From: Escherichia phage vB_EcoS_OddieOddie
Sequence record: OL539454.1
Direction: 5' to 3' (one strand)
DNA: 59,985 nucleotides
Shown here: positions 1 through 59,985 of the stretch, piece after piece
Position numbering within the stretch: position 1 is the first letter of the stretch
Layout of the letters: the number at the start of each line of letters is the position of its first letter
Notes under the pieces: generated by a model
Databases searched by the model: none
What the model was told of the DNA's origin: nothing
Seen by the model: the letters and a program-made list of their open reading frames with translations, nothing else
Made by a program: the position numbers and the translations under genes

Positions 1-558
1 ATGAACGGGGCAAGTCAAGAGCAATATGATCGTGACTGGACGAACTATATCCAGTATGCAAATAGCTTGTCCGCTGACGAGATGGCAATACGTGACAAAG
101 TTGTTGCTGAGTATATGTTCGACTACAATTGGACTAACGCTTGCATGAGATGCGGGTTCAATGCTATGTTTGCACAGGAGCTTGGCCAACGCTTTGCCAC
201 GGACTGTTACGTTCGATGGAAGCTCAAGGAGATTGAAAGATCCCGTGTTCAACGTACTTCTGAGCAAGCTAACATTGAAGCAGACCTAGAGCGTCAGCAT
301 ATCATTGAAGCATTAAAACGTGAAGCTCATTATACAGGACCGGGATCTTCTCAAGCTGCTAGAGTAGCTGCATTGGGCAAGCTTGCACAAATTTATGATT
401 TGGATGCGCCCAAGAAGGCTAAAATTGATGTTACTAACAGAGGCGGCGTAATGATAGTCCCTGCTGTAGCAAATATTGACGAATGGGAAAAAACTGCATC
501 CGAGTCTCAACAACGACTAGTTAAAGAGACTGAAGATGGAGCTAAACCGACAACCTGA
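1..558 (+). CDS. putative terminase small subunit (first gene of packaging module)
   Basis: 185-aa ORF directly upstream of and overlapping the terminase large subunit gene; charged helical composition; call is by position only. Confidence 0.45.
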   Translation: MNGASQEQYDRDWTNYIQYANSLSADEMAIRDKVVAEYMFDYNWTNACMRCGFNAMFAQELGQRFATDCYVRWKLKEIERSRVQRTSEQANIEADLERQHIIEALKREAHYTGPGSSQAARVAALGKLAQIYDLDAPKKAKIDVTNRGGVMIVPAVANIDEWEKTASESQQRLVKETEDGAKPTT

Positions 559-2095
559 TAACATGCCGCGAGTAGTCTGGAAGCCACATCCAGGTTCACA
601 GACGCTCGCTTTATCCTGTCCTGCTGATATCATTTTATACCACGGTACTCGCGGTCCTGGAAAAACAGACTGCCAGCTTATGCGTTTCCGTAAGAATGTT
701 GGCGTAGGGTACGGTAAATTCTGGAAGGGTATTATATTCGACCGTGAATATAAAAACCTTGATGACCTTGTAACTAAGTCACAGCGTTGGTTTCCTGAAT
801 TTAAAGATGGTGCTAAATTCCTTAGCTCGAAGTCTGATTATAAATGGGTTTGGCCTACTGGGGAAGAATTGCTGTTCCGTGTTGCTTGCAAAGAAAAGGA
901 TTATTGGTCTTATCATGGTCACGAATACCCGTTTATCGGATGGAACGAATTAACAAAGTATCCGGACGGGCGTTTGTTTGAAGCAATGATGTCCTGTAAC
1001 CGTTCATCCTTCCTACCCGAAGATAATCCAATTATCAATCCGGACGGTACTGTTACATATTTACCAGACATTCCTCTGGAAGTGTTTGCTACCAGTAACC
1101 CGTTTGGTGCGGGGCATAACTGGGTTAAGAAACGCTTCATTGACGCTGCACCGATGGGTAAGATACTCAGGAAAACTACGCGAGTGTTTAACCCGCGGAC
1201 GCAGAAAGAGGAAGATGTGGTTACGACGCAATGTCATATCTTCGGATCTTACCGCGAGAACAAAAACCTGAGCCCGAAATATATTGCAGAGCTTATGTCC
1301 ATCACAGACCCGAACAAACGCGCTGCATGGTTGGGCGGTAGCTGGGATATCACCTCCGGTGGTATGTTCGATGATCTGTGGCGTAGCACTGTTCATAAAA
1401 TACGTCCATTTCCAATTCCTTCAAGCTGGAAGATTACACGTTCTTTCGACTGGGGTTCTTCAAAACCATTCTCTGTCGGCTGGTGGGCTATTAGTGATGG
1501 TTCGGATGTTGTACGTGAAGATGGTACTACATTCTCTACTGTTCGCGGTGACTTGTTCCGTATTAACGAATGGTACGGCACTAACGGTAAAACAAACGAA
1601 GGTCTACATTTGCTGGACTCAGAGATTGCAAGCGGTATACTGGAGCGGGAATTGGCCTGGGGTATACACGACCGTGTAGTTCCTGGACCTGCGGATAATT
1701 CTATTTGGGATCTGGAGAACAATAACTCTACCGCCGCAACAATGGCGAAGAAAATCCGTCTTAACGGCAAGCTGTATAACGGTATCCATTGGAAGAGAAG
1801 TGATAAATCTGCTGGGTCGCGTAAACGCGGATGGCAGAAAATGCGTGAGTTTCTTAAAGCTGCATTGCGGGAAGATGCAAACGGTAAACCTTTGCCGGGA
1901 CCACGTGAAAATCCAGCAATGTATGTTTTCGATAACTGCAATTATTTCTTTGAACTGGTTCCAAGTCTTCCGCGCGATGAAGTAGATCAGGACGACGTTG
2001 ATACGGAATGCGAAGACCATATGGGCGATGAAGTACGTTATATGGTTCTGGATCAAGCTGTTTATACAGGTGTTGGTAAAACTATCGGTATTTAA
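536..2095 (+). CDS. terminase large subunit
   Basis: 519-aa ORF with P-loop-like motif YHGTRGPGKTD near N-terminus; sits between small subunit candidate and portal. Confidence 0.8.
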   Translation: MELNRQPDNMPRVVWKPHPGSQTLALSCPADIILYHGTRGPGKTDCQLMRFRKNVGVGYGKFWKGIIFDREYKNLDDLVTKSQRWFPEFKDGAKFLSSKSDYKWVWPTGEELLFRVACKEKDYWSYHGHEYPFIGWNELTKYPDGRLFEAMMSCNRSSFLPEDNPIINPDGTVTYLPDIPLEVFATSNPFGAGHNWVKKRFIDAAPMGKILRKTTRVFNPRTQKEEDVVTTQCHIFGSYRENKNLSPKYIAELMSITDPNKRAAWLGGSWDITSGGMFDDLWRSTVHKIRPFPIPSSWKITRSFDWGSSKPFSVGWWAISDGSDVVREDGTTFSTVRGDLFRINEWYGTNGKTNEGLHLLDSEIASGILERELAWGIHDRVVPGPADNSIWDLENNNSTAATMAKKIRLNGKLYNGIHWKRSDKSAGSRKRGWQKMREFLKAALREDANGKPLPGPRENPAMYVFDNCNYFFELVPSLPRDEVDQDDVDTECEDHMGDEVRYMVLDQAVYTGVGKTIGI

Positions 2096-2106
2096 CTGGA
2101 GGGTAT

Positions 2107-3603
2107 ATGGGTATTGATGCAACTCACCCGCTATATGACAAGTGGAAGGATGCATGGGTTAAGTGCAACGACTGTTATGAGGGTGAAGATAAAATTAAGG
2201 AAGAAGGTGTTAAATATCTACCACCTTTAGCTTCCATGATTATTGATGGGATGAATAATCCTAATGATTTGGGCTTTCAACGTTGGCTCGCTTATCGCCT
2301 GCGTGCTAACTTCCCTGACGATTATTCAAGTGCGGTCACAAACAATTTAGGTCTGTTGCACCAGAAGCCACCTACAATCCAGCTTCCTCCTGAAATGGAG
2401 TACATGCGGGAGCTGTGTACTGCGGACGGTGAAGACATTATTGCTCTGCTACGTCGCATCAACGAAATGCAGTTAAAAAATGGACGTTTGGGCCTGCTGC
2501 TGGACTTGCCGAAAGGTGAGGATGTAAATAACAGACCTTATATTAGCGTTTATGATGCTTTATCCATTATCAACTGGGATGATGGTAAAGATGAATTAGG
2601 TAATATCAACTTGAACATGGTTGTTCTGGATGAAAGCGGTCCTGTACGTGTCAATCAGTTTGACTGGAAAGAAGAGAAGCGTTATCGCGTCCTGCAATTA
2701 GGCCCGATGGACACAGATGAAGTTGCAGGTGGGGCGGTCTACTCCCAGCATTTGTTTATCAACAATACCAATTATGATGAAGGGCAAATGATTGCTCCTT
2801 ATTATAAAGGTAACACGCTGGACGAAATACCTTTCCAGTTTGTCAATACAACAGATATTACACCAGCACCGGAAGCGCCTCCATTGTTGGGGCTAGCTAA
2901 CATCTGCCTAAGCATGTACCGAAGTGATGCTGATTACCGTCAGAGTCTGCATATGCAGGGGCAGGACACATTAGTTGTTGTTGGCGGCACTGGGGAGAAT
3001 GGAGATAAAGCCCCTCAGCGCATCGGTCCTGGAGCGGTCATTAACGTTGCTATTGGTGGTGACGCTAAATATGTAGGCGTTAGCGGTGACGGTTTGTCCG
3101 AGCAACGCCTTGCACTAGCAGCGGATAAACAAGAAGCTCAGATTAAAGCCGGGCAGATGGTGAACAACACCAAGAGCACGCAGGAATCAGGCGAAGCTAT
3201 GAAAACGCGTATTGCTGCGCGTACCGCTAGCCTGATTCGAATTGCGTATACTGGTGCGGCAGGTTTGGAAAACTTGCTGAAGGTTTGTGCTAAATGGATG
3301 GGTGCGGATCCCGAGAAGGTTGTGGTTAAGCCTAATCTTGAATTTACCAAGAGTATGTTCAATGGTCAGGACTTTGTTCAAATTATTGCTGCACGCAACC
3401 TTAAGGCTCCGATCAGCTTGCAGTCTATTCATGGCTGGCTTGTTGATCAGGGCTTAACCACACTAAGCTTTGAAGAAGAAATGGCAATTCTTGAAGAAGA
3501 GCTTAAGAAGTGGCCTCTGCCCGATGATGCTAAGGCTGATTTAAACGCAGAGCAGCAAGTAAACAAAGATCCTAAGGAAGACGACGCTTCCGATAAAGAA
3601 TAG
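2107..3603 (+). CDS. portal protein
   Basis: 498-aa ORF immediately after terminase, acidic C-terminus, SD GGAGGG upstream; synteny. Confidence 0.7.
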   Translation: MGIDATHPLYDKWKDAWVKCNDCYEGEDKIKEEGVKYLPPLASMIIDGMNNPNDLGFQRWLAYRLRANFPDDYSSAVTNNLGLLHQKPPTIQLPPEMEYMRELCTADGEDIIALLRRINEMQLKNGRLGLLLDLPKGEDVNNRPYISVYDALSIINWDDGKDELGNINLNMVVLDESGPVRVNQFDWKEEKRYRVLQLGPMDTDEVAGGAVYSQHLFINNTNYDEGQMIAPYYKGNTLDEIPFQFVNTTDITPAPEAPPLLGLANICLSMYRSDADYRQSLHMQGQDTLVVVGGTGENGDKAPQRIGPGAVINVAIGGDAKYVGVSGDGLSEQRLALAADKQEAQIKAGQMVNNTKSTQESGEAMKTRIAARTASLIRIAYTGAAGLENLLKVCAKWMGADPEKVVVKPNLEFTKSMFNGQDFVQIIAARNLKAPISLQSIHGWLVDQGLTTLSFEEEMAILEEELKKWPLPDDAKADLNAEQQVNKDPKEDDASDKE

Positions 3604-3698
3604 TTGCAACTTCCAAATTGATTGGTTTATATTAACGAACACGGGGCTGGGACGGCTCAGCCCCAAAAACGTCACACGGGTGACAACGGAGATAAGAA

Positions 3699-4571
3699 AT
3701 GAAAAAGAGTTCTGTAGCTATTAGTGTTGGTTTTGCTCTAATTAATCCACGCGCTCGCGGTGAAGGTGATGTGGAACTGGAATACGAATATGCATCTGCG
3801 GAAGAGATCCCGGCAGAGTTTGCTGCCCTTTACGCAGAGCAGGGTGGTAAATACGTTCTTGCAAAAGTTAAAGGTGTAGCACCTGCTGATAGCGTTCGTC
3901 GTCTGGAAAGTGCATTAGCAAAAGAACGTAACGATCATCGTCAGGTGAAGCAACAGATTAGCGCACTTGGACGTCCGGTTGAAGAAGTTCTTGCGGACCT
4001 TGATCGTATCCCTCAACTGGAAGCTGCCGCTAACGGTAAAGGTACTCCGGAAGACATCGAAAAGATGGTTAAAGCTCGTCTTGCGCCGCTTGAGCGCCAA
4101 TTGCAAACTGTTATCACCGAGCGTGACACGGTTAAGCAGGAAATTGAAGGCTACCGCACTCGCGAAACTAAAGCGAAGATTAAAGATGCAGTTATTGCCG
4201 CTGCTTCTGGTGCTAAATTGCGTCCATCTGCTATCGAAGACGCTGTAACTTATGCACAGTTGCAGATGACCGTCGACGAGAACGGCAATGTGGTTACGAA
4301 AGATGGGGCTGGTGTAACTCCATACCTAACTCCAGCGGATTGGCTTAACGAGATCCTCCCGAAACGTCCTCACTGGGTCGAGGGTTCTGCTGGTGGTGGT
4401 GCATCTGGTCCTGGCGCTGGAGGCCATCACGGTGAAGACCCATACAGTCACGACGGTTGGAACATCTCTAAGCAGATGAACCTCTGGAAAACTAACCAAT
4501 CTTTAGCTAAACGCTTAGCTGAAAAGAATGGCGTAGATCCGCTGAAGCCTGTACGTCCTGCTAAGAAATAA
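3699..4571 (+). CDS. putative scaffolding protein
   Basis: 290-aa charged, helical (K/E/A-rich) ORF between portal and capsid genes; synteny only. Confidence 0.45.
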   Translation: MKKSSVAISVGFALINPRARGEGDVELEYEYASAEEIPAEFAALYAEQGGKYVLAKVKGVAPADSVRRLESALAKERNDHRQVKQQISALGRPVEEVLADLDRIPQLEAAANGKGTPEDIEKMVKARLAPLERQLQTVITERDTVKQEIEGYRTRETKAKIKDAVIAAASGAKLRPSAIEDAVTYAQLQMTVDENGNVVTKDGAGVTPYLTPADWLNEILPKRPHWVEGSAGGGASGPGAGGHHGEDPYSHDGWNISKQMNLWKTNQSLAKRLAEKNGVDPLKPVRPAKK

Positions 4572-4693
4572 GTTGACATCCCGACGTCCCTGATGTTAAG
4601 TTTCAACACATCAGGGACACGGGTTCCTAAACAGCCTTCCACGGGGAAAGGCTACCAACAGTAAACAAATCAATCCTTTTCCTGGAGACAAGT

Positions 4694-5755
4694 ATGTCTA
4701 AATCTAAAATTATTCTACCATTTGGTCGTGGTGAAACTGACCTGACTCGTTTGAAGGATGTCATTGTCCCTGAGATCTTCACTGGTTATGTGCAGACGCA
4801 GACCGCTGAACTTTCTGCCCTGATCCAATCCGGTGCGGTTGTAATGGACGAGCGTTTATCTGCTAACCTTGCTGGTGCAGGTTTGACTTTTAACGAGCCG
4901 TTCTATAATGACCTGAAAGACGAAGACGAAGATATTGCGATCGATAAAGGTGCTCCGTCCAAACCGTCAAACATCACTACCGGATCTGAAGTTCAGGTTC
5001 GTATGAGTCGTTCAAAATCCTGGGGTTCTGCGGATCTGGTATCTGCTTTGATTGGTAACGACCCAATGACCGCTATCGGCAACCGCGTGTCTGCGTGGTG
5101 GGTTCGCCGTCTGCAAGCTGCATACATCGCAACCTGGAAAGGTGTATTTGCTAATGCGAAGAAATCCCATAACGACGATTTGACTTTCGATATTTCCGGT
5201 TCTTCGTTTGTAAACAACCAGACCAACTTTACCGCGTCTAACTTCATCAACGCAACGGCAACGATGGGTGATGCTGCTCGTGGTCTGACCATGATTATGG
5301 TACACTCTACCGTTCGTAACCGTATGCGTCAGTTGAACCTGATCGACTTCATTCCAGATGCTCGCGGTGAAACTCAGTTTGAGTATTATCAGGGTCTGCG
5401 TATTATTGAAGACGACTCCATGCCGCACGATCCGGCTACTGGTATCTTTGAAAGCTGGCTGTTCGGCCCGGGCGCGACTGCAATGGGTGCTGGTTCACCA
5501 AAAGTTCCGACCGCTGTGGTTCGTGACGAAGCTGCTAACAATGGCGCTGGTGAAGAAGTTCTTCACAACCGTGTTGAATGGATTCTGCATCCGGTCGGTC
5601 ATGCTTGGGCTGCTGCCCAAACTGCTAAAGGTGGTCCGTCTAACGCTGCTACCACTAACAACCTGGCCCATGAAGATTCCTGGCGTCGTGCGTTCCCTGA
5701 GCGCAAGCAGCTTAAAGTCGCACGCCTGATCACTCGTGAGTATCAGGGTTCCTAA
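4694..5755 (+). CDS. major capsid protein
   Basis: 353-aa ORF after scaffold candidate, followed by a strong terminator; synteny and size. Confidence 0.65.
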   Translation: MSKSKIILPFGRGETDLTRLKDVIVPEIFTGYVQTQTAELSALIQSGAVVMDERLSANLAGAGLTFNEPFYNDLKDEDEDIAIDKGAPSKPSNITTGSEVQVRMSRSKSWGSADLVSALIGNDPMTAIGNRVSAWWVRRLQAAYIATWKGVFANAKKSHNDDLTFDISGSSFVNNQTNFTASNFINATATMGDAARGLTMIMVHSTVRNRMRQLNLIDFIPDARGETQFEYYQGLRIIEDDSMPHDPATGIFESWLFGPGATAMGAGSPKVPTAVVRDEAANNGAGEEVLHNRVEWILHPVGHAWAAAQTAKGGPSNAATTNNLAHEDSWRRAFPERKQLKVARLITREYQGS

Positions 5756-5776
5756 GGCTTCACTCAACGCCGCGCT

Positions 5777-5802
5777 GTAGTATTTTGGGGACATTTATGT
5801 CC
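5777..5802 (+). terminator. rho-independent terminator after capsid gene
   Basis: GGGGACAT-TT-ATGTCCCC hairpin followed by TCTTTTTT. Confidence 0.6.
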
Positions 5803-5824
5803 CCTCTTTTTTAGGAGAACAACC

Positions 5825-6148
5825 ATGCGTTATCAACGTTATGAACGACATGACTTGATGGAAAAATCGTTGCAGGTGGAGCCAATTTCGATTACTCTCG
5901 ATCCTGCTAAGATTGACACCACAACTTCAGAAGTAAAGACGGTTACTGTTAAAATAAACTTTGTCCCAGGCGGAACTACAAACAAAGCGTATAGCGCGTC
6001 AGTTGACGGTTCCTCTGCTACAATTAAAGACAACGGGGACGGTACAATTACCGTGACCACAACCGCAAGTAGTGGTACTTCAAACTTGACAGTAACGTCC
6101 AAGGCAAAGGATAGTGTTACTGGTACATGTGTTATTAATGTGACCTAA
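5825..6148 (+). CDS. Ig-like domain protein (possible capsid decoration)
   Basis: 107-aa T/S/V-rich beta-type sequence (TVTVKINF...TITVTTTASSGTSNLTVTS) typical of bacterial Ig-like folds; follows capsid gene. Confidence 0.45.
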   Translation: MRYQRYERHDLMEKSLQVEPISITLDPAKIDTTTSEVKTVTVKINFVPGGTTNKAYSASVDGSSATIKDNGDGTITVTTTASSGTSNLTVTSKAKDSVTGTCVINVT

Positions 6149-6164
6149 AAATAAGGATTAAACA

Positions 6165-6818
6165 ATGAAGACATTAATTGAAGCATTGTTAGAACTTGAT
6201 CCGGATAACCCGAATCATTGGACCAGCGATGGCTTACCTAAAGTTGACGCTCTGCGTTTCGCTACCGCTAACCCGTCTTTAACCCGCGACGATATTACAA
6301 CTGCTGCTCCGCTGTTTACCCGCGATAACCGCGTGCTGGAAGAGCCAGAGCCAGTGGAACCTGTTAAATCTGCTGATCCAGTTTTACATGAAGCTGTCAA
6401 ACAGGAGAAAGCTCATGAAGAACAAAAGAAAGTCGCGGTTGCAACGATGCAAATCGAAGTTAAGATTAGCGAAGCACTGCGTGCTCTTCTGGAGCCGGAA
6501 AAAATCGGTGACACTTCCAGCTTAACCGATGAAGAACTGAAAGCGAAGCGTGAAAAGCTTAGCAATGTGGTTAAAGAGATTGCTGACACTAAGCACGCGC
6601 TGGAGCTTGCTATTGCCGACGTTCAAGCGGATCTGGATAAGATTATCGTTGAGCAGGAAAGTCGTCGTCCTAAGTCCGGTCTTACTGCAACTCAGATGTA
6701 TCTCGAGGCGCAGAAAAAACGTAAACCTGAAGACATGCTTTCTGACCATCGCTTCCAGAACCCTATCGACGATCCGGTTGCCCGTATGGTTGCACGTAAT
6801 ATGATGCGTCGAGGTTAA
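6165..6818 (+). CDS. hypothetical structural-module protein
   Basis: 217-aa ORF in late arm, SD upstream. Confidence 0.45.
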   Translation: MKTLIEALLELDPDNPNHWTSDGLPKVDALRFATANPSLTRDDITTAAPLFTRDNRVLEEPEPVEPVKSADPVLHEAVKQEKAHEEQKKVAVATMQIEVKISEALRALLEPEKIGDTSSLTDEELKAKREKLSNVVKEIADTKHALELAIADVQADLDKIIVEQESRRPKSGLTATQMYLEAQKKRKPEDMLSDHRFQNPIDDPVARMVARNMMRRG

Positions 6819-6956
6819 TCATGGAAATGAGCCATAGACAATATGTGTTGTGGCTCCTCCGACGTAATAGAAAACGGCGTCAAGAAGACGCCGTTTCTGT
6901 TCCTGAAGAAGGGCTCCCGCCACTTATCCCTACAACCATCGCAATGAGGAAGAAAG

Positions 6957-7463
6957 ATGGAGATTCCACTGATAGTTGAAGATGGTACTGGTGTATCTGA
7001 CGCCAACAGTTATGTGACCATTGAACAAGTCCGCATGTATGCCGCAATGCGAGGTATTGTACTTCCAAGTGAAGATGAAGATCTAAAGACAAAGATCTTC
7101 GACGCTATGGATTTTGTGGAAGGGTACGGTCAACGGTTTAAGGGTTACAAAATGGACCCACAGCAACCGCTAAATTGGCCACGCTACGGGGTGTTTGTGG
7201 ATGGGTTCGAGCTACCCCAAAGCCCTTTGCCAAAGGCGCTTATAAACGCGGTTTGCCAGCTTACAGCGGACTCTGCATCTGGCGGTCCTCTTAACGGTAA
7301 AACTACAGCATATGCAGTCAAAAGAACTAAAGTGGAAGGGCTTGAGATTGAATATGCAACTGGTAGTACCGCGCAATCCGGACCAGCAAAGACTTACGAT
7401 AAAGCAATGACGTTTTTATCACCTTTGCTGGGTTATCAAATGGGTAACAGGTTAATACGGTGA
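6957..7463 (+). CDS. putative head-tail connector/adaptor protein
   Basis: 168-aa ORF in conserved head-tail joining position; synteny only. Confidence 0.4.
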   Translation: MEIPLIVEDGTGVSDANSYVTIEQVRMYAAMRGIVLPSEDEDLKTKIFDAMDFVEGYGQRFKGYKMDPQQPLNWPRYGVFVDGFELPQSPLPKALINAVCQLTADSASGGPLNGKTTAYAVKRTKVEGLEIEYATGSTAQSGPAKTYDKAMTFLSPLLGYQMGNRLIR

Positions 7464-7466
7464 TTT

Positions 7467-7847
7467 ATGAGCTTTCCTTATGAGCAGTTAGTTGAAGCTG
7501 CAAAGCAAATGATCAACGACGCTGGCGTGAACTGTACCCTTGTGGTCATGGAAAAAGGAGAAGGTCAAGATGAGTGGGACGATCCTAGTGTTGAAAAACG
7601 CTACCCATTTATCGGAGCTTTTCTTTCTCCGAAGGAAAAAATGATCGGTGGGAGCCTTGTTGCTACTGGCGAATTGAAAGTCTTAACCTATCCAATGACT
7701 CCACCATTGACACGAGATAAAGCAATGACTGCACGCATTGAGCGTATGTCTCCTGATGGTGAGTTGGAAGTATGGACAATTAACGAGTTCGTTGATACAA
7801 GACCTGCTAATGTTTCTGTTCTTTATACTTTCAAGGTGACGCGATAA
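7467..7847 (+). CDS. putative head closure protein
   Basis: 126-aa ORF tightly packed after previous gene; synteny only. Confidence 0.35.
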   Translation: MSFPYEQLVEAAKQMINDAGVNCTLVVMEKGEGQDEWDDPSVEKRYPFIGAFLSPKEKMIGGSLVATGELKVLTYPMTPPLTRDKAMTARIERMSPDGELEVWTINEFVDTRPANVSVLYTFKVTR

Positions 7848-8254
7848 TGGGATTCGGAGCGGATATACGGCGTGCAAGTCAAAAGGTGCTTGTCCAGACT
7901 GGGGAGCAAGCCAAAAAGGTTGTTGTCAAGTTCACGGAGAATGTAATTCAGGATACTCCTGTTAAGACCGGACGTACAAAAGGCGGTTGGCGTTCATCCA
8001 TTGGTGCACCATATGCGACGGAAACTATCCGCCTCGATCCTACTGGGGAATTAGCTAAAGCGGAAGCTAGGGTTATCGTAAGACAGTTGCCAGATGATAA
8101 AGACTGGACTTTCTACTTTAGCAACTTAACCCCGTATGCTCCGAAACTTGAATATCTTGGTTGGTCGCAGCAAGCGCCAAATGGCATGGTGCGTATTAAC
8201 GTAGCGAAGCTACCAATGTTGATACGCCAAGCTATTGTAGAAGGAAAACTATAA
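7847..8254 (+). CDS. putative neck/tail completion protein
   Basis: 135-aa ORF, start overlaps upstream stop (ATGA-type coupling); synteny only. Confidence 0.35.
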   Translation: MGFGADIRRASQKVLVQTGEQAKKVVVKFTENVIQDTPVKTGRTKGGWRSSIGAPYATETIRLDPTGELAKAEARVIVRQLPDDKDWTFYFSNLTPYAPKLEYLGWSQQAPNGMVRINVAKLPMLIRQAIVEGKL

Positions 8255-8703
8255 TGCTGGGATACGATTTTATCAATGACGCATTTAATAAGATGCTACG
8301 CGAAGCCGTTGGACCGGATATAGGTATAGCGTGGAAGAACAAGAAGTTTACACCTAAAGCGAATCAGATGTGGTTAAAGGCAATCAATGCACCTGCATCT
8401 ACATACGCGGCAACGTTAGGTGACAACGGTCTGAATGAAATTCCAGGATTCTATCAAGTTACAGTGTACAGTCCGTTAAACACTGGAACGTCTAAACAGA
8501 ATCAAATCTTGGATTCCATTCGGAAAAAGTTTAAACTGGGCTTGCGTATCCCGTGCCCGGATGACCACACGATACGAATTGTCAGCTTAGACTTTTCGCA
8601 GGGTGGACAAACTTCGCTGAATAATTTTACCAGAGGCGGGGTTGAAGACAACTGGGACGTTAACTTTATTACAATCTATTGGTCGGCTCGTGAGCCGAGG
8701 TAA
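8254..8703 (+). CDS. putative tail terminator/completion protein
   Basis: 149-aa ORF immediately upstream of major tail protein; synteny only. Confidence 0.35.
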   Translation: MLGYDFINDAFNKMLREAVGPDIGIAWKNKKFTPKANQMWLKAINAPASTYAATLGDNGLNEIPGFYQVTVYSPLNTGTSKQNQILDSIRKKFKLGLRIPCPDDHTIRIVSLDFSQGGQTSLNNFTRGGVEDNWDVNFITIYWSAREPR

Positions 8704-8717
8704 GAGAGGATCTAAAT

Positions 8718-9641
8718 ATGGCTACAGGTTCACGTTATTCGTGTTATTACGTCAAAGAAGATGTGAGCAACACAACTCCAGCAAGCGCGAAGTTTACCCC
8801 GTTTCGTGTAACGAGTTCCGGTCTGGATATTAACATTGCGACGCTGGAGTCTGAAGAACTGCGTGATGACGCAGAAACCGCAGACTTCCGTCTTGGCGCT
8901 CGAAGCGTTGAAGGTACGGTAACAGGTGAAATGTCCTTCGGTACGTTTGACGACCTCATTGCGGCAGCACTGCGCGGTGAATGGCAGGACAACGTCCTTA
9001 AAGGTGGTATTGTTCGCCAGTCATTTACTTTTGTAGACTATAACGCAGATCTGCCATCAGGTAAATACACAATCTATCGCGGTTGTGAAGTTAACAGCAT
9101 GACTTTCTCATTGTCTGCTGAAAACATGACCACAGTAGAGTTCGGCATTGTTGGTCGCTCGATGGAAATTGCTGAATCACTTCCTGCTGGTGCTTCCATC
9201 AAAGCTCGTACAACTTCTTCACCGATGGACGGCTTCTCCGGTCGCTTGCTGGAAGGCGGTCAGGAGATTAGCGTTATTACGGAAATCGGTCTTACCGTTG
9301 AAAACGATATCTCTCCGCGCTTCGTTGTTGGCTCGAAGTTCTCCATTGAACCGTCTGCTGGTCGCCGTGCTGTAACTGGTACAGCTAACGTTTACTTCCT
9401 GGATAACAAACTGCGTAAGAAGTATCTGGACGAAGTGGAAACTTCAATCAAGTTTGATTTGATTGACCCAAGCAATCCGCAACAAAAATACACTGTGGAA
9501 ATCCCTCGCGTGAAATTCACAGAGGCTCCGCGTCCTATTGACGGTGAAGGCGATATCATGCTTAATATGGGCTACCGCGGATTGCTGGACCCAACAACCG
9601 CAAGTTCCATCAAAATTACCCGCGTTTTAGCGGCAGCATAA
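8718..9641 (+). CDS. major tail protein
   Basis: 307-aa ORF with strong SD, located just before the chaperone and tape measure genes. Confidence 0.55.
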   Translation: MATGSRYSCYYVKEDVSNTTPASAKFTPFRVTSSGLDINIATLESEELRDDAETADFRLGARSVEGTVTGEMSFGTFDDLIAAALRGEWQDNVLKGGIVRQSFTFVDYNADLPSGKYTIYRGCEVNSMTFSLSAENMTTVEFGIVGRSMEIAESLPAGASIKARTTSSPMDGFSGRLLEGGQEISVITEIGLTVENDISPRFVVGSKFSIEPSAGRRAVTGTANVYFLDNKLRKKYLDEVETSIKFDLIDPSNPQQKYTVEIPRVKFTEAPRPIDGEGDIMLNMGYRGLLDPTTASSIKITRVLAAA

Positions 9642-9650
9642 GGATAAGAA

Positions 9651-10058
9651 ATGACCGACACCAAAAAAGCCAAAGTTGCAGTAGCTAAAAGCTTCCGTGA
9701 TTTTAAAACTGTGAGCCGGGCAAATGATCCGGCAAACACTAAGCCTATGAATGTGGTTATTCCTGGTGTAGGCGACACTGGCGAAAAACTCTACATTCGT
9801 AGTCGCTACTGCACAGAGTATCGTGACGCAGAATTGAAAGCACAACGTCAACTGTTGGCACTTATGCAGGGTAAAGACGGTGAAGTAACGGATGCTATGA
9901 AGGAAGACATCCTTACCCGTTCACTGTGTAATCTTGTAGCAGGTTGGACGTTTGACGAGCCCCCAACTGTTGACAACGTGTTTGAGTTCTTAACGGAGAA
10001 CCCAACTGTCCGAGAAGACCTTAACGTATTTGCCGCTAAAGATAGTAATTTTTTCTAA
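9651..10058 (+). CDS. tail assembly chaperone (G-like)
   Basis: 135-aa acidic ORF immediately upstream of tape measure; ends at a slippery heptamer. Confidence 0.55.
   Translation: MTDTKKAKVAVAKSFRDFKTVSRANDPANTKPMNVVIPGVGDTGEKLYIRSRYCTEYRDAELKAQRQLLALMQGKDGEVTDAMKEDILTRSLCNLVAGWTFDEPPTVDNVFEFLTENPTVREDLNVFAAKDSNFF
10049..10055 (+). other. candidate -1 programmed ribosomal frameshift slippery site (T TTT TTC)
   Basis: Heptamer X XXY YYZ in the zero frame of the chaperone ORF, two codons before its stop; the -1 frame stays open to 10455. Confidence 0.5.
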
Positions 10059-10455
10059 AAGCGCGCAGACAGTTAATTGATAAGAAGATCCTCCAATGGG
10101 AACTAAATAGTAAAGTCCCCGGCGGGGGATCTTCTTTATTATCGCAACTGCAAAAGGTTGAGGAACAGTCTGGTAAGACGCCACCTAAGCTTAAAGAATA
10201 TCGGGAAAAGGAAATACCGATTTGCTTCGAATATCTATCTACTTTATTTGATGATATCTACACTGGAGGAGATTTTAGTTATACAGAATTGCACAGCTAT
10301 CAAGTGACAATGGGCTTACATCTTCAACCGTACGAATGCGAAATACTGCGGCAGCTATGGCTTGAAAAGCGCGTGTCAGAAGCTGAACAAAATGCTAAAC
10401 TCATGGAAAGTCAAATGCAAAATCAAAATAAAGGTAGAAGAAAAAGGAGAAGATA
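10049..10455 (+). CDS. frameshift extension of tail assembly chaperone (GT-like product)
   Basis: -1 frame is open for about 135 codons with no usable ATG until near its end, and stops immediately before the tape measure start at 10456. Confidence 0.45.
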
Positions 10456-13400
10456 ATGGCCGAAACCGCTTCGCTAGTAATCAGAGTTGACGCGAGAGGG
10501 ATTAGTACCGCGGACTCTATGTTGCGGAACTTAGCGCGTACAGGTGACACAGCGGAGCGGTCTGCTCAACGTGTTACCTCCAGCTATAAAACATTGTCTA
10601 ACACATCTAACGAACTTGCAACCGTCACAAGTCGTTTGGATGCTGCAATTGTAGGCATGATTAGCGTTGACACTATTAGCCGTGTTATATCGCTGTCTGA
10701 CTCCTGGACCATCCTTACCAACAAACTTGAACTGGCTCGTACGGGTAATGAAACCGTTGCGGATGCGCAGCAACGCGTGTTTGATATTGCCCAGCGGTCA
10801 CGTACAAGCTTGGAAGCGACTGCAACTCTGTACTCCCGTCTCCAGCGTGCGATGAAGAATACTGGTATGACTGGTATGGAGCTTGGACGTATCACGGAAA
10901 CAATTAACAAAGCAATGATTGTTTCCGGTGCAACATCCCATGAAGCAAGTGCTGCTCTTATTCAGTTTTCGCAAGCGATGGCATCCGGTGTTTTGCGCGG
11001 GGATGAATTCCGATCTGTTGCAGAACAGGCACCGCGCTTAACTCAAATCATGTCCGATTCGTTAGGCGTTACCATTGGACAATTGCGTGAGCTGGCGTAC
11101 AGCGGAAAGTTAACATCAGATGTGGTTATCAAATCGTTGTCTGGTGCTGCGGATACAATTGATAAAGAATTTAGCCGCACTATGCCAACGTTCAACCAGC
11201 AATGGACAGTTGCAACAAACAACCTGACTAAGTTTATGGGTGAATCCCAAAAGACTCAAGGTGCGGTTGCTGCATTGGGACAGACGTTTGTTGCATTATC
11301 CGAAAACTTAGGAACGGTTGTAACGGTTGGTTCAGCTTTAGCCACAGTGATTACCGCCCGTATCATTACGGCAATGCTTGCTAAGACTAAAGCGTCTATA
11401 GCTGCTGCAAAAGCATCTCAGATGGAAGCTGCACAAACTGCGGCAACTACGGCGGTGATGCAAAGCTCTATTGGCGTTACCGCACAGAAAGCGGCGGCGG
11501 ATCGTGCTGCTTCTCTTGCCGCGTTACAGGTCGCTCGCGGGTCATTAGCGGTTGCTAAGGGTACGGCAGCGGAAGCAGGTGCTCGTCTTGCGCTTATTAA
11601 TGCTACCCGTGCGCATTCTGCGGCAATTATGGCGGACGTACAAGCGCGGCAAGCGCTCAATGCTGCTCTTAACGCAACTGTACCAGCCGCAAGCCGGGCA
11701 GCTACAGCAATGAGCGTGCTACGCGGTGCTATGGGGTTAATTGGCGGTCCTGTTGGTGTAGCAATGCTGGCAGCGGGTGCAATTTATTCCTATAAAGCGT
11801 CGCTGGAAGCGGGTCGTGCGGAAAACAATCAGTTTGCAGATAGCGTTGATAGTGTACGCGAAAAACTGATGCAAATGACAGAAGCTCAGTTGGCAGCTAA
11901 CGCGGTCAAAGCTAGAGCAATCCTTCCTGAGCTTGAAGAGCAAATGAAGCGGGAACAGACCGCTTTAAAATCTGCAACAGAAACGCAAAAGTTCTACGAA
12001 GCACAATTAAAACGTCGAGCTGCATCCGGTCGAGATACTGCTAGTGCGGAAAAGAACTTACAGATTGCTACGGATAACGTCAAGCTAGCTGCTGAACGCG
12101 CGGAAGACGCACAACGTCGATATAACAATGTGCTTGAAATGACAAGCCCCGCTATAGAGAAAATAATCCCTCTAGCACGTCAGCTTGCTGCGGATATGAA
12201 GGCTGTCCTTAGCATTAAATCCGGTCCGTTAATTGACGAAAAAGTATTGGATCGCTTTAAAGGTCAACTCGGGGACGTTAACCGTGAGATTGATGTTAAC
12301 ACGGTTAAGGGCGCTGGTAATGCTCGCCAAGCTGCAATCCTTAGTGGACTGTACCAGACGCTGGGCAAGGATGCGGATACATACGGAAGTCTTATTCGCA
12401 AAGTAGCTATGGGGCAGGATGTTAGCTCTGAAGCAACAAGCGAATCCGCTAAAGAGCTTGTTAAATATGCTCAAGATTTAGCCCAAGCTCTTGGCAAAAA
12501 CTACGATCTTGAAGAAGCAGAGAGAAACCGGACTAAAGCTACAAAAGACGCTATTAAGGCAGATCAACAAAACGCTAAGGTTATTGACGATTTACGAAAC
12601 AAGCTTAACGAAGTAACCACAGGGGTTAAGGAAAACGCCAAAGCGAAAGCGCAAGCGGTGGCACTTAATAAGCTCAATGCGTCTGCAACGGCTGCGGAAA
12701 AAGCAGAAGTCGTTAGTCTTGCTGCTGCAATTTACGATGCAGAAGAAGCTCAAAAGAAACTGGACGAGCGTAAGAAGAATCGTAAGTTTGCTCAGGGTCT
12801 GTTAGATGAAGGTATGACAGACTACGCGCAAATCGAATACGAGATGCAAGAAAAGATTATGAAGCTTCACAGGGATCAACAAGCGGATGATCTTGAGCAT
12901 TATAAGCTCTACGAAGATGCAAAGACGCAAGTCCTGAAGAAAGCAAGTATGGAAAGAGAAAATCTGGATAAAGTTCTTATGAACCGAATGATATCCTTTT
13001 CTCAGGAATCCTTAGGCGTTATAATGGATGGACTGTCACAGGCTGTAAGCCAGCAGAACTTCTTTTATAAAGCTATGTTTGCAGCACAGAAAGCAATGCA
13101 AATCCCGTCAATCCTTGCCAACACGGAAACGGCAGCATCCGCGGCGCTTGCATGGGGTACACAGCAAGGCGGTGCCACAATGGGCGCAACTATGGCGGCT
13201 ATAGTGAAAACTATGGGTTATGCGTCAGCCGCTACTGTGGGTGGCTTAGCAATTGCTGGTATGGCTCACGACGGTATTGATAACGTTCCGCGTGAAGGTA
13301 CATGGTTGCTGGATAAGGGTGAACGTGTACTTAATGCTCCGTCTAATGACAAGTTAAATCGCTTCCTGGATAGCCAAGCTTCACAACAAGGTGGCGTGAA

Positions 13401-13572
13401 TATGTCCGGTGGTGTTAGCATTGTTCAGTATATCACGGTGCAAGGAAATGGCGATGCAGCACTCACACAAGCTATGCAAAAAGCAGCCCGTGATGGCGCT
13501 GAGCAGGGATATAATAAAGTTCTTAATGACTTTGCATCCCGAGGAACAATTCGTAGAACTGCAATGGGGTAA
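10456..13572 (+). CDS. tail tape measure protein
   Basis: 1038-aa ORF, Ala/Gln-rich helical, hydrophobic segments; follows chaperone pair. Confidence 0.8.
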   Translation: MAETASLVIRVDARGISTADSMLRNLARTGDTAERSAQRVTSSYKTLSNTSNELATVTSRLDAAIVGMISVDTISRVISLSDSWTILTNKLELARTGNETVADAQQRVFDIAQRSRTSLEATATLYSRLQRAMKNTGMTGMELGRITETINKAMIVSGATSHEASAALIQFSQAMASGVLRGDEFRSVAEQAPRLTQIMSDSLGVTIGQLRELAYSGKLTSDVVIKSLSGAADTIDKEFSRTMPTFNQQWTVATNNLTKFMGESQKTQGAVAALGQTFVALSENLGTVVTVGSALATVITARIITAMLAKTKASIAAAKASQMEAAQTAATTAVMQSSIGVTAQKAAADRAASLAALQVARGSLAVAKGTAAEAGARLALINATRAHSAAIMADVQARQALNAALNATVPAASRAATAMSVLRGAMGLIGGPVGVAMLAAGAIYSYKASLEAGRAENNQFADSVDSVREKLMQMTEAQLAANAVKARAILPELEEQMKREQTALKSATETQKFYEAQLKRRAASGRDTASAEKNLQIATDNVKLAAERAEDAQRRYNNVLEMTSPAIEKIIPLARQLAADMKAVLSIKSGPLIDEKVLDRFKGQLGDVNREIDVNTVKGAGNARQAAILSGLYQTLGKDADTYGSLIRKVAMGQDVSSEATSESAKELVKYAQDLAQALGKNYDLEEAERNRTKATKDAIKADQQNAKVIDDLRNKLNEVTTGVKENAKAKAQAVALNKLNASATAAEKAEVVSLAAAIYDAEEAQKKLDERKKNRKFAQGLLDEGMTDYAQIEYEMQEKIMKLHRDQQADDLEHYKLYEDAKTQVLKKASMERENLDKVLMNRMISFSQESLGVIMDGLSQAVSQQNFFYKAMFAAQKAMQIPSILANTETAASAALAWGTQQGGATMGATMAAIVKTMGYASAATVGGLAIAGMAHDGIDNVPREGTWLLDKGERVLNAPSNDKLNRFLDSQASQQGGVNMSGGVSIVQYITVQGNGDAALTQAMQKAARDGAEQGYNKVLNDFASRGTIRRTAMG

Positions 13573-13575
13573 TAT

Positions 13576-14160
13576 ATGCTCACTTGGCCCGAAGAAATTA
13601 GACCTTCCGAGATGGAATGGTATCTTGTTTCAAACTCTGTTGAATTTACAAGCCCCTTTAATGGGGCTTCACAAACTGTGTCCTATCCTGGGTCACGATG
13701 GGAAGCAACATTAACTTTCAGCAACTTAAATGACTGGCAATCCAGAAAGCTTGAATCGACATTAGCTAAGCTTGATGGTAAAGCTGGTCGAATTATGCTT
13801 CAAGATTTTGGTCGTTGGGGACGCGCACCGATTGGATCACCTGTGGTTAATGGTGCAAACAATACAGGGACAACTTTATCAACTAAAGGTTGGACTCCTA
13901 ACAGAAAGGTTCTATGGGAAGGGGATTACATCGCAGTAAATAACGAATTAAAATTAATAACCGAAGATGCGTGGAGCGATTCTTCTGGTAACGTGATTTT
14001 AAACATTGCTCCAATGTTAAGGACTATCCCGCCAAACGGGGCTAAAATTGAAACTCAAAAGCCACAAGGAGCTTTCCGTTTATCTGACAATACTAACGGA
14101 GTTAAGCGTCAACCAGCTTTTAATAATTCATTCACTTTAAAATTCTCGGAGGCGTTCTAA
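13576..14160 (+). CDS. minor tail protein (lambda M-like position)
   Basis: 194-aa ORF directly after tape measure; synteny only. Confidence 0.45.
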   Translation: MLTWPEEIRPSEMEWYLVSNSVEFTSPFNGASQTVSYPGSRWEATLTFSNLNDWQSRKLESTLAKLDGKAGRIMLQDFGRWGRAPIGSPVVNGANNTGTTLSTKGWTPNRKVLWEGDYIAVNNELKLITEDAWSDSSGNVILNIAPMLRTIPPNGAKIETQKPQGAFRLSDNTNGVKRQPAFNNSFTLKFSEAF

Positions 14161-14744
14161 TGCTATTCAGTCCTTTCAGCGATACGCTTCTTAATGCAAT
14201 GGAGCAGCCAAACGTTAGTCTTGTTCTTGCTGCGGAAATCGACTTTCCTTCTGGTGTAACGCGTGTACATACTGGGACAGGTGTTGTTGTTATTAACGGT
14301 CAAACGTTCCTGGGTGTTGGTACGCTTGGAGACGTAGGATCTGTAACAGAAGAAAACAGCACAAGCTCAAGCACAATGTCCATGGCGTTAAGCGGTCTGG
14401 ACATGAGTCTTGTCGGGGAAACGTTAAACGAAGAAGTTATCGGGCGCAATGTTGTTTGTTATATTGCGGTAATGAACGATCAAGGTAACGTTACCGCTGC
14501 CAATGTTTTATTTGAAGGTTTTATTACGGATACAGCGTTACAAGCAGGTCAACAGAATGCACTGAGTTATGTTATTTCCAACGTGTTTGAGCGTTGGTCA
14601 CAAGGTTTACCGGATCGCTATACGGATGAAAGTCAACAGCGTTTATATCCGGGCGACCGTTTCTTTAGATATATTGCACAAATGGCTGAACGTTCAATCT
14701 TTTGGGGGAGTAAAAAAGATGCGCCAGGGTTCTCCTATGAGTAA
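14160..14744 (+). CDS. minor tail protein (lambda L-like position)
   Basis: 194-aa ORF, translationally coupled to upstream gene; synteny only. Confidence 0.45.
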   Translation: MLFSPFSDTLLNAMEQPNVSLVLAAEIDFPSGVTRVHTGTGVVVINGQTFLGVGTLGDVGSVTEENSTSSSTMSMALSGLDMSLVGETLNEEVIGRNVVCYIAVMNDQGNVTAANVLFEGFITDTALQAGQQNALSYVISNVFERWSQGLPDRYTDESQQRLYPGDRFFRYIAQMAERSIFWGSKKDAPGFSYE

Positions 14745-15153
14745 GTTGCCAGGCTGGCAGACACGTTTATTAACCACAGTAAAGGAGTTGTCATCGACTC
14801 CTTTTTCTTGGGGTGAAAATGATTGCTGCACCTTCGCGGCAAAATGTGTTGATGCGCAATACGGAACAAATATCTACGAACAAGTCGCTGGAAAATATAG
14901 TACAGAGCTTGGAAGTAAAAAATTCACTATTGAAAGAGTTGGAACCGCTTACCTTCCATTGTTATTGGATACTTACCTCAGCGAACGCGTTGACAAGAAC
15001 TATGCGCAAAGAGGCGATGTGGTTACATTTGAGGGAGCATTGGGCTTAACTGCTGGCATATTATGGACTGGATATGTATGGGCTATGGGTCCGAACGGTG
15101 TGGAAACATTCCCGCTTAATAAGATCAAAATTACGGATATTTGGAGGGTCTAA
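14719..15153 (+). CDS. tail assembly protein (lambda K-like position)
   Basis: Longest ORF starts at 14569 but overlaps upstream gene; internal ATG at 14719 has SD GGGGAG; contains SWGENDCCTF cysteine motif. Confidence 0.4.
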   Translation: MRQGSPMSKLPGWQTRLLTTVKELSSTPFSWGENDCCTFAAKCVDAQYGTNIYEQVAGKYSTELGSKKFTIERVGTAYLPLLLDTYLSERVDKNYAQRGDVVTFEGALGLTAGILWTGYVWAMGPNGVETFPLNKIKITDIWRV

Positions 15154-18100
15154 TGCCACCAGCAATAATTGGAGCAGCGATAGCTTTAGGTGCGTCGGCG
15201 GCTGCTGCGGCTAGTATTATTTCGGCAACTACCGCTCTCGTTATCGGTATTGCTGCAACTGCGGCAGGTGCTCTTTTAACTAAGACACCAAATATGAACT
15301 TTGATGCTTACAAGGGGCAGCAAGAGCGTAAACAGGTTCTGCGTGCGGCTACAGCGTCACGTTCTGTTGTATATGGCACGACCGTAGCGTCCGGACTATT
15401 AGCATTTGCGGAGGAAGAAGCTGGAGATCAAGATGAAGGTGAATGGATGCATCTTGTTGTTGTTCTTGCTAGTCATAAATTGGAAGGTATTGAAACGATT
15501 TGGTTGGGTGATGACGGAATTGATTGGTTTGGTGAAAACGCTACTTGGGAGTTTCATAACGACCGTCAGACTGTTGACCCATTCATGTTAAGACATTGTC
15601 CTTCCTGGAAGGAGGATATGATTGGCAAGGGTATTGCATGGCTACGTTTAAGCTTAAAGTTTGATGCTGAAAAATTCCCATCCGGTTTGCCAAACGTCAA
15701 GGTGTTGAAAAAGGGACGTAGAGTCTATGACCCTCGTTCCGGTCAAACTGTCTTTAGCGATAACGCTGCTCTTGTTATTCTTGATTATTTCCGCACGTAT
15801 TTAAAGCGCAAGGACGAGAATATTAACTGGGACCAATTCAAGGAAGCTGCTAACATCTGCGATGAGTTTGTTACTAACGCAGATAGCACTACGGAGAGAC
15901 GCTACCGCATTAACGGTGAGTTTGAAGTGGATGAAGCACCTGCCAAAATCCTTGATGCTATGCTTGAAGCTTGCGGTGGGGAACTAACCTATATTGGCGG
16001 CAAACACGGTCTGTTAGTTGGTGCTTATTACGGTCCAGCTACCATGACTTTGGACGAAAGCTGCATTGCTGGGGATATTAAAATTATCCCTGAAACATCT
16101 TATAAAGAGCGCACCAATACCATTACAGGTACATTTGTCGACCCGAAGCAAACATACGCTGAAGCAGATTTTCCTCCAGTTGTGGTTAAGGAATGGGTGG
16201 AAAAAGATGGCGGCGAAATAACACAAGACATGGATTTCCGCTTTGTTACAAGTGAATATCAAGCTCAACGTCTTGCTAATATTATTTTACGTCGTAAGCG
16301 TGTTGGTCGAACAATTGAAGTGCCGTGTAACATGAAGGGGTATAAATTCCGCCCGGGCATGTATGTCGACGTGTCAATTTCAAATATTGGAATGAAAAAT
16401 GTTGAGATGCGCGTTACTAAATGGTCATTCGATCCTAAAGGTGGAATTAATCTTGTCCTTCGTCAAGACTTCCTGGAAATGTGGGACGATGCTATTGGTA
16501 AACCAATGGAGCGTCCGGATCTGGTAGACCTTCCGTCTGGTGCTATTGCTCAACCGCAAAACCTTCAGTATCAGGTATTGCAGATCAGCGATGTTGTGCA
16601 AGGTGTTTTAACATGGAGCAATATTGGACAGGTAGCGTATAACCGCGTAGCCGTGCGACAGGGAGGTACAACGGTTTGGACCGCACAAGTCCCTGGCCAA
16701 AACGTTCGCGTTACTGGGTTGCTGCGGGGCGCGTATACAGCGCATGTTCAAGCGGTAGCTTATAGCGGGGCAATATCGCCTGAAGCATATCTGGAATTTA
16801 ATATTCAGGCTCCGCCGCCACCAACATCTATTGAAGTACAACAGGGTTACTTTGCTATAAACCTGATCCCTAAATCTGCGGACATTGCAAACGTTAGCAC
16901 GCAGTATGATTTCTGGACTTCCGGTGAAACAAGATTGTCATCTGTGTCTACAGACGTTGTTGAGCGTGAAGCAACTCGTAAAGGTATGGGCACAACCTGG
17001 ACTTCGGAAGGTTTGAAAAATGACCACACTTATTACTGGTATGTGCGCACCATTAACGCTTTCGGATCATCTGCATTTGTAGAAGTAGCTGCATTGTGCT
17101 TTACAACAGCTACAGATTTGATGCCACAAATTGATTCTGAATTCAAGAAGACGGAGACTTATAAAGAGCTCACTACTGAAATCACAGGTGTTAAAGATGG
17201 AGTTACTCAGCTTAGCCAAACTGTAGTAGAAACTGAACAGCGTTTAAGTCAAAGCGTTAGCAATGTTCAACAAAGCGTTATCACTTTAGATGGTGTTGTT
17301 CAGGATCAGGGCGTTACCATTAATGAACAAGGACAGCTCATCGATGCACAGGGTAAGTTGATTGACACTCAAGGTAAGACTATTGAAACGGTTAGCGCGA
17401 CCGTGCAGGAGACAAGTAAAGCAGTTGTAGATCTGGAAGGTAATGTTAACGCTCAATGGGGTGCTAAAGTACAGGTAGATGGTAAAGGGCAAAAATACGT
17501 TGCTGGTATCCAGTTAGGTATGGAAGGGTCCGGTGGAGCTGTTCAGTCTTACTTCATGGTAAGCGCTAACAACTTTGCTATCTATAACCCGACAAATAGC
17601 GTAGCAGAACTAGCATTTGCTGTTAAGAACGGTCAAGTGTTCATGAAGGCTGCGTTTATTGAAAATGGTACTATTGACAGCGCTAAAATTTCAAATCAAA
17701 TTCAGTCAACAAACTACGCAAGCAATAGCGCGGGTTGGATGATTAACAAGAATGGTAGCGCTCAGTTTAACAACGTAACGATAAGGGGTACGGTATACGC
17801 CAACAACGGGTCTTTCACAGGTACAGTCAACGCCACAAGCGGTAAATTCAAGGGTACTGTGGAAGCTACCAGTTTTGTGGGTGATGTTGCGAATATGTGT
17901 GTCATTGCTGAGTCTGCAATACCAAACACACAAACTACAAGTTCAAGAACCTGGACAAAAACTTTCAAAGACTCATCCGGTTCAACATTATCTAAAGACT
18001 TTGTGTTGTTATTAAGTTATAGTTTAACTGCATATACATCAAATCAGGCAAGTCGTATAATTGTGACTGCTAACATAGGTGGAACATCAATTACAAGGAG

Positions 18101-18275
18101 GATTGAGCGAGCTGCCAATGGACCTGCGATGGATGTAACCATACCTTTAGCAGTGAAAGGAAAGACAGCGTCGAGCGTAACAATAAGCGTTAAGGAGGAG
18201 TATACGAACGTCTATGGGAGCTACTTGCGTCCGTCTGTAATATTAATGACTCGCGGAACTGGTAGTTGGTCGTAA
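15141..18275 (+). CDS. tail tip / host specificity protein (lambda J-like)
   Basis: 1044-aa ORF after minor tail genes; Ala/Gly-rich hydrophobic N-terminus, beta-rich middle, T/S/N-rich C-terminal region. Confidence 0.6.
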   Translation: MEGLMPPAIIGAAIALGASAAAAASIISATTALVIGIAATAAGALLTKTPNMNFDAYKGQQERKQVLRAATASRSVVYGTTVASGLLAFAEEEAGDQDEGEWMHLVVVLASHKLEGIETIWLGDDGIDWFGENATWEFHNDRQTVDPFMLRHCPSWKEDMIGKGIAWLRLSLKFDAEKFPSGLPNVKVLKKGRRVYDPRSGQTVFSDNAALVILDYFRTYLKRKDENINWDQFKEAANICDEFVTNADSTTERRYRINGEFEVDEAPAKILDAMLEACGGELTYIGGKHGLLVGAYYGPATMTLDESCIAGDIKIIPETSYKERTNTITGTFVDPKQTYAEADFPPVVVKEWVEKDGGEITQDMDFRFVTSEYQAQRLANIILRRKRVGRTIEVPCNMKGYKFRPGMYVDVSISNIGMKNVEMRVTKWSFDPKGGINLVLRQDFLEMWDDAIGKPMERPDLVDLPSGAIAQPQNLQYQVLQISDVVQGVLTWSNIGQVAYNRVAVRQGGTTVWTAQVPGQNVRVTGLLRGAYTAHVQAVAYSGAISPEAYLEFNIQAPPPPTSIEVQQGYFAINLIPKSADIANVSTQYDFWTSGETRLSSVSTDVVEREATRKGMGTTWTSEGLKNDHTYYWYVRTINAFGSSAFVEVAALCFTTATDLMPQIDSEFKKTETYKELTTEITGVKDGVTQLSQTVVETEQRLSQSVSNVQQSVITLDGVVQDQGVTINEQGQLIDAQGKLIDTQGKTIETVSATVQETSKAVVDLEGNVNAQWGAKVQVDGKGQKYVAGIQLGMEGSGGAVQSYFMVSANNFAIYNPTNSVAELAFAVKNGQVFMKAAFIENGTIDSAKISNQIQSTNYASNSAGWMINKNGSAQFNNVTIRGTVYANNGSFTGTVNATSGKFKGTVEATSFVGDVANMCVIAESAIPNTQTTSSRTWTKTFKDSSGSTLSKDFVLLLSYSLTAYTSNQASRIIVTANIGGTSITRRIERAANGPAMDVTIPLAVKGKTASSVTISVKEEYTNVYGSYLRPSVILMTRGTGSWS

Positions 18276-18282
18276 TAAATAA

Positions 18283-18310
18283 TTAACCCCTCAAACGAGG
18301 GGTTAATTTT
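18283..18310. terminator. bidirectional terminator between convergent genes
   Basis: TTAACCCCTC-AAAC-GAGGGGTTAA 10-bp stem with TTTT downstream and A-run upstream. Confidence 0.6.
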
Positions 18311-18543
18311 CAATAATCAATCACACAGTTTGAAGGTGAGCCAATTCGTCGGTATTCATGATCAATCTCATGGCACCATTGCCCAGTCATTGGAAGCTTT
18401 TCGGTATCATAAATCAAAGAACCGTTACCATCACGATCTAACGGTTTTGGAATAACGCCGGAATTAGGTTTACCAGTATTTAAACCGTTACCACATGCAG
18501 TGAGGGATAAAGTTAATGCCAGCATAGTTAAAGCGCGTTTCAT
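18310..18543 (-). CDS. small lipoprotein (candidate superinfection-exclusion factor)
   Basis: 77-aa minus-strand ORF inside the plus-strand tail module; N-terminal signal peptide with lipobox-like LTAC, then G/N/D-rich mature part. Confidence 0.55.
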   Translation of the reverse strand: MKRALTMLALTLSLTACGNGLNTGKPNSGVIPKPLDRDGNGSLIYDTEKLPMTGQWCHEIDHEYRRIGSPSNCVIDY

Positions 18544-18613
18544 TGGGCCTCCTTTGTGTTGTTGTCAAGGTTCAATTCTAATATACTTGTTGTGTTGAGT
18601 AAGTCAAATAAAT

Positions 18614-21600
18614 GTGGGAGATATTATGGCAACTCGTTTACGTGGTACTTTAGTTGATGGTTTAAATAAACCAATTGTCAACGCTACAGTTGCACTTTTA
18701 GCGAAAGGGAATAGCTTATTGGTATTGTCCGGTAGTGAAGCTATCTTTAAAACAAGCGCAACCGGAACATATGATATTACAGTCCAAACAGGCTATTACA
18801 AGGTTATTATCGGTCCGCAAGGTAGCGAGCCTTATAAAGCTGGTGAAATTGCTATTTACGCGGACAGTAAAGAAGGTACGCTCAATAACTATTTAACTTC
18901 CTGGGCACCGGAAGAGCTAACTCCGGAAGTCATTGCACAGGTTAAAGATTTAGTTTCACAAGCTGAGACAGCTAAGAATGCTTCTGCTACATCTGCAACT
19001 AAATCCGAGCAAGAACGCGTTAAAGCAGAGACTGCGGCTCAGAATGCTGTAAACACTGCTAACGGTATGAAAGCTTCTATTGGTTTGACTACTGCACCAA
19101 GACATGTTGCAGATATTACAGTCAACCCGTCATCATTCTTGGGTTTTATACGGATTTTACGGTCTAGTACAGTAGGTTATCCGGATATTGCGTCCTCAGA
19201 AAACGTATTAGCCGGTTTTGTTTCCGCTATGGATGGAACCCCTGGATTTATAGGTGTTTTTGTTGGAGACATGACCGGGACTATATATAGCTATAGATGG
19301 ATCAAGGACGTTGGCGTTACATGGTGGAAGCAGGTTAACTATTCTACTGTCAACAGATATACCCAGCTAAACGCAGAAACTAATTTTACAAACCAATTAG
19401 GTAATGCAAAACTCCTCATAGATAATAATAAAGTTTGGGGGGCATATGACAATGAAAATAAACGCTTCATACCTCTAGCAATAGCTCAAGGTGGTACAGG
19501 GGCGCTCACAGACGCGGATGCTCGTACAAACTTAAGACTTGGTTCTAACGATACACCTCAATTCAGAAACCTTAATCTTGTTACAGTAGCAGACTCCGCA
19601 CAAGCGCCTTCCGGCATTGTGAGCGGTTATTTAAATAATAGCTCTGGAGTTCAAAGATGTCGCTACCGCATATATTCTGAAATAAGAGGCGACAATAAAG
19701 CGTGGTTAACCTTACACCTTCAATCAGACACAGCAACAAATAAATATGCTGGTCTAAGCGTTGATGGTAATTTTCAAATCAATGGAAATTTTATTGGTAA
19801 TGCTTTGCAGTTGTCAGACGCTCCAAATTCCAGGATTAATCTACAGTTAGATCGTTTTTATCAAAGTGCTAACGAAACGGTTATTTATACTCCGTCTCGT
19901 CAAGCATATATGACAATTTCTAATAACAAGACTTGGGGCGCTTATGACGCGGAAGCTCAAAACTTCATTCCTTTACCTATTAATAGGGGAGGGACTGGTG
20001 CCCTAACAATATCCGACGCTAAGACTAATCTTCAAATTCCGTCTGTAGGTGGGGGTGATTGGTTAACTTATAACGCTCCTCCTGGCGTGGAAGCTGGAAA
20101 GTATTATCCAGTTATCATCGATATGGCATACAGTTCTTTATATGCTTCTGGTGCTTTTATAGATATAAAGACACGTTCTGCCGCTGGTGACGACCCAATG
20201 AACTGTTGCACTTTTAACGGATTTATTAGATGTGGTGGTTGGAGCGACCGAAAAGACGGCGGTTATGGTTACTTCAACAACTATGCAAAAAATGAAATTG
20301 CTATGAAATGTATTCTTTCTTCATCTAAAGATGCGGAAAGATACGTTGCAATATATGTTGAAGGTCGTGGTTTCCCTCTTCAATTGCGTGTCCCTGCATT
20401 CTGTGAAGTAACAGTACCAACATCAAACTTTACTTATAAAAATACGACCTATGCGTGGGGTACAGCTAACCCTGCAACGGATTCTGTAGCTATAAACACC
20501 TTATTTGATTTTTCATTAAACCGCGTTGGTTTTTACCAGGCCACGACAGAAGGTAATTATTATATCGGAAATGGGGAACGTATTGTTTTATCTAACGGAA
20601 TGTCTGTGGGCGAAGAGTTAAGTCTAACCACACCTAAAGTGTCTTTCAGTGGAACCATTGCTGCTGGTAACGGTGTCATTGCAGATGGAACATCTGTATC
20701 CAATGCTACTTTTTATAGTCGTTATCGTGTTGGTGACGTGATATATGACAGCGAGTTTCGCGCAAGTGAAAATGCTGGTCAAATTATAGTCCGCGATCCA
20801 ACGGGTGGGACTGCGCATCAATTCTTTAACTTCAATCTCAACGGGACATTCAGCGCTCCCGCTGGTTTGCTATCTTCTACTGGAGTAGATTGGAACGGTC
20901 AGATTAATACCGTCAATAAATTCTATGGGATTGCTGGACAAGTTAACACACCAGAAAACAATGTGGTTTATGGTGGTATACATGTTGGATTCAGCGGCAA
21001 CTATGCTTTCCAGATATGCGGAAGGAAAGGTAAATCCTTCTTCCGCACATTTGAAGCAGGAGTAGAAGGACAATGGCAACAATTAGTAACTAAAGGGAAC
21101 TACGGAGTTGGTCTAATTGGAACTTTTAAACCGGAAGATGGTTCAAGTGGTTTTTACACTGATTCCGATGGGGCAAATACTTGGTCGCCCGCTAACGGAG
21201 GGGGTTTTCAATCTTCGTATACTCAGCAGCGAATATTCCAATTTTGGATGACATCAAGCTCGCAGGGGTTTATTCGTTTTAACGATAGCGGTAACGCTCA
21301 AGCTTCTAAGACGGATAAACCTTGGACAACACTTCAAGCAGCTGGCACATCGGATATTAATTTCAAGCGTGTTCACGGAGTGATGGATACAGATGTTGCA
21401 TTGGATAACATAAGCAAGCTTGAATTTGTATACTTTAACTATCTGTCCGATGGTCCAGAGCGTGAAATCCGTAGGGGTGTCATTGCTCAACAGGCCCAGG
21501 AAGTTGATCCTGAATATGTGCATAGTGCTGAAACATCCGGGAAAATGACTTTGGATTCTAACCCATTGTTATTGGATGCATTAGCTGCAATACAATCCCT

Positions 21601-21712
21601 CAAGAAAAAGGATCAAGATAATAAAGACCGTATTAGTAAACTTGAAACTGAAGTTGAGGAACTTAAGACGTTAGTTGCTACGCTTGTTAATAAAGAGCAA
21701 CCATTACCATAA
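18614..21712 (+). CDS. tail fibre protein with C-terminal intramolecular chaperone-like domain
   Basis: 1032-aa ORF; two internal copies of a WGAYD...FIPL...GGTGALT...A(R/K)TNL motif; C-terminus has SDINFKR ... GVIAQQAQEVDPEYV followed by coiled coil. Confidence 0.65.
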   Translation: MGDIMATRLRGTLVDGLNKPIVNATVALLAKGNSLLVLSGSEAIFKTSATGTYDITVQTGYYKVIIGPQGSEPYKAGEIAIYADSKEGTLNNYLTSWAPEELTPEVIAQVKDLVSQAETAKNASATSATKSEQERVKAETAAQNAVNTANGMKASIGLTTAPRHVADITVNPSSFLGFIRILRSSTVGYPDIASSENVLAGFVSAMDGTPGFIGVFVGDMTGTIYSYRWIKDVGVTWWKQVNYSTVNRYTQLNAETNFTNQLGNAKLLIDNNKVWGAYDNENKRFIPLAIAQGGTGALTDADARTNLRLGSNDTPQFRNLNLVTVADSAQAPSGIVSGYLNNSSGVQRCRYRIYSEIRGDNKAWLTLHLQSDTATNKYAGLSVDGNFQINGNFIGNALQLSDAPNSRINLQLDRFYQSANETVIYTPSRQAYMTISNNKTWGAYDAEAQNFIPLPINRGGTGALTISDAKTNLQIPSVGGGDWLTYNAPPGVEAGKYYPVIIDMAYSSLYASGAFIDIKTRSAAGDDPMNCCTFNGFIRCGGWSDRKDGGYGYFNNYAKNEIAMKCILSSSKDAERYVAIYVEGRGFPLQLRVPAFCEVTVPTSNFTYKNTTYAWGTANPATDSVAINTLFDFSLNRVGFYQATTEGNYYIGNGERIVLSNGMSVGEELSLTTPKVSFSGTIAAGNGVIADGTSVSNATFYSRYRVGDVIYDSEFRASENAGQIIVRDPTGGTAHQFFNFNLNGTFSAPAGLLSSTGVDWNGQINTVNKFYGIAGQVNTPENNVVYGGIHVGFSGNYAFQICGRKGKSFFRTFEAGVEGQWQQLVTKGNYGVGLIGTFKPEDGSSGFYTDSDGANTWSPANGGGFQSSYTQQRIFQFWMTSSSQGFIRFNDSGNAQASKTDKPWTTLQAAGTSDINFKRVHGVMDTDVALDNISKLEFVYFNYLSDGPEREIRRGVIAQQAQEVDPEYVHSAETSGKMTLDSNPLLLDALAAIQSLKKKDQDNKDRISKLETEVEELKTLVATLVNKEQPLP

Positions 21713-21729
21713 CCACATCTAACTTCAAC

Positions 21730-21754
21730 AGCGCGTCTTCGGGCGCGCTTTTTA
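21730..21754 (+). terminator. rho-independent terminator after tail fibre gene
   Basis: AGCGCG-TCTTCGGG-CGCGCT hairpin followed by TTTTTATT. Confidence 0.55.
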
Positions 21755-21808
21755 TTGGCTGTCAATCCCAATTTATAAAATCTTTACATATGGATCATTG
21801 TAAAAAGC

Positions 21809-22591
21809 ATGTTAAGGGGTATGCTTTACTTCGTAACCAGTTGGTTACATCCGCTTAACAAATCCATATATGGAGATTTTCCTATGTCTGACATGACTCT
21901 TTTACCTACTAATCTCGGTGGCGACGGTTTCGGTGGTGAAGCTGGTGCGGCTGGTATCGGTGGCGCGATCGGTGGTTTAATTGGTTCCTGGATCGGTAAT
22001 GGTTGGGGTGGCAATGGTGGTTGGGGTGGTCGCGGTAACTTCGCTGGTCCGGTAGAAGTGCAAGCTTCTGTTGACACCAACGCAATTCTGCAGGCTATCA
22101 ACAACGGTACTCTTCAGACCATTCAGGGGCAGAACGGTACTAACCTGACTGTTGAGCGCTCTGCTGCTTCTACCTATAACGGCATCACTCAGCAGAACAC
22201 TCAGAACCTGCTGGCTTCCGTTCAGGGCTTCGCTGGTCTGAACACGCAAATTCAGGGCGGCACCAGCCAAGTGCTCGCGGCTCTGTGTAGCAACGAAGCG
22301 GCTAACATTACCCGTTCTTTCCAGGCCCAGTTAGCAGCCGAGAAGTGTTGCTGCGAAACCAACCTGAACATCGAGCGTCAAGCTGAAGCTACCCGTGCGC
22401 TGATCCGTGACCAGCACGCACAGGCGCAAGCAGTTCTGATCTGTGACCTGAAATCTCAGTTGCAGGAAGCTCGCTTTGCAAACTCTCAGTTGGCACAAAC
22501 GGCTGGTCTTACTTGTAAGATCAATCAGGTTGAGCAGTTAGTTAACTTTAAACTGCCAACTCCTCCAACTCCTCCGACTGGCTGCTGCTAA
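21809..22591 (+). CDS. glycine-rich / glutamine-rich protein of unknown function
   Basis: 260-aa ORF (possible true start at 21884); Gly/Trp-rich block GGNGGWGGRG then Q/A/N/T-rich region, Cys cluster and C-terminal PTPPTPPTGCC; bounded by terminator-like hairpins. Confidence 0.45.
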   Translation: MLRGMLYFVTSWLHPLNKSIYGDFPMSDMTLLPTNLGGDGFGGEAGAAGIGGAIGGLIGSWIGNGWGGNGGWGGRGNFAGPVEVQASVDTNAILQAINNGTLQTIQGQNGTNLTVERSAASTYNGITQQNTQNLLASVQGFAGLNTQIQGGTSQVLAALCSNEAANITRSFQAQLAAEKCCCETNLNIERQAEATRALIRDQHAQAQAVLICDLKSQLQEARFANSQLAQTAGLTCKINQVEQLVNFKLPTPPTPPTGCC

Positions 22592-22613
22592 TCGTTGAAG
22601 TGTGGTTAAACTA

Positions 22614-22648
22614 AAGCGCCTTTCGCTCCTCCGCTTGGGGCGCTTTTA
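22614..22648 (+). terminator. possible terminator
   Basis: AAGCGCC ... GGCGCTT inverted repeat followed by TTTTAA; long loop, so weak. Confidence 0.3.
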
Positions 22649-22662
22649 ACAGAGGTACTATC

Positions 22663-23031
22663 ATGAGCCACATTAAATTCGCAACGATGGGAATGCCACG
22701 GGTCAAATTGCCTAAGGTTGCTTTACCTCGCATTAGCGTAGGTGAGCACCACCATGAGCATGAGAAAGAGGAATATAAACATGCTCACTCTTATGCTCGA
22801 GATCATGAACATATGGCAGCTATGTCAAATGTTCTTGACCGGATGGAAGAACCTCCGCATACGTGGGCGGCGTACCACGACAAGCCCGGCGGTATGATGT
22901 CCATTGTTGAAATGGAATACCGCGAATTAATGGAGTGTAAGAAAGAAGGCGACCGCGCAGGGATCATGAAAGAGTTGACTGATCTTGCCGCAGCTTGTAC
23001 TTGCGCTCTTCAAAAAATGAAAGATATGTAA
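22663..23031 (+). CDS. histidine-rich hypothetical protein
   Basis: 122-aa ORF with strong SD; His/Glu cluster VGEHHHEHEKEEYKHAHSYARDHEH. Confidence 0.45.
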   Translation: MSHIKFATMGMPRVKLPKVALPRISVGEHHHEHEKEEYKHAHSYARDHEHMAAMSNVLDRMEEPPHTWAAYHDKPGGMMSIVEMEYRELMECKKEGDRAGIMKELTDLAAACTCALQKMKDM

Positions 23032-23046
23032 GAATAGGAAGCCGAC

Positions 23047-23577
23047 ATGCAAAACGTAAACGCAGGAATGGGCGTAACCCAGTTCAACGGGATGAAACCG
23101 AAAAACTCCATCAACATGGGCGGTGTTGATTGGACGTTACGTCGGGACGCTACCGATTCAACTACCATGTTCCCACACCAGAAGGTTAGCTGGCTTAATG
23201 CTGGCTGTGAACCTATGGGTGATGGAAGGGTTCATTACTGTTGGATTATGGGAGTGATACCGCCTACGCCGGGCACTATCGAACGACCCGTGAATGTGAT
23301 GTATGTCGGCTTCCACCAGTTTAAAATCACGATCGCTCCAAACTCCATTAGTCAGTCTGATCTTGATCGTATGCACGTTTACGTCAGCGATGGTACAGAC
23401 TTTGCAGGTGATTTTATTAATAAGTTTCTTGGCGTGCAACCGGAGCAACCTGTAGAAGCCCGCGAACATATTAGTCCGTGGCCACCAATGATTGATCAGG
23501 AAGTGTTGCAGCCAAAGACCGCTCAAACGGTCCCTCAGAAACCGGAGCAGAAGGTAAAACCAAATGACGAAGAATGA
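23047..23577 (+). CDS. hypothetical protein
   Basis: 176-aa ORF in late arm. Confidence 0.45.
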   Translation: MQNVNAGMGVTQFNGMKPKNSINMGGVDWTLRRDATDSTTMFPHQKVSWLNAGCEPMGDGRVHYCWIMGVIPPTPGTIERPVNVMYVGFHQFKITIAPNSISQSDLDRMHVYVSDGTDFAGDFINKFLGVQPEQPVEAREHISPWPPMIDQEVLQPKTAQTVPQKPEQKVKPNDEE

Positions 23578-23848
23578 AGGTATTGATAACGTTGTTGAAG
23601 GACTTTCTATTCGTGCTCATGTTATAGTCGATGAAGGTCATGATCAACTTACTATTATGAAATCCGCATTCAGCGATTTCAAGTCGCTTGGAAACTTAAG
23701 CGGATTAATGACCGTGGTGTCAACCGGAAAATTAACCCAGCAGCAAATCAGTCTGGCTCAGCGTATTGCTGTTAAAGTTATTGCGGTACTTGGGATGATT
23801 GAAGCTGAAAAGCTCAGTTCCAAGCAGGATAACGAAAGCGACCTTTAA
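23564..23848 (+). CDS. hypothetical protein
   Basis: 94-aa ORF overlapping upstream stop. Confidence 0.4.
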   Translation: MTKNEGIDNVVEGLSIRAHVIVDEGHDQLTIMKSAFSDFKSLGNLSGLMTVVSTGKLTQQQISLAQRIAVKVIAVLGMIEAEKLSSKQDNESDL

Positions 23849-23859
23849 GGAGGTCTACA

Positions 23860-24063
23860 ATGTGTGGTAATACTAACCGTTGCTGTCTAGGCAGTCCTGC
23901 AACACAAGCAGGTATACTTCAGGGGCAATTGGCTCAAGCAGCGTGTAATTGCAAAACTTTTCAACCAGTAGCGCCAACTCCTGTTTTTGTGAATGGTTTT
24001 GCACCGCCTGTTTTCAATACTTTTGGCGTATACCCATATGGTGCTTTCTTTCGTATATTCTAA
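23860..24063 (+). CDS. small cysteine-containing hypothetical protein
   Basis: 67-aa ORF with SD AAGGAGG; last gene of rightward arm. Confidence 0.4.
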   Translation: MCGNTNRCCLGSPATQAGILQGQLAQAACNCKTFQPVAPTPVFVNGFAPPVFNTFGVYPYGAFFRIF

Positions 24064-24065
24064 GA

Positions 24066-24096
24066 AGAGAAAAGGGGCAAAAGCCCCTTTCTTTAA
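24066..24096. terminator. bidirectional terminator at convergence of the two arms
   Basis: AAAGGGGC-AAAA-GCCCCTTT hairpin flanked by A-run and T-run. Confidence 0.65.
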
Positions 24097-24374
24097 CGCT
24101 TATGAAAAGCTGACAGGATTGCAAGTGTTACAGCACCCAATCCGACGACGGTAGCATAAGTAAGTTGGTGTTGAACTTTAACAAAACCGTAATAGGTGCT
24201 AGGGATCTCCACAATCCCAAACGCCATAGCAAAGCTGGTTCCAACCAGTGCGACAGCAAGGGCGCGTAATAACGCCCTGCTCATTGCTGTGAAACCTTTC
24301 TCGTTACTGTCTCCAGTCATTATAACCACAATAATAAGAAACAGTGCAACAATTACTAGCAGGTATTCCATCAA
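24093..24374 (-). CDS. small membrane protein
   Basis: 93-aa ORF with about three hydrophobic helices. Confidence 0.45.
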   Translation of the reverse strand: MMEYLLVIVALFLIIVVIMTGDSNEKGFTAMSRALLRALAVALVGTSFAMAFGIVEIPSTYYGFVKVQHQLTYATVVGLGAVTLAILSAFHKR

Positions 24375-24577
24375 CGTCTTCTCCGGTACATGTATTGATC
24401 ATAAGTAGTCGCAATAATAGTGACTGGCCAGCAAGCGAGTATGCATAGAAGACTCACAATCTTCTCCCAACGTTTCTTATAGGCTAGCGCATAATCATAG
24501 TTATTCCAACAAAAGAAATAAGTCATTGCTGCAATCACAGCACCAATAATAAAATAAATAACTACATATTCATTCAT
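24371..24577 (-). CDS. small membrane protein
   Basis: 68-aa ORF with two hydrophobic segments and basic C-terminus. Confidence 0.45.
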   Translation of the reverse strand: MNEYVVIYFIIGAVIAAMTYFFCWNNYDYALAYKKRWEKIVSLLCILACWPVTIIATTYDQYMYRRRR

Positions 24578-24765
24578 TTAGTAAACTCCCATTCTAAAGT
24601 ATTACGATAGCTTGATGGTACATAACGCCCAGGACGAGGATCAAAACTTTTAACGGAAAATTCTAAAGTTGCTGCGCTATACAACTGAACCTTTTGCCCG
24701 TCCCACGGTCCACCAATTAGCTTAAAAGTCTGTCTGTAACCTTTTGCTGCTCTAGCCATATTCAC
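24574..24765 (-). CDS. hypothetical protein
   Basis: 63-aa ORF, coupled to neighbours. Confidence 0.4.
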   Translation of the reverse strand: MNMARAAKGYRQTFKLIGGPWDGQKVQLYSAATLEFSVKSFDPRPGRYVPSSYRNTLEWEFTK

Positions 24766-24801
24766 TCCTTAAAATACCCGCGCGAACGCGGGTATTATTT
24801 A

Positions 24802-25008
24802 TTACGCTTCCGGTGATTCCGGAGTTGGCTCATCTGGAACAACAATAACGTCCGCTAAAACTTTCAACGCTTCTTGTTGCTCCGCTGTCATATTATTCCA
24901 GTAATAGACGTGAATGTAAACTACTGGTTTGTCACCATGTTGCCACGGTTCGCGACTTACTACATCCACACCTAAATCGCTTGCTACGCTCTTTTCTTTA
25001 CCAGCCAT
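24802..25008 (-). CDS. hypothetical protein
   Basis: 68-aa acidic ORF. Confidence 0.4.
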   Translation of the reverse strand: MAGKEKSVASDLGVDVVSREPWQHGDKPVVYIHVYYWNNMTAEQQEALKVLADVIVVPDEPTPESPEA

Positions 25009-25041
25009 GCTAATGTACCCCTTTAAGGTTTTTACACGCGG

Positions 25042-25335
25042 CTAGCCCCCAAAAGTACCCCTATGATCAAGGGTTCTAATGCGCTGCTCCAGCCAACGTG
25101 CGTTCTTTTCAAAATGTTTATTGGTACGCGCTGCTTTGCACGCATCAATAATACCTAACTCACATCCAAGCTGCGTTTGTCCCATCACGTAAGAATGAGT
25201 TAACATGCTGGATACAAGGTCTTCACATTGTAACTTAATAGGATGGTCTTGGCATAGTTTCTTTGCTGCATCTTTTAAATCCACAGCTTGGACACCAGGT
25301 GCTATCAGCAAAGTTACGAGTAATAAACGTTTCAT
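25042..25335 (-). CDS. secreted/periplasmic small protein
   Basis: 97-aa ORF with N-terminal signal peptide MKRLLLVTLLIAPGVQA and four cysteines. Confidence 0.45.
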   Translation of the reverse strand: MKRLLLVTLLIAPGVQAVDLKDAAKKLCQDHPIKLQCEDLVSSMLTHSYVMGQTQLGCELGIIDACKAARTNKHFEKNARWLEQRIRTLDHRGTFGG

Positions 25336-25691
25336 TATGCTTTCCCTTTACGACATAAGGCTTGAAGTTCCAGAAGCGCATCAATGTCTTCCTGTGGAGT
25401 TACACCAACGTGAATTGGATATTTAGCGCGACATTCGTAGCCAACGTCAACAGTGTGGTCAATGTAGCCGTAAACACATCCACCAATAACAGTGAAGATA
25501 AGCGCAACAATCATTGTAAGGTATTTGCCTTGTTTGCGTTCTTCATTTTGTTTATTAAGCTGACGGTTAAGTTCCACCGCGTCGATTTTACCTTTGTTGT
25601 AATCGTCTACTAAGCTCATTTTGCATCTCCTCTTGTTGTATGCATATATTAAAACAGACCCGCGAAGGGTCTGCAAGTAGAATTTAGGCAT
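25335..25691 (-). CDS. membrane-anchored hypothetical protein
   Basis: 118-aa ORF with one central hydrophobic helix. Confidence 0.4.
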   Translation of the reverse strand: MPKFYLQTLRGSVLIYAYNKRRCKMSLVDDYNKGKIDAVELNRQLNKQNEERKQGKYLTMIVALIFTVIGGCVYGYIDHTVDVGYECRAKYPIHVGVTPQEDIDALLELQALCRKGKA

Positions 25692-27723
25692 ATCCCATGT
25701 CTTCGAGATACTTCTCTGCTTTAGCTATATAAGCATCATAATCTATGTCGTCCGGTATTTTATCCGGTAGCGTCATGATTGGGACACCTCCCGCGCTACC
25801 AGCTACACGGTTGCCCGAGTTAGCATAGATTATTTCGGGAGTTTCTTCATTGGTGCTTAAATACCAGCGTACAACCTTACCCAAAAATTCGCCATTCCAT
25901 ACCGCGCCACCTTTCACCGCACGTAGGATAATGAATTTTCTAATATCGTTGCAATTGCGTATAGTACGAGAAACAGGCGTACCGTGGGCCAGGCATTCGC
26001 ATACAGCTTCCATGATAATTTCACCCGTACAGTTCTTTTGAAGTCCCGTCTTAGCAAACCAGCCTTTACGTTTGATTTCAACATTTCCTTCCTCATCAGG
26101 TTCTTTTACTGCAACATAGTTATTGACGTTAGCACTGTACAGCTTGTCATAGTAGTTGGATTCCATTTCAAAGCCTGTCACAGACTCCCACCACTTGATC
26201 ATGTTATCAACGAAGCCCTGCATGTGGTCAGGATACTTAACCACAATACCATCCGTGTTAGCAGAAATTACTTTAACACCGTTCAGCTCGAATGCTTCAA
26301 TAAGCATTAACAGGGATAGCTGTCCGGTGATAGTTACCTGTATCAATAATTGCGGCGCGTACAATACGGACCACATTGAACCCAATTTACCAAACGATCC
26401 GTTGATAACGATCTTCAGCGTGTTGGCTGTGTTCTTGTCCCCTGAGTGCTTAGCCGCAATACGACGGTCTACAATGCTTTTATAAACACGAAGAAACGCT
26501 GGTCCCAACTGCTCAGGGTATAAGCCCTGATTAAGAATAATTGAAGGGTAATAGGACGTTACGTCAATGTCCCGCTTCTTAATACCTGGCTCTTTACCGT
26601 GACCAGCACACTCTTCGGAGCTATGCAAACCGCCAATACCCATACGGTAGACACCGTCCGCAATCTTGATCTCCAGGCCTGATAACGCTGGGGGCAAGCT
26701 AACGCCACCGTTATCGCTAACAACAAAGCGGCAGTCCCGAACAATATCCAAAACACTATTCATCAGAGGTGTTTGAAAACGAATAAAGTCCGGTATGTTA
26801 TATGCATATTTAGTTCCAGGATAAACTTGTGGACGCTGCGGACGCACGCCCGTTAACGCTTGAATTTCGTGTTTAATCACGTCTTCTGCAATCTGCGCAT
26901 CAGAACGTGAACGCAGATCCACACCGTATTCTTGCGACATAATTTCACGAAGATGTAAAGGTTCCTGTAATGCAATAAAACATTCTTCCGTCTGTACAAG
27001 GTCGTTAATACAGTACCAGCGTACAATCAACATCTGGTCCTGCGTCAGCATTGTATTTGGCTTGAACGGTAAATCCTGCATACGGCGAGTATGTACACGT
27101 CCGCCATATTGTTTCAAACCACCGGACCCAGGCAGCACTTCCATAATATCAATGTGGTTAACGTTCTGCATACGCTTAAGGCGGTAACTCTTCAACACAT
27201 CAGAAGGACGCCAGTCTTCCACGATTATCTTATCGGTTGCATCTTTAAGCTGAGCATTAGAGCATCCGTTAAGCGCAAGCGTAGCAATGGGCATATCGTA
27301 CCCGTTGCCGTTAAAGCTCACGATAAGGAAGTTTATCATTACCCAGTTAAGTAACAAGCAATTTAAACTACAACCGTGATACATTTCGAAATAGACAACT
27401 TTCTTAGTCCTTACTCCGCGGAATGCGATCAAGAAGTAGTTTGGATAACATTCGATATCGTATACAAGCGGTTCGCGGTTAATCCATGCTTGAATAAGTT
27501 CATCCTGTGTATACAGGTTGTATTGGAAGTTCCGCGCTTCCTCAAGGTTAGGCAAATAATCCGGGCGCTCCCAAGTGCGCTCCGGCGGTAAACGTTTAAC
27601 TTTTTCTTTCTTTGCTTTTGGCTCAGGCGGTAAGTCCTGCCAAAAGAAACCAATAGCATCTGTCCGCATTAGACACGTTCTCCAATTAATACACCGCGAA
27701 GATTTTCCCCAAAGAATGCGCAA
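25684..27723 (-). CDS. family B DNA polymerase with 3'-5' exonuclease motifs
   Basis: 679-aa ORF; exo-I-like YDIECYP; motif A-like DVTSYYPSII; motif B-like KIVINGSFGKLG; motif C-like SANTDGIVV. Confidence 0.7.
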   Translation of the reverse strand: MRILWGKSSRCINWRTCLMRTDAIGFFWQDLPPEPKAKKEKVKRLPPERTWERPDYLPNLEEARNFQYNLYTQDELIQAWINREPLVYDIECYPNYFLIAFRGVRTKKVVYFEMYHGCSLNCLLLNWVMINFLIVSFNGNGYDMPIATLALNGCSNAQLKDATDKIIVEDWRPSDVLKSYRLKRMQNVNHIDIMEVLPGSGGLKQYGGRVHTRRMQDLPFKPNTMLTQDQMLIVRWYCINDLVQTEECFIALQEPLHLREIMSQEYGVDLRSRSDAQIAEDVIKHEIQALTGVRPQRPQVYPGTKYAYNIPDFIRFQTPLMNSVLDIVRDCRFVVSDNGGVSLPPALSGLEIKIADGVYRMGIGGLHSSEECAGHGKEPGIKKRDIDVTSYYPSIILNQGLYPEQLGPAFLRVYKSIVDRRIAAKHSGDKNTANTLKIVINGSFGKLGSMWSVLYAPQLLIQVTITGQLSLLMLIEAFELNGVKVISANTDGIVVKYPDHMQGFVDNMIKWWESVTGFEMESNYYDKLYSANVNNYVAVKEPDEEGNVEIKRKGWFAKTGLQKNCTGEIIMEAVCECLAHGTPVSRTIRNCNDIRKFIILRAVKGGAVWNGEFLGKVVRWYLSTNEETPEIIYANSGNRVAGSAGGVPIMTLPDKIPDDIDYDAYIAKAEKYLEDMGYA

Positions 27724-28622
27724 GGTTGCGGATATAAACTAAAGTCCGCAGTCTTAACCACATTTTCGAGTAATAACAGGATGTCAATATTGTAAACTCC
27801 CGTTATTGATCTGTCCTGCAATACGAAGCTTGCACCTTCCGCATCATCGTAATGAGTACGCGCTAGACCGTTTTCAATATATACGCGAGGACGATCTTCT
27901 GCAAAAGGTTTAATTTTATGCAAACCCTCAAAAAGACCGGGATCAACAGGATGTGCATTGCATTGAACATTTAAAATACGACGTATATCAGGCCACTCCG
28001 CATCAATAAGCTGTGTTCGCAACCAGCGACCTTCCGGATAATGAAATGTTACATTGTTCTTACTAACCTGAATATGTGTCGGGTTAGCTTTAATGCGCAG
28101 TATTTCTTTAATAGCAACAGACGGTATTATGCAGTCAATAGGGAATTGATTACCAAACCAATATTCCGCAATGGTGACGTTATTTGTAGCAAACAGGCTA
28201 CCGTTATTAATCAGAATACCGCAAGCCCACGGGCGGGACGCATCCGAGCCTACAAACGGAGCAACAGACTTCACACCGTGTACGAAGCGAGCACCGTCTA
28301 TTTCGTATAACTCCCCTTCAGGGAATACGTGAGGCGTTTCCTTGTCAATGCAGCGTATAGCAACACGAAACGGTCCGGATTTGATATTAAGTTTACCGTT
28401 AGCCATCATTGTTAACTGTACGGTTTCGTCACAGTTTGAAATAGCTTTAATCATAGGTCCAGCTTCGGGCTTGCAATCAATATCCAGCTCAATAGGGCTA
28501 CCCAGTGCAATAACACCGTTAAATCCCTGTACCTGTCCATCACGAATAAGAAAGCTGGTAAGACCTTCTACCAGTTCCTTTTTAGCGACGGAGCCTTGAA
28601 CAAATTTAAGAGCGTCTAACAT
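27669..28622 (-). CDS. hypothetical protein (possibly sliding-clamp-like)
   Basis: 317-aa ORF between polymerase and dpdA; function not determinable by eye. Confidence 0.4.
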   Translation of the reverse strand: MLDALKFVQGSVAKKELVEGLTSFLIRDGQVQGFNGVIALGSPIELDIDCKPEAGPMIKAISNCDETVQLTMMANGKLNIKSGPFRVAIRCIDKETPHVFPEGELYEIDGARFVHGVKSVAPFVGSDASRPWACGILINNGSLFATNNVTIAEYWFGNQFPIDCIIPSVAIKEILRIKANPTHIQVSKNNVTFHYPEGRWLRTQLIDAEWPDIRRILNVQCNAHPVDPGLFEGLHKIKPFAEDRPRVYIENGLARTHYDDAEGASFVLQDRSITGVYNIDILLLLENVVKTADFSLYPQPCAFFGENLRGVLIGERV

Positions 28623-28849
28623 TAGCGGTCCTCGATTGCTCTAATTGTGGTTAAATCTAATTCACATGTTGGAGGGTATCCATAAAGTCCCATTTGTTTT
28701 CCTTGTGCATTAAACCATGTACCTGACGGATCCTGCCACTGCTTAGGTGTCTTGTGGAGAAATACTACTCTGTTTTCACCGTAATAATTAATTCTTACAC
28801 CTGTGTGAGTATATTTACGTTTACCTTTTGGTCTTCTTAAGTTAGCCAT
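28622..28849 (-). CDS. hypothetical protein
   Basis: 75-aa basic ORF. Confidence 0.4.
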   Translation of the reverse strand: MANLRRPKGKRKYTHTGVRINYYGENRVVFLHKTPKQWQDPSGTWFNAQGKQMGLYGYPPTCELDLTTIRAIEDR

Positions 28850-29769
28850 CAGAACAACTCCATTACACGATCACGGAATGTGCCGTCATGGGTAGCGTTA
28901 ATGTTTGCAGCAATTACACCATACGCCCATAAATTGAAGGCAGCACGTGATTCATAGATTGTTGATAAACGTTCGTAAGTGAAACCGTTTTGCTCAAGGT
29001 ATTTAAGGACAGCGTCTTGTTCAATTTCAGTTAATGTTGAAACATGCTTGCCAAAATGGTGGCGATCCGGTGACTTATCAGATACGCGCATTGGACCCCA
29101 CGGAGGAGTAACCACACTTCCAAACGCTGCCGCTTGAATCCAGGAGGAAGAGTCGCAGCTATACCACGGATAACGTTCCATAATGGTTGTGGACGTAATA
29201 CCAAACGCATGAAGTTTAATCTTAGCACGTCCGCTACCGTCGCAAATGTATTTGTCCCACATGCGGTCCAGCCAAGTTTTAAGCGTGTCCGTGGAACGCC
29301 CTACCATGCCCCCGATGGTGATATATTCGTAGTTCTTCATGTAGTATTCAAGATAGCGGAAGTCCTCCCCAAAGTGAAAGCAAGGTAACGGTTTAGCACC
29401 GCGTGCTTCCATTTCAAGTTGGTTACGGTAGGTTTGCAACGGATCACCAATACCATCGAGCACTGACGCCATTACTGCGCCATCTTCTACACGAAGGATG
29501 TCTTTGTTGCGCTTAATGTATTCGCAGTATTCAACAATATCAATGTGAGCACCCAAAGAGTGCGCGGAGAATGCACCGGAGTCGAGAAACACTTTAGCCC
29601 CGTCAGCACGCATCTGATCAACATACTTTTGACGTCCAACGTAGTGGTATGATTCCAAAATATGGGGCAGATTGCGCGTGATATTTTTCTCATGCTCGGA
29701 CAGCTTTTCATAACGCTGCTGGCCGGGCATATATCCGTTTGTGTAAACTGCTGCCATAAAAACGTTCAT
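28849..29769 (-). CDS. dpdA: tRNA-guanine transglycosylase-like DNA-modifying enzyme (DpdA-like)
   Basis: 306-aa ORF with TGT-like nucleophile motif VFLDSGAFS; located beside folE/queD/queC/queE. Confidence 0.6.
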   Translation of the reverse strand: MNVFMAAVYTNGYMPGQQRYEKLSEHEKNITRNLPHILESYHYVGRQKYVDQMRADGAKVFLDSGAFSAHSLGAHIDIVEYCEYIKRNKDILRVEDGAVMASVLDGIGDPLQTYRNQLEMEARGAKPLPCFHFGEDFRYLEYYMKNYEYITIGGMVGRSTDTLKTWLDRMWDKYICDGSGRAKIKLHAFGITSTTIMERYPWYSCDSSSWIQAAAFGSVVTPPWGPMRVSDKSPDRHHFGKHVSTLTEIEQDAVLKYLEQNGFTYERLSTIYESRAAFNLWAYGVIAANINATHDGTFRDRVMELF

Positions 29770-29999
29770 TTTTGGAACGGTCCTCCAAACTGATCAATTA
29801 GTTCTAAAGTACGCCACACTTCATTAAATGCTTCGTCCGCTCGATGTTTAGCGTCAATAAGCTGCTGCTTTAAGATATTTGTAGGCGCATCATTCTGTAT
29901 TGCAGAGCAAGCATCCGCAGTACCTGCTTTAAGCTTGTAGAATGCAGCTTCTAAAATTAATTGTCTTGACATATTTTCCCCAATGACTAAAAAGCCCAT
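29766..29999 (-). CDS. hypothetical protein
   Basis: 77-aa ORF between dpdA and folE. Confidence 0.4.
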   Translation of the reverse strand: MGFLVIGENMSRQLILEAAFYKLKAGTADACSAIQNDAPTNILKQQLIDAKHRADEAFNEVWRTLELIDQFGGPFQK

Positions 30000-30043
30000 A
30001 CCAGTATTATGACCGATATGGGCTTGATCTGTAAAGCTATCTA

Positions 30044-30658
30044 TTATTTACAAGCTTCAAGGAACTCACGGCGCCATTCTTTACCAATATCGCTACCATG
30101 CTCCAGTTCTGTAGCGCCACGGAACGCTTTAGTAATAGTAGAGCTGCCGCATACCTGCTTAACACCGCGCGACTCCATGCACATATGCTTGGCGTCAATA
30201 TAAACACATACAGCTTTCGGGTTTAAATGCTCCTGAATAGCGTCTGCAATCTGGTTAGTAAGACGTTCCTGAACTTGCAGTCGACGACTAAAAGCATCCA
30301 CAACGCGAGACAGCTTACTAAGCCCAACGATCTTCCCATTGGGAACATAACCCACAACAGCATGACCGATAATAGGAGCCATGTGATGCTCACAATGACT
30401 GTATACAGGAATATCACGGACAATGACCATTTCATTGGTGTTTTCCGCTCCGTCCTCAAAGGTCTTAAACAACCCAGCAATATCTACATCATAACCGCCG
30501 AACCACGTCTGGTATGCTTTAGCAACACGTTCAGGAGTCTCTTCCAACCCAGGACGGAGTTCTGTTGAACCTTCAATATTTAAAAGTAATGAACTAATGG
30601 CAATTTTTACAGTATCTTTACGCATGGTTTGCAGTTTCCTTGTTGTTAATGTGGTCAT
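30044..30658 (-). CDS. folE: GTP cyclohydrolase I
   Basis: 204-aa ORF with SHCEHHMAPI and VGLSKLSRVVDAFSRRLQVQERLT signature. Confidence 0.8.
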   Translation of the reverse strand: MTTLTTRKLQTMRKDTVKIAISSLLLNIEGSTELRPGLEETPERVAKAYQTWFGGYDVDIAGLFKTFEDGAENTNEMVIVRDIPVYSHCEHHMAPIIGHAVVGYVPNGKIVGLSKLSRVVDAFSRRLQVQERLTNQIADAIQEHLNPKAVCVYIDAKHMCMESRGVKQVCGSSTITKAFRGATELEHGSDIGKEWRREFLEACK

Positions 30659-30660
30659 AC

Positions 30661-31152
30661 TTACAGGCTATAGTTTACGTGACATTTCGAAGTTTCTTCG
30701 ATGGTGCATTCTACAAGTTGAACACCATGTTCGTCAAGCAGTTGCGGTCCAATTACTTCAACCATATATGCAGCTAGGTTTTCGGCGGTAGGGTTGAACG
30801 GTAAAGATACCAGCGAGTTGTCAAAGTCCCTTACATCGTGACCCGTAGCTTCGTCACAAAGTTCAAGATCAACCTGAAGAGCTTTAATCAAAGGATCTTC
30901 TTCCCAGTGTAGGAATTTATGATCCCAATTATCTTCCAACCACTGGCAGAGCGTAGTTTTAACCACACTAAAATCGATAACTCGCCCAACGTCGTCCAGC
31001 AAAATACTATTGATTTCTTGCGACCCTTTTTTCGGTGCAACCTTAAAGTGAAACTTATAGTTGTGACCATGAAGGTGACGACACTTACTTTCATGACCCA
31101 CAACACGGTGACCAGCGCAAATTTCATGTGAACGAATTACTGTATAACTCAT
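30661..31152 (-). CDS. queD: 6-carboxy-5,6,7,8-tetrahydropterin synthase
   Basis: 163-aa ORF with CAGHRVVGH...CRHLHGHNYKF (Cys-His-Gly-His zinc motif). Confidence 0.75.
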   Translation of the reverse strand: MSYTVIRSHEICAGHRVVGHESKCRHLHGHNYKFHFKVAPKKGSQEINSILLDDVGRVIDFSVVKTTLCQWLEDNWDHKFLHWEEDPLIKALQVDLELCDEATGHDVRDFDNSLVSLPFNPTAENLAAYMVEVIGPQLLDEHGVQLVECTIEETSKCHVNYSL

Positions 31153-31766
31153 TTTAATACCTCTTTAGACTGTTCAATTTCTAACGCACGTTGCGCCGAC
31201 GCAATAATGTCTTTTAAGTCTTCTACCAGACTTTTATGACCGCGTTCGCCCGGCCGCAACGCTTTTTTGATTAAATGCTGCAAAGCTGGGTTCGTTGTTT
31301 CCCAGGCGGTAAGAACATCATACACATCTACAACAATTGAAGCAACATGCCCGTCAATATCTTTACCGCGGATAAGGCGCTGGTATTTGGTCAGACGGTT
31401 ATCTTCAGGATAGCTCTGGTAACGTGCTTCTGGAACCGTCATTGCAATTTCCATCACTTCTTTAAACTCGTGCTCGGTTATCGGACCTTCGCTAGCTTGC
31501 TTGGCATAATCCTCCGCAACGATATATCGCCAAGATATAACTGAATCCCTTTCTAACGGTATTACGTTATCACAGGATTTTTTATACCAGTCCCATCCTT
31601 GCTTATGGTTTTTCTTAAGAGAACCGTCAGCTAATTGAACTTCAAACTGCTCGTTTTGAAGAAAAATGGGCATCCCTTTTCCATCATGTTTGTGCCAGAT
31701 TTTATTAAGATTATCTTTCATTTTTACGCTCTCGCTGTACGTGAATGAACTTCGTAAACAACCCAA
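31149..31766 (-). CDS. hypothetical protein inside deazaguanine cluster
   Basis: 205-aa ORF between queD and the transporter gene; no motif recognised. Confidence 0.45.
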   Translation of the reverse strand: MGCLRSSFTYSESVKMKDNLNKIWHKHDGKGMPIFLQNEQFEVQLADGSLKKNHKQGWDWYKKSCDNVIPLERDSVISWRYIVAEDYAKQASEGPITEHEFKEVMEIAMTVPEARYQSYPEDNRLTKYQRLIRGKDIDGHVASIVVDVYDVLTAWETTNPALQHLIKKALRPGERGHKSLVEDLKDIIASAQRALEIEQSKEVLK

Positions 31767-32203
31767 AGGATGGCAGATGCTGTGAACTTACTTAAGCTCA
31801 TTGCTACCATTGATCCCGGATTAACAATACCTATAATACTTAAGAACACAATGGAGTCAATCGGTACAGCTACCAAAGAGCTGATAAATACTCGTTGATG
31901 GAAAGGCTTCTTAGTAATCGTATACACCGCGTAATCCGCAAACTCACTAAGTGCAAATGACGCAACGGATGCAACTACAACCGCAGGATCTCCGAACACC
32001 CAGCTAAGAATGCAACCGACAATCATTGCAGGGATAACGCCTTTGCCAGCGTTACGCTGTGCGTAGTCACGCAGGACGAAGATAATACCTACGAAGAAAG
32101 CCATCATGGGTACTACGCCAAGCGGCGTGTTAAGCATTGGAAGATAGGAAAAGCCCAGGTTTACGAATGTAATTGCAGCCAGATAAGCAACGATAAATTT
32201 CAT
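31724..32203 (-). CDS. queuosine-precursor transporter-like membrane protein (YhhQ/DUF165-like)
   Basis: 159-aa polytopic membrane protein in the que cluster; composition resembles YhhQ family. Confidence 0.45.
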   Translation of the reverse strand: MKFIVAYLAAITFVNLGFSYLPMLNTPLGVVPMMAFFVGIIFVLRDYAQRNAGKGVIPAMIVGCILSWVFGDPAVVVASVASFALSEFADYAVYTITKKPFHQRVFISSLVAVPIDSIVFLSIIGIVNPGSMVAMSLSKFTASAILWVVYEVHSRTARA

Positions 32204-32323
32204 ACTTTTGTTCTCCAGTTTTAACAGCGTTATTCGCTGGTTGTTGGGTTTAAAAGCTTTAGTAGTATAGTTGGGTTACCGCACCCTAAACAATAAGCTA
32301 GCGGTGCGGTTTTCGCGGTAAGA

Positions 32324-33031
32324 TCAAGCTTTGCTAATAAATTCGCTGTACCCTTTAGCACGGAGTTTACACGCCGGGCATTCCCCGCAACCATATCCCC
32401 AGTCATGCAGAGTGCGACGAACGCCGTTATAACACGTATGGGACTGTTCAATTACTGTGGTCAAGAAACCAACCTTATCCGCCAGCTCAAACGTTTCTGC
32501 TTTATTTAAACGCATAAGCGGTGTAACAAAATGGATATCAGTTTCATATCCAACGTTTAATGTAGCTTCAAGGAGATCAACAAACTGCTGACGACAATCC
32601 GGATAACCGCTATAGTCTGTTTCACATACGCCTGTAACCACATATCGGGCTCCAACCTTCTGCGCATAAGCGTGCGCGGTTGTCAGAAAAAGAGCATTAC
32701 GGTTTGGCACAAAACTTGCCGGAAGGTTACTGTGCTGTTCGTGATGTTCGTTAACATCACCTTCGTTCCCGATCAAAGCGCTATTACCGATCTGTTTCAA
32801 AGCTGGTAATTCAAAGACAACAAACGGGACATTGTGCTCTTTACAAATTTGATTAGCACAAGCCAGCTCAATGTTATGACGTTGACCGTATGCAAAACCA
32901 ATAGCGTAAACTTTATCATAGTTATTAAGCGCAAGACCTAGGCAAGTCACGCTATCCTGGCCGCCAGACAGGACGACAACGGCGGAGTTATGATTTTTTA
33001 CAGGGAATACCAGTTTATCTAATTTATTCAT
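32324..33031 (-). CDS. queC: 7-cyano-7-deazaguanine synthase
   Basis: 235-aa ORF with PP-loop VVLSGGQDSVTC and C-terminal zinc site CGECPACKLR. Confidence 0.8.
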   Translation of the reverse strand: MNKLDKLVFPVKNHNSAVVVLSGGQDSVTCLGLALNNYDKVYAIGFAYGQRHNIELACANQICKEHNVPFVVFELPALKQIGNSALIGNEGDVNEHHEQHSNLPASFVPNRNALFLTTAHAYAQKVGARYVVTGVCETDYSGYPDCRQQFVDLLEATLNVGYETDIHFVTPLMRLNKAETFELADKVGFLTTVIEQSHTCYNGVRRTLHDWGYGCGECPACKLRAKGYSEFISKA

Positions 33032-33032
33032 T

Positions 33033-33230
33033 TTAGAAACCTTTAAGGCTAATATTAAGGTTAACGACTACTTGTTCAACTACATCTTCACAGGTCATCT
33101 GACGCTTGTGAATTTCAAGTTCCGAATATATTTTCTTTGAAGCTGCGCGACACAGGGCATCATTCAATTCGTCTTGCAGACGTTGAATCTTCTGCATAAG
33201 CAGTATAGTTTCTTCATTCATCTTCCACAC
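33033..33230 (-). CDS. hypothetical protein
   Basis: 65-aa ORF between queC and queE. Confidence 0.35.
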   Translation of the reverse strand: MWKMNEETILLMQKIQRLQDELNDALCRAASKKIYSELEIHKRQMTCEDVVEQVVVNLNISLKGF

Positions 33231-33426
33231 CTTTAATATGACAAGGGTTGATTGTTACATTTGACATTACAATTGGATGATTACGTGCTCCAATTGTACT
33301 AACGTGATTAATATCTAATTCTACATGCACACCCTGCATAGTAGCATGAGCAATTGCAGAATTAAGTTTTTCAACCAGCTCAGTGATCATTTCCTGATGC
33401 TGTTTCGCTTCTTCCAAAGTGATCAT
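33214..33426 (-). CDS. hypothetical protein
   Basis: 70-aa ORF between queC and queE. Confidence 0.35.
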   Translation of the reverse strand: MITLEEAKQHQEMITELVEKLNSAIAHATMQGVHVELDINHVSTIGARNHPIVMSNVTINPCHIKGVEDE

Positions 33427-33681
33427 TTAAACCTCCGTTAATGTTTGAGTCCAGTCTAAGCCTTCAAGGTCTACATCAGCTATTTCATCGTACTCGTAAG
33501 CTCCCGGATCTGCTGGCAGCCATCTATCAAATCGATGGCTGAGTTCTGGAGGAATTGCTTCATACCCCCAAACCTTCCCATCCTTGTCGGCTGCCAGATA
33601 ATCAACTCGACTTGGAACGGTTAAAGTGACACCACAAAAATTAACATCTTTAGTATGCACAACCTGACTTAACACACGCAT
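33427..33681 (-). CDS. hypothetical protein
   Basis: 84-aa acidic ORF, coupled to queE. Confidence 0.4.
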   Translation of the reverse strand: MRVLSQVVHTKDVNFCGVTLTVPSRVDYLAADKDGKVWGYEAIPPELSHRFDRWLPADPGAYEYDEIADVDLEGLDWTQTLTEV

Positions 33682-34388
33682 TATTCCACCCCGATATATT
33701 TGTGAACCTGAAGCTGCAACGTGTACCCGTGTTTCATACAGCTTTGGATAACGGCTTGGATGTTACTGTGGTTAAGATCTTCATCCTGCTCGTCCATTGG
33801 CTGTAAATATATCTTACCCTTGAACCCCTTCGGAGGTCTAGCGATAAATGGCGTAGCTTGATGATCTAATGCTTGAAGAGGTAAACCGTCTTCCACGTTT
33901 ACACAGCACGCTTTAAGTACATATTTAAATGCATTAGCGCGGTACAGCACAGAAGGATGAATCTTTGAAGTCTTAGGACTGCATACAATGACAGGTAGCT
34001 GGGAAAAGTTCTTAGGTAAAGGCATAGACCCATTAGTTTCGATTTGCACCAAATAGCCCCGCGATAACAGTTGTTCAATGAACGGGTTAATTTGCTGACG
34101 GAACGGTTCACCCCCAGTAATAACCACAAGTGAGGTGCTATTGCCTGATTCCAGCTTACGGCTTTCGATTAAACGCATGATATCAACAATGTGGTAAAGA
34201 GAACGACCAACAGTATAATCCGTGTCGCAGCCCGGGCATTGCAGGTTACATCCAGCAAGACGCACAAATACAGCAGGTTGGCCGCAGAACGGACCTTCAC
34301 CCTGAATGGTAGAGAATACCGAATGCACGTCTAAATACATATCGTTTTCTTTAGAACGAGACTCGGGAGCTTGTTGATTAATATCCAT
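33681..34388 (-). CDS. queE: 7-carboxy-7-deazaguanine synthase (radical SAM)
   Basis: 235-aa ORF with STIQGEGPFCGQPAVFVRLAGCNLQCPGCDTDY. Confidence 0.8.
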   Translation of the reverse strand: MDINQQAPESRSKENDMYLDVHSVFSTIQGEGPFCGQPAVFVRLAGCNLQCPGCDTDYTVGRSLYHIVDIMRLIESRKLESGNSTSLVVITGGEPFRQQINPFIEQLLSRGYLVQIETNGSMPLPKNFSQLPVIVCSPKTSKIHPSVLYRANAFKYVLKACCVNVEDGLPLQALDHQATPFIARPPKGFKGKIYLQPMDEQDEDLNHSNIQAVIQSCMKHGYTLQLQVHKYIGVE

Positions 34389-34457
34389 CTTAAATCCTCT
34401 AGTGAAAAAGAAAGCGCCTCATTGGGCGCCTTCATTATAACGTGATATGTTTTGATA

Positions 34458-35270
34458 TTACAAGCCGTTCAGGGCTTCCGGTACTGGTACAGGTACGCGA
34501 CCAGTCACACCATTAAATTTCTTCCAGCGTGCATACTGGGTTTTAACAGTATCTTCGTTCAGACCGTGACGACCAGCCAGGTTCAGAACATAAGAGATCG
34601 GGGCAGGCTGACCCAGCGTAGCGCTAATCTGGTCCATCAGAGCCCAAGCACGACCGCAGGAAGTTTCCGGTTGCGGACGGCGAACACCGTTCTGTTCCGG
34701 CATACGATTAGCTTCTTTTTCTTTCTCGCGGAGCTCTTTAGCGCGTGCTTTTTCCGCTTCTTTTTCTGCCTGTTTTGCAGCACGGATCTTGTCTTTGAAG
34801 CCTTTAATAGTAGCTTCCAGACCATCCACCAGACCCTGAGCAGAAGTTACAGCACCGGACAGGTCTTCACCTTTAGACTTCTTAACGACAGCTTTCAGCT
34901 CTTTCAGAGCTTCTTTAATGGTCTTCAGGTTTGCAGATCCCTGAGTTTCTGCTTCCGTGATCTGTTCAACAGTGCTTTCGTCGGTGACGGTAGCCAAAGA
35001 GTTTTTCAGGATTTCAGCAGCGTTAGCAATCGCATTAAATTTGTTTTCCGCTTCAGTGCGGATTTCAGCTTGTTTCTTTTCAGCGGCAGCTTTTTTCTCT
35101 GCTTCTTTTTTCTCTTTTGCTACGCGTGCAGCTTCAGCGGCAGCGGCTTTCTTAGCTTCTGCATCATTCACAGTAGCTTCTTTCTTTGCAGGTTTAGCAG
35201 ATTTTGCAGCGGCGGCAGCAGCGGCTGCGGCAGCAGCTTTTTTGTCTTCAATGTTGCTCATTCTCTTCAC
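34458..35270 (-). CDS. Lys/Ala-rich low-complexity protein (histone-like DNA-binding candidate)
   Basis: 270-aa ORF with 12-residue poly-Ala run and K/A/E repeats, then a non-repetitive C-terminal domain. Confidence 0.45.
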   Translation of the reverse strand: MKRMSNIEDKKAAAAAAAAAAAKSAKPAKKEATVNDAEAKKAAAAEAARVAKEKKEAEKKAAAEKKQAEIRTEAENKFNAIANAAEILKNSLATVTDESTVEQITEAETQGSANLKTIKEALKELKAVVKKSKGEDLSGAVTSAQGLVDGLEATIKGFKDKIRAAKQAEKEAEKARAKELREKEKEANRMPEQNGVRRPQPETSCGRAWALMDQISATLGQPAPISYVLNLAGRHGLNEDTVKTQYARWKKFNGVTGRVPVPVPEALNGL

Positions 35271-35388
35271 TCCGAATTGTTATGGGTTCGTTTGTTACCA
35301 ACGGGGTTAAATGTACCAAAGGATTTTGTGACACGCAACCCCTTATCTGAATATTTTTAAAAATATTTTTGATCAAGCTTAGAACTTA

Positions 35389-35883
35389 CTAACTCTTTGC
35401 CCCTCTGCCCGGTGTCCATGCGGCTTGCAATGCGGGTTGCTCACAAACGACCCTGGCACCGGAAATAATACCACCCTCCCGTTCAGCATCGTATTTGACA
35501 CGGGCAGGTTTCCAAAGTCCTTCATCCATTGACGGAACGTATTGTCCAATTTGAGGTGAGCAAAAGCCTTGGATATCGTATTCCACACAGAATTCGGCTT
35601 GTGCGCTGATTTGGGCGTGATCCAGGATTGTTTCTGGAAGTTGCGTAAAGTAATCAAACAAAATGCGCTCAACGATTTCCCGTTCATAAGGTGCAGCTCC
35701 TAAGTTTTCTGTCAAGTTAATATAAAGCATTTGAAGATCAACATCTCCAAGATCATGTAAATCGTCTACTGGTGTCACCAGTGTTGACTCAGGGCAACAA
35801 ATAATTCCAAGTTGGTGTAGTGTCAGCCAATTGGGATGCTTTGCCAAGAGTTCAAATTTATCTGTATCAATCAGGACGTACAT
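35389..35883 (-). CDS. hypothetical protein
   Basis: 164-aa ORF. Confidence 0.4.
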   Translation of the reverse strand: MYVLIDTDKFELLAKHPNWLTLHQLGIICCPESTLVTPVDDLHDLGDVDLQMLYINLTENLGAAPYEREIVERILFDYFTQLPETILDHAQISAQAEFCVEYDIQGFCSPQIGQYVPSMDEGLWKPARVKYDAEREGGIISGARVVCEQPALQAAWTPGRGAKS

Positions 35884-35942
35884 TGCAATCCCCTATAAAT
35901 AAGTAATGCCCCAATAGTAGGGGCATTAGATGTTGAAGTCAA

Positions 35943-37925
35943 TTAGAACGGAACGTAATCCGGATCATCTACTTGTACAGGGTTAACCACATTGTTCACC
36001 GTTATGCCTTGCGTATTCTGTGAAACAATATCATCCCAGCTCACATCATCATTATAGCTTGGACCTTCTGTTGTTCCATCCTGCCCGTATACTTTAACCT
36101 GAATAGCTTCGTCGTCCTGTGGTGCTTCAAACTTACCGAAACACGTACCATCATAATCATAGTTCAAAATCTCAGGCCATTTCTTATTGGTATGAACTTT
36201 GATGTATTTCGGCGTTTTGAGCATCGCAGCAACATCAAGGGCTTCTTCAATAGTTTGTGGTAAAGGAAGATGCGTCCTTTTCTTCCACCATGCAACCGCT
36301 TTACGACCAGCCCAGTCGCCATGCAGCAAAGCTACCCATTCGCTGAATATTTTACTACCGCAATAATAAGTCACCTTCATTGTTGGAGGTTTGGAGCTGT
36401 CATTGCGTTTAGTGTGCTTCGCATAAGTAACATGCGTAACTTTGAAGTCTTCAACTACCGGAATGTCCTGTTTGATCAGTGCTTCGGTACTTGCTGCCTT
36501 TTTAAGTTTCGTCTGGAACTTAAACTCATGACCGCAAAATCCTTCTTTAACATAATCCGTTCCACGTAGTCTAAATCCCTTCAAATATAATTGTTGAACT
36601 TGTTCCTGTGTAACGCTGTCCATAGGAATTGGTGCAAAGCCACCACAATAGCGAGCAGATGCATGATTATACGACCCGCACACATCGCATTCTTTAACCG
36701 GAGCAGTACCAGCACCTTTTTCGCCCGGGCGCTTGGGTTTAACAGGGTCGTTAATAGGGCCCAAACGACGCGTATTACCGCTGAAATCCAGTACAAGGCA
36801 GTTCTGCTTAGGGCTTGCTGCAATAGCTTGCAAGCGACCTTCCTGCGTGGAAAGATCAAAACCCTCCGCATATACCGGACGCGTACCGCGACCCAACATC
36901 TGAACCCATAGCACCGCCGAGGCAGTGGGGCGAAGCATGATAATTAGATCAAGCATCGGATGGTCGAACCCTGTGGTTAAGACGTTGTTGTTCGTCAGGG
37001 CTCGAAACTCTCCACGCTTGAATTTTTCAATAATTTCATCACGCTCTTTTGCATCAAGCTTTGAGTGAATACATCCGCAGCTAATACCCATATCGTTCAG
37101 CATATCACACGCATCTTTAGCGTGTTCAATACCAGAACAAAATATAAGCCAGCTTTGACGGTCTTCACCACATTCAATGGCTTCCTCAAGTGCGCGGAGT
37201 GTTGCGTCGTCGCGGTTCACCGCACTTTGCAGCTCACTCTGAATAAACTCACCGCCTCGTTTACCTACCCCGTTGATGTCCAGTTCCATCTTTGTACGCT
37301 TTGGCACAACTGGAAGTAAATAGCCTTGCTCCAGGAACCAGTTAAAGGCTTCAGGGGTAGTTGCATCAAACGTTACTTTATCAAATAAAGCATCATCGTC
37401 TTCGTTTTCCTTAACAATTGAGCCGTAACCCAGTCGGTAAGGTGTAGCGGTAAGACCGATAATTTTTAAATACGGGTTAACTTCACGCAATGCTGCAAAG
37501 AACTTCTTATACATTGTTGCATCACGCGGACTAATAAGGTGCGCTTCATCCACAAAGATTAGATCAACCTTGCCGAACTTTTTAGGATGCTTGGCAACAG
37601 ATGCAATCCCCGCAAATGTGATAAGATTATAAACTTCTTTACGCTTCAAACCTGCGCTGTAAATACCTGCTGGCGCTTCAGGCCAGACTTTCATTAATTT
37701 ATCATAGTTTTGTGCAATTAACTCTTTGACGTGAGTTAACATCATTACGCGCTGGTTTGGATACCATTTATAAAGCAGATCGAGGAACCCCGCGATAACG
37801 AGCGATTTTCCTGTCCCTGTTGGTAACAGGATTAAAGGGTTCCCCGCGTTACCCTTTTCAGCATCAAAATAGCGGAATACGCTATAAACTGCTTCCTGTT
37901 GATAATCGCGGAGCTGCATAATCAA
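35943..37925 (-). CDS. superfamily 2 DEAH-box DNA helicase
   Basis: 660-aa ORF; Walker A LLPTGTGKS, Walker B FVDEAHLI, C-terminal Cys cluster. Confidence 0.7.
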   Translation of the reverse strand: MIMQLRDYQQEAVYSVFRYFDAEKGNAGNPLILLPTGTGKSLVIAGFLDLLYKWYPNQRVMMLTHVKELIAQNYDKLMKVWPEAPAGIYSAGLKRKEVYNLITFAGIASVAKHPKKFGKVDLIFVDEAHLISPRDATMYKKFFAALREVNPYLKIIGLTATPYRLGYGSIVKENEDDDALFDKVTFDATTPEAFNWFLEQGYLLPVVPKRTKMELDINGVGKRGGEFIQSELQSAVNRDDATLRALEEAIECGEDRQSWLIFCSGIEHAKDACDMLNDMGISCGCIHSKLDAKERDEIIEKFKRGEFRALTNNNVLTTGFDHPMLDLIIMLRPTASAVLWVQMLGRGTRPVYAEGFDLSTQEGRLQAIAASPKQNCLVLDFSGNTRRLGPINDPVKPKRPGEKGAGTAPVKECDVCGSYNHASARYCGGFAPIPMDSVTQEQVQQLYLKGFRLRGTDYVKEGFCGHEFKFQTKLKKAASTEALIKQDIPVVEDFKVTHVTYAKHTKRNDSSKPPTMKVTYYCGSKIFSEWVALLHGDWAGRKAVAWWKKRTHLPLPQTIEEALDVAAMLKTPKYIKVHTNKKWPEILNYDYDGTCFGKFEAPQDDEAIQVKVYGQDGTTEGPSYNDDVSWDDIVSQNTQGITVNNVVNPVQVDDPDYVPF

Positions 37926-38830
37926 TCTTTCCCGTAATAGTTAGCTACTTGATAGTTTTGACAACCAACCTTCTGACCTTGCGTGTCCACTGACGCGGAA
38001 TGGAAATTGCAATACCATGTTCCATCATCTTTTGGCTCAAGAAATTGACATGTGCGACAGTTTACTTCCGGCATAGTTTTACGCCAGCACAATGAGGAAT
38101 GGTCGCACCATTTGCATTCGAAGAAGGTAGAGTCTTTGAATGCACGGTCAGGAATATCCGTAGCAATAGCAATCTGCACACCACGATCAATATACATGTC
38201 CGCAGTGACAGGATCAAATGGAATAATTTCTGCGTAAACTTCATCATCGTTCTTGTTTACAGCAAGATATAACGCTGCGCCAAGTCCAAGCTTTCGCATG
38301 TACACGTTCATCTGCACATAGTGCTCAGGTTTAGCTTCTTTGACACCTTTAGCTTTCAGCTTCTTGAAAGACTTATCGTTGTGGGTCTTCATTTCAGTAA
38401 GCACAGGCATCCCAGGCTGAACGTCCGGACAACCTATAACCACACCATCACAGGAACCGCCAAAGTGTCCGCCAGCTTCGCTGATACGGAACTGGTGTCC
38501 GTTTTCATCCTGCTGGTAGACCTGCATACCTGCCGCAAGAAGCATAGCAATGAAACGCGCTTCTTCCAGATGCCCGCGGTTAAATAGGCGGAGCTGGCGT
38601 CCATCGAACTCTTTACGCGTAGCCCAGCGATATCCGTAGAACAGCTTGCGAGCACATTGCTGTCCAATAAGGGAAGCGCCTAAGTGGCTGCGGTTTCCGC
38701 TTTCAGGGCGGTATGCGTCTTCAATTGTGGGAATAACTACGCCAAGATATTTACGGTAAGTCCCACCCTGATCTTTTTGCACACCGTCATTGATCGCTTG
38801 AAGTGTTTTTTCTGCAATATAAATAGCCAT
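37922..38830 (-). CDS. putative nuclease with C-terminal cysteine cluster (PD-(D/E)XK-type candidate)
   Basis: 302-aa ORF coupled to helicase; C-terminal CKWC...CRTC...C motif; nuclease call is tentative. Confidence 0.4.
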   Translation of the reverse strand: MAIYIAEKTLQAINDGVQKDQGGTYRKYLGVVIPTIEDAYRPESGNRSHLGASLIGQQCARKLFYGYRWATRKEFDGRQLRLFNRGHLEEARFIAMLLAAGMQVYQQDENGHQFRISEAGGHFGGSCDGVVIGCPDVQPGMPVLTEMKTHNDKSFKKLKAKGVKEAKPEHYVQMNVYMRKLGLGAALYLAVNKNDDEVYAEIIPFDPVTADMYIDRGVQIAIATDIPDRAFKDSTFFECKWCDHSSLCWRKTMPEVNCRTCQFLEPKDDGTWYCNFHSASVDTQGQKVGCQNYQVANYYGKD

Positions 38831-38895
38831 TGGAGTACCTTAGAAAAATAAGCCGTCTTTCGACGGCTTAGGGACACTACAGAGGGAGGGTTAAC

Positions 38896-39780
38896 TTACT
38901 GCTGCCACGGCGGGACTGCTGCTTGTGCCGGATGCGGTTCAGCTTGCTGCTGTGGCTGCGCTTGCTGCTGTGGTGCTGCTGCCTGGCCCGGCTGTGCTAC
39001 CTGCTGCGCCCACGGCTGCTGAGCTGCTTCCGGTGCTACTGGCTGTTGTACCGGAGCTTGCTGAACGGGCTGCTGCGGCGCTGCGTTTTGAGCAGGATTA
39101 TCCCACGGCTGCGGTGCTGCGTTCTGCCACGGTTGAGCTGCTGCGCCCTGCTGCGGTGCTGGTTGCTGCTGCACAGGTTGCTGAACTGGCTGCTGTTGCT
39201 GTACCGGAGCTTGCTGCTGTACAGGCGCTTGCTGTTGCTGAGCAAACGGGTTAGCTGCTGGCTGCTGTGGCGCTGCGCCCGGGAAAGTCGGTTGCTGTGC
39301 TGGCGCACCTGCACCAAACGGGTTAGCTACTGCTGGAGCACCCATTGATGGAGCCTCTGCTGCTTTTTCTGCATATTTAACCGGATCGTTGATGTTAGCG
39401 TAACCGTTAGGCTCGTTGCTGTCTTCATAACCTTCCTGAGAACGAACTTTCAGACGCAGGTTCAGCGGAATGTTATGCAATTGAGCAGGAGTATCCCAGC
39501 GAATTACACCAACTGCATGAGACAGAGCGCCCAGTTGCTCGTAAGCGATACGCACAGTATCTTCGTTGTCATTGATGACGTTATAACGAGCGAAGATTTT
39601 ACGACCTTTAGCAAAACCGTCAATGATGCTAAACGTTACCTGGATCGCCATACCGCCATTTTTGGTCGGTTTAAATTCAGATGCTTCAATTACTGCTTTA
39701 TACCAACCTTTCGGCAATGCGCCGTAAGAAGGTGCTTGATAGCTGCTCGCGTCAAAGTGGAAATTAGTTGGCATAGTCAT
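38896..39780 (-). CDS. putative ssDNA-binding protein with Gln/Pro/Ala-rich disordered tail
   Basis: 294-aa ORF; globular N-terminal domain then long QQQ/PVQQ/AP low-complexity region; upstream of a Sak4-like ATPase. Confidence 0.45.
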   Translation of the reverse strand: MTMPTNFHFDASSYQAPSYGALPKGWYKAVIEASEFKPTKNGGMAIQVTFSIIDGFAKGRKIFARYNVINDNEDTVRIAYEQLGALSHAVGVIRWDTPAQLHNIPLNLRLKVRSQEGYEDSNEPNGYANINDPVKYAEKAAEAPSMGAPAVANPFGAGAPAQQPTFPGAAPQQPAANPFAQQQQAPVQQQAPVQQQQPVQQPVQQQPAPQQGAAAQPWQNAAPQPWDNPAQNAAPQQPVQQAPVQQPVAPEAAQQPWAQQVAQPGQAAAPQQQAQPQQQAEPHPAQAAVPPWQQ

Positions 39781-40508
39781 TAGTTGATACCTTTCATTTT
39801 GTTGATAACAGAACCTAAGTGTGGGACTTCAACCGCATCTAAACGTCCCGAACGATCCTTAGCGATTGTATTAAAGTCCGGTTGAGTTTGCAAGTAACGA
39901 TATGAGTTACCTTGCTGATCCTTATTTACATTCAGACGAAACACTTCGTCGAAGAAGTAAGGGAGCATTTGCCCCAATTTGGACCCAGGCATAGATGGAG
40001 CATACGCGGTAACACCGGAGACTTCATCTTTGTCTTTGCCCATTTTAGCAGACATATAAACATGTTTGCCAGGAATATCGCGAAATTTACGGATCAGATC
40101 TTGCATCTTTTCAAGCAAAGTACCATAAGCTTGACGAGGATCTTTTGTTCCTTTTTTCGCATTGTTTAAACATTGTTCAGCAATTTCGCTCAAGCTGTCA
40201 AGCGCAATAGAATCGAAATACTGCTGGTTAGCTGGAGTTATACACCACTGATAAGCAGCTTCAACGTCCTCCAGACATTTAACTTCGATAACAGGAATGT
40301 CATAAACGATCGGCAATCCCATGTTACCATAAACGCGATTAAGGTTTTCCGCTGCAATAGATAACAGACCGGACTCTGCGCTGATCAAAATTGGTTTAGG
40401 TAGTGTGGCTACAAGGCTGGTTTTACCCATACCCGCTTCGCCGTAAACCAGAATTTTAACGCCTGTGTCTTGCACTACTTGTGAAGACATTTTAATTTCA
40501 ATGGCCAT
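39780..40508 (-). CDS. RecA-fold recombination ATPase (Sak4-like)
   Basis: 242-aa ORF with Walker A VYGEAGMGKTS; paired with the SSB-like gene. Confidence 0.55.
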   Translation of the reverse strand: MAIEIKMSSQVVQDTGVKILVYGEAGMGKTSLVATLPKPILISAESGLLSIAAENLNRVYGNMGLPIVYDIPVIEVKCLEDVEAAYQWCITPANQQYFDSIALDSLSEIAEQCLNNAKKGTKDPRQAYGTLLEKMQDLIRKFRDIPGKHVYMSAKMGKDKDEVSGVTAYAPSMPGSKLGQMLPYFFDEVFRLNVNKDQQGNSYRYLQTQPDFNTIAKDRSGRLDAVEVPHLGSVINKMKGIN

Positions 40509-40573
40509 TTAACGCCTCTCTTTTAAGTTCGTGCTCATTGTAACGTAATATACTTTGAACCCTCAATTACTTT

Positions 40574-41500
40574 TTAATCTAAAGCCTGATCAGTTTCATC
40601 GCGGAAATGCATAAAGTTAGCAAAACGCGGTTTATCTTTAACACCATGAGGGAAGTGTTTATATGAAATAGTCCGACCTTTAATCTTGTCAGGGTTATTC
40701 CAATAATAAATCTTATCCTCTTGCGTTAATTTACCAGGACTAACGTTGATTGTATTGCCCGTCTTAACGTCTTTACAAACAAGCGTCCCGATCATACCGT
40801 TAGGAACTTTATTTTCCTGATGTGAAGATCGTGTAGTCCTTCCCAGCTCGTTAACAGTAGCTTCATTAAGATTAGTTTCACCCTCAATAATATCGAGGAC
40901 AATAGCGTCTTCCTGAATAAAGCGTTTAATACGAAGATATCCACCTTCGCGAACTGTACCGCGCCCATGCTTATAAGGCTTTTCAGGATCGCGGATGATA
41001 ATACCTTCATAACCCATATCAAGCCAGATGTTTTCCCAGTAGAGCAGCTCTTGCAAAGACTTAACCACATACATCGGCACAACTTGCAGATCGAGCAATT
41101 CGCCTTTAGCGTGCTGTGTGGTTATAAAGTCTTTCATCATGTTGTAGCGTGCTTCATAGCCCAGCTCTGCAACACTTTCCGCGCACAGATCAAAGATGTG
41201 CCATTTCAGGAATGGTTCACCTTCAATTGTGTTTACCGCACTGGTTGTTTTACGGCACAGATCCGGGTCCGTTTCAACTCCTGCCGCAAGCTCACCATCA
41301 TAGCCCATGTATTGAGGACCGCTGAAAATCGCGCTTGTATGGCGGTTTTTAAACAGCTTTAAACTGCGCCCTACTATTTGCCCATCCGGATTTAAACCGC
41401 GCACACCGTCGATTTTGGGCAGTATGCAGCACGGAAACTTAATCTTTTCTTCAACCGCGTCAGTCGCTAAATGTGGTTTGAATGCCATTGTTAACCTCAT
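40574..41500 (-). CDS. ATP-dependent DNA ligase
   Basis: 308-aa ORF with adenylation motif I KIDGVRG near N-terminus. Confidence 0.65.
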   Translation of the reverse strand: MRLTMAFKPHLATDAVEEKIKFPCCILPKIDGVRGLNPDGQIVGRSLKLFKNRHTSAIFSGPQYMGYDGELAAGVETDPDLCRKTTSAVNTIEGEPFLKWHIFDLCAESVAELGYEARYNMMKDFITTQHAKGELLDLQVVPMYVVKSLQELLYWENIWLDMGYEGIIIRDPEKPYKHGRGTVREGGYLRIKRFIQEDAIVLDIIEGETNLNEATVNELGRTTRSSHQENKVPNGMIGTLVCKDVKTGNTINVSPGKLTQEDKIYYWNNPDKIKGRTISYKHFPHGVKDKPRFANFMHFRDETDQALD

Positions 41501-42120
41501 TCATAATAATCATGTTGATGGGAACTGCTGCGTATACCGCAACGTTCTAAAAGTATTGCAGCTTTTTGAGCTTTCTCTTTCATACGGGTATTACGGCGTA
41601 AATGTCCGCTACCCTTTTTAGGTCTGTTTTCCTTTTTCTTTGCTTCGGAAATAAGCTCTTTGCATTCCTGCAAACGGATCTTGCTTCTTTCCAATCGCAT
41701 AGCAGAACGCGCACGTTCATCACAAAATCTTTGAGCTTTGCTACGCTGGTCCTGATTACTTGTATGACCTTTAACGTGGCGAAACTCAATAGTAAGGTTA
41801 TATTTACGAAGTTGATCGTTCAACCATTTGAAAGCTGTACCTTCCTGTTCGCTTTTCCAGCTTGCCTCTTTATACACTTTAATAGCTGTTGAGCAATCTG
41901 TTTGCACAATTAAATGATCACCCGATTGAATTAAATTAGCTTTCAATCCTTCCCAAATGACATTACAAATTGCCATTGTTTCAGCTGCATTGTTATCCGG
42001 AGCACCGCGTAATGGGCCACCATTAGCATTATTTCCACGGTTACAGACTACCCATCCACCATATCCCGCGGCTTTTGTATTTGGGCAAAAACTTGCATCA
42101 GAAATAATTGTTACTCTCAT
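41497..42120 (-). CDS. RNase H-like protein
   Basis: 207-aa ORF with RNase HI-like acidic residues (ISDASF, ETMAI, QTDCSTAI) and HVKGHT. Confidence 0.45.
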   Translation of the reverse strand: MRVTIISDASFCPNTKAAGYGGWVVCNRGNNANGGPLRGAPDNNAAETMAICNVIWEGLKANLIQSGDHLIVQTDCSTAIKVYKEASWKSEQEGTAFKWLNDQLRKYNLTIEFRHVKGHTSNQDQRSKAQRFCDERARSAMRLERSKIRLQECKELISEAKKKENRPKKGSGHLRRNTRMKEKAQKAAILLERCGIRSSSHQHDYYE

Positions 42121-42164
42121 TGTTTTTCCTTAATAAAAAGGGGGTCGAAAGACCCCCTTGTAAG

Positions 42165-42395
42165 TTATGCAGGAATAGATTCTTCCGGTTCTTCAGGGAT
42201 CACGATTTCAATCTCTTCTTCATTTTGGAAGGTTAGACGGAAACCATCTCCTGGGCGCCCGAAAGCAAAGGTAAGGGCTATCGTATTATCCTGCTCGTAA
42301 TGACAGATACTTTCTACTTTCATTTCGTTACCGTAAAAGTCACGGTAAACCATTCCAGGAAGTGCATCAGTCGCTTTGATCTTTCTTACAGCCAT
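42165..42395 (-). CDS. hypothetical protein
   Basis: 76-aa ORF. Confidence 0.4.
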   Translation of the reverse strand: MAVRKIKATDALPGMVYRDFYGNEMKVESICHYEQDNTIALTFAFGRPGDGFRLTFQNEEEIEIVIPEEPEESIPA

Positions 42396-42407
42396 TATTC
42401 CCCCCGT

Positions 42408-43199
42408 TTATAATTTGTCTTTGAACTCTTCGATATATTTCTCAATCGGGTACTGTTTGCGTTTGAAACGATCAAACAAAATCTTAGCAGCTTTTACCTC
42501 CTCTTTATTCTCCTTATTTGCGCCCGGTACCATAAAGTCATGCCATGTGAAACCGTTCAGAGTATACATGTTTGCAATGTGTTTATTGTAACGGCTTTCC
42601 CAGTCTACACGCGGACCTTCCATTGTGCGCAAACCGCGTCCAAGAACTTGGTCATATACATCTTTCTGACGTTGTACAGCTTCACCATTATAAGGTCCGG
42701 TTTTAAACTCAACAACACTACCGTTAAGATCTGCACCATCTGCAAAATTTTGCAACAGAGTGTCAATAACGTCATTGAACGTCTGGACCATCACTTTTCC
42801 CTGAGCAATACCTGCCAAATAACCGACGTTTTCTTCACCGTACAACTCAATCAGTTCTTTCTTGGTCGCTTCTGCTTCTTTGATTGCGGACAAAGCCAAC
42901 ATCTGTTGTTCGAACATGTACTCCTGTTCCAGGAAGTGCGTATATCGCTCTTCATCCACTTTGCAGACAATCCATTTGTATTCAACATCCTTACTGAAGT
43001 CCGGATACTGATCTACTTCTACTACTTCCGTAGTGAAGAACTTGCCGTTGTATTGAATAACAACAGTATCACCAGGCTGCAATTGATCGCTTTCCAGAGC
43101 ACGGTAGGTATAAAGACGACCACCTGCTTCAAACTTAACTTTGACAGTTACAACACCTTTTAACAGGGCATGATAAGCTTTCTGAAATTCTTTACGCAT
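42408..43199 (-). CDS. hypothetical protein
   Basis: 263-aa ORF in replication arm. Confidence 0.45.
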   Translation of the reverse strand: MRKEFQKAYHALLKGVVTVKVKFEAGGRLYTYRALESDQLQPGDTVVIQYNGKFFTTEVVEVDQYPDFSKDVEYKWIVCKVDEERYTHFLEQEYMFEQQMLALSAIKEAEATKKELIELYGEENVGYLAGIAQGKVMVQTFNDVIDTLLQNFADGADLNGSVVEFKTGPYNGEAVQRQKDVYDQVLGRGLRTMEGPRVDWESRYNKHIANMYTLNGFTWHDFMVPGANKENKEEVKAAKILFDRFKRKQYPIEKYIEEFKDKL

Positions 43200-43240
43200 T
43201 TTAGTTTCCTCTTGGGCGGATACACCGCCCTTTGATATGG

Positions 43241-43651
43241 TTAGGCTTTGTTCGGAACAATTTCCAGAGATGCTGAACCAACTTTCGATTCAACGCACTG
43301 GTTGAAGACTGCCGCTTGTTCTGCTGTAAGTTTGCGCCAAGCTGCAACTTTCAATACAGGTTTATTTTCCACAAGCTGGTCAACGTTAACACCAACTTTA
43401 ATCAAATCACCCAGGATTCCGTTAAGGCTTGGAAGATCAATCTTACGATCAATCTTGTGGGTCATTTTCATAACCCCGCCAGTAATCTCAACTTTATTAG
43501 TCCCCTCAGACGGCGCTGGGAAATAGGACTTAATAATCTTATCACGGAGTGCTCGCTCACGAGCTTGCAGCTTCTGCAATTCCGCTTTAGTTTTATACCA
43601 CTCAATTACATCTGCTTCTGTTGCTTGTACTGCTTTATCTGCGTCGAACAT
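43241..43651 (-). CDS. hypothetical protein
   Basis: 136-aa ORF. Confidence 0.45.
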   Translation of the reverse strand: MFDADKAVQATEADVIEWYKTKAELQKLQARERALRDKIIKSYFPAPSEGTNKVEITGGVMKMTHKIDRKIDLPSLNGILGDLIKVGVNVDQLVENKPVLKVAAWRKLTAEQAAVFNQCVESKVGSASLEIVPNKA

Positions 43652-43912
43652 TTTTATATCCTCTGTGTTGTTTCGATGTAGCTATAGTAACACATCCATG
43701 TGTTTGGGCAAGACTCAATCTGTATCAATTAATCTTTTTAAACGGATTAGTAATCTAGCAACCTTCCTCCATTCAGCATCCTCCATTAATGGTGAAGGCT
43801 TATACGCTTCAGGTATCGGACAAGGTATATAGGGTTCCATGTCAGATATTACTTGCTTTGATAACTTTTTCTTCCGTTTACCCATAAATAGCCTATTTCA
43901 AATAGCGGCAAG

Positions 43913-44548
43913 TCATAATTGGATGCAAAGACACTTCTTCTCAGATGTAACCACATCAGTCGCAGGTACAAAGTTGTTGGACTGCTCGTCTCCAAGTTTC
44001 CACCCTTTGCCGTTACCCTTTTTAAGTTCGCCCGTACCAGTGGACCCAAAGCCATTAGCACCGCGCTCGGTTGTTTTAAGCTCGTCTACTTCTACCAGTT
44101 GCACGCAAGGCACCTTGATAAGCATAGCTTGCGCAATACGGTCACCATGACTAACAGTAAAGCCCCAATTGCTATCGATGGTAAGTTTGACCTTAACTTC
44201 CCCAGTGTAGTCGCTGTCAATAACGCCTACACAGTTAGCTAAGCGAACGTCATTTTTAAACCCGTGACCGCTACGGGAATACACCATAAGTGCATATCCT
44301 TTAGGGATATCAAATGCTAAACCTGTTCGGAATATGTAGTCACCTGAGAAAATAATTTGTTCACATCCATCTTCACTCTTAAGGTCCGCGTGCAGGTCAA
44401 AGCAAGCTGCCCCAGCACTAGCAAACACTGGCAGAATAGCGGTGTCCGTTAAGCGTTTTACCCATAGTGGTATTGTGCTTAATGCTGAGGCAAATTTTTC
44501 AACATCAATTGCATAAGAACTTTGTGTGGTATTTAATACGTCAGTCAT
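43913..44548 (-). CDS. dut: dUTP diphosphatase
   Basis: 211-aa ORF with dUTPase motifs SRSGHG, GVIDSDYTGEV, GDRIAQ, RGANGFGSTG. Confidence 0.8.
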   Translation of the reverse strand: MTDVLNTTQSSYAIDVEKFASALSTIPLWVKRLTDTAILPVFASAGAACFDLHADLKSEDGCEQIIFSGDYIFRTGLAFDIPKGYALMVYSRSGHGFKNDVRLANCVGVIDSDYTGEVKVKLTIDSNWGFTVSHGDRIAQAMLIKVPCVQLVEVDELKTTERGANGFGSTGTGELKKGNGKGWKLGDEQSNNFVPATDVVTSEKKCLCIQL

Positions 44549-44560
44549 AATTTCACCTTA

Positions 44561-45034
44561 TTAAGAATATGTACCTGTTTGAACAATGTGGCTAATAGCA
44601 TGTGCTCTGAAGATTTCTCTAAAATCTTCAAGCTCTATTGTAGCGCGAATCGGTTCCTTCTTGATATAATAATTGAACTCATTAATATCAAAGACGGAAG
44701 GATTCATACATATAACAACTTTCCAACCAGCTCTAGGAATCTTATACATTAAGACCGGAATTTTATTACATTCACGTGCAGACTTAACAGTTTGCTTCCA
44801 CCATGTATTAACAGCAAGAGTTGCATGGTTTTTAATCTCTACACAATATTGACAAGTGTTATCAATGTCCGCACCACCTACAGCCGATTGATTCTGTCGT
44901 CTTTGTGCGATAGGTTTAGGTGGTAAAGGTCTACCGATAAGCTCATGTACTTCAGCATAAATATCGTTGAAAAAATCACAAGCTTCTCGTTCCGCACGCT
45001 GACCCTTTTGTCGTATGTTAACCATGATTCGCAA
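44561..45034 (-). CDS. small PD-(D/E)XK-type nuclease candidate
   Basis: 157-aa ORF with GGADID ... VEIKN (D...ExK pattern). Confidence 0.4.
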   Translation of the reverse strand: MRIMVNIRQKGQRAEREACDFFNDIYAEVHELIGRPLPPKPIAQRRQNQSAVGGADIDNTCQYCVEIKNHATLAVNTWWKQTVKSARECNKIPVLMYKIPRAGWKVVICMNPSVFDINEFNYYIKKEPIRATIELEDFREIFRAHAISHIVQTGTYS

Positions 45035-45503
45035 ATTCCTTATGTAATTCTAATCTTTTAGACTTAACCCAACTTTTAGCAGATTGTAAACCTTCAGGTG
45101 TAAAATCAAAATATTTTGATACCAAAACACCTCTTACGTGTAGGTTTGCATAATAAACTTGGATACCGTTATGTTTTGCAATGGTGACGCATTTAACTCC
45201 TGTTTTTGAGTCTTTACGAATAACCATATTATAATTGTTCTGTGAACGATCTGCCAGTCTAAGATTTTCTATTCTGTTATCGTCTTTAACTCCATTAATA
45301 TGATCTATCACCATCCCTTCAGGTATAGGTCCGTTAAAGTATTGCCATATTAACCTGTGAGCAAAATAAAACCTCTTATCAATCTTGCCTTGAATATAAC
45401 CGTCCTGACGTTTTGTACCAAATGGTCTTTTATTATAGCCGTTTTTATTTCTTTGAAACAATTTACCGTCTATATAAATAAAGCGTTCGTTTACATTGAT
45501 CAT
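45018..45503 (-). CDS. HNH homing endonuclease
   Basis: 161-aa ORF with DHINGVKDDNRIENLRL HNH motif and AP2-like C-terminal region; preceded by a terminator-like hairpin. Confidence 0.7.
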   Translation of the reverse strand: MINVNERFIYIDGKLFQRNKNGYNKRPFGTKRQDGYIQGKIDKRFYFAHRLIWQYFNGPIPEGMVIDHINGVKDDNRIENLRLADRSQNNYNMVIRKDSKTGVKCVTIAKHNGIQVYYANLHVRGVLVSKYFDFTPEGLQSAKSWVKSKRLELHKEFANHG

Positions 45504-45550
45504 ATCGACCTCCTTTATATTATTTTAATATGAAGTCAAATCAACCTCAA

Positions 45551-45583
45551 TAAAAAAGCGCAACGTTTTCACGCTGCGCTTAG
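45551..45583 (-). terminator. possible leftward terminator upstream of HNH gene
   Basis: AGCGCAACG-TTTTCAC-CGCTGCGCT imperfect hairpin (8 of 9 pairs) with A-run on plus side (T-run for leftward transcript). Confidence 0.4.
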
Positions 45584-45886
45584 TTTAGATAAGGTACTTG
45601 ACTATTCAGCTTCCCCTATCACCGGTAAATTGTACAGCCTCGCCAAAGGCTGGTGACGGTTTGGTACATCTGGCGCCGTCGCGTTAAACATCGTTCACAT
45701 CGTTCAGTAAGTTGCGGGTTTATCCTGTTCGCTCCAGGAAGCCCAGCGAAAGTAGTTGCTGTAAGGAGGTACAGCTACCGCTTTCAAGGGCTTGAGTTAA
45801 GCATCGTTCACTAAGTTAATGTTGTTAAATTGTTAAACCTCGTTAACTGTGGTTATCTTAAAGGATGCAGTCTTGAATGGCAAGCT

Positions 45887-46204
45887 TCAATTTTGCGCGG
45901 TTCCCTTTGCCGCTTTTAGTGCTAAAGTACCATCATTTAACATCAACTCAAAACCTGTTACTTGATCGGTTGGAACAATAGGGTAATTCATAATAGCCAT
46001 GTGGATACGACACCCTCCATCACATTCGTCGATGTATTCACTACCCCAATAGTATAAATGACCATCTCTTCGAATATCCATTGCTGTAGGGAAATCTACA
46101 AGAATTCTTTTGATTTCTTTTCGTCCTTCTTTATGCAGATTAGTTTCAATACGGATAAGCTCCGCATAAATTGCTTCACAGATAGTATTTACAATTCCCA
46201 TCAT
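45887..46204 (-). CDS. hypothetical protein
   Basis: 105-aa ORF. Confidence 0.4.
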   Translation of the reverse strand: MMGIVNTICEAIYAELIRIETNLHKEGRKEIKRILVDFPTAMDIRRDGHLYYWGSEYIDECDGGCRIHMAIMNYPIVPTDQVTGFELMLNDGTLALKAAKGTAQN

Positions 46205-46572
46205 TTACCCCTTAAGTTTTGAATCATTCTATCGCAGGCAGCTTTTACAGAAGAGTTCTGCCAGTCTTCTTCAATTTGTGAAGGTTCTTCAGGCGAATAA
46301 GCAGCACTAATTAAACACTGATTATAACCTTCAATATAAGCCTGTTTTGCGGTATCTAATATTGCTTGTAAAGCAATATTAGATAATTGTTGATCCATCT
46401 CACACCTCACAGAATATACATAAACCAGAAGTAACCAGCTACGAAAATAGCACCCGCAAATAATTTTAAAAGCTCGAACATTGTTCCCTCCGTTAACTTT
46501 ATGCTGTAAGTATAGCAGGACTTGAGATGTATGCAACAACTTTAGACTTGAAATGCATCTATAAAATAGCAC
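46201..46572 (-). CDS. hypothetical protein
   Basis: 123-aa ORF coupled to downstream gene. Confidence 0.4.
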   Translation of the reverse strand: MLFYRCISSLKLLHTSQVLLYLQHKVNGGNNVRAFKIICGCYFRSWLLLVYVYSVRCEMDQQLSNIALQAILDTAKQAYIEGYNQCLISAAYSPEEPSQIEEDWQNSSVKAACDRMIQNLRGK

Positions 46573-46639
46573 GATTTGCCTTTACATCTGATCAGTCTAA
46601 CTGTACTATTAACTCATAAGCAAAACGGAGGATTACAAA

Positions 46640-46864
46640 ATGGTCATGCTGAATAAAGTATATAGCACAATGGGCGCGGATTATAAAGTTGTACGTCACC
46701 CGCGTACTGGCAAATTTGAAGCATATATCCGTCCAATGGGTGAAGGTTGGATGTATTACGGTACTTATGACGACGCTGAGCAAGCTTATGAAGAAGCGGA
46801 AAGTGCAGCGGAAGCATCCGAAATTATGGCAAGGTACGACGTCGATGATTACTATCTCAACTAA
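46640..46864 (+). CDS. small acidic hypothetical protein on the opposite strand
   Basis: 74-aa ORF with SD ACGGAGGA, promoter-like TTTACA-N17-TACTAT upstream, terminator immediately downstream. Confidence 0.45.
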   Translation: MVMLNKVYSTMGADYKVVRHPRTGKFEAYIRPMGEGWMYYGTYDDAEQAYEEAESAAEASEIMARYDVDDYYLN

Positions 46865-46865
46865 C

Positions 46866-46896
46866 AATAAAGGGCCTTTCGGCCCTTTATTTATTT
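46866..46896. terminator. bidirectional terminator
   Basis: AAGGGCC-TTTC-GGCCCTT hairpin with TATTTATTT downstream and A-run upstream; abuts the primase stop codon. Confidence 0.6.
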
Positions 46897-49227
46897 GCTT
46901 AAGTCTTTGAAAACACTCTCAATTGACTCGTCTATATACCATCCCAACCCCCTGAAATTACGCTTCAATGCATCCTCACGCGTAACCGGAACAAGCGCGC
47001 CCATGTCTACAAGTTGTTTGATAGTCAGGTCTGTCGCAGTACCTGCCCCCATCCTGTGATTCTTGAATGCTGCTAACCCGTAGGTTCTGCGTGTGATAGT
47101 TGCCTTCGGAATAATACCGTCAACTCGCAGCTCCTTACGATCACATGCAATTTTACCGCCAAGATAATCTTTGCAGACCTGACAGATAGCCTTCACACGC
47201 GTTTCATCATCACCGCCAATAGTACCTTTTTCCCATGCGTTGATCATGATATCCTGCCCATGCGTAACAAAATCTACCGCCCATTGCATGTGATTGGGCT
47301 GAACGACAGGATTGATCCAGTTTTCCCCCACTGCTAACAGGGAGGCAAGACGCAGAGCTTTAAGGTGTGCACGGTTCCACGGCTGACGAATTGCTTCGTC
47401 TTTAGTTGCGTTAATGTGTTCATCACATAACAAGTTAAACCCCCGTTCAATCCTTTCCGCTTCAGGGCTTAACTGGACGGTAACGGTCTGGAATTTTGCC
47501 ATTGTCACTAACGTGTGGTTAACGAGATGGCAGACCATGTCCTTTAATTGTTGCGGCATTGTGATTTCAGGATTTTCGTTTGCAGGAACACGATCCCCTT
47601 CATATTGCACAATGTGGAAACGGGACAAGAAACCGTCTTCCATCATTTCACGGGTTAACGCTTCAAAGAATGTGTCCGGTGTTGTTTCGCCCAGCACGCT
47701 GAACGCCACCCCTTCCATCGTTTTGGTATTGTTAGCCTTATCAGAATATCCGATACCGCCAACAACATCCATAGCACCAGATTTTTGATACACATCTGTG
47801 ATAGTTTGCTTCAGGGTGTAGTTTGCAGTGCCAGGTTGAGCTGTCGCCATACCTTTGATGGTTTTACCAAACTCACCGTTAATATTCACAAACGAAGTGT
47901 GATCCGCAAAACTTTTACGCAAGGCAGGACCGGAAGCATAGTTAGTCATATCTACAAACTCATGCACTTGCGGTAATTGCTCGCCTACTTGCTTACAGAT
48001 ATAACTAGGTCCAGCGTGAAGCATTTCTTTACCCACACCTGATCGAGCAATAAGCACAAAGTAACCGTTCAGCCCTGTGTTGGTGATAGTATTCCACACC
48101 TTGCCGCATACGCCGGATAAGAATGCTAACGATGCGGTGATTGCAATTTCTTTCACCGGACGCTGCGACGCCTTGTAGATATACTTCGCAAGCTCACCAG
48201 CAAGACCCGGCGGCCATTCAATAGCTGTTGCATCAATGGACGTGCTTTCAGCAACTACAATTTCACCGGACGGGCTGACTGTGGTTACAGGCATTTCCGT
48301 TACCTGCTGCATTGCACTGTGTGCGGCTTGCATACGGGCAGCGTAATCCCGCGCCAGCGCCGCTACGTTTTCCTGGGCAATACGCTCACGCTCCATGCGA
48401 CCGCGACACATACGCAAGCAACGGTCAATATGAACATTGTTCTTATTAGCCTTCTCACGTTTGCCCAGTGCACTGTAACGGAACAGACGGCGACATTGCT
48501 CATTACTTTCTGTGTAAAATGCATACATGGAAATAAGGGCAAGGTCTGCTTCAGACTGGGAAGGGAATCCCATTTCAACCCATTCGCCATTGAATAGGCG
48601 TGCATACTTATCCCCGTTGTCCGCTTCAAGTGCTCGCTGGTGAATAGTCGCATCGTCTTCTACCGGATCTTTTTCTACCAGTTCAATCTCATATGTCTTG
48701 CGCTGAAGATCAATTTCATTCACAAGCATAGTAAGATAATGATCACGTTCTGCAACTGGTTTGTTATAGACAGGATTACCCGTGCAGATAATAAAACGCT
48801 CCTGACTATAAACCTCGACACCATCACGTCGGCGACCTTTACCGATGTTCCCTCTTAACCACAGGTGGACGCCCAAGCCTGAGCGACTTACTTCGGTGTA
48901 AGTATCGAACGCAGTCATGATCTGTTCGAAGCGGCGCAACTGTTCCGGCGTCGTGTGCTTCTTGGGATCAGGCTCATTGGTTGCGTTCTTCACATCCAGG
49001 TCGATGCAGGTGAACGGGTCTTGCGCAGTAAGCACGAAGCCAATATAAGGTTTATTGAAATGAGCGGCGCAACCTTTAGCGGCTTCAAACGTCATAAGCA
49101 TATCCGGATCGGTAACGTCTGCCGCCATCAAACGTCCGATATCGTTGTCCCATACAAGCGGCTTTTTATCCGCATCGGCGACCGCCCATTGTGGAAAAGC
49201 TTTAATTTCAGCGGGAAACAGTTCCAT
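46891..49227 (-). CDS. primase-helicase (archaeo-eukaryotic primase-like N-terminus fused to ATPase)
   Basis: 778-aa ORF; primase-like SRSGLGVHLW motif; central P-loop-like ARSGVGKE. Confidence 0.6.
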   Translation of the reverse strand: MELFPAEIKAFPQWAVADADKKPLVWDNDIGRLMAADVTDPDMLMTFEAAKGCAAHFNKPYIGFVLTAQDPFTCIDLDVKNATNEPDPKKHTTPEQLRRFEQIMTAFDTYTEVSRSGLGVHLWLRGNIGKGRRRDGVEVYSQERFIICTGNPVYNKPVAERDHYLTMLVNEIDLQRKTYEIELVEKDPVEDDATIHQRALEADNGDKYARLFNGEWVEMGFPSQSEADLALISMYAFYTESNEQCRRLFRYSALGKREKANKNNVHIDRCLRMCRGRMERERIAQENVAALARDYAARMQAAHSAMQQVTEMPVTTVSPSGEIVVAESTSIDATAIEWPPGLAGELAKYIYKASQRPVKEIAITASLAFLSGVCGKVWNTITNTGLNGYFVLIARSGVGKEMLHAGPSYICKQVGEQLPQVHEFVDMTNYASGPALRKSFADHTSFVNINGEFGKTIKGMATAQPGTANYTLKQTITDVYQKSGAMDVVGGIGYSDKANNTKTMEGVAFSVLGETTPDTFFEALTREMMEDGFLSRFHIVQYEGDRVPANENPEITMPQQLKDMVCHLVNHTLVTMAKFQTVTVQLSPEAERIERGFNLLCDEHINATKDEAIRQPWNRAHLKALRLASLLAVGENWINPVVQPNHMQWAVDFVTHGQDIMINAWEKGTIGGDDETRVKAICQVCKDYLGGKIACDRKELRVDGIIPKATITRRTYGLAAFKNHRMGAGTATDLTIKQLVDMGALVPVTREDALKRNFRGLGWYIDESIESVFKDLSK

Positions 49228-49236
49228 TGCAGATCC

Positions 49237-49530
49237 TTACTTACAAGCTAGTTTTAACATGGATATAATTGCCGCCTTAATAGTATCAACTGTGTCCTGG
49301 ACTTCTTGCTTGGACGCAAATGTGTTAACATATTCCACGCTATCCAAAACTTTAATATATAAGATATAACCTTCACCTTCTACATGTTCAACAACATAAC
49401 CGTTGATGTCTAAAGACTTGCCAAAATAGTAACATGCAGATTTTGAATTAACCTTTTTCATAAAAGGATCAATTGTAGCCATAGATCTGTTTCCTCCGCC
49501 ATTCTTCGTATGCTGAATTATTTGCGTCAT
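49237..49530 (-). CDS. hypothetical protein
   Basis: 97-aa ORF. Confidence 0.4.
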   Translation of the reverse strand: MTQIIQHTKNGGGNRSMATIDPFMKKVNSKSACYYFGKSLDINGYVVEHVEGEGYILYIKVLDSVEYVNTFASKQEVQDTVDTIKAAIISMLKLACK

Positions 49531-49774
49531 ATACTTCGCAAGCGTCTTTCATGCTGTCATACAGTCCAAGGAAAGTTCGCCTTGTTTCTCCACCTGCATC
49601 CACCCATGTTAATCGGGCGAGCCATTTACCCGTTTTGTAATCGAAAGTAACGCCCTCACGCCCGCTCACATTCTCCCGAGGTACTCGAGGTTTCCGGCGT
49701 GCAAGCCCGCGCCCTTTGAAGTTGCTCCCCGGCACCGTGCGACACTTACGACCCACGACCAACCTCCGACACAA
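49469..49774 (-). CDS. AP2-domain-like DNA-binding protein
   Basis: Contains GVTFDYKTGKWLARLTWVDAGGETRRTFLGLYDSMKDACEVYDAN resembling AP2 fold; true start probably internal. Confidence 0.4.
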   Translation of the reverse strand: MCRRLVVGRKCRTVPGSNFKGRGLARRKPRVPRENVSGREGVTFDYKTGKWLARLTWVDAGGETRRTFLGLYDSMKDACEVYDANNSAYEEWRRKQIYGYN

Positions 49775-49961
49775 TCCGACCAGCGTGCAACATTAAGACA
49801 GGCTCTGCAACTTCGCGGACGTAAACGTACACATTAGCAATTTTAACTTCGCCAGGCAGCTTACCGCGCAGCGAACACAACTTGCGACGGCTAAGACCGA
49901 AGCGGTTTTCAATTTCTGATGTGGTTATGTATTTAAGATCAAATTCTTTTTGACAGTCCAT
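49746..49961 (-). CDS. hypothetical protein
   Basis: 71-aa ORF, first gene left of the AT-rich repeat region. Confidence 0.4.
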   Translation of the reverse strand: MDCQKEFDLKYITTSEIENRFGLSRRKLCSLRGKLPGEVKIANVYVYVREVAEPVLMLHAGRIVSEVGRGS

Positions 49962-50790
49962 ACCTACCTCCTAACAGCACTATACACAATCCATAGTAAT
50001 GCAGCCACAATTATTCCACCTGAAGTTATGATGTGAGCGGATTGTTAATATATAACCACATGTGAAGGAAAGTTTTGGGTAGGAATAGTTGGTGCTCCAC
50101 GGTTTGCGCAATGTGACCGAAAGTTTTGTGAGTTTTGCAAAGTTTTGCGAAGTTTTGTGGTGCCACTGTTGCTAAAAACTTTAATAAAAACAATAAGTTG
50201 GTGCAGTAAGTTTTTGCGTTTTGGGGTAAAACGCATTTTTTACCCTAACACCCAAATCCCGACTGTTAGTAAAAAACGTATATAAATCAATAGCATAGAT
50301 ACTAAATGAATAGTGGATGGAATGGGTAGAAATCCAAATGATGGAAGTGGAATAAATTATTCCTACTTGATAGAATAATGGAATCGGTACTCCAGAGCGC
50401 AAAAACCTAAAACTTTCAGTCAACAGGCTAAAAACGGATAGAAACTAAAAGTTAATAAGTAATACCATAAATATATATAAAATAAGGATTTATTATTAAT
50501 GTATATAGTACCTATTGGTATTATTTGAATGTTTTTGGGTCATTGTTAAAAAGTCCCAAAACTCACAAAAAGTGAAAGAATACAATTCGTGACAGGATTG
50601 TTAATGGAATATTGTGTATGGATATACAGTATTATTCCAGATTCCGGAATAATTGGAATAATGGAATAAATTATTGAACTATTGTGATCGGAAGGTATAT
50701 CAAGCTATAATGCGCTTAATCGCGGGATATTGGAGGAGGACTTTATTGCGCGGTTAACCGGACCAGTAGGAGGGCTGGCCCGGAAGTAGT
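49962..50790. promoter_or_regulatory. AT-rich repeat-dense noncoding region (candidate replication origin or regulatory hub)
   Basis: About 830 bp without a convincing ORF; contains tandem and dispersed short repeats. Confidence 0.5.
50121..50160. repeat. four tandem ~10-bp units containing AGTTTTG
   Basis: AAGTTTTGTG AGTTTTGCAA AGTTTTGCGA AGTTTTGTGG; further copies at 50071-50077 and inverted at 50555-50563. Confidence 0.7.
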
Positions 50791-51117
50791 TTAGAGTTGT
50801 ACAGGTGTGAAGTGGGCTAGCGTATCGTCGGACATGATACCCGACAGTTTTTCGTTTACCCAGTCGGACCAAATGCTATCCGGTTCCTGGCGGTGCACGA
50901 ACCAGATTTCGGATGTGCCTTCTTTGCGCATTGGTTGCACTTCTGCAAGGAACTTGTCCTGCATAAGGCGGGTGAAGCATACGCTGGTCATTGGAACCGG
51001 CTTTTCGTCTTTATTGTAATAAGGGACCAATATTTTATTCCCGAAGTCGGCAACTTCATAAACGGTTCCTTTTCGCAAGCCTCTGATGTCAGTGTAAGAG
51101 CGGATGAACGTTTTCAT
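50791..51117 (-). CDS. hypothetical protein
   Basis: 108-aa ORF. Confidence 0.45.
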   Translation of the reverse strand: MKTFIRSYTDIRGLRKGTVYEVADFGNKILVPYYNKDEKPVPMTSVCFTRLMQDKFLAEVQPMRKEGTSEIWFVHRQEPDSIWSDWVNEKLSGIMSDDTLAHFTPVQL

Positions 51118-51351
51118 GTTTATTTCCTTACGAACACAGAGCCGACGAATAATGTTGACTGAGTGGCAGCTTGCTCGATTAATTCGCCAACAAGCTGGGA
51201 CTGCGTTAGAGGCTTGAGGCCTTCTTTGGCGCGTGCTTCATTTACACGGCGCTGAAGGTCTTTTAGGTATTGAGTTGCGAAACTATCTAATTGCATTTTC
51301 TTATCCTTAGGGCTCCCGCAGAAGCCCGTCAGTGAACAGTGTGGTTATAGA

Positions 51352-51965
51352 TTATGCGTCCAGACCGTTATATTTGCGCCAGGCGTAGAACTGAATGGCT
51401 ACCGTAGTCCCGTTGTAAGAAGGCATTGCAGCTTTCATCTCTTTCAGCTCCGGCGTGCGGCCCAGTTCAGCTAAAAGTTTGTCGCCCATTGCCCACACTT
51501 CGGCAGTTTTTCCTTTCAGCGGCTTGCGAGCGCCATTTTTGAAATCACAGCGAGCAGCTTTTACATCCTGTTTTGGCGCGGCAGCTTTTGGCTCTTCAAT
51601 TTTGATTTCAGAAACCTGCGTGGCAGCTTTTGCGTGTTTCATATCTTTCTCTTCCTCCTGCTCCAGAGCTTCGAGGCAGCTTTTGACAATTTCCGGATTT
51701 ACCATCGGGCGCAGTACCGAGACGCTAGCAGCTGGCGCGGCGGTCGGTGCTGGGACTTTCTGCTCGGGCTTTTGAGCTTTTTCGTGATCGCGCAGCACCT
51801 GAAGCACTTCCTTCTCGATGATGTAAAAACCAATATCGTCCTGATGGATTAGCTGTTCGTGTGCATCGCGTGCAACCTGACCCCAGCGGGTCTTAAGGGC
51901 GCGGCGTGCATTCGTTTTCATGGTGTAGCGCATTTTGTCCTGTTCGCGGTGAGTTACTTTAGACA
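51352..51965 (-). CDS. hypothetical protein
   Basis: Longest ORF extends to 52011; ATG at 51965 has SD AGGAG; charged, helical. Confidence 0.45.
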
Positions 51966-52039
51966 TGGTATAGCTCCTTTCGTTAATATTAGTTTGCTTA
52001 TTACTGCCCACCGTAATGATGAGCAGTGTATAAGAAAAC

Positions 52040-52288
52040 TTATTGCACGATTGCTACGAAATCGGCGTTCGCGATACCCATACTTGCGAAAGCAACAATG
52101 CCATAGTCGGTGTCGTTGTCCGCGTTAAACGCTTTGAGGAACTGCTGTACCGCTGCTTTATGGTTAAGCGTTACGTCGATAGCATAGTCCCAGCTATAGA
52201 CTTTGCGCTTGCCAAAACCTTTAACTGCAATGCGTGCGCCTTTGGTGTTAGTTGGTGCCAAAAATTTGGTGACGATAGAAGTAGCCAT
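52040..52288 (-). CDS. hypothetical protein (first gene of leftward arm)
   Basis: 82-aa ORF with SD GAGGA. Confidence 0.45.
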   Translation of the reverse strand: MATSIVTKFLAPTNTKGARIAVKGFGKRKVYSWDYAIDVTLNHKAAVQQFLKAFNADNDTDYGIVAFASMGIANADFVAIVQ

Positions 52289-52751
52289 GATGTAATCCTC
52301 GTTTTGTTTAAGTTGACTTATTATTGCCCAGTCAGATCAACTAGGCAAGATATAAATCACTTAATTTGTACTAAATCGTATTCCTTGTAGATGTCGCTAA
52401 TGTACATATCGAACTGGCCCATTAAGAAGATTTCGGCCTCCTCCCAGCTTGGGGCAGATACATAACCAGCTATTTTACCGGACTCGAGTTCCACTAATTT
52501 GAATTCCATGATGCAACCCTTAATGTGGTTAAGCAGTATTGCTTTGTTGAAGTAATAATAGCCTTACATCGTGATATTGAATAGGCCAAAAGTGCTATTT
52601 TGATATTGTTTTGCATCTAATGAAAATTATGCTTGCCATGCATATTTAGCACTAATGGCCTAACTAACATCACATTATCTGGAGTATTCGCGCGGGCGCA
52701 CACATACATATAAAGCTGCCAAATATTTTTATAAAAAGATGCAAAAAGGTG

Positions 52752-52791
52752 TAGACACATGATCGGTCTAGCACTACTATATACACATACC
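52752..52791 (+). promoter_or_regulatory. candidate early promoter, copy 1
   Basis: TAGACA-CATGATCGGTCTAGCAC-TACTAT about 40 bp upstream of the 52829 gene. Confidence 0.4.
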
Positions 52792-52828
52792 GCAAGGGTA
52801 CTACAAATTAACTTAAAGGGTTCACATC

Positions 52829-53113
52829 ATGTCCATCGTTACTATGTCGTTCTTCGACCATTGCAATAACGAAAAACAAATTATCGTTAACCTGCAAAAA
52901 GGGTTGGTTGTTGCACGCAATGCTAACCGTCAATGCATCGCGCTAACCGATTTTGCTTTCCGCCTTAACGTGGACAACACCACCGCCAAAAATATCGTTC
53001 ACGATACAGCGATGGAAGCCGCTCATGCTGCGAAGGATAAAGGTATCCGTGCCGCACGCGAAATCATGCACAAAGCGCTCGGCATCACGTTCTTCATCGG
53101 CATTAAGGGGTAA
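52829..53113 (+). CDS. hypothetical early protein
   Basis: 94-aa ORF, first gene of rightward early arm. Confidence 0.45.
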   Translation: MSIVTMSFFDHCNNEKQIIVNLQKGLVVARNANRQCIALTDFAFRLNVDNTTAKNIVHDTAMEAAHAAKDKGIRAAREIMHKALGITFFIGIKG

Positions 53114-53259
53114 CTACTATGGCACGCAAATACACGCTTACACGCGCACAGCACGCGTTATTATTGCAGGTTATGCGCATGGAGTACGAAGAGACTACAT
53201 GGGCGCAGGCTATGCAAACTGGGCGCGAGTTCTACGCGCAATTAATAGCACAAAATGCC

Positions 53260-53300
53260 TAGACAACATGATCGGTCTGGTGGATACTACACACATCAAC
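53260..53300 (+). promoter_or_regulatory. candidate early promoter, copy 2
   Basis: TAGACAACATGATCGGTCTGG shares a 20-bp core with 52752-52772; upstream of ATG at 53321. Confidence 0.4.
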
Positions 53301-53320
53301 CAAACAACGGGGTAAACAAA

Positions 53321-53560
53321 ATGCGTAGTTTCAAATGTGTAAGCGTAAACGATAATGCTAAGGCTAGTGCTAAGGGTCTGTTCACAGTAGGTAAAGTGTA
53401 TGACTTCAACATGGAAAGTTATATACACATGACCCTCACGGGCGTAATGTTCGGCGACGTTGGTGCTGTACGCTGCGAGTTAAACAAGTACACGGAAAAG
53501 GAATATGCCCTTATCAGCCGCTACACGGGCGAGCCGTTAGCTGTGTTCCATGCAGCTTAA
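53321..53560 (+). CDS. hypothetical early protein
   Basis: 80 aa from the internal ATG of ORF 53255..53560, chosen because the repeated promoter-like element overlaps the longer 5' extension. Confidence 0.4.
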   Translation: MRSFKCVSVNDNAKASAKGLFTVGKVYDFNMESYIHMTLTGVMFGDVGAVRCELNKYTEKEYALISRYTGEPLAVFHAA

Positions 53561-53587
53561 GCTATAACGCACACAGCGCCACGCTAG

Positions 53588-53626
53588 CGAGCTAATGCAC
53601 AAAGGCAATGGTAATGCATTAGCTCG
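53588..53626. repeat. perfect 12-bp inverted repeat with 15-nt spacer
   Basis: CGAGCTAATGCA ... TGCATTAGCTCG. Confidence 0.7.
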
Positions 53627-53636
53627 GGCGAAACAG

Positions 53637-53706
53637 GCGCACAGCTTCGCGCACAGCTCGCACAGCGCACACCGACCCACGCAGGCCCAGCCGCGCGACC
53701 CGACCC
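53637..53706. repeat. GC-rich short tandem repeats
   Basis: GCGCACAGC-like units x3-4 followed by CGACCC x3. Confidence 0.65.
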
Positions 53707-53993
53707 ATCCTTTTCCAGGTACTTGGAGCGCTGGGCGTGCCCTGTCCATCCTGATAGTAAGTGCTTGTCTAAATCTCACCCATCACTTTACTATCCACCT
53801 ACATCCATGACCCCACCTACCTTCTTTTTGAATATATACAGCTCATTTCTTCTAAATATATGGATTTTGGTAGTAAATTCTGAGTCGTCAACGTATAATT
53901 CGTCTTGTAGCTTCTCCATAGCTACCATCTTTAAGCGATGCAACCAATTTCTAGTTAATCTCATCAGTTCCAGAGCATTTTCGGAGGTATTTA

Positions 53994-54244
53994 TGTGCGA
54001 CTCCAGTGCAAGCGCTACACCCAGCACCTCCAGCAATGTGGTTACAGAGGTAAATGCAATGCGATTAGGTCCATATCGCGGCTATTATGGTCGTGCTGCA
54101 TGGAATGACGCTACTCAACGTTTTGAAGGCTGGATTATCTGCCCGGAACGTGTTAAATTTCACTCCGTAAAAGAGAAAAATATCGTTCTTAATTTTCAAA
54201 AATGTGTCACTAAATATGTAGAGGAGCAAGAAGAATGCGTGTAG
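53994..54244 (+). CDS. hypothetical early protein
   Basis: ATG with SD GGAGG at 53994; upstream part of longest ORF lies in repeat block. Confidence 0.4.
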
Positions 54245-54531
54245 AAGAGATTGTTGAAGGTAAAGAGTATCGTTTGCTGACTGACATTGGTGGTGTTGGG
54301 TATACTCCGGATGGTGCAGCTTGTTTTAATGTCTTACCGCAAGCGGCAATTGTCACAGTTAATAAGGTTGTGACAAATTTATACACTACTTCGCCTGACG
54401 GCAATTGGCCACATGCGGTTATTGTCACCTTCGGTAAAGATGGCTATGTTGACCTTGAAGATGACGAAAATGACGCTTATGAAGTAAGTTATACCGGGCT
54501 TGTAAGTCCTAATTTCCTGGAGGAAGTATAA
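54235..54531 (+). CDS. hypothetical early protein
   Basis: 98-aa ORF, start overlaps upstream stop. Confidence 0.45.
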   Translation: MRVEEIVEGKEYRLLTDIGGVGYTPDGAACFNVLPQAAIVTVNKVVTNLYTTSPDGNWPHAVIVTFGKDGYVDLEDDENDAYEVSYTGLVSPNFLEEV

Positions 54532-54582
54532 TTATCAATCTATAATGGGCTCTACGGAGCCCTTAATTATCTGGAGGTTGTT

Positions 54583-54885
54583 ATGTTATATTTAGGTATG
54601 GACGAGACTGGACACGCAATCCCTTCCGTTGACGAGAAAACTAAACTGTATACCGAGTATTACGGTTTTGCTGTGCCCGTTGAACCTTGGACTAATTTTA
54701 TTGCTGTAGACGCAGATGGTAAAGTCCATTGCTATGACGCAAAACCTTCTTTCTATGAATCCGGTAAGCAATGGATGATGGGAATCTATGGACATCATGT
54801 CCGCTACTGCGGCGAGTTTGCTCTTGAAGGTGTAGACTGGCGCGATACACTGAAGGAAGTTAACCACTTTAAGTGTCAGCCATGA
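54583..54885 (+). CDS. hypothetical early protein
   Basis: 100-aa ORF with SD GGAGG. Confidence 0.45.
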   Translation: MLYLGMDETGHAIPSVDEKTKLYTEYYGFAVPVEPWTNFIAVDADGKVHCYDAKPSFYESGKQWMMGIYGHHVRYCGEFALEGVDWRDTLKEVNHFKCQP

Positions 54886-55095
54886 AAATTAGCATTGATT
54901 AGGCGTTATATTAGCCGCTTTTGTTGTATTTGCGATTGTAGAGTCCAAAGAAATGGAGCTGCAAAATTGTCAGCGTACTGGTAATAGTCGGGATGATATT
55001 ATCTGGCAATACATTTACGATGCAAAAGGTAATGTTGTGTCAACGTATCCTCAGGTTATTACTGAGTATGAATATAAATGTGATGACCGTAACAG

Positions 55096-55647
55096 GTGGA
55101 GATGATAATGAGCTGTCAAAAATGTAACGGAACGGGAATGGTTGATAGTGGTGGCGTTCAACCGTGGGGTGAACCTATTCTTGTGGAGTGTGATTGTTTA
55201 TATCGTGAGCGCGACGCTTGGGAACTGGATCAAGCTGGAGGTTATTACTCCCGTCATGTTATGGCAATGACCTCCGAAGGTTTGCACGGCAAAGGTGATA
55301 TTGCTGCGGAGCTGGGTTATCGCGATATGCGGATTGACCAGTTAGAAGCAGAATGGCGAGCTCAGGAAGAACGTGCTGAAAATGCTGAAACTAACCTTGT
55401 CGACATGCGTGCTGCTGAGCACGCTCTATCCGATTCTTATATTCGTTTGCGTCAAATTGTTGGTGCAATGAATCCGCCGGGCGTGACCAGCGAAGAGGTG
55501 TGGGCGCATACCGAGAAGAAGGCTCAAGAGTTGCGTGATCGCTGCGAAGCTCTGGAAGCTGTAGCAAAGGACTTCCTGCGTCGTAACGCTAACGGTCCGT
55601 TGTTCTATCGCGATCTGTATAACCGTTTTAAGGAGATTGTAAAATGA
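55096..55647 (+). CDS. zinc-ribbon protein with DnaJ-type CxxCxGxG motif
   Basis: 183-aa ORF; N-terminal CQKCNGTG plus ECDC, then coiled coil. Confidence 0.45.
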   Translation: MEMIMSCQKCNGTGMVDSGGVQPWGEPILVECDCLYRERDAWELDQAGGYYSRHVMAMTSEGLHGKGDIAAELGYRDMRIDQLEAEWRAQEERAENAETNLVDMRAAEHALSDSYIRLRQIVGAMNPPGVTSEEVWAHTEKKAQELRDRCEALEAVAKDFLRRNANGPLFYRDLYNRFKEIVK

Positions 55648-55913
55648 TTACTGCTCAAGAAGCCCGTGAATTAAGTGATAAGCTGGATATTAGTGAAGAT
55701 ATTGCAGTCATTAGTGATAGCATTCGCGCAGCTGCTACAAAGGGGTACAATAAAGTATTACTGGTAACTAAATACGGAGCTGTTGGTAATCCCGACACTC
55801 AAGACCCGACCACTATGAAGATTGCTAAATGGTTAGCTGATTCTGGTTTTACGGTATTATATTACCCTTCAATGGATCAACGCGACAACGAGCGTACTGA
55901 GGTGGCATGGTGA
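55644..55913 (+). CDS. hypothetical early protein
   Basis: 89-aa ORF. Confidence 0.4.
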   Translation: MITAQEARELSDKLDISEDIAVISDSIRAAATKGYNKVLLVTKYGAVGNPDTQDPTTMKIAKWLADSGFTVLYYPSMDQRDNERTEVAW

Positions 55914-55980
55914 TTGAAGAAAATATCAAATATTGGAAAGGCTTTATTGATGAAATGTTGAAACCATTGGTGAAGAAATA

Positions 55981-56373
55981 ATGCTATTAGTCGTCACCGG
56001 AGGTCGAGATTTTAAGCATGTGGATTATATTTATGCTCAACTGGATAAGCTGCATATGCAAAGAAGGATAACCACACTTCGCCACGGTGACGCTGACGGT
56101 GTTGACCGGATTTGTGCACATTGGGCGGAGCGCAACGGTATTACGACAGAAGCGTTCCCTGCCCCGTGGGACAATCTTTCCTTACCAAATACCAAGATAC
56201 GGTATAACGCCAAGGGTGCTTATAATGCACAAGCTGGCGCATACCGTAACCAATTAATGCTGGATACTGATCCTAAACCAGATCACGCTATTGTGTTTCC
56301 TGGCGGAGCTGGTACTATGGATATGTACAGACGGATTAAAGCATCCGGTATCCCTTACACATTAGCGGAGTAA
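55981..56373 (+). CDS. Rossmann-like hypothetical protein (possible SLOG/DUF2493-like)
   Basis: 130-aa ORF starting LLVVTGGRD, with HGDADGVD and FPGGAG motifs. Confidence 0.4.
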   Translation: MLLVVTGGRDFKHVDYIYAQLDKLHMQRRITTLRHGDADGVDRICAHWAERNGITTEAFPAPWDNLSLPNTKIRYNAKGAYNAQAGAYRNQLMLDTDPKPDHAIVFPGGAGTMDMYRRIKASGIPYTLAE

Positions 56374-56376
56374 ATA

Positions 56377-56847
56377 ATGGCTGACGTTAAAACTATTGTT
56401 GATGCAATGGACGAATCCAAAGACTGCCAACTGAAGAAGTCATTTGAAGTAAAACAGGTTACAGAAACTCAGTTAATAGCAAGATTCGCACGTCGTTGCG
56501 GCTTGGGACGCGGGAAAGACTGGAACGGGCTTATTGTTATGCCCACATCACAGATCCTTGTCTATGTCCGTAATGTTGTAGAAGATCTTTTGCGTCTTCA
56601 AATAGATATTGGTGACGTAGAAATTAACATGACTGCGAGCTCCACCATTGTGGTTAAATGGCAGTCGGGCGAGACACTTCGTTTGGAAGCGTGTCATTGT
56701 GCTAAGAGCTTACACCACCTGCGCGGTTGTCATTACCAGTTCGTTGGGTTTGTACATCCGCAAGGGTTAAGCGAGCGTACGGCGCTGGTAGCGCGTTTGC
56801 TGCTGCGTCCTTATAATAACGAGCCGGAAGTCATATACGAGGCATAA
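56377..56847 (+). CDS. hypothetical early protein
   Basis: 156-aa ORF. Confidence 0.45.
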   Translation: MADVKTIVDAMDESKDCQLKKSFEVKQVTETQLIARFARRCGLGRGKDWNGLIVMPTSQILVYVRNVVEDLLRLQIDIGDVEINMTASSTIVVKWQSGETLRLEACHCAKSLHHLRGCHYQFVGFVHPQGLSERTALVARLLLRPYNNEPEVIYEA

Positions 56848-56848
56848 G

Positions 56849-57055
56849 ATGGAAACTCCATTAGCTAAACAAATGATAGAGCGTGCGGATCGGGACGGTT
56901 TACCGGAACACCATGCTATGCGTCGAACTGCCCAAGTATTTGACGAAATCAGCGTTAAATATGCGATGGGTAAGAGCACGCCTAAAGATTTATTGGGTGC
57001 TTGGGCTCGCGCTCGACGCTGCTGGTGTAACTATACCGGAGAACCGCTTGTATGA
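56849..57055 (+). CDS. hypothetical early protein
   Basis: 68-aa ORF filling the gap between neighbours. Confidence 0.4.
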   Translation: METPLAKQMIERADRDGLPEHHAMRRTAQVFDEISVKYAMGKSTPKDLLGAWARARRCWCNYTGEPLV

Positions 57056-57474
57056 TAAAACACGTTAAACAGCCAACTTTAAATACATGCGTTTCTGCGT
57101 GTTTGGCAATGATCCTTAATAAACCTGTTGAGAAGGTCATTGAGGAATTTCATAGTCGTTATTATAACAACTGGGAAATCACTATCAGCGAATATTTGAC
57201 TAAAAACGGCGTCAAGCATCATTGTTCAGAAGGTGGTGGGCGTGAAACTTTGCATATGGGAGGTCTGTTCCTGTGCACAGTGCCAAGTCTTAATATTCCT
57301 GGCGCATTGCACCAGATTGTGATCGATATGACGGATCACAAGTTTATTGTGCACGATCCAATTAAAGGATGGGAAGGTAAAAAGTTCTATGTTGGTCCGG
57401 ATCAAGATCCTGAGGAACCTGGAGCTTTTATCATTCATACTTGGGTCAAAGACGTTGAAATCCTACCTTATTAA
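57052..57474 (+). CDS. papain-like cysteine peptidase, C39-like
   Basis: 140-aa ORF with N-terminal QPTLNTCVSACLAMIL resembling the C39 catalytic-Cys motif. Confidence 0.45.
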   Translation: MIKHVKQPTLNTCVSACLAMILNKPVEKVIEEFHSRYYNNWEITISEYLTKNGVKHHCSEGGGRETLHMGGLFLCTVPSLNIPGALHQIVIDMTDHKFIVHDPIKGWEGKKFYVGPDQDPEEPGAFIIHTWVKDVEILPY

Positions 57475-57536
57475 TTTTCTTGCTATCACATAACCCTTCA
57501 TTGTATTGTGTACCCATCGAATAAGAGGGGTACACA

Positions 57537-57722
57537 ATGACCAAACTATACGCCGGATTGTTTTTATTTGCGACGTTAATGTTCGCTGGGCTTTATACCT
57601 ATACAGTAGTCGAACAACCTTCCACGGTTATCCGAATCTTTGCAAGTACAGGGCTTTGCATCTGTCTTATTCTATTTGTTTTATGCATTGTTATTATCCA
57701 AGACCAAAGGAAAGTTAAATGA
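57537..57722 (+). CDS. small two-helix membrane protein
   Basis: 61-aa ORF with SD AGAGGGG; two hydrophobic helices and basic C-terminus. Confidence 0.45.
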   Translation: MTKLYAGLFLFATLMFAGLYTYTVVEQPSTVIRIFASTGLCICLILFVLCIVIIQDQRKVK

Positions 57723-58183
57723 CCACAATTGCGTTTGATGGAAAAGTATTAGCTGCGGACCGTGGCGTTATGCGCGGGGAAGCTGTGACTGCTTATAAGA
57801 AAGTTCATAGCGTGAATGGACATCGTGGACGGTTTTTACTGGGCTTGTGCGGTTTGACGGCATTTACCGATCAGGTGTTGCGTTATTTTAATAGCGCGGA
57901 ACCTGTTAAGTTCCCTGATATTAAACTTTACAGTAAAGATGATGATTACGGGCAAACTTGCGGTCTTGCTGTTACTCCGGAAGGCACTTGCCATTTTATT
58001 TATAATGATGGTACTTTGAGCGAACCCATGCTGGATGGATGGGGTTCGGAGGGTAGCGGTTGTGTGTTTGCCGCTGGTGCGTTGGCTGCTGGTGCGAGCG
58101 CAAGCGAAGCTATTGAGCTGGCTATTAAACATACTACATGCGCATTCCTGGGAGTTGACACAATATCGTTTGAGGGTTTTTAA
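57719..58183 (+). CDS. proteasome-beta/HslV-like Ntn-hydrolase candidate
   Basis: 154-aa ORF starting MTTIAFDGKVLAADRG, matching the N-terminal Thr signature of proteasome beta/HslV subunits; has GSEGSG glycine motif. Confidence 0.45.
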   Translation: MTTIAFDGKVLAADRGVMRGEAVTAYKKVHSVNGHRGRFLLGLCGLTAFTDQVLRYFNSAEPVKFPDIKLYSKDDDYGQTCGLAVTPEGTCHFIYNDGTLSEPMLDGWGSEGSGCVFAAGALAAGASASEAIELAIKHTTCAFLGVDTISFEGF

Positions 58184-58453
58184 ATGACTACATTCAGTCA
58201 CCTGATCCCACCTGCTTATATGAGCAAGGTAGTTGACCACGGGACGCATGTTGTAATTGGTGGCGAAATCTTTATCACAGATAACGAGGAAATCGCCATT
58301 GCAATTATTGACAGCACTCAGCCTGACTTTATGGTTATCCTGCAACACGAACCAGATCAGTTCACTTTTTACTCCAGTTACGGGGTCGACAAAGGTGGAC
58401 AAGATCTTGTTAAGTGGTACATTAACGAATGGTTTGAGCACTGTTCTATCTAG
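58184..58453 (+). CDS. hypothetical protein
   Basis: 89-aa ORF coupled to upstream gene. Confidence 0.4.
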   Translation: MTTFSHLIPPAYMSKVVDHGTHVVIGGEIFITDNEEIAIAIIDSTQPDFMVILQHEPDQFTFYSSYGVDKGGQDLVKWYINEWFEHCSI

Positions 58454-58526
58454 ATCAATTCTCCTTGCGCCGTATCAAGTTTCTCTGTTACCCTTCATGG
58501 GTTCATGTCAAGCGGAGGAACTCGAT

Positions 58527-58964
58527 ATGGCGCTTCAACCTCGTGGTATTCGTAACAACAATCCAGGAAATATTCGCTGGGGTGACAATTGGCAGGGTTT
58601 AGTACCTGTTGATAAACGAACCGATAAATCTTTTGCACAGTTTACGCAACCGATCTACGGTATTCGTGCTCTAGCTAAAGTCCTGACTAACTACACCAAA
58701 CGCGAAGGCTTACCCAATGTGGGTAAGAAAAATATTGATACTGTACGTGAAATTATCGCTCGCTGGGCACCGCCTAACGAAAACGATACGGAAGCGTATA
58801 TTCGCTCTGTTGCCAAAGCAATTGGTGTTGAACCTAACGATCCAATCAATGTCTTCGACAAGACGATAATGTCAGGTTTGGTAAAAGCAATCATTCGTCA
58901 TGAAAATGGCATGATGCCTTATACGGACGACGTAATTAACCGCGCTATTGCAATGGTACTTTAA
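58527..58964 (+). CDS. candidate endolysin (by position)
   Basis: ATG at 58527 with SD GGAGGA; conserved-looking RGIRNNNPGNIRWG motif; directly upstream of holin and spanin candidates; enzymatic class not identified. Confidence 0.35.
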   Translation: MALQPRGIRNNNPGNIRWGDNWQGLVPVDKRTDKSFAQFTQPIYGIRALAKVLTNYTKREGLPNVGKKNIDTVREIIARWAPPNENDTEAYIRSVAKAIGVEPNDPINVFDKTIMSGLVKAIIRHENGMMPYTDDVINRAIAMVL

Positions 58965-58967
58965 CTG

Positions 58968-59345
58968 ATGGGGCGTCAGCCCCTTTTTATTGGAGGGAAC
59001 ATGTTCAACTCATCGAACGAACATTGGGCAGTTCTAGCGGGGTTTGCGCTGATCTCCCTCATTGGGGGAGCTCTCGGTTACGTCATGCGTACAATTGACG
59101 CTGGTAAGAAGGTACGGATAAGCATTGCATGTCTTGAAGGTTTATCCGCCGCGTTCTTTGGCGTTATAATGTACGCGATCTACAGGGAGTTTAATATCAG
59201 CCTTTGGTTCGCTTTTGGCCTTGCTGGCCTATTCGCTTGGGCGGGTTCACGTGCTACGCTAAAAGCTCTAAAGTCGCTTCTAGCATCGCGGACAGGGATC
59301 AAACTCGACTCAGAGGACTGCAAACATGAAAATGATTCTAAATAA
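58968..59345 (+). CDS. holin-like membrane protein
   Basis: 125-aa ORF with about three hydrophobic helices and charged C-terminus. Confidence 0.45.
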   Translation: MGRQPLFIGGNMFNSSNEHWAVLAGFALISLIGGALGYVMRTIDAGKKVRISIACLEGLSAAFFGVIMYAIYREFNISLWFAFGLAGLFAWAGSRATLKALKSLLASRTGIKLDSEDCKHENDSK

Positions 59346-59802
59346 CTTCTTCAGTTTTATAAAAGCTAAGCCCCGTCTGTTTATCGAGTACCTGATGATC
59401 GGCGCGGTTGTGTTTTTATGCGGAGTGGCTGCTTACCTGTGGTCACAAAACGAGCTTAACAAATCAAATTTAAGCTTAGCTGAAGAACGTTTAACCGTTG
59501 TGGAGAAGGACAATGCTAAGCTGGGCGAAGCTGTTGTATTTCTTGCTGCACAAAGGGAGAAAGATACGGACTCTTTCAAGAAACTAACTTCTGCAATTCA
59601 GAACGAACAACATAACCACAAGTTGCTTCAGGACAAGTTGCAGACACTGGAGAAAAGCAATGCCGACGTCAAAGCTTATCTTAACGAGCGTATTCCTGAT
59701 GATTTGCGCAGGTTGCTCGACGCAGACTCAACCTCCTCCAGCCCCACAGATAGTGAAGGTAAGACTACCCGCACATCTACTGGTGGAATGTCGGGAAGTT
59801 GA
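59326..59802 (+). CDS. inner-membrane spanin (Rz-like)
   Basis: 158-aa ORF; N-terminal transmembrane helix followed by coiled-coil periplasmic region. Confidence 0.5.
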   Translation: MKMILNNFFSFIKAKPRLFIEYLMIGAVVFLCGVAAYLWSQNELNKSNLSLAEERLTVVEKDNAKLGEAVVFLAAQREKDTDSFKKLTSAIQNEQHNHKLLQDKLQTLEKSNADVKAYLNERIPDDLRRLLDADSTSSSPTDSEGKTTRTSTGGMSGS

Positions 59803-59965
59803 GAAAATTCCTTTGGTTTACACAAGAGATATTATCCGACGTTTACAGGATACAGAAACTGCTCTGACTGAATGTAAGCTAAGGGTTAAGGAAATCATAC
59901 GCTATGAAGCTGAAAATGTTTCGCTTGATTTTGTAGGATCAAGCAATTATATTCAGCCTAAATAG
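59660..59965 (+). CDS. outer-membrane lipoprotein spanin (Rz1-like), overlapping the Rz-like gene in another frame
   Basis: 101-aa ORF; signal peptide with lipobox-like ICAGC followed by proline-rich PPPAPQ. Confidence 0.5.
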   Translation: MPTSKLILTSVFLMICAGCSTQTQPPPAPQIVKVRLPAHLLVECREVEKIPLVYTRDIIRRLQDTETALTECKLRVKEIIRYEAENVSLDFVGSSNYIQPK

Positions 59966-59985
59966 CAATAAGAAGGGGAGCTTCC

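What the first reader, a model, noticed from the sequence alone, without database searches (positions are those of the whole stretch)
10041..10455. Canonical -1 frameshift site at the end of the tail assembly chaperone gene
The slippery heptamer T TTT TTC lies two codons before the chaperone stop, and the -1 frame is open for about 135 codons up to the tape measure start. This matches the conserved G/GT chaperone arrangement of long-tailed phages.
Basis: partly seen in the sequence, partly recalled or inferred. Interest (0 to 1): 0.45.

Follow-up and report, generated by a model that had tools for sequence, protein, structure and literature searches.

The report
Tail chaperone G/GT -1 frameshift site
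This is the ordinary, already annotated programmed -1 ribosomal frameshift that lets a Seurat-like E. coli phage make a short and a long tail assembly chaperone from one gene; the only new detail is a conserved RNA hairpin just downstream.

Summary
The window is a Seuratvirus genome, 97-99% identical to phages CSP1, Seurat and CAjan.

- **Anatomy.** The chaperone gene G (9651-10058) ends AAT TTT TTC TAA. The heptamer T TTT TTC (10049-10055) is followed directly by the stop. The -1 frame opens exactly at the heptamer and runs 135 codons. Its TAA (10454-10456) overlaps the tape measure ATG (10456).
- **Homology.** G and the -1 frame product match the two halves of one 256-position PHROG profile (phrog_569).
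- **Coding signal.** 42 of 59 variable columns among close relatives fall on third positions of the -1 frame.
- **Conservation.** All 111 family loci examined have T in the -1 frame. A slippery motif sits at the same FF position: mostly T TTT TTC, otherwise A AAA AAG, A AAT TTT or near-canonical variants.
- **Prior annotation.** GenBank KM236243 (phage Seurat) already annotates this exact slippage.
- **Extra finding.** A stable stem-loop at 10078-10141 lies in a stretch with suppressed synonymous variation (p = 6e-8). In a distant clade a hairpin over the same codons starts 6 nt after the heptamer and has covariation support. Here it starts 14-22 nt downstream, so its role is unproven.

Interest is low.

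The parts
8718..9641 (+). Major tail (tube) protein gene, immediately upstream of G
   Evidence: Pfam PF18906 Phage_tube_2 E 2e-43; phrog_290
9651..10058 (+). G: tail assembly (tape measure) chaperone, 135 aa, zero frame; stop TAA 10056-10058
   Evidence: ORF list. Matches phrog_569 positions 11-126 (E 3e-26) and phrog_313 'Tail assembly chaperone' (E 3e-11). Annotated as tape measure chaperone in Seurat, WildeMaa and CSP1C.
10043..10048 (+). Two -1 frame stop codons (TAG TAA) that close the -1 frame right up to the heptamer
   Evidence: Read directly from the sequence. They restrict any productive -1 shift to the heptamer itself.
10049..10055 (+). Slippery heptamer T TTT TTC (X XXY YYZ in the G frame), encoding the invariant Phe-Phe
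   Evidence: TTTTTTC is conserved in frame in all 14 annotated relatives, down to 24-29% identity, and is the commonest motif among the 111 loci (61 of 85 loci, 14 of 26). The FF columns are invariant in alignment A1. H_HH.U_UU.Y is among the most efficient E. coli -1 motifs (PMC4066793).
10055..10456 (+). T extension: -1 frame, 133 codons after the shift (CTA AAA GCG ...) plus TAA 10454-10456. With G it gives a 268-aa GT fusion (...KDSNFF-LKARRQ...).
   Evidence: Matches phrog_569 positions 130-256 (E 7e-47) and Pfam PF23812 Phage_TAC_18 (E 2e-9). 42 of 59 variable columns fall at -1 frame third positions. There is no start codon before TTG 10289.
10078..10141 (+). Stable irregular stem-loop (UGAUAAGAAGAUCCUCC ... 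GGGGGAUCUUCU-UUAUUA) inside the T ORF, 22 nt 3' of the heptamer. A predicted outer 5-bp helix, 10070-74 with 10146-50, would shorten the spacer to 14 nt. Candidate cis-element; function not established.
   Evidence: - Folding of 10049-10160 gives -34.3 kcal/mol, z -4.0 against dinucleotide shuffles.
- It ranks 14th of 11,983 70-nt windows on the + strand.
- z is -2.8 to -3.2 against synonymous resampling.
- Only 3 of 43 third positions vary in 10020-10149, against 109 of 225 elsewhere in G/T, p 6e-8.
- Equivalent hairpins with different sequences occur in yong3, Nonagvirus, K9PH25C2 and Vid5.
- Nonagvirus/K9PH25C2 show 2 compensatory pairs.
- No Rfam family matches.
10444..10458 (+). Shine-Dalgarno AAGGAG (10444-10449) and ATG (10456-10458) of the tape measure gene; the ATG overlaps the T stop (TAATG)
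   Evidence: Read directly from the sequence; ORF list
10456..13572 (+). Tape measure protein gene (1038 aa)
   Evidence: Pfam PF20155 TMP_3 E 9e-60; phrog_339 E 1e-180

Best explanation
This is the G/GT tail assembly chaperone recoding site of a Seuratvirus siphophage.

- **Default product.** Most ribosomes translating G decode ...AAU UUU UUC and terminate at UAA, releasing the 135-aa chaperone G.
- **Shifted product.** A minority slip one nucleotide back on U UUU UUC. tRNA-Phe re-pairs with UUU in both the P and A sites. These ribosomes then read CUA AAA GCG ... in the -1 frame for 133 more codons and terminate at the TAA that overlaps the tape measure ATG. The result is a 268-aa GT fusion.
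- **Inferred function.** By analogy with lambda, the G domains coat the tape measure protein and the T domain recruits the tube protein. The fixed low GT:G ratio would be set by the shift frequency.
- **Shown versus inferred.** The gene anatomy, the homology of both halves, purifying selection on the -1 frame, and family-wide conservation of frame and slip motif are shown here. That the shift is ribosomal, its efficiency, and the assembly role are inferred from established knowledge.
- **Hairpin.** The downstream hairpin at 10078-10141 is a conserved RNA element that may modulate the event. This is not established.
For: **Anatomy.**
- The heptamer is in register, and the -1 frame opens exactly at it and ends on the tape measure start.
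- The gene order is tube, G, T, tape measure.

**Homology and selection.**
- G and T match the N- and C-terminal halves of the single profile phrog_569. T also passes Pfam Phage_TAC_18.
- 42 of 59 substitutions among Seuratvirus relatives lie at -1 frame third positions.
- No start codon exists for the first 78 T codons.

**Conservation.**
- T is in the -1 frame in 111 of 111 loci from GenBank phages, IMG/VR and metagenomes.
- The slip motif sits at the invariant FF of the fusion alignment.
- It is replaced in other clades by A AAA AAG, A AAT TTT, T TTT TTA AAG or near-canonical C AAT TTT A / G GTT TTT A. All allow A-site re-pairing.
- The motif is retained although the G stop lies 0-38 codons downstream.

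**Literature and prior annotation.**
- U_UU.U_UU.C belongs to the efficient class in E. coli (PMC4066793).
- The same event is annotated in KM236243.
- G-T frameshifting is reviewed in PMC5009743.
Against: - No protein-level or reporter evidence exists for this phage or, as far as I could find, for this chaperone family.
- The predicted hairpin starts 14-22 nt after the heptamer. That is outside the usual 6-9 nt, so a classical stimulator is not evident here.
- The run of six T could in principle support some RNA polymerase slippage, which would give the same protein.
- Most GenBank records of close relatives annotate only a short 3' fragment of T as a separate ORF.
Confidence: 0.9

Rival explanations
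1. Transcriptional slippage. RNA polymerase adds one extra U on the T6 run (10049-10054), and standard translation of that mRNA subpopulation gives the same ...NFFLK... fusion.
For: The run of six T (seven in Nonagvirus) is homopolymeric. The product would be indistinguishable from the ribosomal one.
Against: Related loci keep the same arrangement with only 4-5 T (A AAT TTT, C AAT TTT A, G GTT TTT A) or with A AAA AAG. In all of them the motif is kept in the codon register that tRNA re-pairing needs. From general knowledge, efficient polymerase slippage in bacteria needs about 8-9 or more identical bases.
Confidence: 0.04
2. No recoding. T is translated on its own from an internal start (TTG 10289 or a later ATG), as annotated in WildeMaa, CSP1C and Skure. 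The upstream open -1 frame would then be incidental.
For: Several GenBank records annotate 48-70-aa ORFs at the 3' end of this region. The ORF listing finds TTG 10289 as the first start.
Against: - The 78 codons upstream of 10289 are conserved as protein across the family and align to phrog_569 from position 130.
- Substitutions there follow the -1 frame codon pattern.
- The frame opens exactly at the heptamer.
- 0 of 20,000 shuffles keep it open.
Confidence: 0.03
3. Mechanistic variant of the main explanation. The shift is a single P-site slip of peptidyl-tRNA-Phe from UUC to UUU while the ribosome waits with the UAA stop in an empty A site, rather than a tandem P/A slip. The adjacent stop would then be the stimulator in this clade instead of a close hairpin.
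For: - In Seuratvirus, Nonagvirus and K9PH25C2 the zero-frame stop follows the heptamer directly. These are the clades whose hairpin is far away, at 14-28 nt.
- A nearby stop affects frameshifting in other systems, such as PEMV (PMC5009743).
Against: The full heptamer, not just the U UUC tetramer, is conserved. In many relatives the stop lies 3-38 codons downstream, so stop adjacency is not required in the family.
Confidence: 0.25

Closest known systems
Phage lambda G/GT tail assembly chaperone frameshift (Levin, Hendrix & Casjens 1993; Xu, Hendrix & Duda 2004, 2013, 2014; reviewed in PMC5009743)
   Same: Two overlapping ORFs lie between the major tail gene and the tape measure gene. A -1 shift occurs on a heptamer near the end of G. 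The T ORF has no start of its own and ends at the tape measure gene.
   Different: The heptamer is T TTT TTC (Phe-Phe) rather than G GGA AAG. The stop is directly adjacent to the heptamer. The proteins belong to a different sequence family (phrog_569 / Pfam Phage_TAC_18). No expression data exist here.
Escherichia phage Seurat CPT_Seurat13/14 (GenBank KM236243, 'tape measure chaperone', ribosomal slippage at 10236)
   Same: Same genus, with 97% nucleotide identity over this region and an identical slip site and hairpin sequence. The joined CDS gives the same kind of fusion.
   Different: Nothing of substance. It is an annotation, not an experiment.
E. coli dnaX and IS3-family -1 frameshift signals (heptamer plus 3' stem-loop or pseudoknot 5-9 nt downstream)
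   Same: There is a slippery heptamer with a stable downstream stem-loop. In the marine clade of this chaperone family the stem starts 6 nt after the heptamer. U_UU.U_UU.C is used by some IS elements (PMC4066793).
   Different: In the window the stem starts 22 nt downstream (14 nt with a weak outer helix). No upstream Shine-Dalgarno-like element was seen on reading the sequence. The expected efficiency is low rather than about 50%.
Phage T7 gene 10A/10B frameshift (G GUU UUC with a distal 3' element)
   Same: It uses a U UUC-type A-site slip on tRNA-Phe in an E. coli phage, and it sets a precedent for a stimulatory element far 3' of the site (PMC5009743).
   Different: It involves a capsid gene, not a tail chaperone. 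The distal element lies more than 200 nt away in the terminator.

Membership tests
G/GT tail assembly chaperone programmed -1 frameshift of long-tailed phages | A pair of ORFs located between the major tail (tube) gene and the tape measure gene | tested here: met
   Tube 8718-9641, G 9651-10058, T to 10456, tape measure 10456-13572
G/GT tail assembly chaperone programmed -1 frameshift of long-tailed phages | The second ORF overlaps the 3' end of the first in the -1 frame and lacks its own initiation site | tested here: met
   The -1 frame is open 10049-10453 and the first possible start is TTG 10289. T is in the -1 frame in 111 of 111 related loci.
G/GT tail assembly chaperone programmed -1 frameshift of long-tailed phages | A slippery X XXY YYZ heptamer in the zero frame inside the overlap, conserved among relatives | tested here: met
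   T TTT TTC at 10049-10055 is the only position possible in the 10-nt overlap. It is conserved, or replaced by other slippery motifs, at the same alignment column.
G/GT tail assembly chaperone programmed -1 frameshift of long-tailed phages | Both halves are homologous to tail assembly chaperone proteins | tested here: met
   phrog_569 (both halves), phrog_313 'Tail assembly chaperone' (G) and Pfam PF23812 Phage_TAC_18 (T).
G/GT tail assembly chaperone programmed -1 frameshift of long-tailed phages | Two proteins, G and GT, made in a fixed ratio; both needed for tail assembly and absent from virions | not testable with these tools
   Needs western blot or mass spectrometry and genetics. No such data were found in papers on Seuratvirus or Vid5.
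Structure-stimulated -1 PRF (dnaX / IS3 type) | A stable stem-loop or pseudoknot whose 5' end lies 5-9 nt 3' of the heptamer | tested here: not met
   In the window the stem begins 22 nt downstream, or 14 nt with the outer helix. Relatives of the marine clade meet the criterion at 6 nt with covariation support. Family-wide, 37% of loci have a structure of -15 kcal/mol or stronger at 4-9 nt, against 13% at control positions.
Transcriptional slippage sites | A long homopolymeric run (from general knowledge, about 8-9 or more A or T) | tested here: not met
   The run is T6 here, and only 4-5 T in several related clades that keep the same arrangement.

The most novel reading that the evidence does not exclude
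The stem-loop in the first ~100 nt of the T ORF may be a conserved cis-acting RNA element of this chaperone family that tunes the G:GT ratio.

- It sits at classical stimulator distance (6 nt) in clades with weaker heptamers (A AAT TTT, C AAT TTT A).
- It is weak or absent next to A AAA AAG.
- In Queuovirinae-type phages such as this one it has moved to 14-28 nt. There the zero-frame stop directly abuts the heptamer and may take over the pausing role.

Alternatively, the hairpin could act on mRNA fate after the G stop, through processing, stability or polarity, rather than on frameshifting.
Probability: 0.3. Interest if true: 0.4.

Novelty: already known. Interest (0 to 1): 0.15.

Why it matters
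The G/GT frameshift is a textbook feature of long-tailed phages, and this very site is already annotated in phage Seurat. Confirming it here mainly has annotation value. Of the four Seuratvirus records whose feature tables I opened, three (WildeMaa, CSP1C, Skure) call a truncated T ORF. In the hit lists, several other records label G or T 'tail length tape measure protein' or 'hypothetical protein'.

The modest added value is comparative. This chaperone family gives a clean natural series of different slip motifs at one homologous position. It also carries a covariation-supported downstream hairpin whose distance from the site varies between clades. That series could be used to test how heptamer strength, hairpin spacing and an adjacent stop codon trade off in bacterial -1 frameshifting.

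Tried and rejected
1. **Structure prediction.** A profile search of PDB sequences gave only chance-level hits. NCBIfam gave nothing meaningful. The chaperone fold was therefore not tested.
2. **Known RNA families.** Rfam gave nothing at gathering score for the whole window. Only sub-threshold miRNA-precursor-like matches hit the hairpin, which reflects a long stem and nothing more.
3. **Family-wide hairpin from the single best 70-nt window per locus.** This was too noisy. Positions scatter and neither the heptamer nor the G stop is a tight anchor.
4. **Synonymous-resampling z-scores across 40 non-redundant loci.**
   - The region after the heptamer averages -1.48, against about -0.3 to -0.5 further into T.
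   - G regions also average -0.8 to -1.7.
   - The family-wide signal is therefore not unique to this spot. The claim is limited to particular clades.
5. **Synonymous-site suppression in Nonagvirus.** It extends over about 270 nt and is not specific to the hairpin (p 0.05).
6. **-1 frame extension past the stop, ranked against all genes.** This was uninformative because downstream genes often lie in the -1 frame.
7. **Literature.** Papers on Seuratvirus comparative genomics and on Vid5 do not mention the frameshift. The Seurat announcement only lists a tape measure chaperone.
8. **Terminator reading of the inner GC hairpin plus T-rich tail (10115-10140).** The scan matched it, but Nonagvirus has no U tract after its hairpin. 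A conserved intrinsic terminator is therefore unlikely.

Full report
**What the window is.** A megablast of 9400-10700 against GenBank phages finds 34 records. Most are 94-99% identical over the full query: Cronobacter phage CSP1, and Escherichia phages CSP1C, phiG7, Seurat, CAjan and the BASEL phages WildeMaa and others. The taxonomy of the hits is Queuovirinae; Seuratvirus. The window is therefore essentially a complete genome of a known siphophage genus.

**Checking the observation.**
- The ORF 9651..10058 (135 aa) ends ...GAT AGT AAT TTT TTC TAA.
- T TTT TTC occupies 10049-10055 in the X XXY YYZ register of that frame. The stop TAA (10056-10058) follows directly.
- The -1 frame has stops at 10043-45 (TAG) and 10046-48 (TAA). 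It is then open from 10049 to 10453 and closes with TAA 10454-56, whose last A is the A of the tape measure ATG (10456).
- The two frames overlap by only 10 nt. The single in-frame heptamer position that fits is occupied by a canonical heptamer.
- In-frame XXXYYYZ heptamers occur at 65 per 17,398 codons in this genome's ORFs, and TTTTTTC in frame only twice. None of 20,000 shuffles of 10055-10453 keeps the frame open.
- The +1 frame closes at 10080.
- The first ATG/GTG/TTG in the -1 frame is TTG at 10289.

**What the genes are.**
- Upstream lie a tail terminator (8254-8703) and a tail tube protein (8718-9641, Pfam Phage_tube_2, E 2e-43).
- Downstream lie the tape measure protein (10456-13572, Pfam TMP_3, E 9e-60) and a distal tail protein.
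- G matches phrog_569 at profile positions 11-126 (E 3e-26) and phrog_313 'Tail assembly chaperone'.
- The -1 frame product matches the same phrog_569 at positions 130-256 (E 7e-47) and passes Pfam PF23812 Phage_TAC_18.
- One 256-position profile is thus covered by the two frames in order. This is what a G-T fusion family looks like.
- PHROGs labels phrog_569 'tail length tape measure protein', which is a misnomer.

**Is the -1 frame really coding?** Among 11 Seuratvirus sequences, 59 columns of 10055-10453 vary, and 42 of them are third positions of the -1 frame. Only 12 of 133 codons change amino acid.

**Comparative test of the shift site.**
- I read the junction in 14 annotated phages spanning 99% to 24% protein identity: Seurat, WildeMaa, CSP1C, Skure, Hafnia yong3, 9g, HdK1, Klebsiella K9PH25C2 and K21lambda1, Pantoea Vid5, Providencia PSTCR4 and Kokobel2, Pseudomonas PaMx11 and Xanthomonas DoCa5.
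- All have T TTT TTC in the G frame inside the G/-1 overlap. The G stop lies 0, 1, 6, 13, 16 or 18 codons after it.
- In the fusion alignment the Phe-Phe encoded by the heptamer is invariant, and the sequence aligns on both sides of it.
- The set was extended with 70 IMG/VR loci and 28 metagenome loci. HMMs of the G and T halves place T in the -1 frame relative to G in 85 of 85 and 26 of 26 loci where both halves were found.
- The motif at the homologous position is mostly TTTTTTC. In other clades it is A AAA AAG, A AAT TTT or T TTT TTA AAG. In 15 loci it is the near-canonical C AAT TTT A or G GTT TTT A, in which at least the A-site tRNA can re-pair.
- Replacement of one slippery motif by another at a fixed position, in register, is strong evidence for ribosomal slippage. 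It argues against polymerase slippage, which would not need the codon register and would need longer runs.

**Prior knowledge.**
- GenBank KM236243 (phage Seurat) carries a two-piece CDS 'tape measure chaperone' 9835..10640 and notes 'ribosomal slippage (10236)' on the G CDS. Position 10236 maps to window position 10052 inside the heptamer and gives the same ...NFFLK... product.
- The Seurat announcement lists a tape measure chaperone among the morphogenesis genes (PMC4342423).
- Other records I opened (WildeMaa, CSP1C, Skure) annotate only a 48-70-aa 3' piece of T.
- In E. coli, H_HH.U_UU.Y heptamers are among the most efficient -1 motifs. U_UU.U_UU.C shifts above 0.1% without a stimulator and is used by IS elements (PMC4066793).
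- The biology of G/GT is reviewed in PMC5009743: G coats the tape measure protein, T binds the tube protein, and the ratio is about 30:1 in lambda.
- The finding is therefore correct but already known.

**Mechanism.**
- Shown: the anatomy, the homology, the selection on the -1 frame and the conservation.
- Inferred: tRNA-Phe in the P site (UUU) and A site (UUC) re-pairs with UUU UUU one base back. The ribosome then reads CUA AAA GCG ... to the TAA at 10454-56, giving a 268-aa GT.
- Because the stop abuts the heptamer, a single P-site slip on a ribosome waiting at UAA would give the same protein. I cannot separate the two variants.
- The tape measure gene has its own AAGGAG (10444-10449) and ATG. 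It does not depend on ribosomes arriving from T.

**A downstream RNA element: evidence in and near the window.**
- Folding 10049-10160 gives -34.3 kcal/mol (z -4.0; 0 of 200 shuffles as stable). The structure is dominated by a 17-bp-plus stem-loop at 10078-10141.
- It ranks 14th of 11,983 70-nt windows on the + strand of the genome.
- It is more stable than sequences resampled with synonymous codons (z -2.8 and -3.2).
- Among Seuratvirus genomes only 3 of 43 third-codon positions vary in 10020-10149, against 109 of 225 in the rest of G and T (Fisher p 6e-8). Both variable columns inside the hairpin span (10111 and 10116) lie in its loop region.
- Hafnia yong3, Nonagvirus, K9PH25C2 and Vid5 each have a long hairpin over the same codons, with different arm sequences and slightly different registers.
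- In the Nonagvirus/K9PH25C2 alignment 2 of 18 pairs show compensatory double changes, one of them made of two synonymous changes.

**A downstream RNA element: evidence from distant relatives.**
- In a distant, probably marine, clade with A AAT TTT-type motifs, an approximately 78-nt hairpin over the homologous codons (L-I-D ... K-V-S-R) starts 6 nt after the heptamer.
- In that clade 91.8% of cells are paired, against 27-50% when partners are slid. Six pairs have changes on both sides. 0 of 500 shuffles reach the observed covariation score.
- Family-wide, 37% of non-redundant loci have a structure of -15 kcal/mol or stronger starting 4-9 nt after the motif, against 13% at control positions.
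- Stability relative to synonymous controls is strongest beside the weaker A AAT TTT-type motifs (z about -1.9 to -4.0) and near zero beside A AAA AAG.

**Limits of the hairpin reading.**
- In the window the stem starts 22 nt after the heptamer, or 14 nt if a 5-bp outer helix (10070-74 with 10146-50) forms. In Skure-type genomes a G-to-A change at 10150 removes the terminal pair of that outer helix.
- Most 3' stimulators start 6-9 nt from the site, and a minority at 12-15 nt (PMC5009743). A classical stimulatory role is therefore not supported for this phage.
- The family-wide synonymous-control signal is not unique to this region. The Nonagvirus synonymous suppression is broad.
- The element is real and conserved, but its function is open. 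It could be a distal modulator of the shift, or an mRNA processing or stability element in the ribosome-poor stretch after the G stop.
- The inner GC hairpin plus T-rich tail resembles a terminator, but Nonagvirus lacks the U tract.

**Verdict.** This is a correct identification of an ordinary and already annotated feature, so interest is low. The comparative series of slip motifs and the conserved hairpin with clade-dependent spacing are the only parts that might repay an experiment.

Noticed in passing
window 1-59985: The window is essentially a whole Seuratvirus (Queuovirinae) genome, 97-99% identical to Cronobacter phage CSP1 and E. coli phages CSP1C, Seurat and CAjan over the tested 1.3 kb. 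This genus is known for 7-deazaguanine DNA modification genes.
   Followed up: partly
window 9651-10456; GenBank NC_027378, NC_028776, PP627281, MZ501112, PQ202980, MK672798: Annotation problems in public records. PHROG 569 and several RefSeq or pharokka-style records call G and T 'tail length tape measure protein'. WildeMaa, CSP1C and Skure annotate only a 48-70-aa 3' fragment of T as a separate ORF. Of the four Seuratvirus records I opened, only Seurat (KM236243) carries the joined CDS.
   Followed up: partly
window 10340-10429: A second stretch of suppressed synonymous variation among Seuratvirus genomes (5 of 30 third positions variable) lies at the 3' end of T, just upstream of the tape measure Shine-Dalgarno and ATG. 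It may be a translation-initiation or structural constraint.
   Followed up: no
window 10029-10037 with 10060-10069: When upstream sequence is included in the fold, UUUGCCGCU upstream of the heptamer is predicted to pair with AGCG-CGCAG downstream of it. This would place the slippery site in a loop. The helix cannot coexist with a ribosome on the site, and its significance is unknown.
   Followed up: no
window 58467-58533: This is the most stable 70-nt fold on the + strand of the genome (-38.7 kcal/mol). It is a long near-perfect hairpin inside ORF 58257..58964.
   Followed up: no
window 38890-39310: A GC-rich region full of GCTGCTG/CAGCAG-like repeats gives many of the most stable folds and two short tandem repeats (39103-39151, 39197-39234). 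It lies in the minus-strand ORF 38896..39780.
   Followed up: no
window 3643-3664, 4586-4618, 6873-6895, 24773-24796: Strong hairpins sit in intergenic gaps of the late operon, after 3603, 4571 and 6818. A terminator-like hairpin followed by TATTTATT lies between the plus-strand block (its last ORF of 100 aa or more ends at 23577) and the minus-strand genes that follow. These are possible processing, stability or termination signals.
   Followed up: no
L097:1066-1075, L098:744-753: Two metagenomic relatives carry overlapping heptamers T TTT TTA and T TTA AAG at the slip position, instead of T TTT TTC.
   Followed up: no
window 1-59985: The window has no tRNA or tmRNA genes (ARAGORN) and no Rfam family at gathering score.
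   Followed up: yes

What the first reader, a model, noticed from the sequence alone, without database searches (positions are those of the whole stretch)
18310..18543. Antisense lipoprotein gene wedged between the tail tip and tail fibre genes
It is the only minus-strand gene in the 24-kb late arm, and it has a signal peptide with a lipobox-like LTAC. In T5-like and T1-like phages a lipoprotein encoded next to the receptor-binding gene blocks the phage receptor to give superinfection exclusion. This is a strong positional analogue.
Basis: partly seen in the sequence, partly recalled or inferred. Interest (0 to 1): 0.65.

Follow-up and report, generated by a model that had tools for sequence, protein, structure and literature searches.

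The report
Phage lipoprotein that masks the LamB receptor
This small backwards-facing gene in a virulent E. coli phage (genus Seuratvirus) encodes an outer-membrane lipoprotein whose relative in another phage has been shown to stop LamB-using phages from infecting, so it is a real but ordinary member of a known kind of phage self-protection gene.

Summary
Window 18310-18543 (-) is a real 77-codon gene with a strong ribosome-binding site, a signal peptide, the lipobox LTAC (Cys17) and a hairpin terminator. It is the only minus-strand gene in the ~24-kb structural arm, between the J-like tail tip gene and the lateral tail fibre gene. The window is an almost complete Seuratvirus genome, about 97% identical to phage WildeMaa at this locus.

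The mature protein is not homologous to T1 Cor or T5 Llp. It belongs to a small separate family (PHROG 12984) that includes gp116 (Lpp010) of the temperate phage mEp010. Plasmid-expressed Lpp010 excludes the LamB-dependent phages mEp010, mEp044, mEp554 and lambda (PMC11893012). The same convergent J/lipoprotein arrangement recurs in 28 loci from several phage groups.

Among 25 BASEL small siphoviruses, the four LamB users carry the gene and the 21 others do not. The receptor-binding part is therefore the C-terminus of the upstream J protein, and the likely target is LamB, not FhuA.

Direct LamB binding, the site of binding and early expression are inferred, not shown. The AlphaFold models were too weak to use. 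Verdict: new member of a known kind; modest interest.

The parts
18310..18543 (-). Coding sequence of the 77-aa lipoprotein precursor, stop codon included. The signal peptide is aa 1-16 (nt 18543-18496). The mature 61-aa protein is aa 17-77 (nt 18495-18313).
   Evidence: PHROG 12984 at E 2e-54. dN/dS median 0.064. Family alignment with 20 invariant columns.
18493..18504 (-). Lipobox L14-T15-A16-C17. Cys17 is the predicted lipidated first residue of the mature protein. Gly18 at +2 predicts sorting to the outer membrane.
   Evidence: Read directly from the sequence. The Cys is invariant in the alignment. 26 of 29 family clusters pass a PROSITE-type lipoprotein rule. The +2 residue is G, A, S or T across the family, never Asp.
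18548..18554 (-). Ribosome-binding site AAGGAGG, 4 nt upstream of the ATG.
   Evidence: An RBS is annotated at the same place in the phage Seurat record.
18580..18607 (-). Predicted sigma-70-type promoter: TTGACT (18607-18602), 16-nt spacer, TATATT (18585-18580). The predicted transcript start is near 18573.
   Evidence: Consensus scan, 10 of 12 matches. The sequence is kept in Seuratvirus and in lambdoid-tail prophage copies, with the -10 hexamer unchanged. This is a prediction only; the region held 4 promoter-like sites against 2.6 expected by chance. No such site was found upstream of the mEp010 or EP23 homologues.
18271..18308 (-). Hairpin terminator (12-bp stem, loop GTTT, then ATTTATTACG). 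It fills the 34-nt gap between the convergent stop codons of the lipoprotein gene and J. It is also a hairpin on the + strand, but with a poorer T-run there.
   Evidence: RNA fold -18.2 kcal/mol, z -4.15. The Seurat record annotates it as a 'bidirectional terminator between end of gene and end of apparent moron'. An equivalent hairpin sits in a 28-34-nt gap in 28 related loci.
17690..18275 (+). Distal C-terminal part of the J-like tail tip protein (whole gene 15141/15153-18275). This is the likely LamB-binding domain, 'type I', ending ...TRGTGSWS. It travels with the lipoprotein cassette.
   Evidence: Pfam and PHROG J matches. Homology to the LptD-using relative VogelGryff breaks between 17690 and 18626. 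Prophage locus L008 shares only 17760-18684 with the window. The last 130 aa are nearly identical to those of LamB-dependent WildeMaa. GpJ distal domains are linked to LamB targeting in 10.64898/2026.04.02.716166.
18626..21712 (+). Lateral (side) tail fibre gene. Its conserved 5' end forms the other border of the exchangeable cassette. It is context, not part of the exclusion function.
   Evidence: Pfam phage_tail_N and Peptidase_S74. Start taken from the WildeMaa annotation. Homology with other phage groups ends at about 18684.

Best explanation
Proposed function. The gene encodes a receptor-masking (superinfection exclusion, or 'lytic conversion') lipoprotein directed at the maltoporin LamB. 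LamB is the terminal receptor that the C-terminal domain of the adjacent J-like tail tip protein recognises.

Proposed course of events.
1. After DNA entry, host RNA polymerase transcribes the gene from its own sigma-70-type promoter, against the direction of the late operon. Transcription stops at the hairpin shared with J. (Inferred.)
2. The precursor is exported. It is lipidated at Cys17 and cleaved by signal peptidase II. Because residue +2 is Gly, it is sorted by Lol to the outer membrane. (Inferred from sequence rules.)
3. Cys57 and Cys73 form a disulfide. (Inferred from their invariance.)
4. A variable tether of about 10 residues lets the conserved core (PNSGVIP...DTEKLPMTGQWC...RRIGSPSNC) reach LamB, most likely from the periplasmic side. 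There it changes or occludes the surface that J binds.
5. LamB-dependent phages then fail to adsorb or inject. Progeny are not wasted on infected cells, lysed-cell debris or vesicles.

What is shown: only the exclusion phenotype, and only for the homologue Lpp010 of phage mEp010.
For: 1. Homology to a tested protein. The protein is 57% identical over its full length to mEp010_116 (gp116, Lpp010), and 73% identical over residues 26-77. Plasmid-borne Lpp010 excludes the LamB-dependent phages mEp010, mEp044, mEp554 and lambda. A different lipoprotein type excludes the OmpA-dependent phages (PMC11893012).

2. Lambda's J C-terminus has little or no similarity to these J C-termini (Fig S6 legend), yet lambda is excluded. 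This points to the shared receptor as the target.

3. Association with receptor use. Of 25 BASEL small siphoviruses, the four LamB users (Bas21-24) are exactly the four with a tblastn hit. The 21 users of FhuA, BtuB, LptD, YncD or TolC have none. The naive Fisher p is 7.9e-5. All four mEp phages that carry the gene need LamB.

4. Swap with receptor. The LptD-using Seuratvirus VogelGryff has a shorter J and a different antisense gene in the same slot. Its homology to the window breaks exactly at 17690-18626.

5. Conserved synteny. In 28 loci the gene is convergent with a J gene at a 28-34-nt gap holding a hairpin. These loci come from Seuratvirus, Nonagvirus 9g, Dhillonvirus EP23, lambdoid-tail prophages and the mEpimmI group.

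6. Independence from RBD type. Two unrelated-looking J C-terminal types occur with the family, and both have LamB-dependent members (type I WildeMaa; type II KurtStettler and mEp010). All four combinations of lipoprotein subtype and J type exist. This is what a receptor-directed protein would show, and not what an RBD-directed one would show.

7. Real lipoprotein gene under strong purifying selection.

8. Precedents for small periplasmic exclusion factors that act on the phage's own outer-membrane receptor: Llp on FhuA (PMC9586334) and the Rtp factor on LptD (cited).
Against: No experiment exists on this protein or on any Seuratvirus copy.

Even for Lpp010 only plating was tested. Binding to LamB, loss of adsorption and lipidation are not shown.

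Lpp010 did not exclude LamB-dependent mEp013, so protection is not complete for every LamB binder. All four tested mEp phages have the type II J C-terminus. The window has type I, and no phage with type I has been tested against a lipoprotein of this family.

The receptor association in BASEL is phylogenetically clustered, because all four carriers are Seuratvirus.

The promoter is only a consensus match, and none was found upstream of the mEp010 or EP23 copies.

The AlphaFold2 models were unusable (pLDDT 61 and 51). There is therefore no structural support, and the side of LamB that is contacted is a guess by analogy.
Confidence: 0.82

Rival explanations
1. The lipoprotein excludes phages after adsorption. 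It would block a later step of DNA delivery in the periplasm (for example the tape-measure or ejection-protein channel, or access to an inner-membrane entry factor) rather than masking LamB.
For: PMC11893012 leaves open whether its lipoproteins 'interfere with DNA ejection ... or block the host receptor'. Adsorption was not measured. mEp013 escapes although it uses LamB.
Against: The gene tracks LamB-type J C-termini across phage groups with unrelated tails. It is replaced together with the J distal domain when the receptor changes. Its outer-membrane sorting signal (Gly at +2) places it at the receptor's membrane. Lambda, whose tail proteins are not related, is excluded.
Confidence: 0.1
2. 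It is a lysogenic-conversion or 'moron' lipoprotein with a host-directed role unrelated to phage exclusion, like lambda Bor (serum resistance), or some other envelope modification.
For: It has moron-like anatomy: a possible own promoter, a terminator, and lower G+C (0.39-0.41 against 0.445 for the genome). Copies occur in E. coli and Salmonella prophages.
Against: It is kept under strong purifying selection in strictly virulent Seuratvirus, Nonagvirus and Dhillonvirus phages. The homologue gives exclusion when expressed alone. There is no similarity to any Pfam, NCBIfam or PADLOC family beyond the signal peptide.
Confidence: 0.04
3. It is the outer-membrane spanin (Rz1-like) of the phage's lysis system.
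For: It is a small outer-membrane lipoprotein. There is a weak PHROG match to 'Rz-like spanin' (E 0.009), confined to residues 1-32.
Against: The window has its own complete lysis cassette 40 kb away: a holin at 58968-59345, an Rz-like i-spanin at 59326-59802, and an overlapping proline-rich Rz1-like o-spanin at 59660-59965. The weak PHROG match covers only the signal peptide.
Confidence: 0.01
4. It is not a functional gene but a chance ORF on the antisense strand of an intergenic spacer.
For: It is short (77 codons) and is annotated only as 'hypothetical protein' in many records.
Against: dN/dS is 0.064, and 20 columns are invariant across sequences down to 52% identity. It has an RBS and a lipobox, and its position is conserved in 28 loci.
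Confidence: 0.01

Closest known systems
Lpp010 (gp116, type-C lipoprotein) of the temperate phage mEp010 and its mEpimmI relatives (PMC11893012)
   Same: Homologous: 57% identity overall and 73% over the conserved core. It shares the lipobox, the two extra cysteines and the PNSGVIP / DTEKLP.TGQWC / RRIGSPSNC motifs. The position is the same: convergent with J behind a shared terminator and before a tail fibre gene. Its phages use LamB.
   Different: Here the host phage is a virulent Seuratvirus, so the benefit is lytic conversion and protection of progeny rather than prophage immunity. The tether differs (GNGLNTGK against AVDKEAALHNL). The adjacent J C-terminus is of the other type (type I against type II). 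The upstream region is unrelated, and a consensus promoter is found only here.
Llp of phage T5 (lytic conversion lipoprotein; FhuA-Llp crystal structure, PMC9586334)
   Same: Same kind of device. It has a 77-aa precursor and a 61-aa mature outer-membrane lipoprotein with two further cysteines. It has its own promoter, lies next to the receptor-binding gene and is carried by a virulent siphovirus. It inactivates the phage's own receptor.
   Different: No sequence similarity beyond the signal peptide. Llp acts on the plug of a TonB-dependent transporter, and LamB has no plug, so the mechanism cannot be the same in detail. The cysteine spacing differs: a 16-residue loop here, against a loop spanning most of Llp.
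Cor of phages T1, phi80, N15 and HK022 (FhuA-directed exclusion lipoprotein)
   Same: T1 cor is a 75-aa lipoprotein gene. It lies on the opposite strand to the tail genes, directly behind a terminator that follows the J and RBP genes. The layout is the same as here.
   Different: The mature parts do not align. Cor's target is FhuA. In T1 a separate receptor-binding locus lies between J and cor, whereas here the J C-terminus itself is the binder.
Superinfection exclusion factor of phage Rtp, which binds the periplasmic face of LptD (cited in 10.64898/2026.04.02.716166)
   Same: It is encoded in the same exchangeable slot downstream of J in small siphoviruses, and it acts on the phage's own receptor from the periplasm.
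   Different: Different protein and different receptor. It was not compared here because I did not retrieve its sequence.

Membership tests
Lpp010-type LamB-phage exclusion lipoproteins (PHROG 12984) | Sequence homology across the mature domain | tested here: met
   PHROG 12984 at E 2e-54 over 1-77 of 77. 73% identity to mEp010 gp116 over aa 26-77. 20 invariant columns in a 26-sequence alignment.
Lpp010-type LamB-phage exclusion lipoproteins (PHROG 12984) | Signal peptide with a lipobox Cys and a non-Asp +2 residue (outer-membrane lipoprotein) | tested here: met
   LTAC with Cys17 and Gly18. A PROSITE-type rule is met here and in 26 of 29 clusters. Lipidation itself is not shown.
Lpp010-type LamB-phage exclusion lipoproteins (PHROG 12984) | Gene convergent with the J (central tail fibre) gene, separated only by a hairpin terminator | tested here: met
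   34-nt gap in the window, and 28-34 nt in 28 loci. mEp010 shows the same arrangement.
Lpp010-type LamB-phage exclusion lipoproteins (PHROG 12984) | The carrier phage uses LamB as its terminal receptor | tested here: inconclusive
   The window phage itself is untyped. Its closest relatives carrying the same J C-terminus and lipoprotein (WildeMaa, SeppeHuegi, GottfriedDienst) are LamB-dependent in BASEL table S5.
Lpp010-type LamB-phage exclusion lipoproteins (PHROG 12984) | Expression alone excludes LamB-dependent phages | not testable with these tools
   Shown only for Lpp010 (PMC11893012).
Cor/Llp family (T1 Cor, T5 Llp; FhuA-directed) | Sequence or profile similarity of the mature domain | tested here: not met
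   hhalign of the family profile against T1 Cor and against T5 Llp aligns only residues 1-21 or 1-23, the signal peptide and lipobox. There is no PDB sequence hit, although Llp structures are in the PDB.
Cor/Llp family (T1 Cor, T5 Llp; FhuA-directed) | Small outer-membrane lipoprotein encoded next to the receptor-binding gene as a separate transcription unit | tested here: met
   This is a functional resemblance, not evidence of membership.
Cor/Llp family (T1 Cor, T5 Llp; FhuA-directed) | Acts on FhuA (the plug of a TonB-dependent transporter) | not testable with these tools
   Indirect evidence points to LamB instead.
Rz1-type o-spanins | Encoded within, overlapping or next to the i-spanin gene in the lysis cassette, with a proline-rich mature part | tested here: not met
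   The window's spanin pair is at 59326-59965. This gene is 40 kb away, and its PHROG spanin match covers only the signal peptide.
Morons (independent promoter-gene-terminator units inserted in a phage operon) | Own terminator and own promoter, and horizontal mobility independent of the flanking genes | tested here: inconclusive
   Terminator present. The promoter is only a consensus match. Prophage loci L009-L013 share only window 18276-18684 at 87%, which shows the unit moves. The Seurat record calls it an 'apparent moron'.

The most novel reading that the evidence does not exclude
This family may inactivate a plug-less trimeric porin from the periplasm, by a mechanism unlike the plug-jamming that Llp uses on FhuA. 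For example, the disulfide-stapled core might thread into or cap the LamB barrel and reshape the external loops that very different J domains bind. A natural non-lipidated periplasmic variant (L035/L036) hints that the lipid anchor is dispensable. Blocking LamB could also cost the cell its maltodextrin uptake. None of this is excluded by my evidence, and none of it is shown.
Probability: 0.35. Interest if true: 0.6.

Novelty: new member of a known kind. Interest (0 to 1): 0.33.

Why it matters
The finding gives a function to a gene that is still labelled 'hypothetical protein' or just 'lipoprotein' in Seuratvirus, Nonagvirus and Dhillonvirus genomes. Together with the J C-terminus, the gene is a compact genomic marker for LamB use, which helps to predict phage receptors from sequence.

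For phage cocktails it predicts cross-exclusion among LamB-dependent phages, including lambda.

The family is also a tractable case for asking how a 61-residue lipoprotein can disable a porin that has no plug. The T5 Llp-FhuA structure does not answer that question.

Tried and rejected
- AlphaFold2 on the precursor with 25 homologues gave pLDDT 61 and pTM 0.35. The mature domain with 26 sequences gave pLDDT 51. Both models are too weak, so I ran no fold searches; their matches would be meaningless.
- A PDB sequence search with the mature protein found nothing at E up to 10.
- Pfam, NCBIfam and PADLOC gave only sub-threshold matches to the signal peptide, or nothing.
- An exhaustive profile search of 1.84 billion representative proteins found only 3 family clusters. 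It also gave a weak (E 1.6e-6) multi-repeat match to a 4467-aa repeat protein, which I regard as a repeat-summed chance resemblance.
- I tested whether lipoprotein subtype co-varies with J C-terminal type, as an RBD-specific factor would. It does not: all four combinations exist.
- I looked for a consensus promoter upstream of the mEp010 and EP23 homologues and found none. The 'own promoter' claim therefore holds only as a prediction for the Seuratvirus/prophage allele.
- The o-spanin reading was rejected after I found the real spanin pair.
- No paper in the library names the Seuratvirus gene as an exclusion factor.

Full report
**What the window is.** The 59,985-bp window is an almost complete genome of a virulent E. 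coli siphovirus of the genus Seuratvirus (subfamily Queuovirinae). Region 17800-19100 is 97.3% identical to phage WildeMaa (Bas23), and 90-97% identical to KS_A8, SeppeHuegi, Seurat, slur01, CAjan and others. The first 25 kb are 93-97% identical to several Seuratvirus genomes, so the phage is a new isolate rather than a copy of a deposited one. Genes 1 to about 23.8 kb are the + strand structural arm, running from terminase to tail fibres.

**The observation.** The ORF at 18310-18543 (-) encodes MKRALTMLALTLSLTAC|GNGLNTGKPNSGVIPKPLDRDGNGSLIYDTEKLPMTGQWCHEIDHEYRRIGSPSNCVIDY.
- AAGGAGG lies 4 nt before the ATG.
- The N-terminus has every feature of a bacterial lipoprotein signal peptide, with the lipobox LTAC and Cys17.
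- A PROSITE-style lipoprotein rule matched 8 of 1620 candidate starts in all six frames. This is the only match in an intergenic gap with an RBS.
- The stop codon is followed at once by a 12-bp GC-rich hairpin and a T-run. The hairpin fills the 34-nt gap to the stop codon of the convergent J-like tail tip gene.
- The Seurat record annotates the same hairpin as a 'bidirectional terminator between end of gene and end of apparent moron'.
- All other minus-strand ORFs in the late arm lie inside larger + strand genes. In WildeMaa this is the only minus-strand CDS among genes 0001-0026.

**It is a real, selected gene.**
- It matches PHROG 12984 ('lipoprotein') end to end at E 2e-54.
- A search of 5.8 billion proteins returned 29 clusters.
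- An exhaustive profile search of 1.84 billion representatives returned only three 50%-identity clusters, so the family is small and confined to phages of enterobacteria.
- In a 26-sequence alignment reaching down to 52% identity, 20 columns are invariant. They include the lipid Cys, PNSGV, TGQWC and N-C near the C-terminus.
- Across 24 distinct coding sequences the median dN/dS of the mature part is 0.064. Against L008 there are 0 non-synonymous and 11 synonymous differences; against L009 there are 3.2 and 19.8.

**What it is related to.** A tblastn search of 50,697 phage genomes found the gene in 43 records:
- Seuratvirus
- Nonagvirus 9g
- Dhillonvirus (EP23, HH3, Maverick, PNS1)
- an Enterobacter phage and a Salmonella phage
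- the temperate phages mEp010, mEp013, mEp044 and mEp554

The mEp010 hit is locus tag mEp010_116. It lies between 'host specificity protein J' plus a terminator on one side and a tail fibre gene on the other. gp116 is the 'type-C lipoprotein' Lpp010 of Front Microbiol 2025 (PMC11893012). Expressed from a plasmid, Lpp010 excluded mEp010, mEp044, mEp554 and lambda. A different lipoprotein type, Lpp021, excluded the OmpA-dependent phages mEp021 and mEp515. The four mEp phages that carry the type-C gene need LamB. The window protein is 57% identical to Lpp010 overall and 73% identical over residues 26-77. The difference lies mainly in the signal peptide and in the first ten or so mature residues.

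**It is not a Cor or Llp homologue.** I took T1 Cor from the T1 record. There cor is also antisense and lies right behind a terminator after the J/RBP genes. I confirmed the T5 Llp sequence against the T5 records. Profile comparison of the family with either protein aligns only the signal peptide and lipobox, residues 1-21 or 1-23. The mature protein has no sequence match in the PDB. There is no Pfam, NCBIfam or PADLOC family beyond signal-peptide noise. The resemblance to Cor and Llp is therefore one of design: a mature outer-membrane lipoprotein of about 60 residues with two extra cysteines, in its own transcription unit, next to the receptor-binding gene. It is not one of descent.

**Which receptor.** The BASEL table S5 lists the terminal receptors of 25 small siphoviruses.
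- Exactly four use LamB: GottfriedDienst, KurtStettler, WildeMaa and SeppeHuegi. Exactly these four appear among the tblastn hits.
- The 21 phages that use FhuA, BtuB, LptD, YncD or TolC do not appear. The naive Fisher p is 7.9e-5. It is inflated, because all four carriers are Seuratvirus.
- The fifth BASEL Seuratvirus, VogelGryff, uses LptD. It has a shorter J (879 aa) and a different antisense 321-aa gene in the same slot.
- Its DNA homology to the window stops at 17690 and resumes at 18626. The J distal domain and the lipoprotein cassette are thus replaced together.
- A 2026 preprint likewise links distal GpJ domains to LamB targeting. It notes that lambda J's C-terminus shares little or no homology with them.

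The likely target is LamB.

**Anatomy of the module across phages.** IMG/VR gave 31 more loci.
- In 28 loci overall, the lipoprotein gene is convergent with a J gene of 1029-1707 aa. The gap is 28-34 nt and always holds a GC-rich hairpin.
- The carriers have unrelated tails: Seuratvirus, Dhillonvirus, the mEpimmI group, and lambdoid-tail prophages such as one at ssrA in E. coli MS 115-1.
- Prophage loci L009-L013 share only window 18276-18684 with the window, at 87% identity. That stretch is the terminator, the gene, the upstream region and the first 60 nt of the side fibre gene.
- L008 shares 17760-18684, which also takes in the J distal domain.
- The cassette is therefore a mobile module, bordered by the conserved end of J and the conserved start of the side fibre gene.
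- Only 7 of 5426 complete E. coli genomes hold a close copy.

**Receptor-directed rather than RBD-directed.** Two different J C-termini go with the family.
- Type I ends ...TRGTGSWS. It is found in the window, WildeMaa, EP23 and some mEp-like phages.
- Type II ends ...S(R/H)GSGSF(S/T)G. It is found in mEp010, 013, 044 and 554, KurtStettler, 9g and the lambdoid-tail prophages.
- Both types include experimentally LamB-dependent phages.
- All four combinations of lipoprotein subtype (GNGLNTGK tether or AVDKEAALHNL tether) and J type occur.

Together with the exclusion of lambda, this fits a protein that acts on the common receptor.

One caveat matters here. Lpp010 did not exclude mEp013, although mEp013 also has a type II J and needs LamB. 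Some J variants therefore tolerate whatever the lipoprotein does. No phage with the window's type I J has been tested.

**Likely mechanism.** The steps below are marked as inferred or shown.
- A sigma-70-like promoter (TTGACT, 16 nt, TATATT; 18607-18580) lies 26 nt upstream of the RBS and points against the late operon. This would allow early expression by host polymerase, as for T5 llp. It is only a consensus match: the 900-nt region held 4 such sites against 2.6 expected. It is kept in the Seuratvirus and prophage alleles, but the simple scan found none in the mEp010 or EP23 upstream regions. Inferred.
- Export, lipidation at Cys17 and Lol sorting to the outer membrane follow from the lipobox and from a +2 residue that is G, A, S or T across the family, never Asp. 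Inferred from established sorting rules.
- The invariant Cys57 and Cys73 probably form a disulfide. Inferred.
- The mature protein is 6.7 kDa and hydrophilic. It is 38% Gly, Pro, Asn and Asp. That fits the very low AlphaFold confidence, and it suggests a peptide that takes shape on its target.
- Binding to the periplasmic side of LamB is proposed by analogy with Llp-FhuA (PMC9586334) and with the Rtp factor on LptD. Llp works through the FhuA plug, and LamB has no plug, so the details must differ.
- For a virulent phage the main pay-off is probably to protect progeny from infected cells and debris, as argued for Cor and Llp.

**Rivals.**
- A block after adsorption is not excluded, because adsorption was never measured. 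It fits the receptor-linked distribution less well.
- A Bor-like host-directed moron does not explain the gene's conservation in virulent phages or the exclusion phenotype of the homologue.
- The o-spanin reading fails. The window has its own holin, Rz-like i-spanin and overlapping Rz1-like o-spanin at 58968-59965.
- A chance ORF is ruled out by the selection pattern.

**Verdict.** It is a new, untested member of a small, recently characterised family of exclusion lipoproteins directed against LamB-using phages. It is an analogue of Cor and Llp but unrelated to them. The general idea that this slot holds cognate exclusion genes is already stated in the BASEL papers, so a specialist would not be surprised. 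The open question is how the protein disables a plug-less porin.

Noticed in passing
L035:3020-3238 and L036:3607-3825 (IMG/VR contigs of about 28 kb): A 72-aa relative has a signal-peptidase-I-type leader (...NAFA|NTNE) instead of a lipobox. It is not next to a J gene and lies about 3 kb upstream of terminase genes, among unknown small genes. It may be a soluble periplasmic version of the same factor.
   Followed up: partly
P0021 (E. coli chromosomes, 29 contigs); L033:749-988 and L034:4992-5231: These look like decaying prophage copies. P0021 is frameshifted after residue 54. The L033 and L034 copies have Cys73 replaced by Arg and lack an ATG start.
   Followed up: no
window 58968-59965: The lysis cassette sits at the right end of the window: a holin (58968-59345), an Rz-like i-spanin (59326-59802) and an overlapping, out-of-frame, proline-rich Rz1-like o-spanin (59660-59965). 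The spanins are not annotated in the Seurat record.
   Followed up: partly
window 54210-54386 (-): A 58-aa GTG-start ORF (MYKFVTTLLTVTIAAC...) also passes the lipoprotein rule. It overlaps a + strand ORF (54235-54531), so it is probably a shadow ORF.
   Followed up: no
window 18281-18308, compared with L006, L008 and L009: The loop of the shared terminator hairpin is flipped between close relatives (cgtttg against caaacg on the same strand) while the stem is kept. It looks as if the palindrome had been inverted or exchanged at the module border.
   Followed up: no
L004:3328-4293 (VogelGryff, MZ501110 17827-18792): The LptD-using Seuratvirus has a shorter J (879 aa) and a single antisense 321-aa gene in the slot that the lipoprotein occupies here. 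I did not check whether a small exclusion gene is hidden there.
   Followed up: no
window 18276-18320, + strand: On the late (+) strand the same hairpin is followed by a poorer T-run (TTTTCAAT, partly inside the stem), and the scan did not call it a terminator. This would let late transcription read through into the lateral fibre gene, and it would produce RNA antisense to the lipoprotein mRNA late in infection.
   Followed up: no
P0031 (4467-aa metagenomic repeat protein): Nine repeats of the form TDANGDITSVTVPGEGTWTVDP give a summed weak match (E 1.6e-6) to profile positions 34-64 of the family. This is probably a chance or beta-hairpin-motif resemblance.
   Followed up: no
NC_005859 (T5 RefSeq record), 110429-110659: T5 llp is labelled 'Cor superinfection exclusion protein' in RefSeq. 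Annotation pipelines thus already merge Cor and Llp, whereas the family studied here is left as 'lipoprotein' or 'hypothetical protein'.
   Followed up: no

Follow-up and report, generated by a model that had tools for sequence, protein, structure and literature searches.

A conserved accessory gene downstream of the lateral tail fibre gene of Escherichia phage vB_EcoS_OddieOddie that may encode an abundant membrane-type rod protein

Several described systems resemble, in one trait or another, the gene studied in this work. Morons such as lom and bor of lambda or gp15 of HK97 have a promoter-like element and flanking terminators, a composition unlike that of their neighbours and a position just past the tail fibre genes, and they are dispensable and missing from close relatives. 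The spanins Rz/Rz1 combine an N-terminal anchor, a long cysteine-bearing helix and a Pro-rich end. The phi29 protein p16.7 is abundant and non-essential in the laboratory, and consists of an N-terminal membrane anchor and a helical oligomerisation region. Tail fibre assembly proteins (Tfa/Caudo_TAP, T4 gp38, gp57A) are encoded directly downstream of a tail fibre gene, and class II microcins have a hydrophobic, Gly/Ala-rich composition.

The gene, here called gene X, lies in a 59,985-nucleotide stretch of phage vB_EcoS_OddieOddie DNA (sequence record OL539454.1; "the window", to which all positions refer). The window derives from a Seuratvirus coliphage and is ~98% identical to CSP1, RCIP0359 and CAjan. 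Like morons, gene X has a composition unlike that of its neighbours (GC 0.55 vs about 0.40), lies just past the tail fibre genes, and is absent from a close relative (9g) and deleted in another (VogelGryff); it also has a promoter-like element and hairpins on both sides, of which the upstream one is a strong terminator and the downstream one a weak one. It differs from morons in that it is carried by virulent phages rather than prophages and is nearly absent from bacterial genomes, is GC-richer and codon-optimised instead of AT-rich, is kept under strong purifying selection in several phage families, and stands first in a conserved four-gene cassette. With Rz/Rz1 it shares a membrane-type N-terminal segment, a long helix with conserved cysteines, a Pro-rich end and a predicted rod length near the width of the periplasm, but it has no sequence match to the spanins, is located outside the lysis cassette, has no lipoprotein partner, and its acidic N-terminus and charge bias suggest the opposite topology. 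Like the Tfa-type proteins it is encoded directly downstream of a tail fibre gene, but it matches none of their families, and its expression signals and membrane-type N-terminus do not fit such a role. The likeness to p16.7 (an anchor followed by a helical region, abundance, dispensability) is an analogy that may serve as a lead only; X is acidic and Q/N/T-rich, and has no recognisable DNA-binding domain.

Gene X and its expression signals

The following features, all on the plus strand, define the gene and its surroundings:

21730..21757, plus strand: intrinsic terminator of the tail fibre transcript (8-bp stem, 4-nt loop, T-run)
21798..21825, plus strand: candidate sigma-70-type promoter TTGTAA, 16 nt, TATGCT (8/12 matches, under the scan threshold)
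21833..21848, plus strand: 5'-UTR hairpin or palindrome GTAACCagttGGTTAC (MFE folds, stem search across lineages)
21872..21875, plus strand: Shine-Dalgarno sequence GGAG, 8 nt before ATG 21884 (direct reading of the sequence)
21884..22591, plus strand: gene X, 235 aa, PHROG 9288 family (match E 3e-130)
about 22613..22646, plus strand: downstream hairpin, probably a leaky terminator or an attenuator (10-bp stem, then UUUUAA)

The preliminary description had placed a glycine/tryptophan-rich, then glutamine-rich protein in the open reading frame 21809-22591 (+), and all sequence features that it named were found again. Numbered from the Met at 21884, the GGNGGWGGRG block comprises residues 42-51 (nt 22007-22036), the CCC cluster residues 155-157 (nt 22346-22354) and the C-terminal PTPPTPPTGCC residues 225-235 (nt 22556-22588). 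The Q/A/N/T-rich region is also present, the rest of the protein being rich in G, A, Q, L, T and N (32, 29, 24, 22, 20 and 20 of the 235 residues, respectively). The start at 21809, however, lies 75 nt before the probable true start, ATG 21884, from which a protein of 235 aa is read. The later start is preferred because the GGAG motif is suitably spaced from this codon, the homologues examined (231-237 aa) start with MSDMTL or a close variant, the corresponding reading frame of phage JakobBernoulli has no extension upstream of the ATG, and the 25 extra codons (21809-21883) have a CAI of 0.15 vs 0.56 for the remainder of the gene. The ribosome-binding site is a strong one.

It had also been proposed that X is a separate transcription unit bounded on both sides by terminator-like hairpins. 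This holds well for the upstream side. The upstream hairpin is a canonical terminator with a GC-rich 8-bp stem (21730-21749, 6 GC pairs) and a UUCG loop followed by TTTTTATT; its folding energy is -15.4 kcal/mol (z = -3.2), none of 200 shuffled sequences was equally stable, and a terminator is annotated at the matching place upstream of X in the related phage SA126VB. The spacer before X is 171 nt long and houses the sigma-70-like promoter and the 5' hairpin. Other lineages also carry a promoter-like pair, located around -73 to -86 relative to the ATG; loci L022, L030 and L034 have the near-consensus TTGTCA-16-TAGAAT, and relatives score 10/12. The candidate promoter at 21798-21825 is presumably used in vivo. 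On the downstream side only a weak hairpin is present: its folding energy is ordinary (z = -0.7), it is followed by a 4-U tract only, and it was not called at 22613-22646 in the consensus terminator scan, although it is marked as a terminator in the SA126VB annotation. It is probably better taken as a leaky terminator.

A stem-loop was found in the 5' UTR of nearly every lineage when the sequences were folded lineage by lineage. Perfect stems of 5 bp or more occupy this position in 16/17 lineages, and stems of 6 bp or more occur in 11/17, vs 0.11 expected per shuffled window. The stem sequence varies between lineages in a covarying manner (GTAGC/GCTAC, GTGGC/GCCAC, GCGAAC/GTTCGC and others). 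RNAalifold predicted no structure from the MAFFT alignment of the 5' UTRs because the hairpins are out of register in the alignment; they were assessed instead by the per-lineage folding and the shuffle test. The palindrome GTAACCN4GGTTAC occurs once in the window with no repeats elsewhere in it, thus the idea of a regulon is without evidence.

The GC content of gene X is 0.53-0.575, that of its flanks 0.36-0.46. Its CAI (0.562) is the second highest in the window, compared with 0.549 for the major capsid protein, 0.246 for the tail fibre and 0.28-0.32 for the genes downstream of X, and in all five other lineages tested the CAI of X exceeded that of the third cassette gene, p176. These values suggest that gene X is probably very highly expressed.

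Predicted architecture of the protein

Three parts of the protein can be distinguished:

21941..22036, plus strand: glycine-zipper segment (residues 20-43) and GGNGGWGGRG block (residues 42-51), putatively membrane-inserting (hydropathy, distant homologues)
22079..22552, plus strand: single long alpha-helix (residues 66-223) with QGxxGxN repeats, CCC (22346-22354) and C187 (AlphaFold2)
22556..22588, plus strand: Pro/Thr tail PTPPTPPTGCC with a Cys-Cys end (shared by enterobacterial members)

The N-terminus, MSDMTLLPTNLGGDG, is an acidic tail. Signal peptide, lipobox and basic N-terminus are all missing from the protein, a lipobox because the first cysteine is residue 133; the suggestion that X is secreted is therefore unsupported. 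The most hydrophobic 19-mer, AGAAGIGGAIGGLIGSWIG, has a KD value of 1.27 and a Hessa sum of +4.5, thus the segment is marginal as a transmembrane helix, and this marginal hydrophobicity of the enterobacterial glycine zipper counts against a membrane location. In distant relatives, a true hydrophobic transmembrane helix (WMWWILIILFAFGGFG, GIWVILLFILLAGG, GMLVILFLILIMGFGG and similar segments) is found where X has the glycine zipper, and in four members of the family the KD value at the anchor position is at least 2.0. Among the matches of the family profile to the whole PDB the best were the fusion peptide and helix A of influenza HA2 (E 0.03-0.7) and the glycine zipper of SlyB (E 0.077), all of them non-significant. 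The Gly/aromatic-rich segment and the helix start of X align to HA2 residues 4-75, but X has 19 residues before the segment and no C-terminal anchor. With such E-values this is a resemblance, not homology. A similar GxxxG-rich segment is present in the lipoproteins SlyB, OsmB and Pcp, from which X differs in having neither signal peptide nor lipobox and in the unrelated remainder of the sequence.

The N-terminal Gly/Ala-rich hydrophobic stretch is, in composition, also like class II microcins. That X is a secreted glycine-rich toxin of the bacteriocin or microcin type is nevertheless extremely unlikely: there is no double-glycine leader on X, no export or immunity genes are located near it, a 235-aa protein with a long conserved helix does not suit such a toxin, and the family is restricted to virulent phages.

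The charges flanking the anchor favour an N-out/C-in orientation in 126/176 members of the family. The N-tail of the family is acidic (mean 0.37 K/R and 2.24 D/E), and there is one Arg past the anchor. In this orientation the Cys-rich helix would be in the reducing cytoplasm, which counts against a periplasm-spanning rod linked by disulfides.

The glycine zipper is connected by a G/W/R-rich linker to a helix of about 155 residues. AlphaFold2 gave low confidence in an initial run with 19 close sequences; with a 40-sequence alignment a helix was predicted from residue 66 to 223, with pLDDT 84-97 at residues 131-220 and 51-56 at 71-120. CCC and QGF are invariant or nearly so throughout the family. 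The helix shows no clean heptad pattern, therefore a canonical coiled coil is not claimed. Searching BFVD and PDB with the model by Foldseek returned nothing below E = 1, a result that is uninformative because the model is a single helix. No C-terminal hydrophobic segment was found. The Pro/Thr tail lacks the terminal cysteines in a subset of proteins, and distant members have T/A/S/P-rich tails instead.

These features could be read as those of an accessory lysis or release protein, a spanin-like or fusion-peptide-like rod of the inner membrane that perturbs or fuses the envelope once lysis is triggered, its weakly hydrophobic Gly/Ala-rich anchor acting like a signal-anchor-release domain. 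The anchor, the Cys-bearing helix and the Pro-rich end echo Rz and Rz1, the HA2 resemblance would fit, a helix of about 23 nm is near the periplasm width, and beside classical spanins such a protein would be dispensable. We consider this very unlikely, since the genome end of the close relative SeppeHuegi has a separate annotated cassette of endolysin, holin, i-spanin and o-spanin, X is outside the lysis cassette in all loci seen, the acidic N-terminus and the charges around the anchor point to N-out/C-in, and there is no embedded or adjacent lipoprotein partner.

Neighbourhood, spread and loss of the gene

The plus-strand block to which gene X belongs extends from the lateral tail fibre gene to a convergent junction:

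18614..21712, plus strand: lateral tail fibre gene, 1032 aa, with C-terminal intramolecular chaperone domain (Pfam, PHROG tail fibre families)
22663..23031, plus strand: p122, His-rich, all-alpha NTP-pyrophosphatase-like, cassette gene 2 (family profile vs PDB)
23047..23577, plus strand: p176, with invariant W/D/H/C/E/Y and an acidic Pro-rich tail, cassette gene 3 (PHROG 8329, alignment)
23564..23848, plus strand: p94, small protein, cassette gene 4 (syntenic in 37/38 loci)
23860..24063, plus strand: p67, small Cys-rich protein (PHROG 25697)
24070..24091, minus strand: terminator-like hairpin at the convergent junction closing the plus-strand block (9-bp stem called)

The tail fibre protein matches the Pfam models phage_tail_N (E 1e-21) and Peptidase_S74 (E 1e-8). 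An S74-type C-terminus ends 155-218 nt upstream of X in 21/35 loci, and 265-458 nt upstream in Skure (making 22/35); in the distant locus L066 it is found two genes upstream. X usually follows the lateral tail fibre gene directly in Queuovirinae, Drexlerviridae, T5-like phages and one distant lineage, and it stays conserved while the upstream fibre genes are swapped completely between loci.

Downstream, X heads a cassette, X-p122-p176-p94, whose order is kept in 36-37/38 related loci and whose synteny persists in relatives at only about 30-40% identity. p122 follows X in 37/38 loci and in the distant loci L041, L058 and L066, and p176 is syntenic with X in 36/38, whereas p67 occurs only in the 9 closest loci, most of which are Seuratvirus. 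SA126VB has annotated terminators on both strands at the equivalent of 24070-24091. The p122 family profile matches PDB entry 2p06 (AF_0060) with E 9e-4, and there is a weak Pfam match to PRA-PH; the p176 profile had no match in the PDB, and p94 had no family match. The resemblance of p122 to an all-alpha NTP pyrophosphatase would lend the cassette a non-structural flavour. In vB_YenM_22 and for the distant relatives L043 and L044, the gene is not beside fibre genes but among small early-type or nucleotide-metabolism genes.

The position next to the fibre gene could mean that X is a chaperone or assembly factor of the lateral tail fibre. The homologue of X is annotated as "lateral tail fiber chaperone" in PJ16 and, as part of a fused coding sequence, as "putative lateral tail fiber chaperone" in KurtStettler, and X is dispensable on K-12, a host for which lateral fibres are not required (BASEL paper). 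The KurtStettler label, however, belongs to the fused upstream protein with the S74 domain, and the upstream fibre has its own intramolecular S74 chaperone. X is conserved despite the complete variation of the fibre genes, 9g has a classical Tfa and no X, and capsid-level expression signals together with a membrane-type N-terminus would be odd for a chaperone. X is similar to no tail fibre assembly family in Pfam, NCBIfam or PDB. Detection as an ordinary tail fibre assembly protein, the outcome named in the preliminary description as speaking against it, was thus not obtained, and a chaperone role appears highly doubtful.

Another reading of the neighbourhood, combined with the topology suggested by the charges, is a protein anchored N-out/C-in that acts with p122 on the cytoplasmic side, either as a membrane scaffold or in counter-defence or host takeover, the CCC motif binding metal instead of forming disulfides. 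The acidic N-tail, the Arg after the anchor and the C-in preference in 126/176 members would agree with this, as would the tight cassette with an NTP-pyrophosphatase-like protein carrying a His-rich tail, the occurrence of distant relatives among nucleotide-metabolism genes, and a host-type promoter, which would permit early expression. But the helix is charge-poor and Q/N/T-rich, unlike typical cytoplasmic coiled coils, the charge bias comes mostly from a single Arg, no defence-related model was matched, and X is without a known partner or target. We regard this reading as rather unlikely.

Residues 1-235 of X align to positions 1-233 of the 234-position PHROG 9288 profile, and distant relatives match PHROG 9288 and PHROG 16490. 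Homology searches yielded 170, then 467 homologous clusters, none of them named and none with a Pfam domain. The X protein alone gave no significant match to Pfam, NCBIfam, PADLOC or PDB sequences, and ten distant homologues gave only chance-level matches to Pfam. The family is found in Queuovirinae, in Drexlerviridae, in T5-like Epseptimavirus copies and in other phages. A scan of 185,579 bacterial species genomes, made with an alignment narrower than the 40-sequence one, produced just 2 weak matches, each on a MAG contig, so that outside phages the family is practically absent. The dN/dS of X is 0.025-0.046 vs close relatives, and the gene is under strong purifying selection: it is a real, functional and strongly conserved phage gene. 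In the literature on the family identifiers, phage glycine zippers and virion proteomes nothing was found on gene X, and the phage 9g paper is without proteomics.

The gene is nevertheless lost repeatedly. The Nonagvirus phage 9g lacks X and has a classical Tfa. In VogelGryff the C-terminus of X and the remaining cassette are deleted, SeppeHuegi and Skure have an amber codon at Q83, JakobBernoulli has an ochre codon at Q81, and in KurtStettler the fibre chaperone domain is fused in-frame to X. The records of all five isolates with a deleted, fused or nonsense-mutated X name a K-12 host. In other K-12 isolates, e.g. CAjan, X is apparently intact by annotation. In the one T5-like phage that was examined, isolated on Salmonella, the copy of X is a pseudogene with several stops. 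Gene X is thus accessory and can be lost without halting growth on laboratory E. coli. The term moron, proposed in the preliminary description, fits in so far as X is an accessory unit of autonomous type with its own GC content and codon usage; it does not fit in that X heads a conserved cassette and is not a lone oddity.

Two further interpretations of the losses were considered and dropped. Programmed read-through at the Q81/Q83 stops was abandoned since the frame is open in all of the 29 homologous viral-contig loci checked for stops, with the exception of one with an N-terminal frameshift. Selection against X specifically on K-12 was abandoned in view of the apparently intact gene in CAjan and other K-12 isolates and of the decayed T5-like copy from Salmonella.

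Virion component or envelope protein

A fibre association had been suggested for X, and here the evidence divides: the gene position speaks for it, and the CAjan record, in which several genes are labelled "structural protein" and the intact X "hypothetical", speaks against it. If the CAjan labels derive from virion proteomics, as we assume, they count indirectly against a role in the virion. The fuller form of this alternative makes X a fibrous part of the virion, either a whisker or a coiled-coil fibre on the lateral tail fibre, the neck or the head. By analogy with T4 fibritin, the head fibres of phi29 and the side tail fibres of lambda, it would help the phage to adsorb in nature but would not be needed in the laboratory. 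The location directly after the lateral tail fibre gene across several lineages, the capsid-level codon adaptation, the predicted single long helix and the in-frame fusion in KurtStettler are compatible with this. X is polar and low in charge, with an N/Q/T/S/G/A composition like that of fibre proteins, and this, together with the constant fibre adjacency, would suit a fibrous virion protein; the cysteines and the Pro/Thr tail could knot chains together after release. The repeated loss in laboratory isolates mirrors the loss of side fibres and is typical of accessory adsorption organelles in general. Against it stand the true hydrophobic transmembrane helices in distant relatives, the loci in which the gene is away from fibre genes (vB_YenM_22, L043 and L044), the enzyme-like cassette partner p122, the candidate host-type promoter behind a terminator, and, indirectly, the missing structural label in CAjan. 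On balance a virion fibre seems unlikely.

The explanation that we prefer, tentatively and with less than even confidence, is that X is an abundant accessory protein of the envelope or membrane, neither a known tail fibre assembly protein nor, probably, a major virion protein. In form it is most likely, as far as the models can tell, a membrane-inserting, cysteine-bearing helical rod. X would be produced very abundantly from a sigma-70-type promoter of its own, and the 5' hairpin of the transcript may stabilise the RNA. Most transcripts would end at the leaky terminator and some would continue into p122, p176 and p94. In the protein, the acidic N-tail would be followed by the glycine zipper inserting into the membrane, then by the Gly/Trp/Arg linker, and the helix of about 155 residues would form a rod of roughly 23 nm if straight. 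The invariant CCC and the other cysteines could cross-link copies or bind metal. As an oligomeric, membrane-anchored rod acting at the envelope of infected cells, X might protect or remodel the envelope, exclude superinfecting phages or help with release, a role that would matter in natural hosts and not in laboratory K-12. The sequences themselves show the conservation, purifying selection, codon bias, cassette synteny and dispensability of X, its predicted helix and the hydrophobic anchors of its relatives; promoter use, membrane insertion and topology, oligomerisation and the biological role are what we infer from these data.

A bolder proposal, to which we give a low probability, is that the family represents a new class of phage envelope effectors: abundant rods with a fusion-peptide-like zipper and a Cys/Pro tail which remodel, bridge or fuse host membranes, acting together with p122 and the two other partners in natural O-antigen hosts. 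If this were true, it would be an effector function other than those of holins, spanins and known superinfection-exclusion proteins, common to several major families of virulent coliphages.

By codon usage X is among the most strongly expressed genes, yet it has no name, domain or proposed role, and its three cassette partners are equally uncharacterised. Phages carrying X are common in sewage and gut samples and are present in model collections such as BASEL. In several phage families the hypervariable lateral tail fibre locus has X as its conserved right-hand border. In phage engineering on K-12 it may be safe to delete the cassette or to insert genes into it, yet on clinical hosts the phage may need it. 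Knowing the function of X would help to complete the Seuratvirus, Nonagvirus and T1-like gene maps, and might bring to light a new mode of action of virulent phages on the cell envelope.

Reading frame, codon usage and 5' signals

The open reading frame at 21809-22591 was confirmed, with all the motifs named in the preliminary description; a start at 21809 was not borne out. The probable start of the gene, here called X, is ATG 21884, because GGAG lies 8 nt upstream, the homologues examined have lengths of 231-237 residues and start with MSDMTL or something very similar, the ORF of JakobBernoulli (Drexlerviridae) lacks the upstream extension, and codon adaptation (CAI) is 0.15 for the 25 extra codons versus 0.56 for the remainder.

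Features at the X locus
18614-21712: lateral tail fibre gene directly before X, 1032 aa, combining a prophage-tail-fibre N-terminus with an S74 intramolecular chaperone domain at the C-terminus
21730-21749: upstream hairpin followed by a T-run, z = -3.2
21798-21825: candidate sigma-70-like promoter, TTGTAA-16-TATGCT, by sequence match
21833-21848: stem-loop or palindrome GTAACCagttGGTTAC just after the promoter-like -10 hexamer, in the 5-8 bp range across lineages
21884-22591, plus strand: X, 235 aa
about 22613-22646: downstream hairpin with four U residues and ordinary folding energy
22663-23031, 23047-23577 and 23564-23848, plus strand: p122, p176 and p94

The CAI of X, calculated with the Sharp and Li E. 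coli codon weights, is 0.562 and ranks second among the 145 ORFs of the window (major capsid protein, 0.549; tail fibre, 0.246; the four downstream genes, 0.28-0.32). In five other lineages, too, the X homologue has a higher CAI than the adjoining p176. GC content is 0.53-0.575 inside X versus 0.36-0.46 in its surroundings, and comparison with four close relatives gave pN of 0.004-0.009, pS of 0.14-0.18 and dN/dS of 0.025-0.046. The sequence data mark X as a genuine gene that is under selection and geared to high expression. X aside, CAI approaches or exceeds the capsid value in two genes: a 267-aa protein (34458-35261, minus strand) ranks first in the window (0.60), and a 294-aa protein (38896-39780, minus strand) has a CAI of 0.53 and a very Q/P/A-rich repetitive C-terminal half (direct-repeat family D1). 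Both are unannotated in relatives.

Terminator-like hairpins had been proposed on both sides of X. The upstream one is a textbook terminator; the downstream one, with four U only and an unremarkable folding energy, is better taken as a weak one. In the SA126VB record terminators are annotated at both hairpins flanking the X homologue. The upstream layout, consisting of the terminator of the preceding gene, a sigma-70-like pair and a stem-loop, recurs in lineages of little sequence identity. The hexamer pair, a candidate promoter, lies 73-86 nt before the ATG across lineages, and reads TTGTCA-16-TAGAAT in three of the homologous loci (L022, L030, L034). The stem-loop lies 35-58 nt before the start codon and is in the same position in L004, L006, L010, L014, L022, L023, L026, L029, L030, L036, L066 and L068. 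Its arms, often of the form GTRRC...GYYAC, vary by lineage yet remain complementary (GTAACA/TGTTGC, TGTAGTC/GACTACA, GTGGC/GCCAC, TCGTAGC/GCTACGG, GCGAAC/GTTCGC, GAGATGGC/GCTATCTC); stems of at least 6 bp were found in 11 of 17 lineages versus 0.11 expected per shuffled window. The evidence fits either an RNA hairpin or a DNA palindrome, and the element might stabilise the mRNA as a 5' hairpin, serve as an RNase site or act as an operator. A host-type promoter would make expression without phage factors possible, and we read the arrangement as one that would give a short, abundant transcript of X, some copies of which would extend into the genes that follow.

Family, cassette and neighbourhood

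The sole family match of X is PHROG 9288, of unknown function (E 3e-130). A word-indexed search gave 170 homologous clusters and a profile search 467, all of them unnamed and lacking Pfam domains; when 1.84 billion representatives were searched exhaustively with a profile, 116 proteins were retrieved, mostly of 200-290 residues. The carriers are virulent phages (Seuratvirus, most Nonagvirus, Sashavirus, Drexlerviridae, T5-like Epseptimavirus, Yersinia vB_YenM phages, and Hafnia, Edwardsiella and Aeromonas phages), and 185,579 bacterial and archaeal species genomes yielded two weak matches only, both on MAG contigs. More than 100 phage genomes have X on deposit under the label 'hypothetical protein', and no study of it was found in the literature searched. 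The family shares an N-terminal M-x-x-M-x-L-x-P, a glycine zipper G(A/G)xxG(A/G)xxGSWFGNG(W/F)GG, QGF(A/S)GLN in one to four copies, an invariant CCC with xATRxL after it, LCDxK (containing C187), SQxAQT and a T/A/S/P-rich tail; the terminal cysteines of X are confined to one lineage.

X is followed by p122, p176 and p94 in the same order in 37 of 38 related loci, in one of which p176 is missing; the four genes make up a conserved cassette. In the one T5-like locus examined X stands without the rest of the cassette. The pairing is kept in relatives only 30-40% identical to X (vB_YenM_22, L041, L058, L066). The CAI of the three partner genes (22663-23848) is 0.28-0.32 versus 0.56 for X. The p122 family profile matches PDB 2p06 (AF_0060; E 9e-4), a protein of the all-alpha NTP pyrophosphatase superfamily. 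The p122 sequence shows an ExxE...ExxD pattern, the second motif of which is not conserved in distant members, and a His-rich N-terminus. p176, in which W, D, H, C, E and Y residues are invariant and the tail is acidic, matched no known structure, and no match was found for p94. PHROG 4128 ('tail fiber protein', 603 positions) aligns at its C-terminal end with the final 60 residues of p176 and over positions 1-548 with the N-terminus of the lateral tail fibre (18614-21712); this suggests that some phages carry fibre-p176 fusions formed by deletion of all between. The plus-strand block ends with a 67-aa Cys-rich protein (23860-24063) that contains CC and CNC, a Q-rich stretch and an end rich in Pro and Phe, and is present only in the nine closest loci, mostly Seuratvirus.

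A 1-kb query around X was 95-98.5% identical to Seuratvirus coliphages (Queuovirinae), including CSP1, RCIP0359, CAjan, slur01 and SeppeHuegi. In the annotated SeppeHuegi genome terminase, head and tail genes occupy the plus strand to about 24 kb, replication and 7-deazaguanine genes are on the minus strand, and an endolysin, holin, i-spanin and o-spanin cassette lies at the far end. In the gap that separates the J-like tail tip gene from that of the lateral tail fibre, the window encodes a 77-aa protein (18310-18543, minus strand) with the lipobox LTLSLTAC, which resembles Cor/Llp-type exclusion lipoproteins; the BASEL paper places receptor-binding-protein loci of small siphoviruses at the matching position.

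A plus-strand gene that ends upstream of X has a C-terminal S74 chaperone domain in 22 of 35 loci, 155-218 nt from X in 21 of them and 265-458 nt in Skure, and an S74-domain gene is likewise upstream of the homologue in a distant 69-kb phage contig. The main rival to the envelope reading given below is that X is a fibrous part of the virion, dispensable and associated with the lateral fibres, which we consider unlikely. Indirect evidence against it comes from the CAjan record, where several genes are labelled 'structural protein', labels assumed to derive from the authors' virion proteomics, yet X, although intact, is not among them. X is conserved across loci while the neighbouring fibre genes vary completely, and in vB_YenM_22 and two distant relatives (L043, L044) its neighbours are small early-type or nucleotide-metabolism genes, not fibre genes.

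Disrupted and missing copies

Absent or rearranged copies of X
Nonagvirus 9g: whole cassette absent; a classical Tfa gene lies right at the genome end, beside the polymerase genes
VogelGryff (L064), 1426-2091: X truncated at about residue 182 by a deletion that removes the rest of the cassette
KurtStettler (L065), 1520-3052: in-frame deletion that fuses X, from residue 20 on, to the S74 chaperone domain of the fibre-locus gene before it
SeppeHuegi (L002, 22120-22122) and Skure (L007, codon 83): common CAG to TAG (amber) at Q83
JakobBernoulli (L004, 5046-5048): CAA to TAA (ochre) at the Q81-equivalent position
T5-like Salmonella phage vaffelhjerte (L005, 5640-6513): pseudogene after the L-shaped tail fibre gene, interrupted by several stops and with its CCC motif degraded; the terminator before it is kept, as are the promoter-like element, the hairpin and the ribosome-binding site

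VogelGryff and KurtStettler are BASEL Seuratviruses. Other T5-like matches span only residues 149-202, often in unannotated DNA. The stop at Q83 (two Seuratviruses) and the independent one at the Q81 equivalent fall within the same QGQ motif, and E. coli K-12 is the host given in all three records; the clustering may be coincidental, mark a hotspot or reflect selection that favours an N-terminal fragment of 80 residues. All 29 viral-contig loci checked for stops have an open frame, except for one N-terminal frameshift. Taken together with the disrupted copies, these open frames indicate that X is maintained in nature, although laboratory hosts allow plaques to form without it. The five disrupted alleles are all from phages recorded with K-12 as host; K-12-specific selection against X is not claimed, as CAjan and other K-12 isolates appear intact by annotation.

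Predicted structure and possible action at the envelope

AlphaFold2, run with a 40-sequence alignment, predicted residues 1-64 with low confidence and a single helix at 66-223 (pLDDT 84-97 at residues 131-220, 51-56 at 71-120). No clean heptad pattern was found in the helix, and fold searches with the model were uninformative. As a transmembrane helix the N-terminal segment of X is marginal (KD 1.27, Hessa sum +4.5); distant relatives, some of which have two CCC motifs, carry a clear hydrophobic helix at the same position (e.g. WMWWILIILFAFGGFG, GIWVILLFILLAGG, GMLVILFLILIMGFGG), and the segment looks like a membrane anchor. When the family profile was compared with all PDB sequences, influenza HA2 chains ranked highest, with an alignment that spans the fusion peptide and the beginning of helix A, followed by the glycine zipper of SlyB (E 0.03-0.7), which we regard as resemblance, not homology. 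The N-flank of the anchor-like segment is acidic (mean 0.37 K/R, 2.24 D/E) and the C-flank usually has one Arg; these charges favour N-out/C-in in 126 of 176 members, by a small margin.

The preliminary description had suggested a moron, possibly secreted or fibre-associated. The expression unit does resemble that of a moron, but X falls short of a typical one, and likewise of the spanins, fusion peptides and glycine-zipper proteins, which its architecture loosely recalls. Our tentative preference, which fits most of the evidence, is for an abundant accessory protein of the infected-cell envelope. X would be anchored in a membrane by its glycine-zipper or transmembrane segment and expose a long helical rod, which could be cross-linked via cysteines; together with its three partner proteins it would act on the envelope. 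Other rival explanations would make X a chaperone of the fibre, an accessory to lysis, a scaffold or counter-defence factor that faces the cytoplasm, or a secreted toxin. There is a modest probability that X represents a new class of envelope effector. For an accessory protein acting at the envelope, candidate roles would be envelope protection, superinfection exclusion and release.

Follow-up and report, generated by a model that had tools for sequence, protein, structure and literature searches.

The genome of Escherichia phage vB_EcoS_OddieOddie holds two open reading frames (ORFs), of 317 and 75 aa, between the genes for a family-B DNA polymerase and the DNA 7-deazaguanine transglycosylase DpdA, and the question raised by this arrangement is whether they serve replication or base modification. 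The stretch analysed here, referred to as the window, comprises 59,985 nucleotides (OL539454.1) and represents a CAjan-like Seuratvirus with 97-98% nucleotide identity to CAjan and SA80RD. The action of phage DpdA is described as post-replicative and as affecting about 30% of guanines, and the literature searched leaves its efficient targeting to phage DNA unexplained. Both ORFs are found on the minus strand, exactly where the original prediction had placed them. Taken as a whole, the locus is best explained (at a probability of roughly 80%) by a sliding clamp for the family-B polymerase and a 75-aa accessory protein, both encoded within an early unit (Table 1).

Table 1. Features of the dpdA-clamp-polymerase region (positions refer to the window).
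Feature	Position	Strand	Assignment and remarks
Intrinsic-terminator-like hairpin	25654..25674	-	8-bp stem and T-run just past the polymerase stop; from a consensus scan only
Family-B DNA polymerase (polB), 661 aa	25684..27669	-	Downstream of the clamp gene; phrog_1252, E 1.5e-227
Polymerase residues 4-10, DAIGFFW	27640..27660	-	Candidate clamp-binding motif at the N-terminus; a Pro/Lys-rich linker comes next
317-aa ORF	27669..28622	-	Beta-type (DnaN-like) sliding clamp by predicted fold; equivalent of CAjan gp33
75-aa ORF	28622..28849	-	Small basic protein; equivalent of CAjan gp34; phrog_38388
dpdA, DNA 7-deazaguanine transglycosylase	28849..29769	-	Upstream of the 75-aa ORF; phrog_887, E 8e-96
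Last six codons of dpdA, RVMELF	28852..28869	-	Candidate clamp-binding-like C-terminal tail
Small ORF, phrog_20065	29766..29999	-	3' end overlaps the dpdA start

The genes dpdA (whose product is named DpdA or queuine tRNA-ribosyltransferase in the records of relatives), 75-aa ORF, clamp and polB form a run in which all three junctions are 1-nt stop/start overlaps (TGATG or TAATG). The junction between dpdA and the 75-aa ORF reads TGATG and that between clamp and polB reads TAATG, and each of these two pairs is translationally coupled via its overlap. The TAATG overlap and the CAjan annotation both place the true polymerase start at ATG 27669; the TTG at 27723 given by the ORF finder is an artefact. 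The coupled early unit would thus comprise, in order, the small ORF (probably its first gene), dpdA, the 75-aa ORF, the clamp gene, polB and the terminator-like hairpin as its likely 3' end. A promoter-like site is present at 30035-30006 on the minus strand, and such sites are not above chance frequency in the region. The order dpdA-clamp-polB is widely kept: the clamp gene lies directly downstream of dpdA in 52 of 53 surveyed loci (median gap 8 nt, range 0 to 732 nt), polB follows in the same 52, and the order is also found in 9g, PaMx25, PSASB_03 and Ssp-JY38. In Nonagvirus 9g, Nipunavirus PaMx25 and dozens of metagenomic relatives the clamp gene comes straight after dpdA, with no gene between.

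For the larger ORF, the claim that it was unassigned did not hold: its product agrees with CAjan gp33 in 99.7% of residues, and the majority of 34 near-identical GenBank records label its homologue “DNA polymerase processivity factor” or “DNA polymerase beta subunit”. The clamp assignment is therefore not new, having been carried by public annotation already. The claim does hold for the smaller ORF, whose product matches CAjan gp34, a “hypothetical protein”, with 100% identity. The 317-aa protein matches phrog_947, the phage DNA polymerase processivity factor, with E 5.6e-82 (residues 1-317 on profile positions 12-365 of 368), and this full-length match, together with the adjacency to polB, makes it a member of that group. 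In the AF2 model (pLDDT 92.7, pTM 0.87), a single chain folds into three repeated DNA-clamp domains with six main helices, i.e., the architecture of DnaN. In a Foldseek search of this model against the PDB, the top 50 matches were all bacterial DnaN clamps (E values down to 3e-21), with alignments of 353-372 columns on DnaN chains of 360-380 residues and TMq values of 0.79-0.85; the full-length matches include the DnaN proteins of E. coli and P. aeruginosa, with E 3e-21 and TM values of 0.83-0.85. The clamp family profile also matches the Rickettsia beta clamp in the PDB (E 2e-4), and the comparison of the gene with that of Salmonella phage STP-SP5 yields a dN/dS of 0.046. Judging by profile, structure prediction and fold search, the 317-aa protein is the phage's own DnaN-type sliding clamp. 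The suspicion of a clamp-like replication accessory factor was well founded, the proposed check by structure prediction and fold search gave a full-length DnaN match, and neither ORF produced a confident match to an unrelated protein family.

The 317-aa protein does not pass the curated DnaN models (Pfam PF00712/PF02767/PF02768, TIGR00663): its only Pfam match is to PF02767, where it reaches 22.3 bits and the cut-off is 27, and with TIGR00663 dnaN it attains 34.2 of the 137.65 bits required. It is thus a divergent structural homologue rather than a member by curated sequence criteria. Compared with bacterial DnaN (E. coli beta, PDB 1MMI, 7AZC), the predicted phage clamp has the same three-domain fold over its full length, with two helices and beta sheets per domain, but sequence identity is only 14-18%, and the phage chain is about 50 residues shorter (317 vs. 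366 aa). The pocket segment PDxRR[VI] is kept, EWPDIRRIL of the phage protein being aligned with RFPDYRRVL of E. coli beta. The E. coli pocket residues P242, R246 and V247, which belong to subsite I (PMC11139829), align to P211, R215 and I216, and throughout the phage clamp family W210 and P211 do not vary. Domain III, which carries subsite II, gave no beta-clamp match in a sequence search of the PDB. Among the members of PHROG 947 in Queuovirinae and related siphoviruses, the gene is the same and occupies the same position between dpdA and polB, with no substantive difference; 9g gp02 and PaMx25 gp34 are about 52% identical to the 317-aa protein. No biochemical characterisation of CAjan gp33, 9g gp02 or PaMx25 gp34 was found in the literature searched.

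By analogy with bacterial beta, the compact three-domain protein would most likely form a head-to-tail homodimeric ring around duplex DNA and tether the phage polymerase, probably via the N-terminal DA[IL]G[FL]FW peptide of the latter, which would render phage DNA synthesis processive. The polymerases of Seuratvirus, Nonagvirus and Nipunavirus share the conserved start MRxDA[IL]G[FL]FW, and G[LFMI][FWY]W occurs near the N-terminus in 43 of 43 distinct surveyed polymerases. The published clamp-binding consensus is Q-phi-x-[LM]-[FL], of which the LF moiety can bind alone, and the motif is often placed at a chain terminus (PMC11139829). Terminal peptides of this kind are known from E. coli Pol II (QLGLF), Pol IV (QLVLGL), delta (AMSLF) and the N-terminal motif of Hda. 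Both the polymerase N-terminus A-I-G-F-F (A-L-G-L-F in PaMx25) and the DpdA C-terminus [IV]-Q-E-L-F (Q-I-G-L-F, Q-R-R-L-F and Q-G-K-L-F in relatives) fit the pattern phi/Q-x-x-[LF]-F at a chain end, although, in contrast to the peptides of known clamp clients, the Gln of the phage candidates is often one position off or missing. The polymerase peptide is hence a candidate clamp-binding motif. Like dnaN, the phage clamp gene is paired with a polymerase bearing a terminal hydrophobic peptide; unlike DnaN, the phage clamp has a family-B polymerase as its partner instead of Pol III, and no cognate loader was found encoded, either in the CAjan annotation or when 10 larger early ORFs of the window were compared with PHROGs. 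From this we infer that the host gamma complex, or else a factor not recognised as such, loads the clamp. Ring formation, polymerase docking and any activity of the 75-aa protein are likewise inferred, whereas the reality of the genes, the clamp fold, the conserved gene order and the conservation of the terminal motifs are shown. The locus would then be an instance of a family-B polymerase being served by a beta-type clamp for which the phage itself encodes no loader.

As an already-annotated phage clamp and a lineage-specific hypothetical protein, the two ORFs are ordinary as such. A single lead is new, namely that clamp-docking-like motifs are present at the ends of both DpdA and the polymerase. 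[LF][FY] is present within the last seven residues of all 47 distinct DpdA proteins of the clade (LF in 45 of them), as compared to 10 of 654 other ORFs in the background. The usual form of the tail resembles a clamp-binding motif, ...[QR][ED]LF, with a variable position of the Gln. Within the clade, the DpdA core and the tail are conserved, while the linker ahead of the tail varies and carries indels, and among the 86 ORFs of the window DpdA is the only one with a C-terminal LF. The tail also recurs in canonical form in two Gram-positive phages whose DpdA proteins are about 30% identical, i.e., QRRLF in Streptococcus phage Dp-1 and QGKLF in Bacillus phage Flasso, both of which have retained a DnaN gene 0.6 kb downstream, behind two small ORFs. 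Conversely, the DpdA proteins of Qyrzula, Mufasa8 and Epa33 have neither the tail nor a neighbouring clamp.

The conserved tail and the clamp adjacency suggest that the clamp itself may be the partner of DpdA, and the suggested novel phage partner, which is not supported for the 75-aa ORF, survives in this form. The clamp would then be a shared hub, with the [QR][ED]LF tail of DpdA docking in the hydrophobic pocket that serves the polymerase, and the insertion of dPreQ0 at GA/GGC sites would be tied to the clamps that remain on phage DNA just after its replication, perhaps with the 75-aa protein as an optional adaptor. In eukaryotes, DNMT1 is a DNA-modifying enzyme that is brought to newly replicated DNA by a short motif binding the clamp PCNA. 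The parallel is purely analogical, since the clamp family and the domain of life differ and a base is exchanged rather than a methyl group transferred. Replication-coupled modification would be a simple mechanism for targeting DpdA, and it would supplement the best explanation without excluding it. If true, DpdA would be the first DNA-hypermodifying transglycosylase to be a sliding-clamp client, and the synteny of dpdA and clamp from proteobacterial Queuovirinae to Dp-1 and Flasso would be explained; no paper linking DpdA to a clamp was found in the literature searched.

Several observations hold this proposal at the level of a tentative one, which we consider possible with the odds against it. 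The motif-bearing DpdA proteins all come from a single clade, so that shared ancestry confounds both the conservation and the synteny. The spacing F-x3-[IV]-x2-LF would also suit an amphipathic C-terminal helix packed on the enzyme or forming a dimer interface. In the window itself the tail lacks the Gln, and the short DpdA of phiSM is tail-less despite a DnaN gene 2.5 kb away. Moreover, when DpdA2 of Vibrio phage nt-1, which is of a different subtype, is produced on its own in E. coli, plasmid DNA receives preQ0 (PMC10516641), so a phage clamp is not generally needed for catalysis. The N-terminal MELF of the primase, identical to the end of the DpdA tail, was considered as a third clamp client and rejected: it is not conserved (MDKF in Vid5) and belongs to the conserved start of a domain, FPxEIKA[FY]PxW.

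The 75-aa protein (8.8 kDa, pI 9.9) is predicted to consist of a K/R-rich N-terminal tail followed by a five-strand beta-barrel (all-beta model, pLDDT 82.7). Nothing meaningful was retrieved from PDB, Pfam, NCBIfam or PADLOC with its sequence or profile, no fold or family match carried a functional annotation, and no clear-cut superposition on a member of the SH3/Tudor-like small beta-barrel nucleic-acid binders emerged. It matches phrog_38388 with E 8e-58, and phrog_1226 and phrog_5148 weakly. With the proteins of these three groups (e.g., Pbunavirus KPP12 ORF67 and JG024 E5E3J2) it has the motifs K-Y-T-H-x-G, L-R-E/K-T-K-x-W and L-D-L-x-[TS]-[IV] in common, and their BFVD models resemble the predicted 75-aa structure (TM 0.7-0.8); the Lys/Arg-rich N-terminal extension is an addition of the Seuratvirus proteins only. 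The genes of relatives adjoin those for a Dda-like helicase, a primase/D5-like helicase or an N6/N4 methyltransferase. A search for related loci by pattern gave 38 matches, of which 0 were confirmed, and the homologue of Edwardsiella phage GF-2, broken by two stop codons, was left out. Two candidate clamp-binding motifs in the protein were discarded: in QMGLY (residues 52-56), which resembles the Pol II peptide, the aromatic residue and Leu are not conserved (QMGLN, QLGLR, QMGAG and GMLAG in relatives), and the conserved C-terminal LDLTTI belongs to the predicted fifth barrel strand (residues 62-71) and would not be free. We would guess that the protein, which is not universal, is a small accessory factor in the early DNA-metabolism module that binds nucleic acid or associates with the replisome, although only charge, fold class and neighbourhood point to DNA binding.

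Alternatively, the 75-aa protein could be directed at the host, e.g., as an early protein that inhibits a factor of host replication, repair or defence, and occupy a permissive slot without any functional relation to its neighbours. Indeed, the slot between dpdA and clamp, with its widely varying gap, is filled by small, unrelated ORFs elsewhere: GottfriedDienst has an extra one of 78 aa, yong3 a DUF1653 ORF, L094 one of 60 aa, and Dp-1 and Flasso two each. The family is also patchy, fast-evolving and dispensable, and some of its members are found among small nin-like early ORFs. However, no PADLOC model is matched, and the genes of relatives are repeatedly placed just upstream of helicase/primase genes, twice as a tandem duplication, as upstream of the Dda-like helicase in Pbunavirus. 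This recurrence fits a replisome-linked role somewhat better, and a host-directed role seems unlikely.

Less probable still is a lineage-specific accessory or specificity factor of DpdA, which might be required, e.g., for GGC, the second motif of CAjan. The expectation of a partner had come from the bacterial dpd restriction-modification system, in which preQ0 insertion into DNA by DpdA depends on a second protein (PMC10516641); the nt-1 enzyme, by contrast, works alone in E. coli. Neither ORF resembles DpdB, as judged from PADLOC-DB, relevant Pfam and NCBIfam models, of which PADLOC-DB detects the neighbouring DpdA weakly. Apart from the TGATG coupling to dpdA, an accessory role is suggested by a remote homologue that directly follows and overlaps a DNA methyltransferase gene, and by the sequence specificity of two phages: CAjan, which bears the gene, modifies GA and GGC (PMC7544227), at about 32% of G, and Iggyvirus DpdA is reported to be strictly specific for GA (PMC10484667). 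On the other hand, the gene is confined to the Seuratvirus lineage, the 3 of 57 surveyed dpdA loci that contain it all being Seuratvirus; it is missing from Nonagvirus 9g, Nipunavirus PaMx25 and about 45 other dpdA-clamp loci, and its homologues elsewhere lie beside other genes, including the helicase/primase genes in Pbunavirus and other phages. It also evolves far faster than dpdA (dN vs. yong3 of 0.91 against 0.074), and genomes that are otherwise intact can carry it with a nonsense mutation or a deletion, one variant of each kind having been found. We thus think that the 75-aa protein is not a dedicated DpdA subunit.

That the 75-aa ORF is a chance ORF or a non-coding spacer, as its shortness, the lack of a Pfam or NCBIfam family and the existence of truncated versions might suggest, is already refuted by its substitution pattern (30.5 synonymous and 17.5 non-synonymous differences to STP-SP5, dN/dS 0.07; 3-5 synonymous and 0 non-synonymous changes among closer relatives), and the homologue in the same position in yong3 (33% identity), the confident fold prediction and the remote homologues from profile searches likewise argue for a genuine gene. 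In the record of phage Seurat, a 280-bp deletion removes the first ~71 residues of the clamp and the tail of the 75-aa ORF; if real, it implies that neither protein is essential in the laboratory.

The window phage, a member of the Queuovirinae, is a CAjan-like Seuratvirus. The 1.7 kb around the two ORFs between the polymerase gene and dpdA shares 97-98% identity with SA80RD, the SLUR phages and CAjan, with full-length matches in 34 phage records. The dpdA/75-aa and 75-aa/317-aa junctions are 1-nt overlaps (TGATG and TAATG), and the polymerase ATG at 27669 overlaps the TAA stop of the 317-aa ORF by one base; the TTG start at 27723 proposed by an ORF finder is an artefact, the ATG being the annotated start. 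Given these ORFs and junctions, both reading frames lie exactly where the original prediction had placed them. They are real genes: in the comparison with Salmonella phage STP-SP5, synonymous differences in the 75-aa ORF number 30.5 and non-synonymous ones 17.5 (dN/dS 0.07), with dN/dS values of 0.046 for the 317-aa ORF and 0.037 for dpdA, and closer relatives, GottfriedDienst excepted, differ in the 75-aa ORF by 3-5 synonymous and no non-synonymous changes.

Features of the polymerase-dpdA locus (window coordinates)
Feature	Coordinates	Strand	Basis or pattern
folE	30044-30658	-	
Small ORF	29766-29999	-	
dpdA	28849-29769	-	
DpdA tail codons, clamp-binding-like	28852-28869	-	...[QR][ED]LF in clade
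75-aa ORF	28622-28849	-	
317-aa ORF (clamp)	27669-28622	-	
Family-B DNA polymerase	25684-27669	-	
Candidate N-terminal clamp-binding peptide of polymerase	27640-27660	-	conservation
Good terminator-like hairpin 3' of polymerase	25674-25654	-	

Both ORFs had been regarded as unassigned, which applies to the 75-aa ORF, identical to the hypothetical protein gp34 of CAjan, but not to the 317-aa ORF, which shares 99.7% identity with CAjan gp33, a protein annotated as "DNA polymerase processivity factor". The 317-aa ORF matches PHROG 947 along its full length (E 5.6e-82), and homologues occur in 361 phage records. Curated DnaN models reach it below threshold only (PF02767, 22.3 vs 27 bits; TIGR00663, 34 vs 138 bits), and in a single-sequence search E. 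coli beta comes up at no better than E 0.01; with a 53-sequence profile of the family, Rickettsia beta clamps are reached (E 2e-4). AF2, run on this 53-sequence alignment, gives a confident model (pLDDT 92.7, pTM 0.87) that contains a helix-plus-sheet unit repeated three times. In a Foldseek search of the PDB, bacterial DnaN clamps make up all of the best 50 matches, and the alignments run from end to end (E down to 3e-21, TM 0.79-0.85, identity 14-18%). From the profile, the model and the fold matches, the 317-aa protein is thus predicted to be a compact, divergent beta-type clamp, with 317 residues compared to 366 in E. coli beta. The clamp-like role suggested earlier is therefore right, and this identity is already known. 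The strongest-conserved segment common to both clamps is EWPDIRRIL in the phage and RFPDYRRVL in E. coli beta, where it carries P242, R246 and V247, which belong to the peptide pocket (PMC11139829). P211, R215 and I216 are the aligned residues of the phage protein. A clamp-loader-like gene was found neither in the CAjan annotation nor among the larger early ORFs of the window; the early region at 34-50 kb encodes an SSB-like protein, Sak4, a helicase, a Cas4-type exonuclease, a ligase, RNase H and a primase, and no AAA+ clamp-loader gene is recognisable there, despite the phage's own beta-type clamp.

DpdA, encoded in the neighbourhood of this clamp gene, ends in RVMELF in the window, and the corresponding C-termini are RLQDLFDE in 9g and RIQELF in PaMx25. 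A DpdA alignment search yielded 57 viral-contig loci, 53 of them with a complete DpdA; the clamp gene lies 3' of dpdA on the same strand in 52 of these 53, the gap being 8 nt in the median. Of the 47 distinct DpdAs, every one has [LF][FY] among its final seven residues (LF in 45), against a background of 10/654 for terminal [LF][FY] among other ORFs of 150 aa or more, and DpdA is the only one of the 86 window ORFs with a C-terminal LF. In the alignment, a conserved core is followed by a variable linker with indels and then by the conserved tail, of which QIGLF, QQDLF, KQELFQ, RQTLF and RQGFF are variants. In its pattern, the tail is similar to the consensus for binding to the beta clamp, Q-phi-x-[LM]-[FL], whose LF moiety is able to bind alone and which is often found at chain termini (PMC11139829). 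MELF, the tetrapeptide at the end of the window's DpdA, also forms the N-terminus of the primase/helicase (46891-49227, minus strand), but this match is probably coincidental, since Pantoea phage Vid5 has MDKF in its place.

More distant DpdAs fit the association of tail and clamp consistently, but not perfectly. The DpdAs of Streptococcus phage Dp-1 and Bacillus phage Flasso end in QRRLF and QGKLF, respectively, and in both phages a DnaN gene lies 0.6 kb 3' of dpdA, with two small ORFs in between. This layout mirrors the Seuratvirus order of dpdA, small ORF and clamp, even at a DpdA identity of only about 30% in each case. The order dpdA, two small ORFs, DnaN and Cas4-like exonuclease is common to Dp-1 (3793-6419 of locus L082) and Flasso (5932-8477 of locus L084). 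Further clamp-linked DpdAs end in QMELF (PSASB_03), PVLF (Ssp-JY38) and QMELLG (ART), while Qyrzula, Mufasa8 and Epa33 have neither a nearby clamp nor the tail; the short DpdA of phiSM is without the tail although a DnaN gene is 2.5 kb away. In Pseudomonas phage Epa33 (L087, 5863-8692), the short DpdA-like protein ends in QAELSL, loosely like the hexameric clamp-binding motif, and is directly followed by a C5 cytosine methyltransferase gene instead of a clamp gene.

A second candidate peptide is located at the polymerase N-terminus, where MR-x-D-A-[IL]-G-[FL]-F-W precedes a Pro/Lys-rich linker; the motif is kept across Seuratvirus, Nonagvirus and Nipunavirus and is present in all 43 distinct polymerases of the survey. 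Judging from these sequence patterns, DpdA might dock on the phage clamp, a tentative reading to which we assign a probability of about one in three, and the clamp may recruit both polymerase and DpdA, with GTFRDRVMELF and MRTDAIGFFWQDL as candidate docking peptides. However, the hydrophobic spacing of the DpdA tail would also fit an amphipathic C-terminal helix that belongs to the enzyme itself. Moreover, the tail-bearing DpdAs all form one clade, so that tail conservation and synteny do not count as separate lines of evidence, and a DpdA of another subtype is active in E. coli on its own (PMC10516641). The Queuovirinae literature describes modification genes adjoining polymerase genes and does not mention the clamp, and no link between DpdA and a sliding clamp was found in the literature searched. 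The finding itself is ordinary; its value lies in a concrete and cheaply testable hypothesis of a clamp with two clients.

The alternative that the 75-aa ORF encodes a novel DpdA partner is unsupported: the gene is missing from Nonagvirus 9g and Nipunavirus PaMx25, in which dpdA directly abuts the clamp gene, and from all non-Seuratvirus loci of the 57-locus survey, so that its product is not an obligate DpdA subunit. Unrelated small ORFs occupy the same slot in other lineages. Its dN relative to yong3 is 0.91, compared to 0.074 for DpdA. One 60.5-kb contig (ENA ERZ27313683; L092, 2501-2656) carries a nonsense variant with a stop after codon 51, the rest of the locus and the clamp being intact, which, whether natural or due to assembly, suggests that the phage can do without the C-terminal strand or the entire protein. 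In the phage Seurat record (NC_027378), a 280-bp deletion relative to about 28413-28692 of the window, bounded by AACAA microhomology, shortens the ORF to 56 aa and removes the first ~71 codons of the clamp; this may be a genuine deletion that leaves the phage viable, or else an error of assembly. We conclude that the 75-aa protein is a real, dispensable and fast-evolving accessory protein. GottfriedDienst (78 aa; L009, 2728-2964), yong3 (DUF1653; L002, 3765-3986) and a further related locus (60 aa; L094, 3728-3910) carry extra unrelated small ORFs in the interval that separates the 75-aa ORF from the clamp gene, and WildeMaa and SHIN8 align across this region in two pieces.

The 75-aa protein (8.8 kDa, pI 9.9) has Lys or Arg at 7 of its 12 N-terminal residues and is modelled by AF2 as an all-beta domain of five strands (pLDDT 82.7). 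Sequence searches of Pfam, NCBIfam, PADLOC and the PDB gave zero matches, and a BFVD fold search returned uncharacterised phage proteins only. A search of 5.8 billion proteins gave matches in 13 clusters only, all from Seuratvirus-like contigs and at the same position; a profile run against 1.84 billion cluster representatives brought in five remote relatives (E 1e-5 to 8e-4). The family has the motifs K-Y-T-H-x-G, L-R-E/K-T-K-x-W and L-D-L-x-[TS]-[IV] in common. In Pbunavirus and one metagenomic contig, relatives form tandem duplications immediately 5' of a Dda-like helicase gene. In phage Mulvp2 the relative lies ahead of a primase/D5-type helicase, another overlaps the end of an N6/N4 DNA methyltransferase gene, and others are found among small early ORFs. 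Our best guess is that the 75-aa protein acts as a small factor associated with nucleic acids or the replisome. A homologue in Edwardsiella phage GF-2 (3989-4201 of its locus), just 3' of replication protein P, is a pseudogene or reflects a sequencing error, since two in-frame stop codons interrupt it.

Elsewhere in the window, a 161-aa HNH endonuclease ORF (45018-45503, minus strand; phrog_99, E 5e-46) adjoins the gene of a RusA-like resolvase; it may be a mobile homing-endonuclease insertion, because CAjan has no annotated gene at this position and carries its HNH gene elsewhere.
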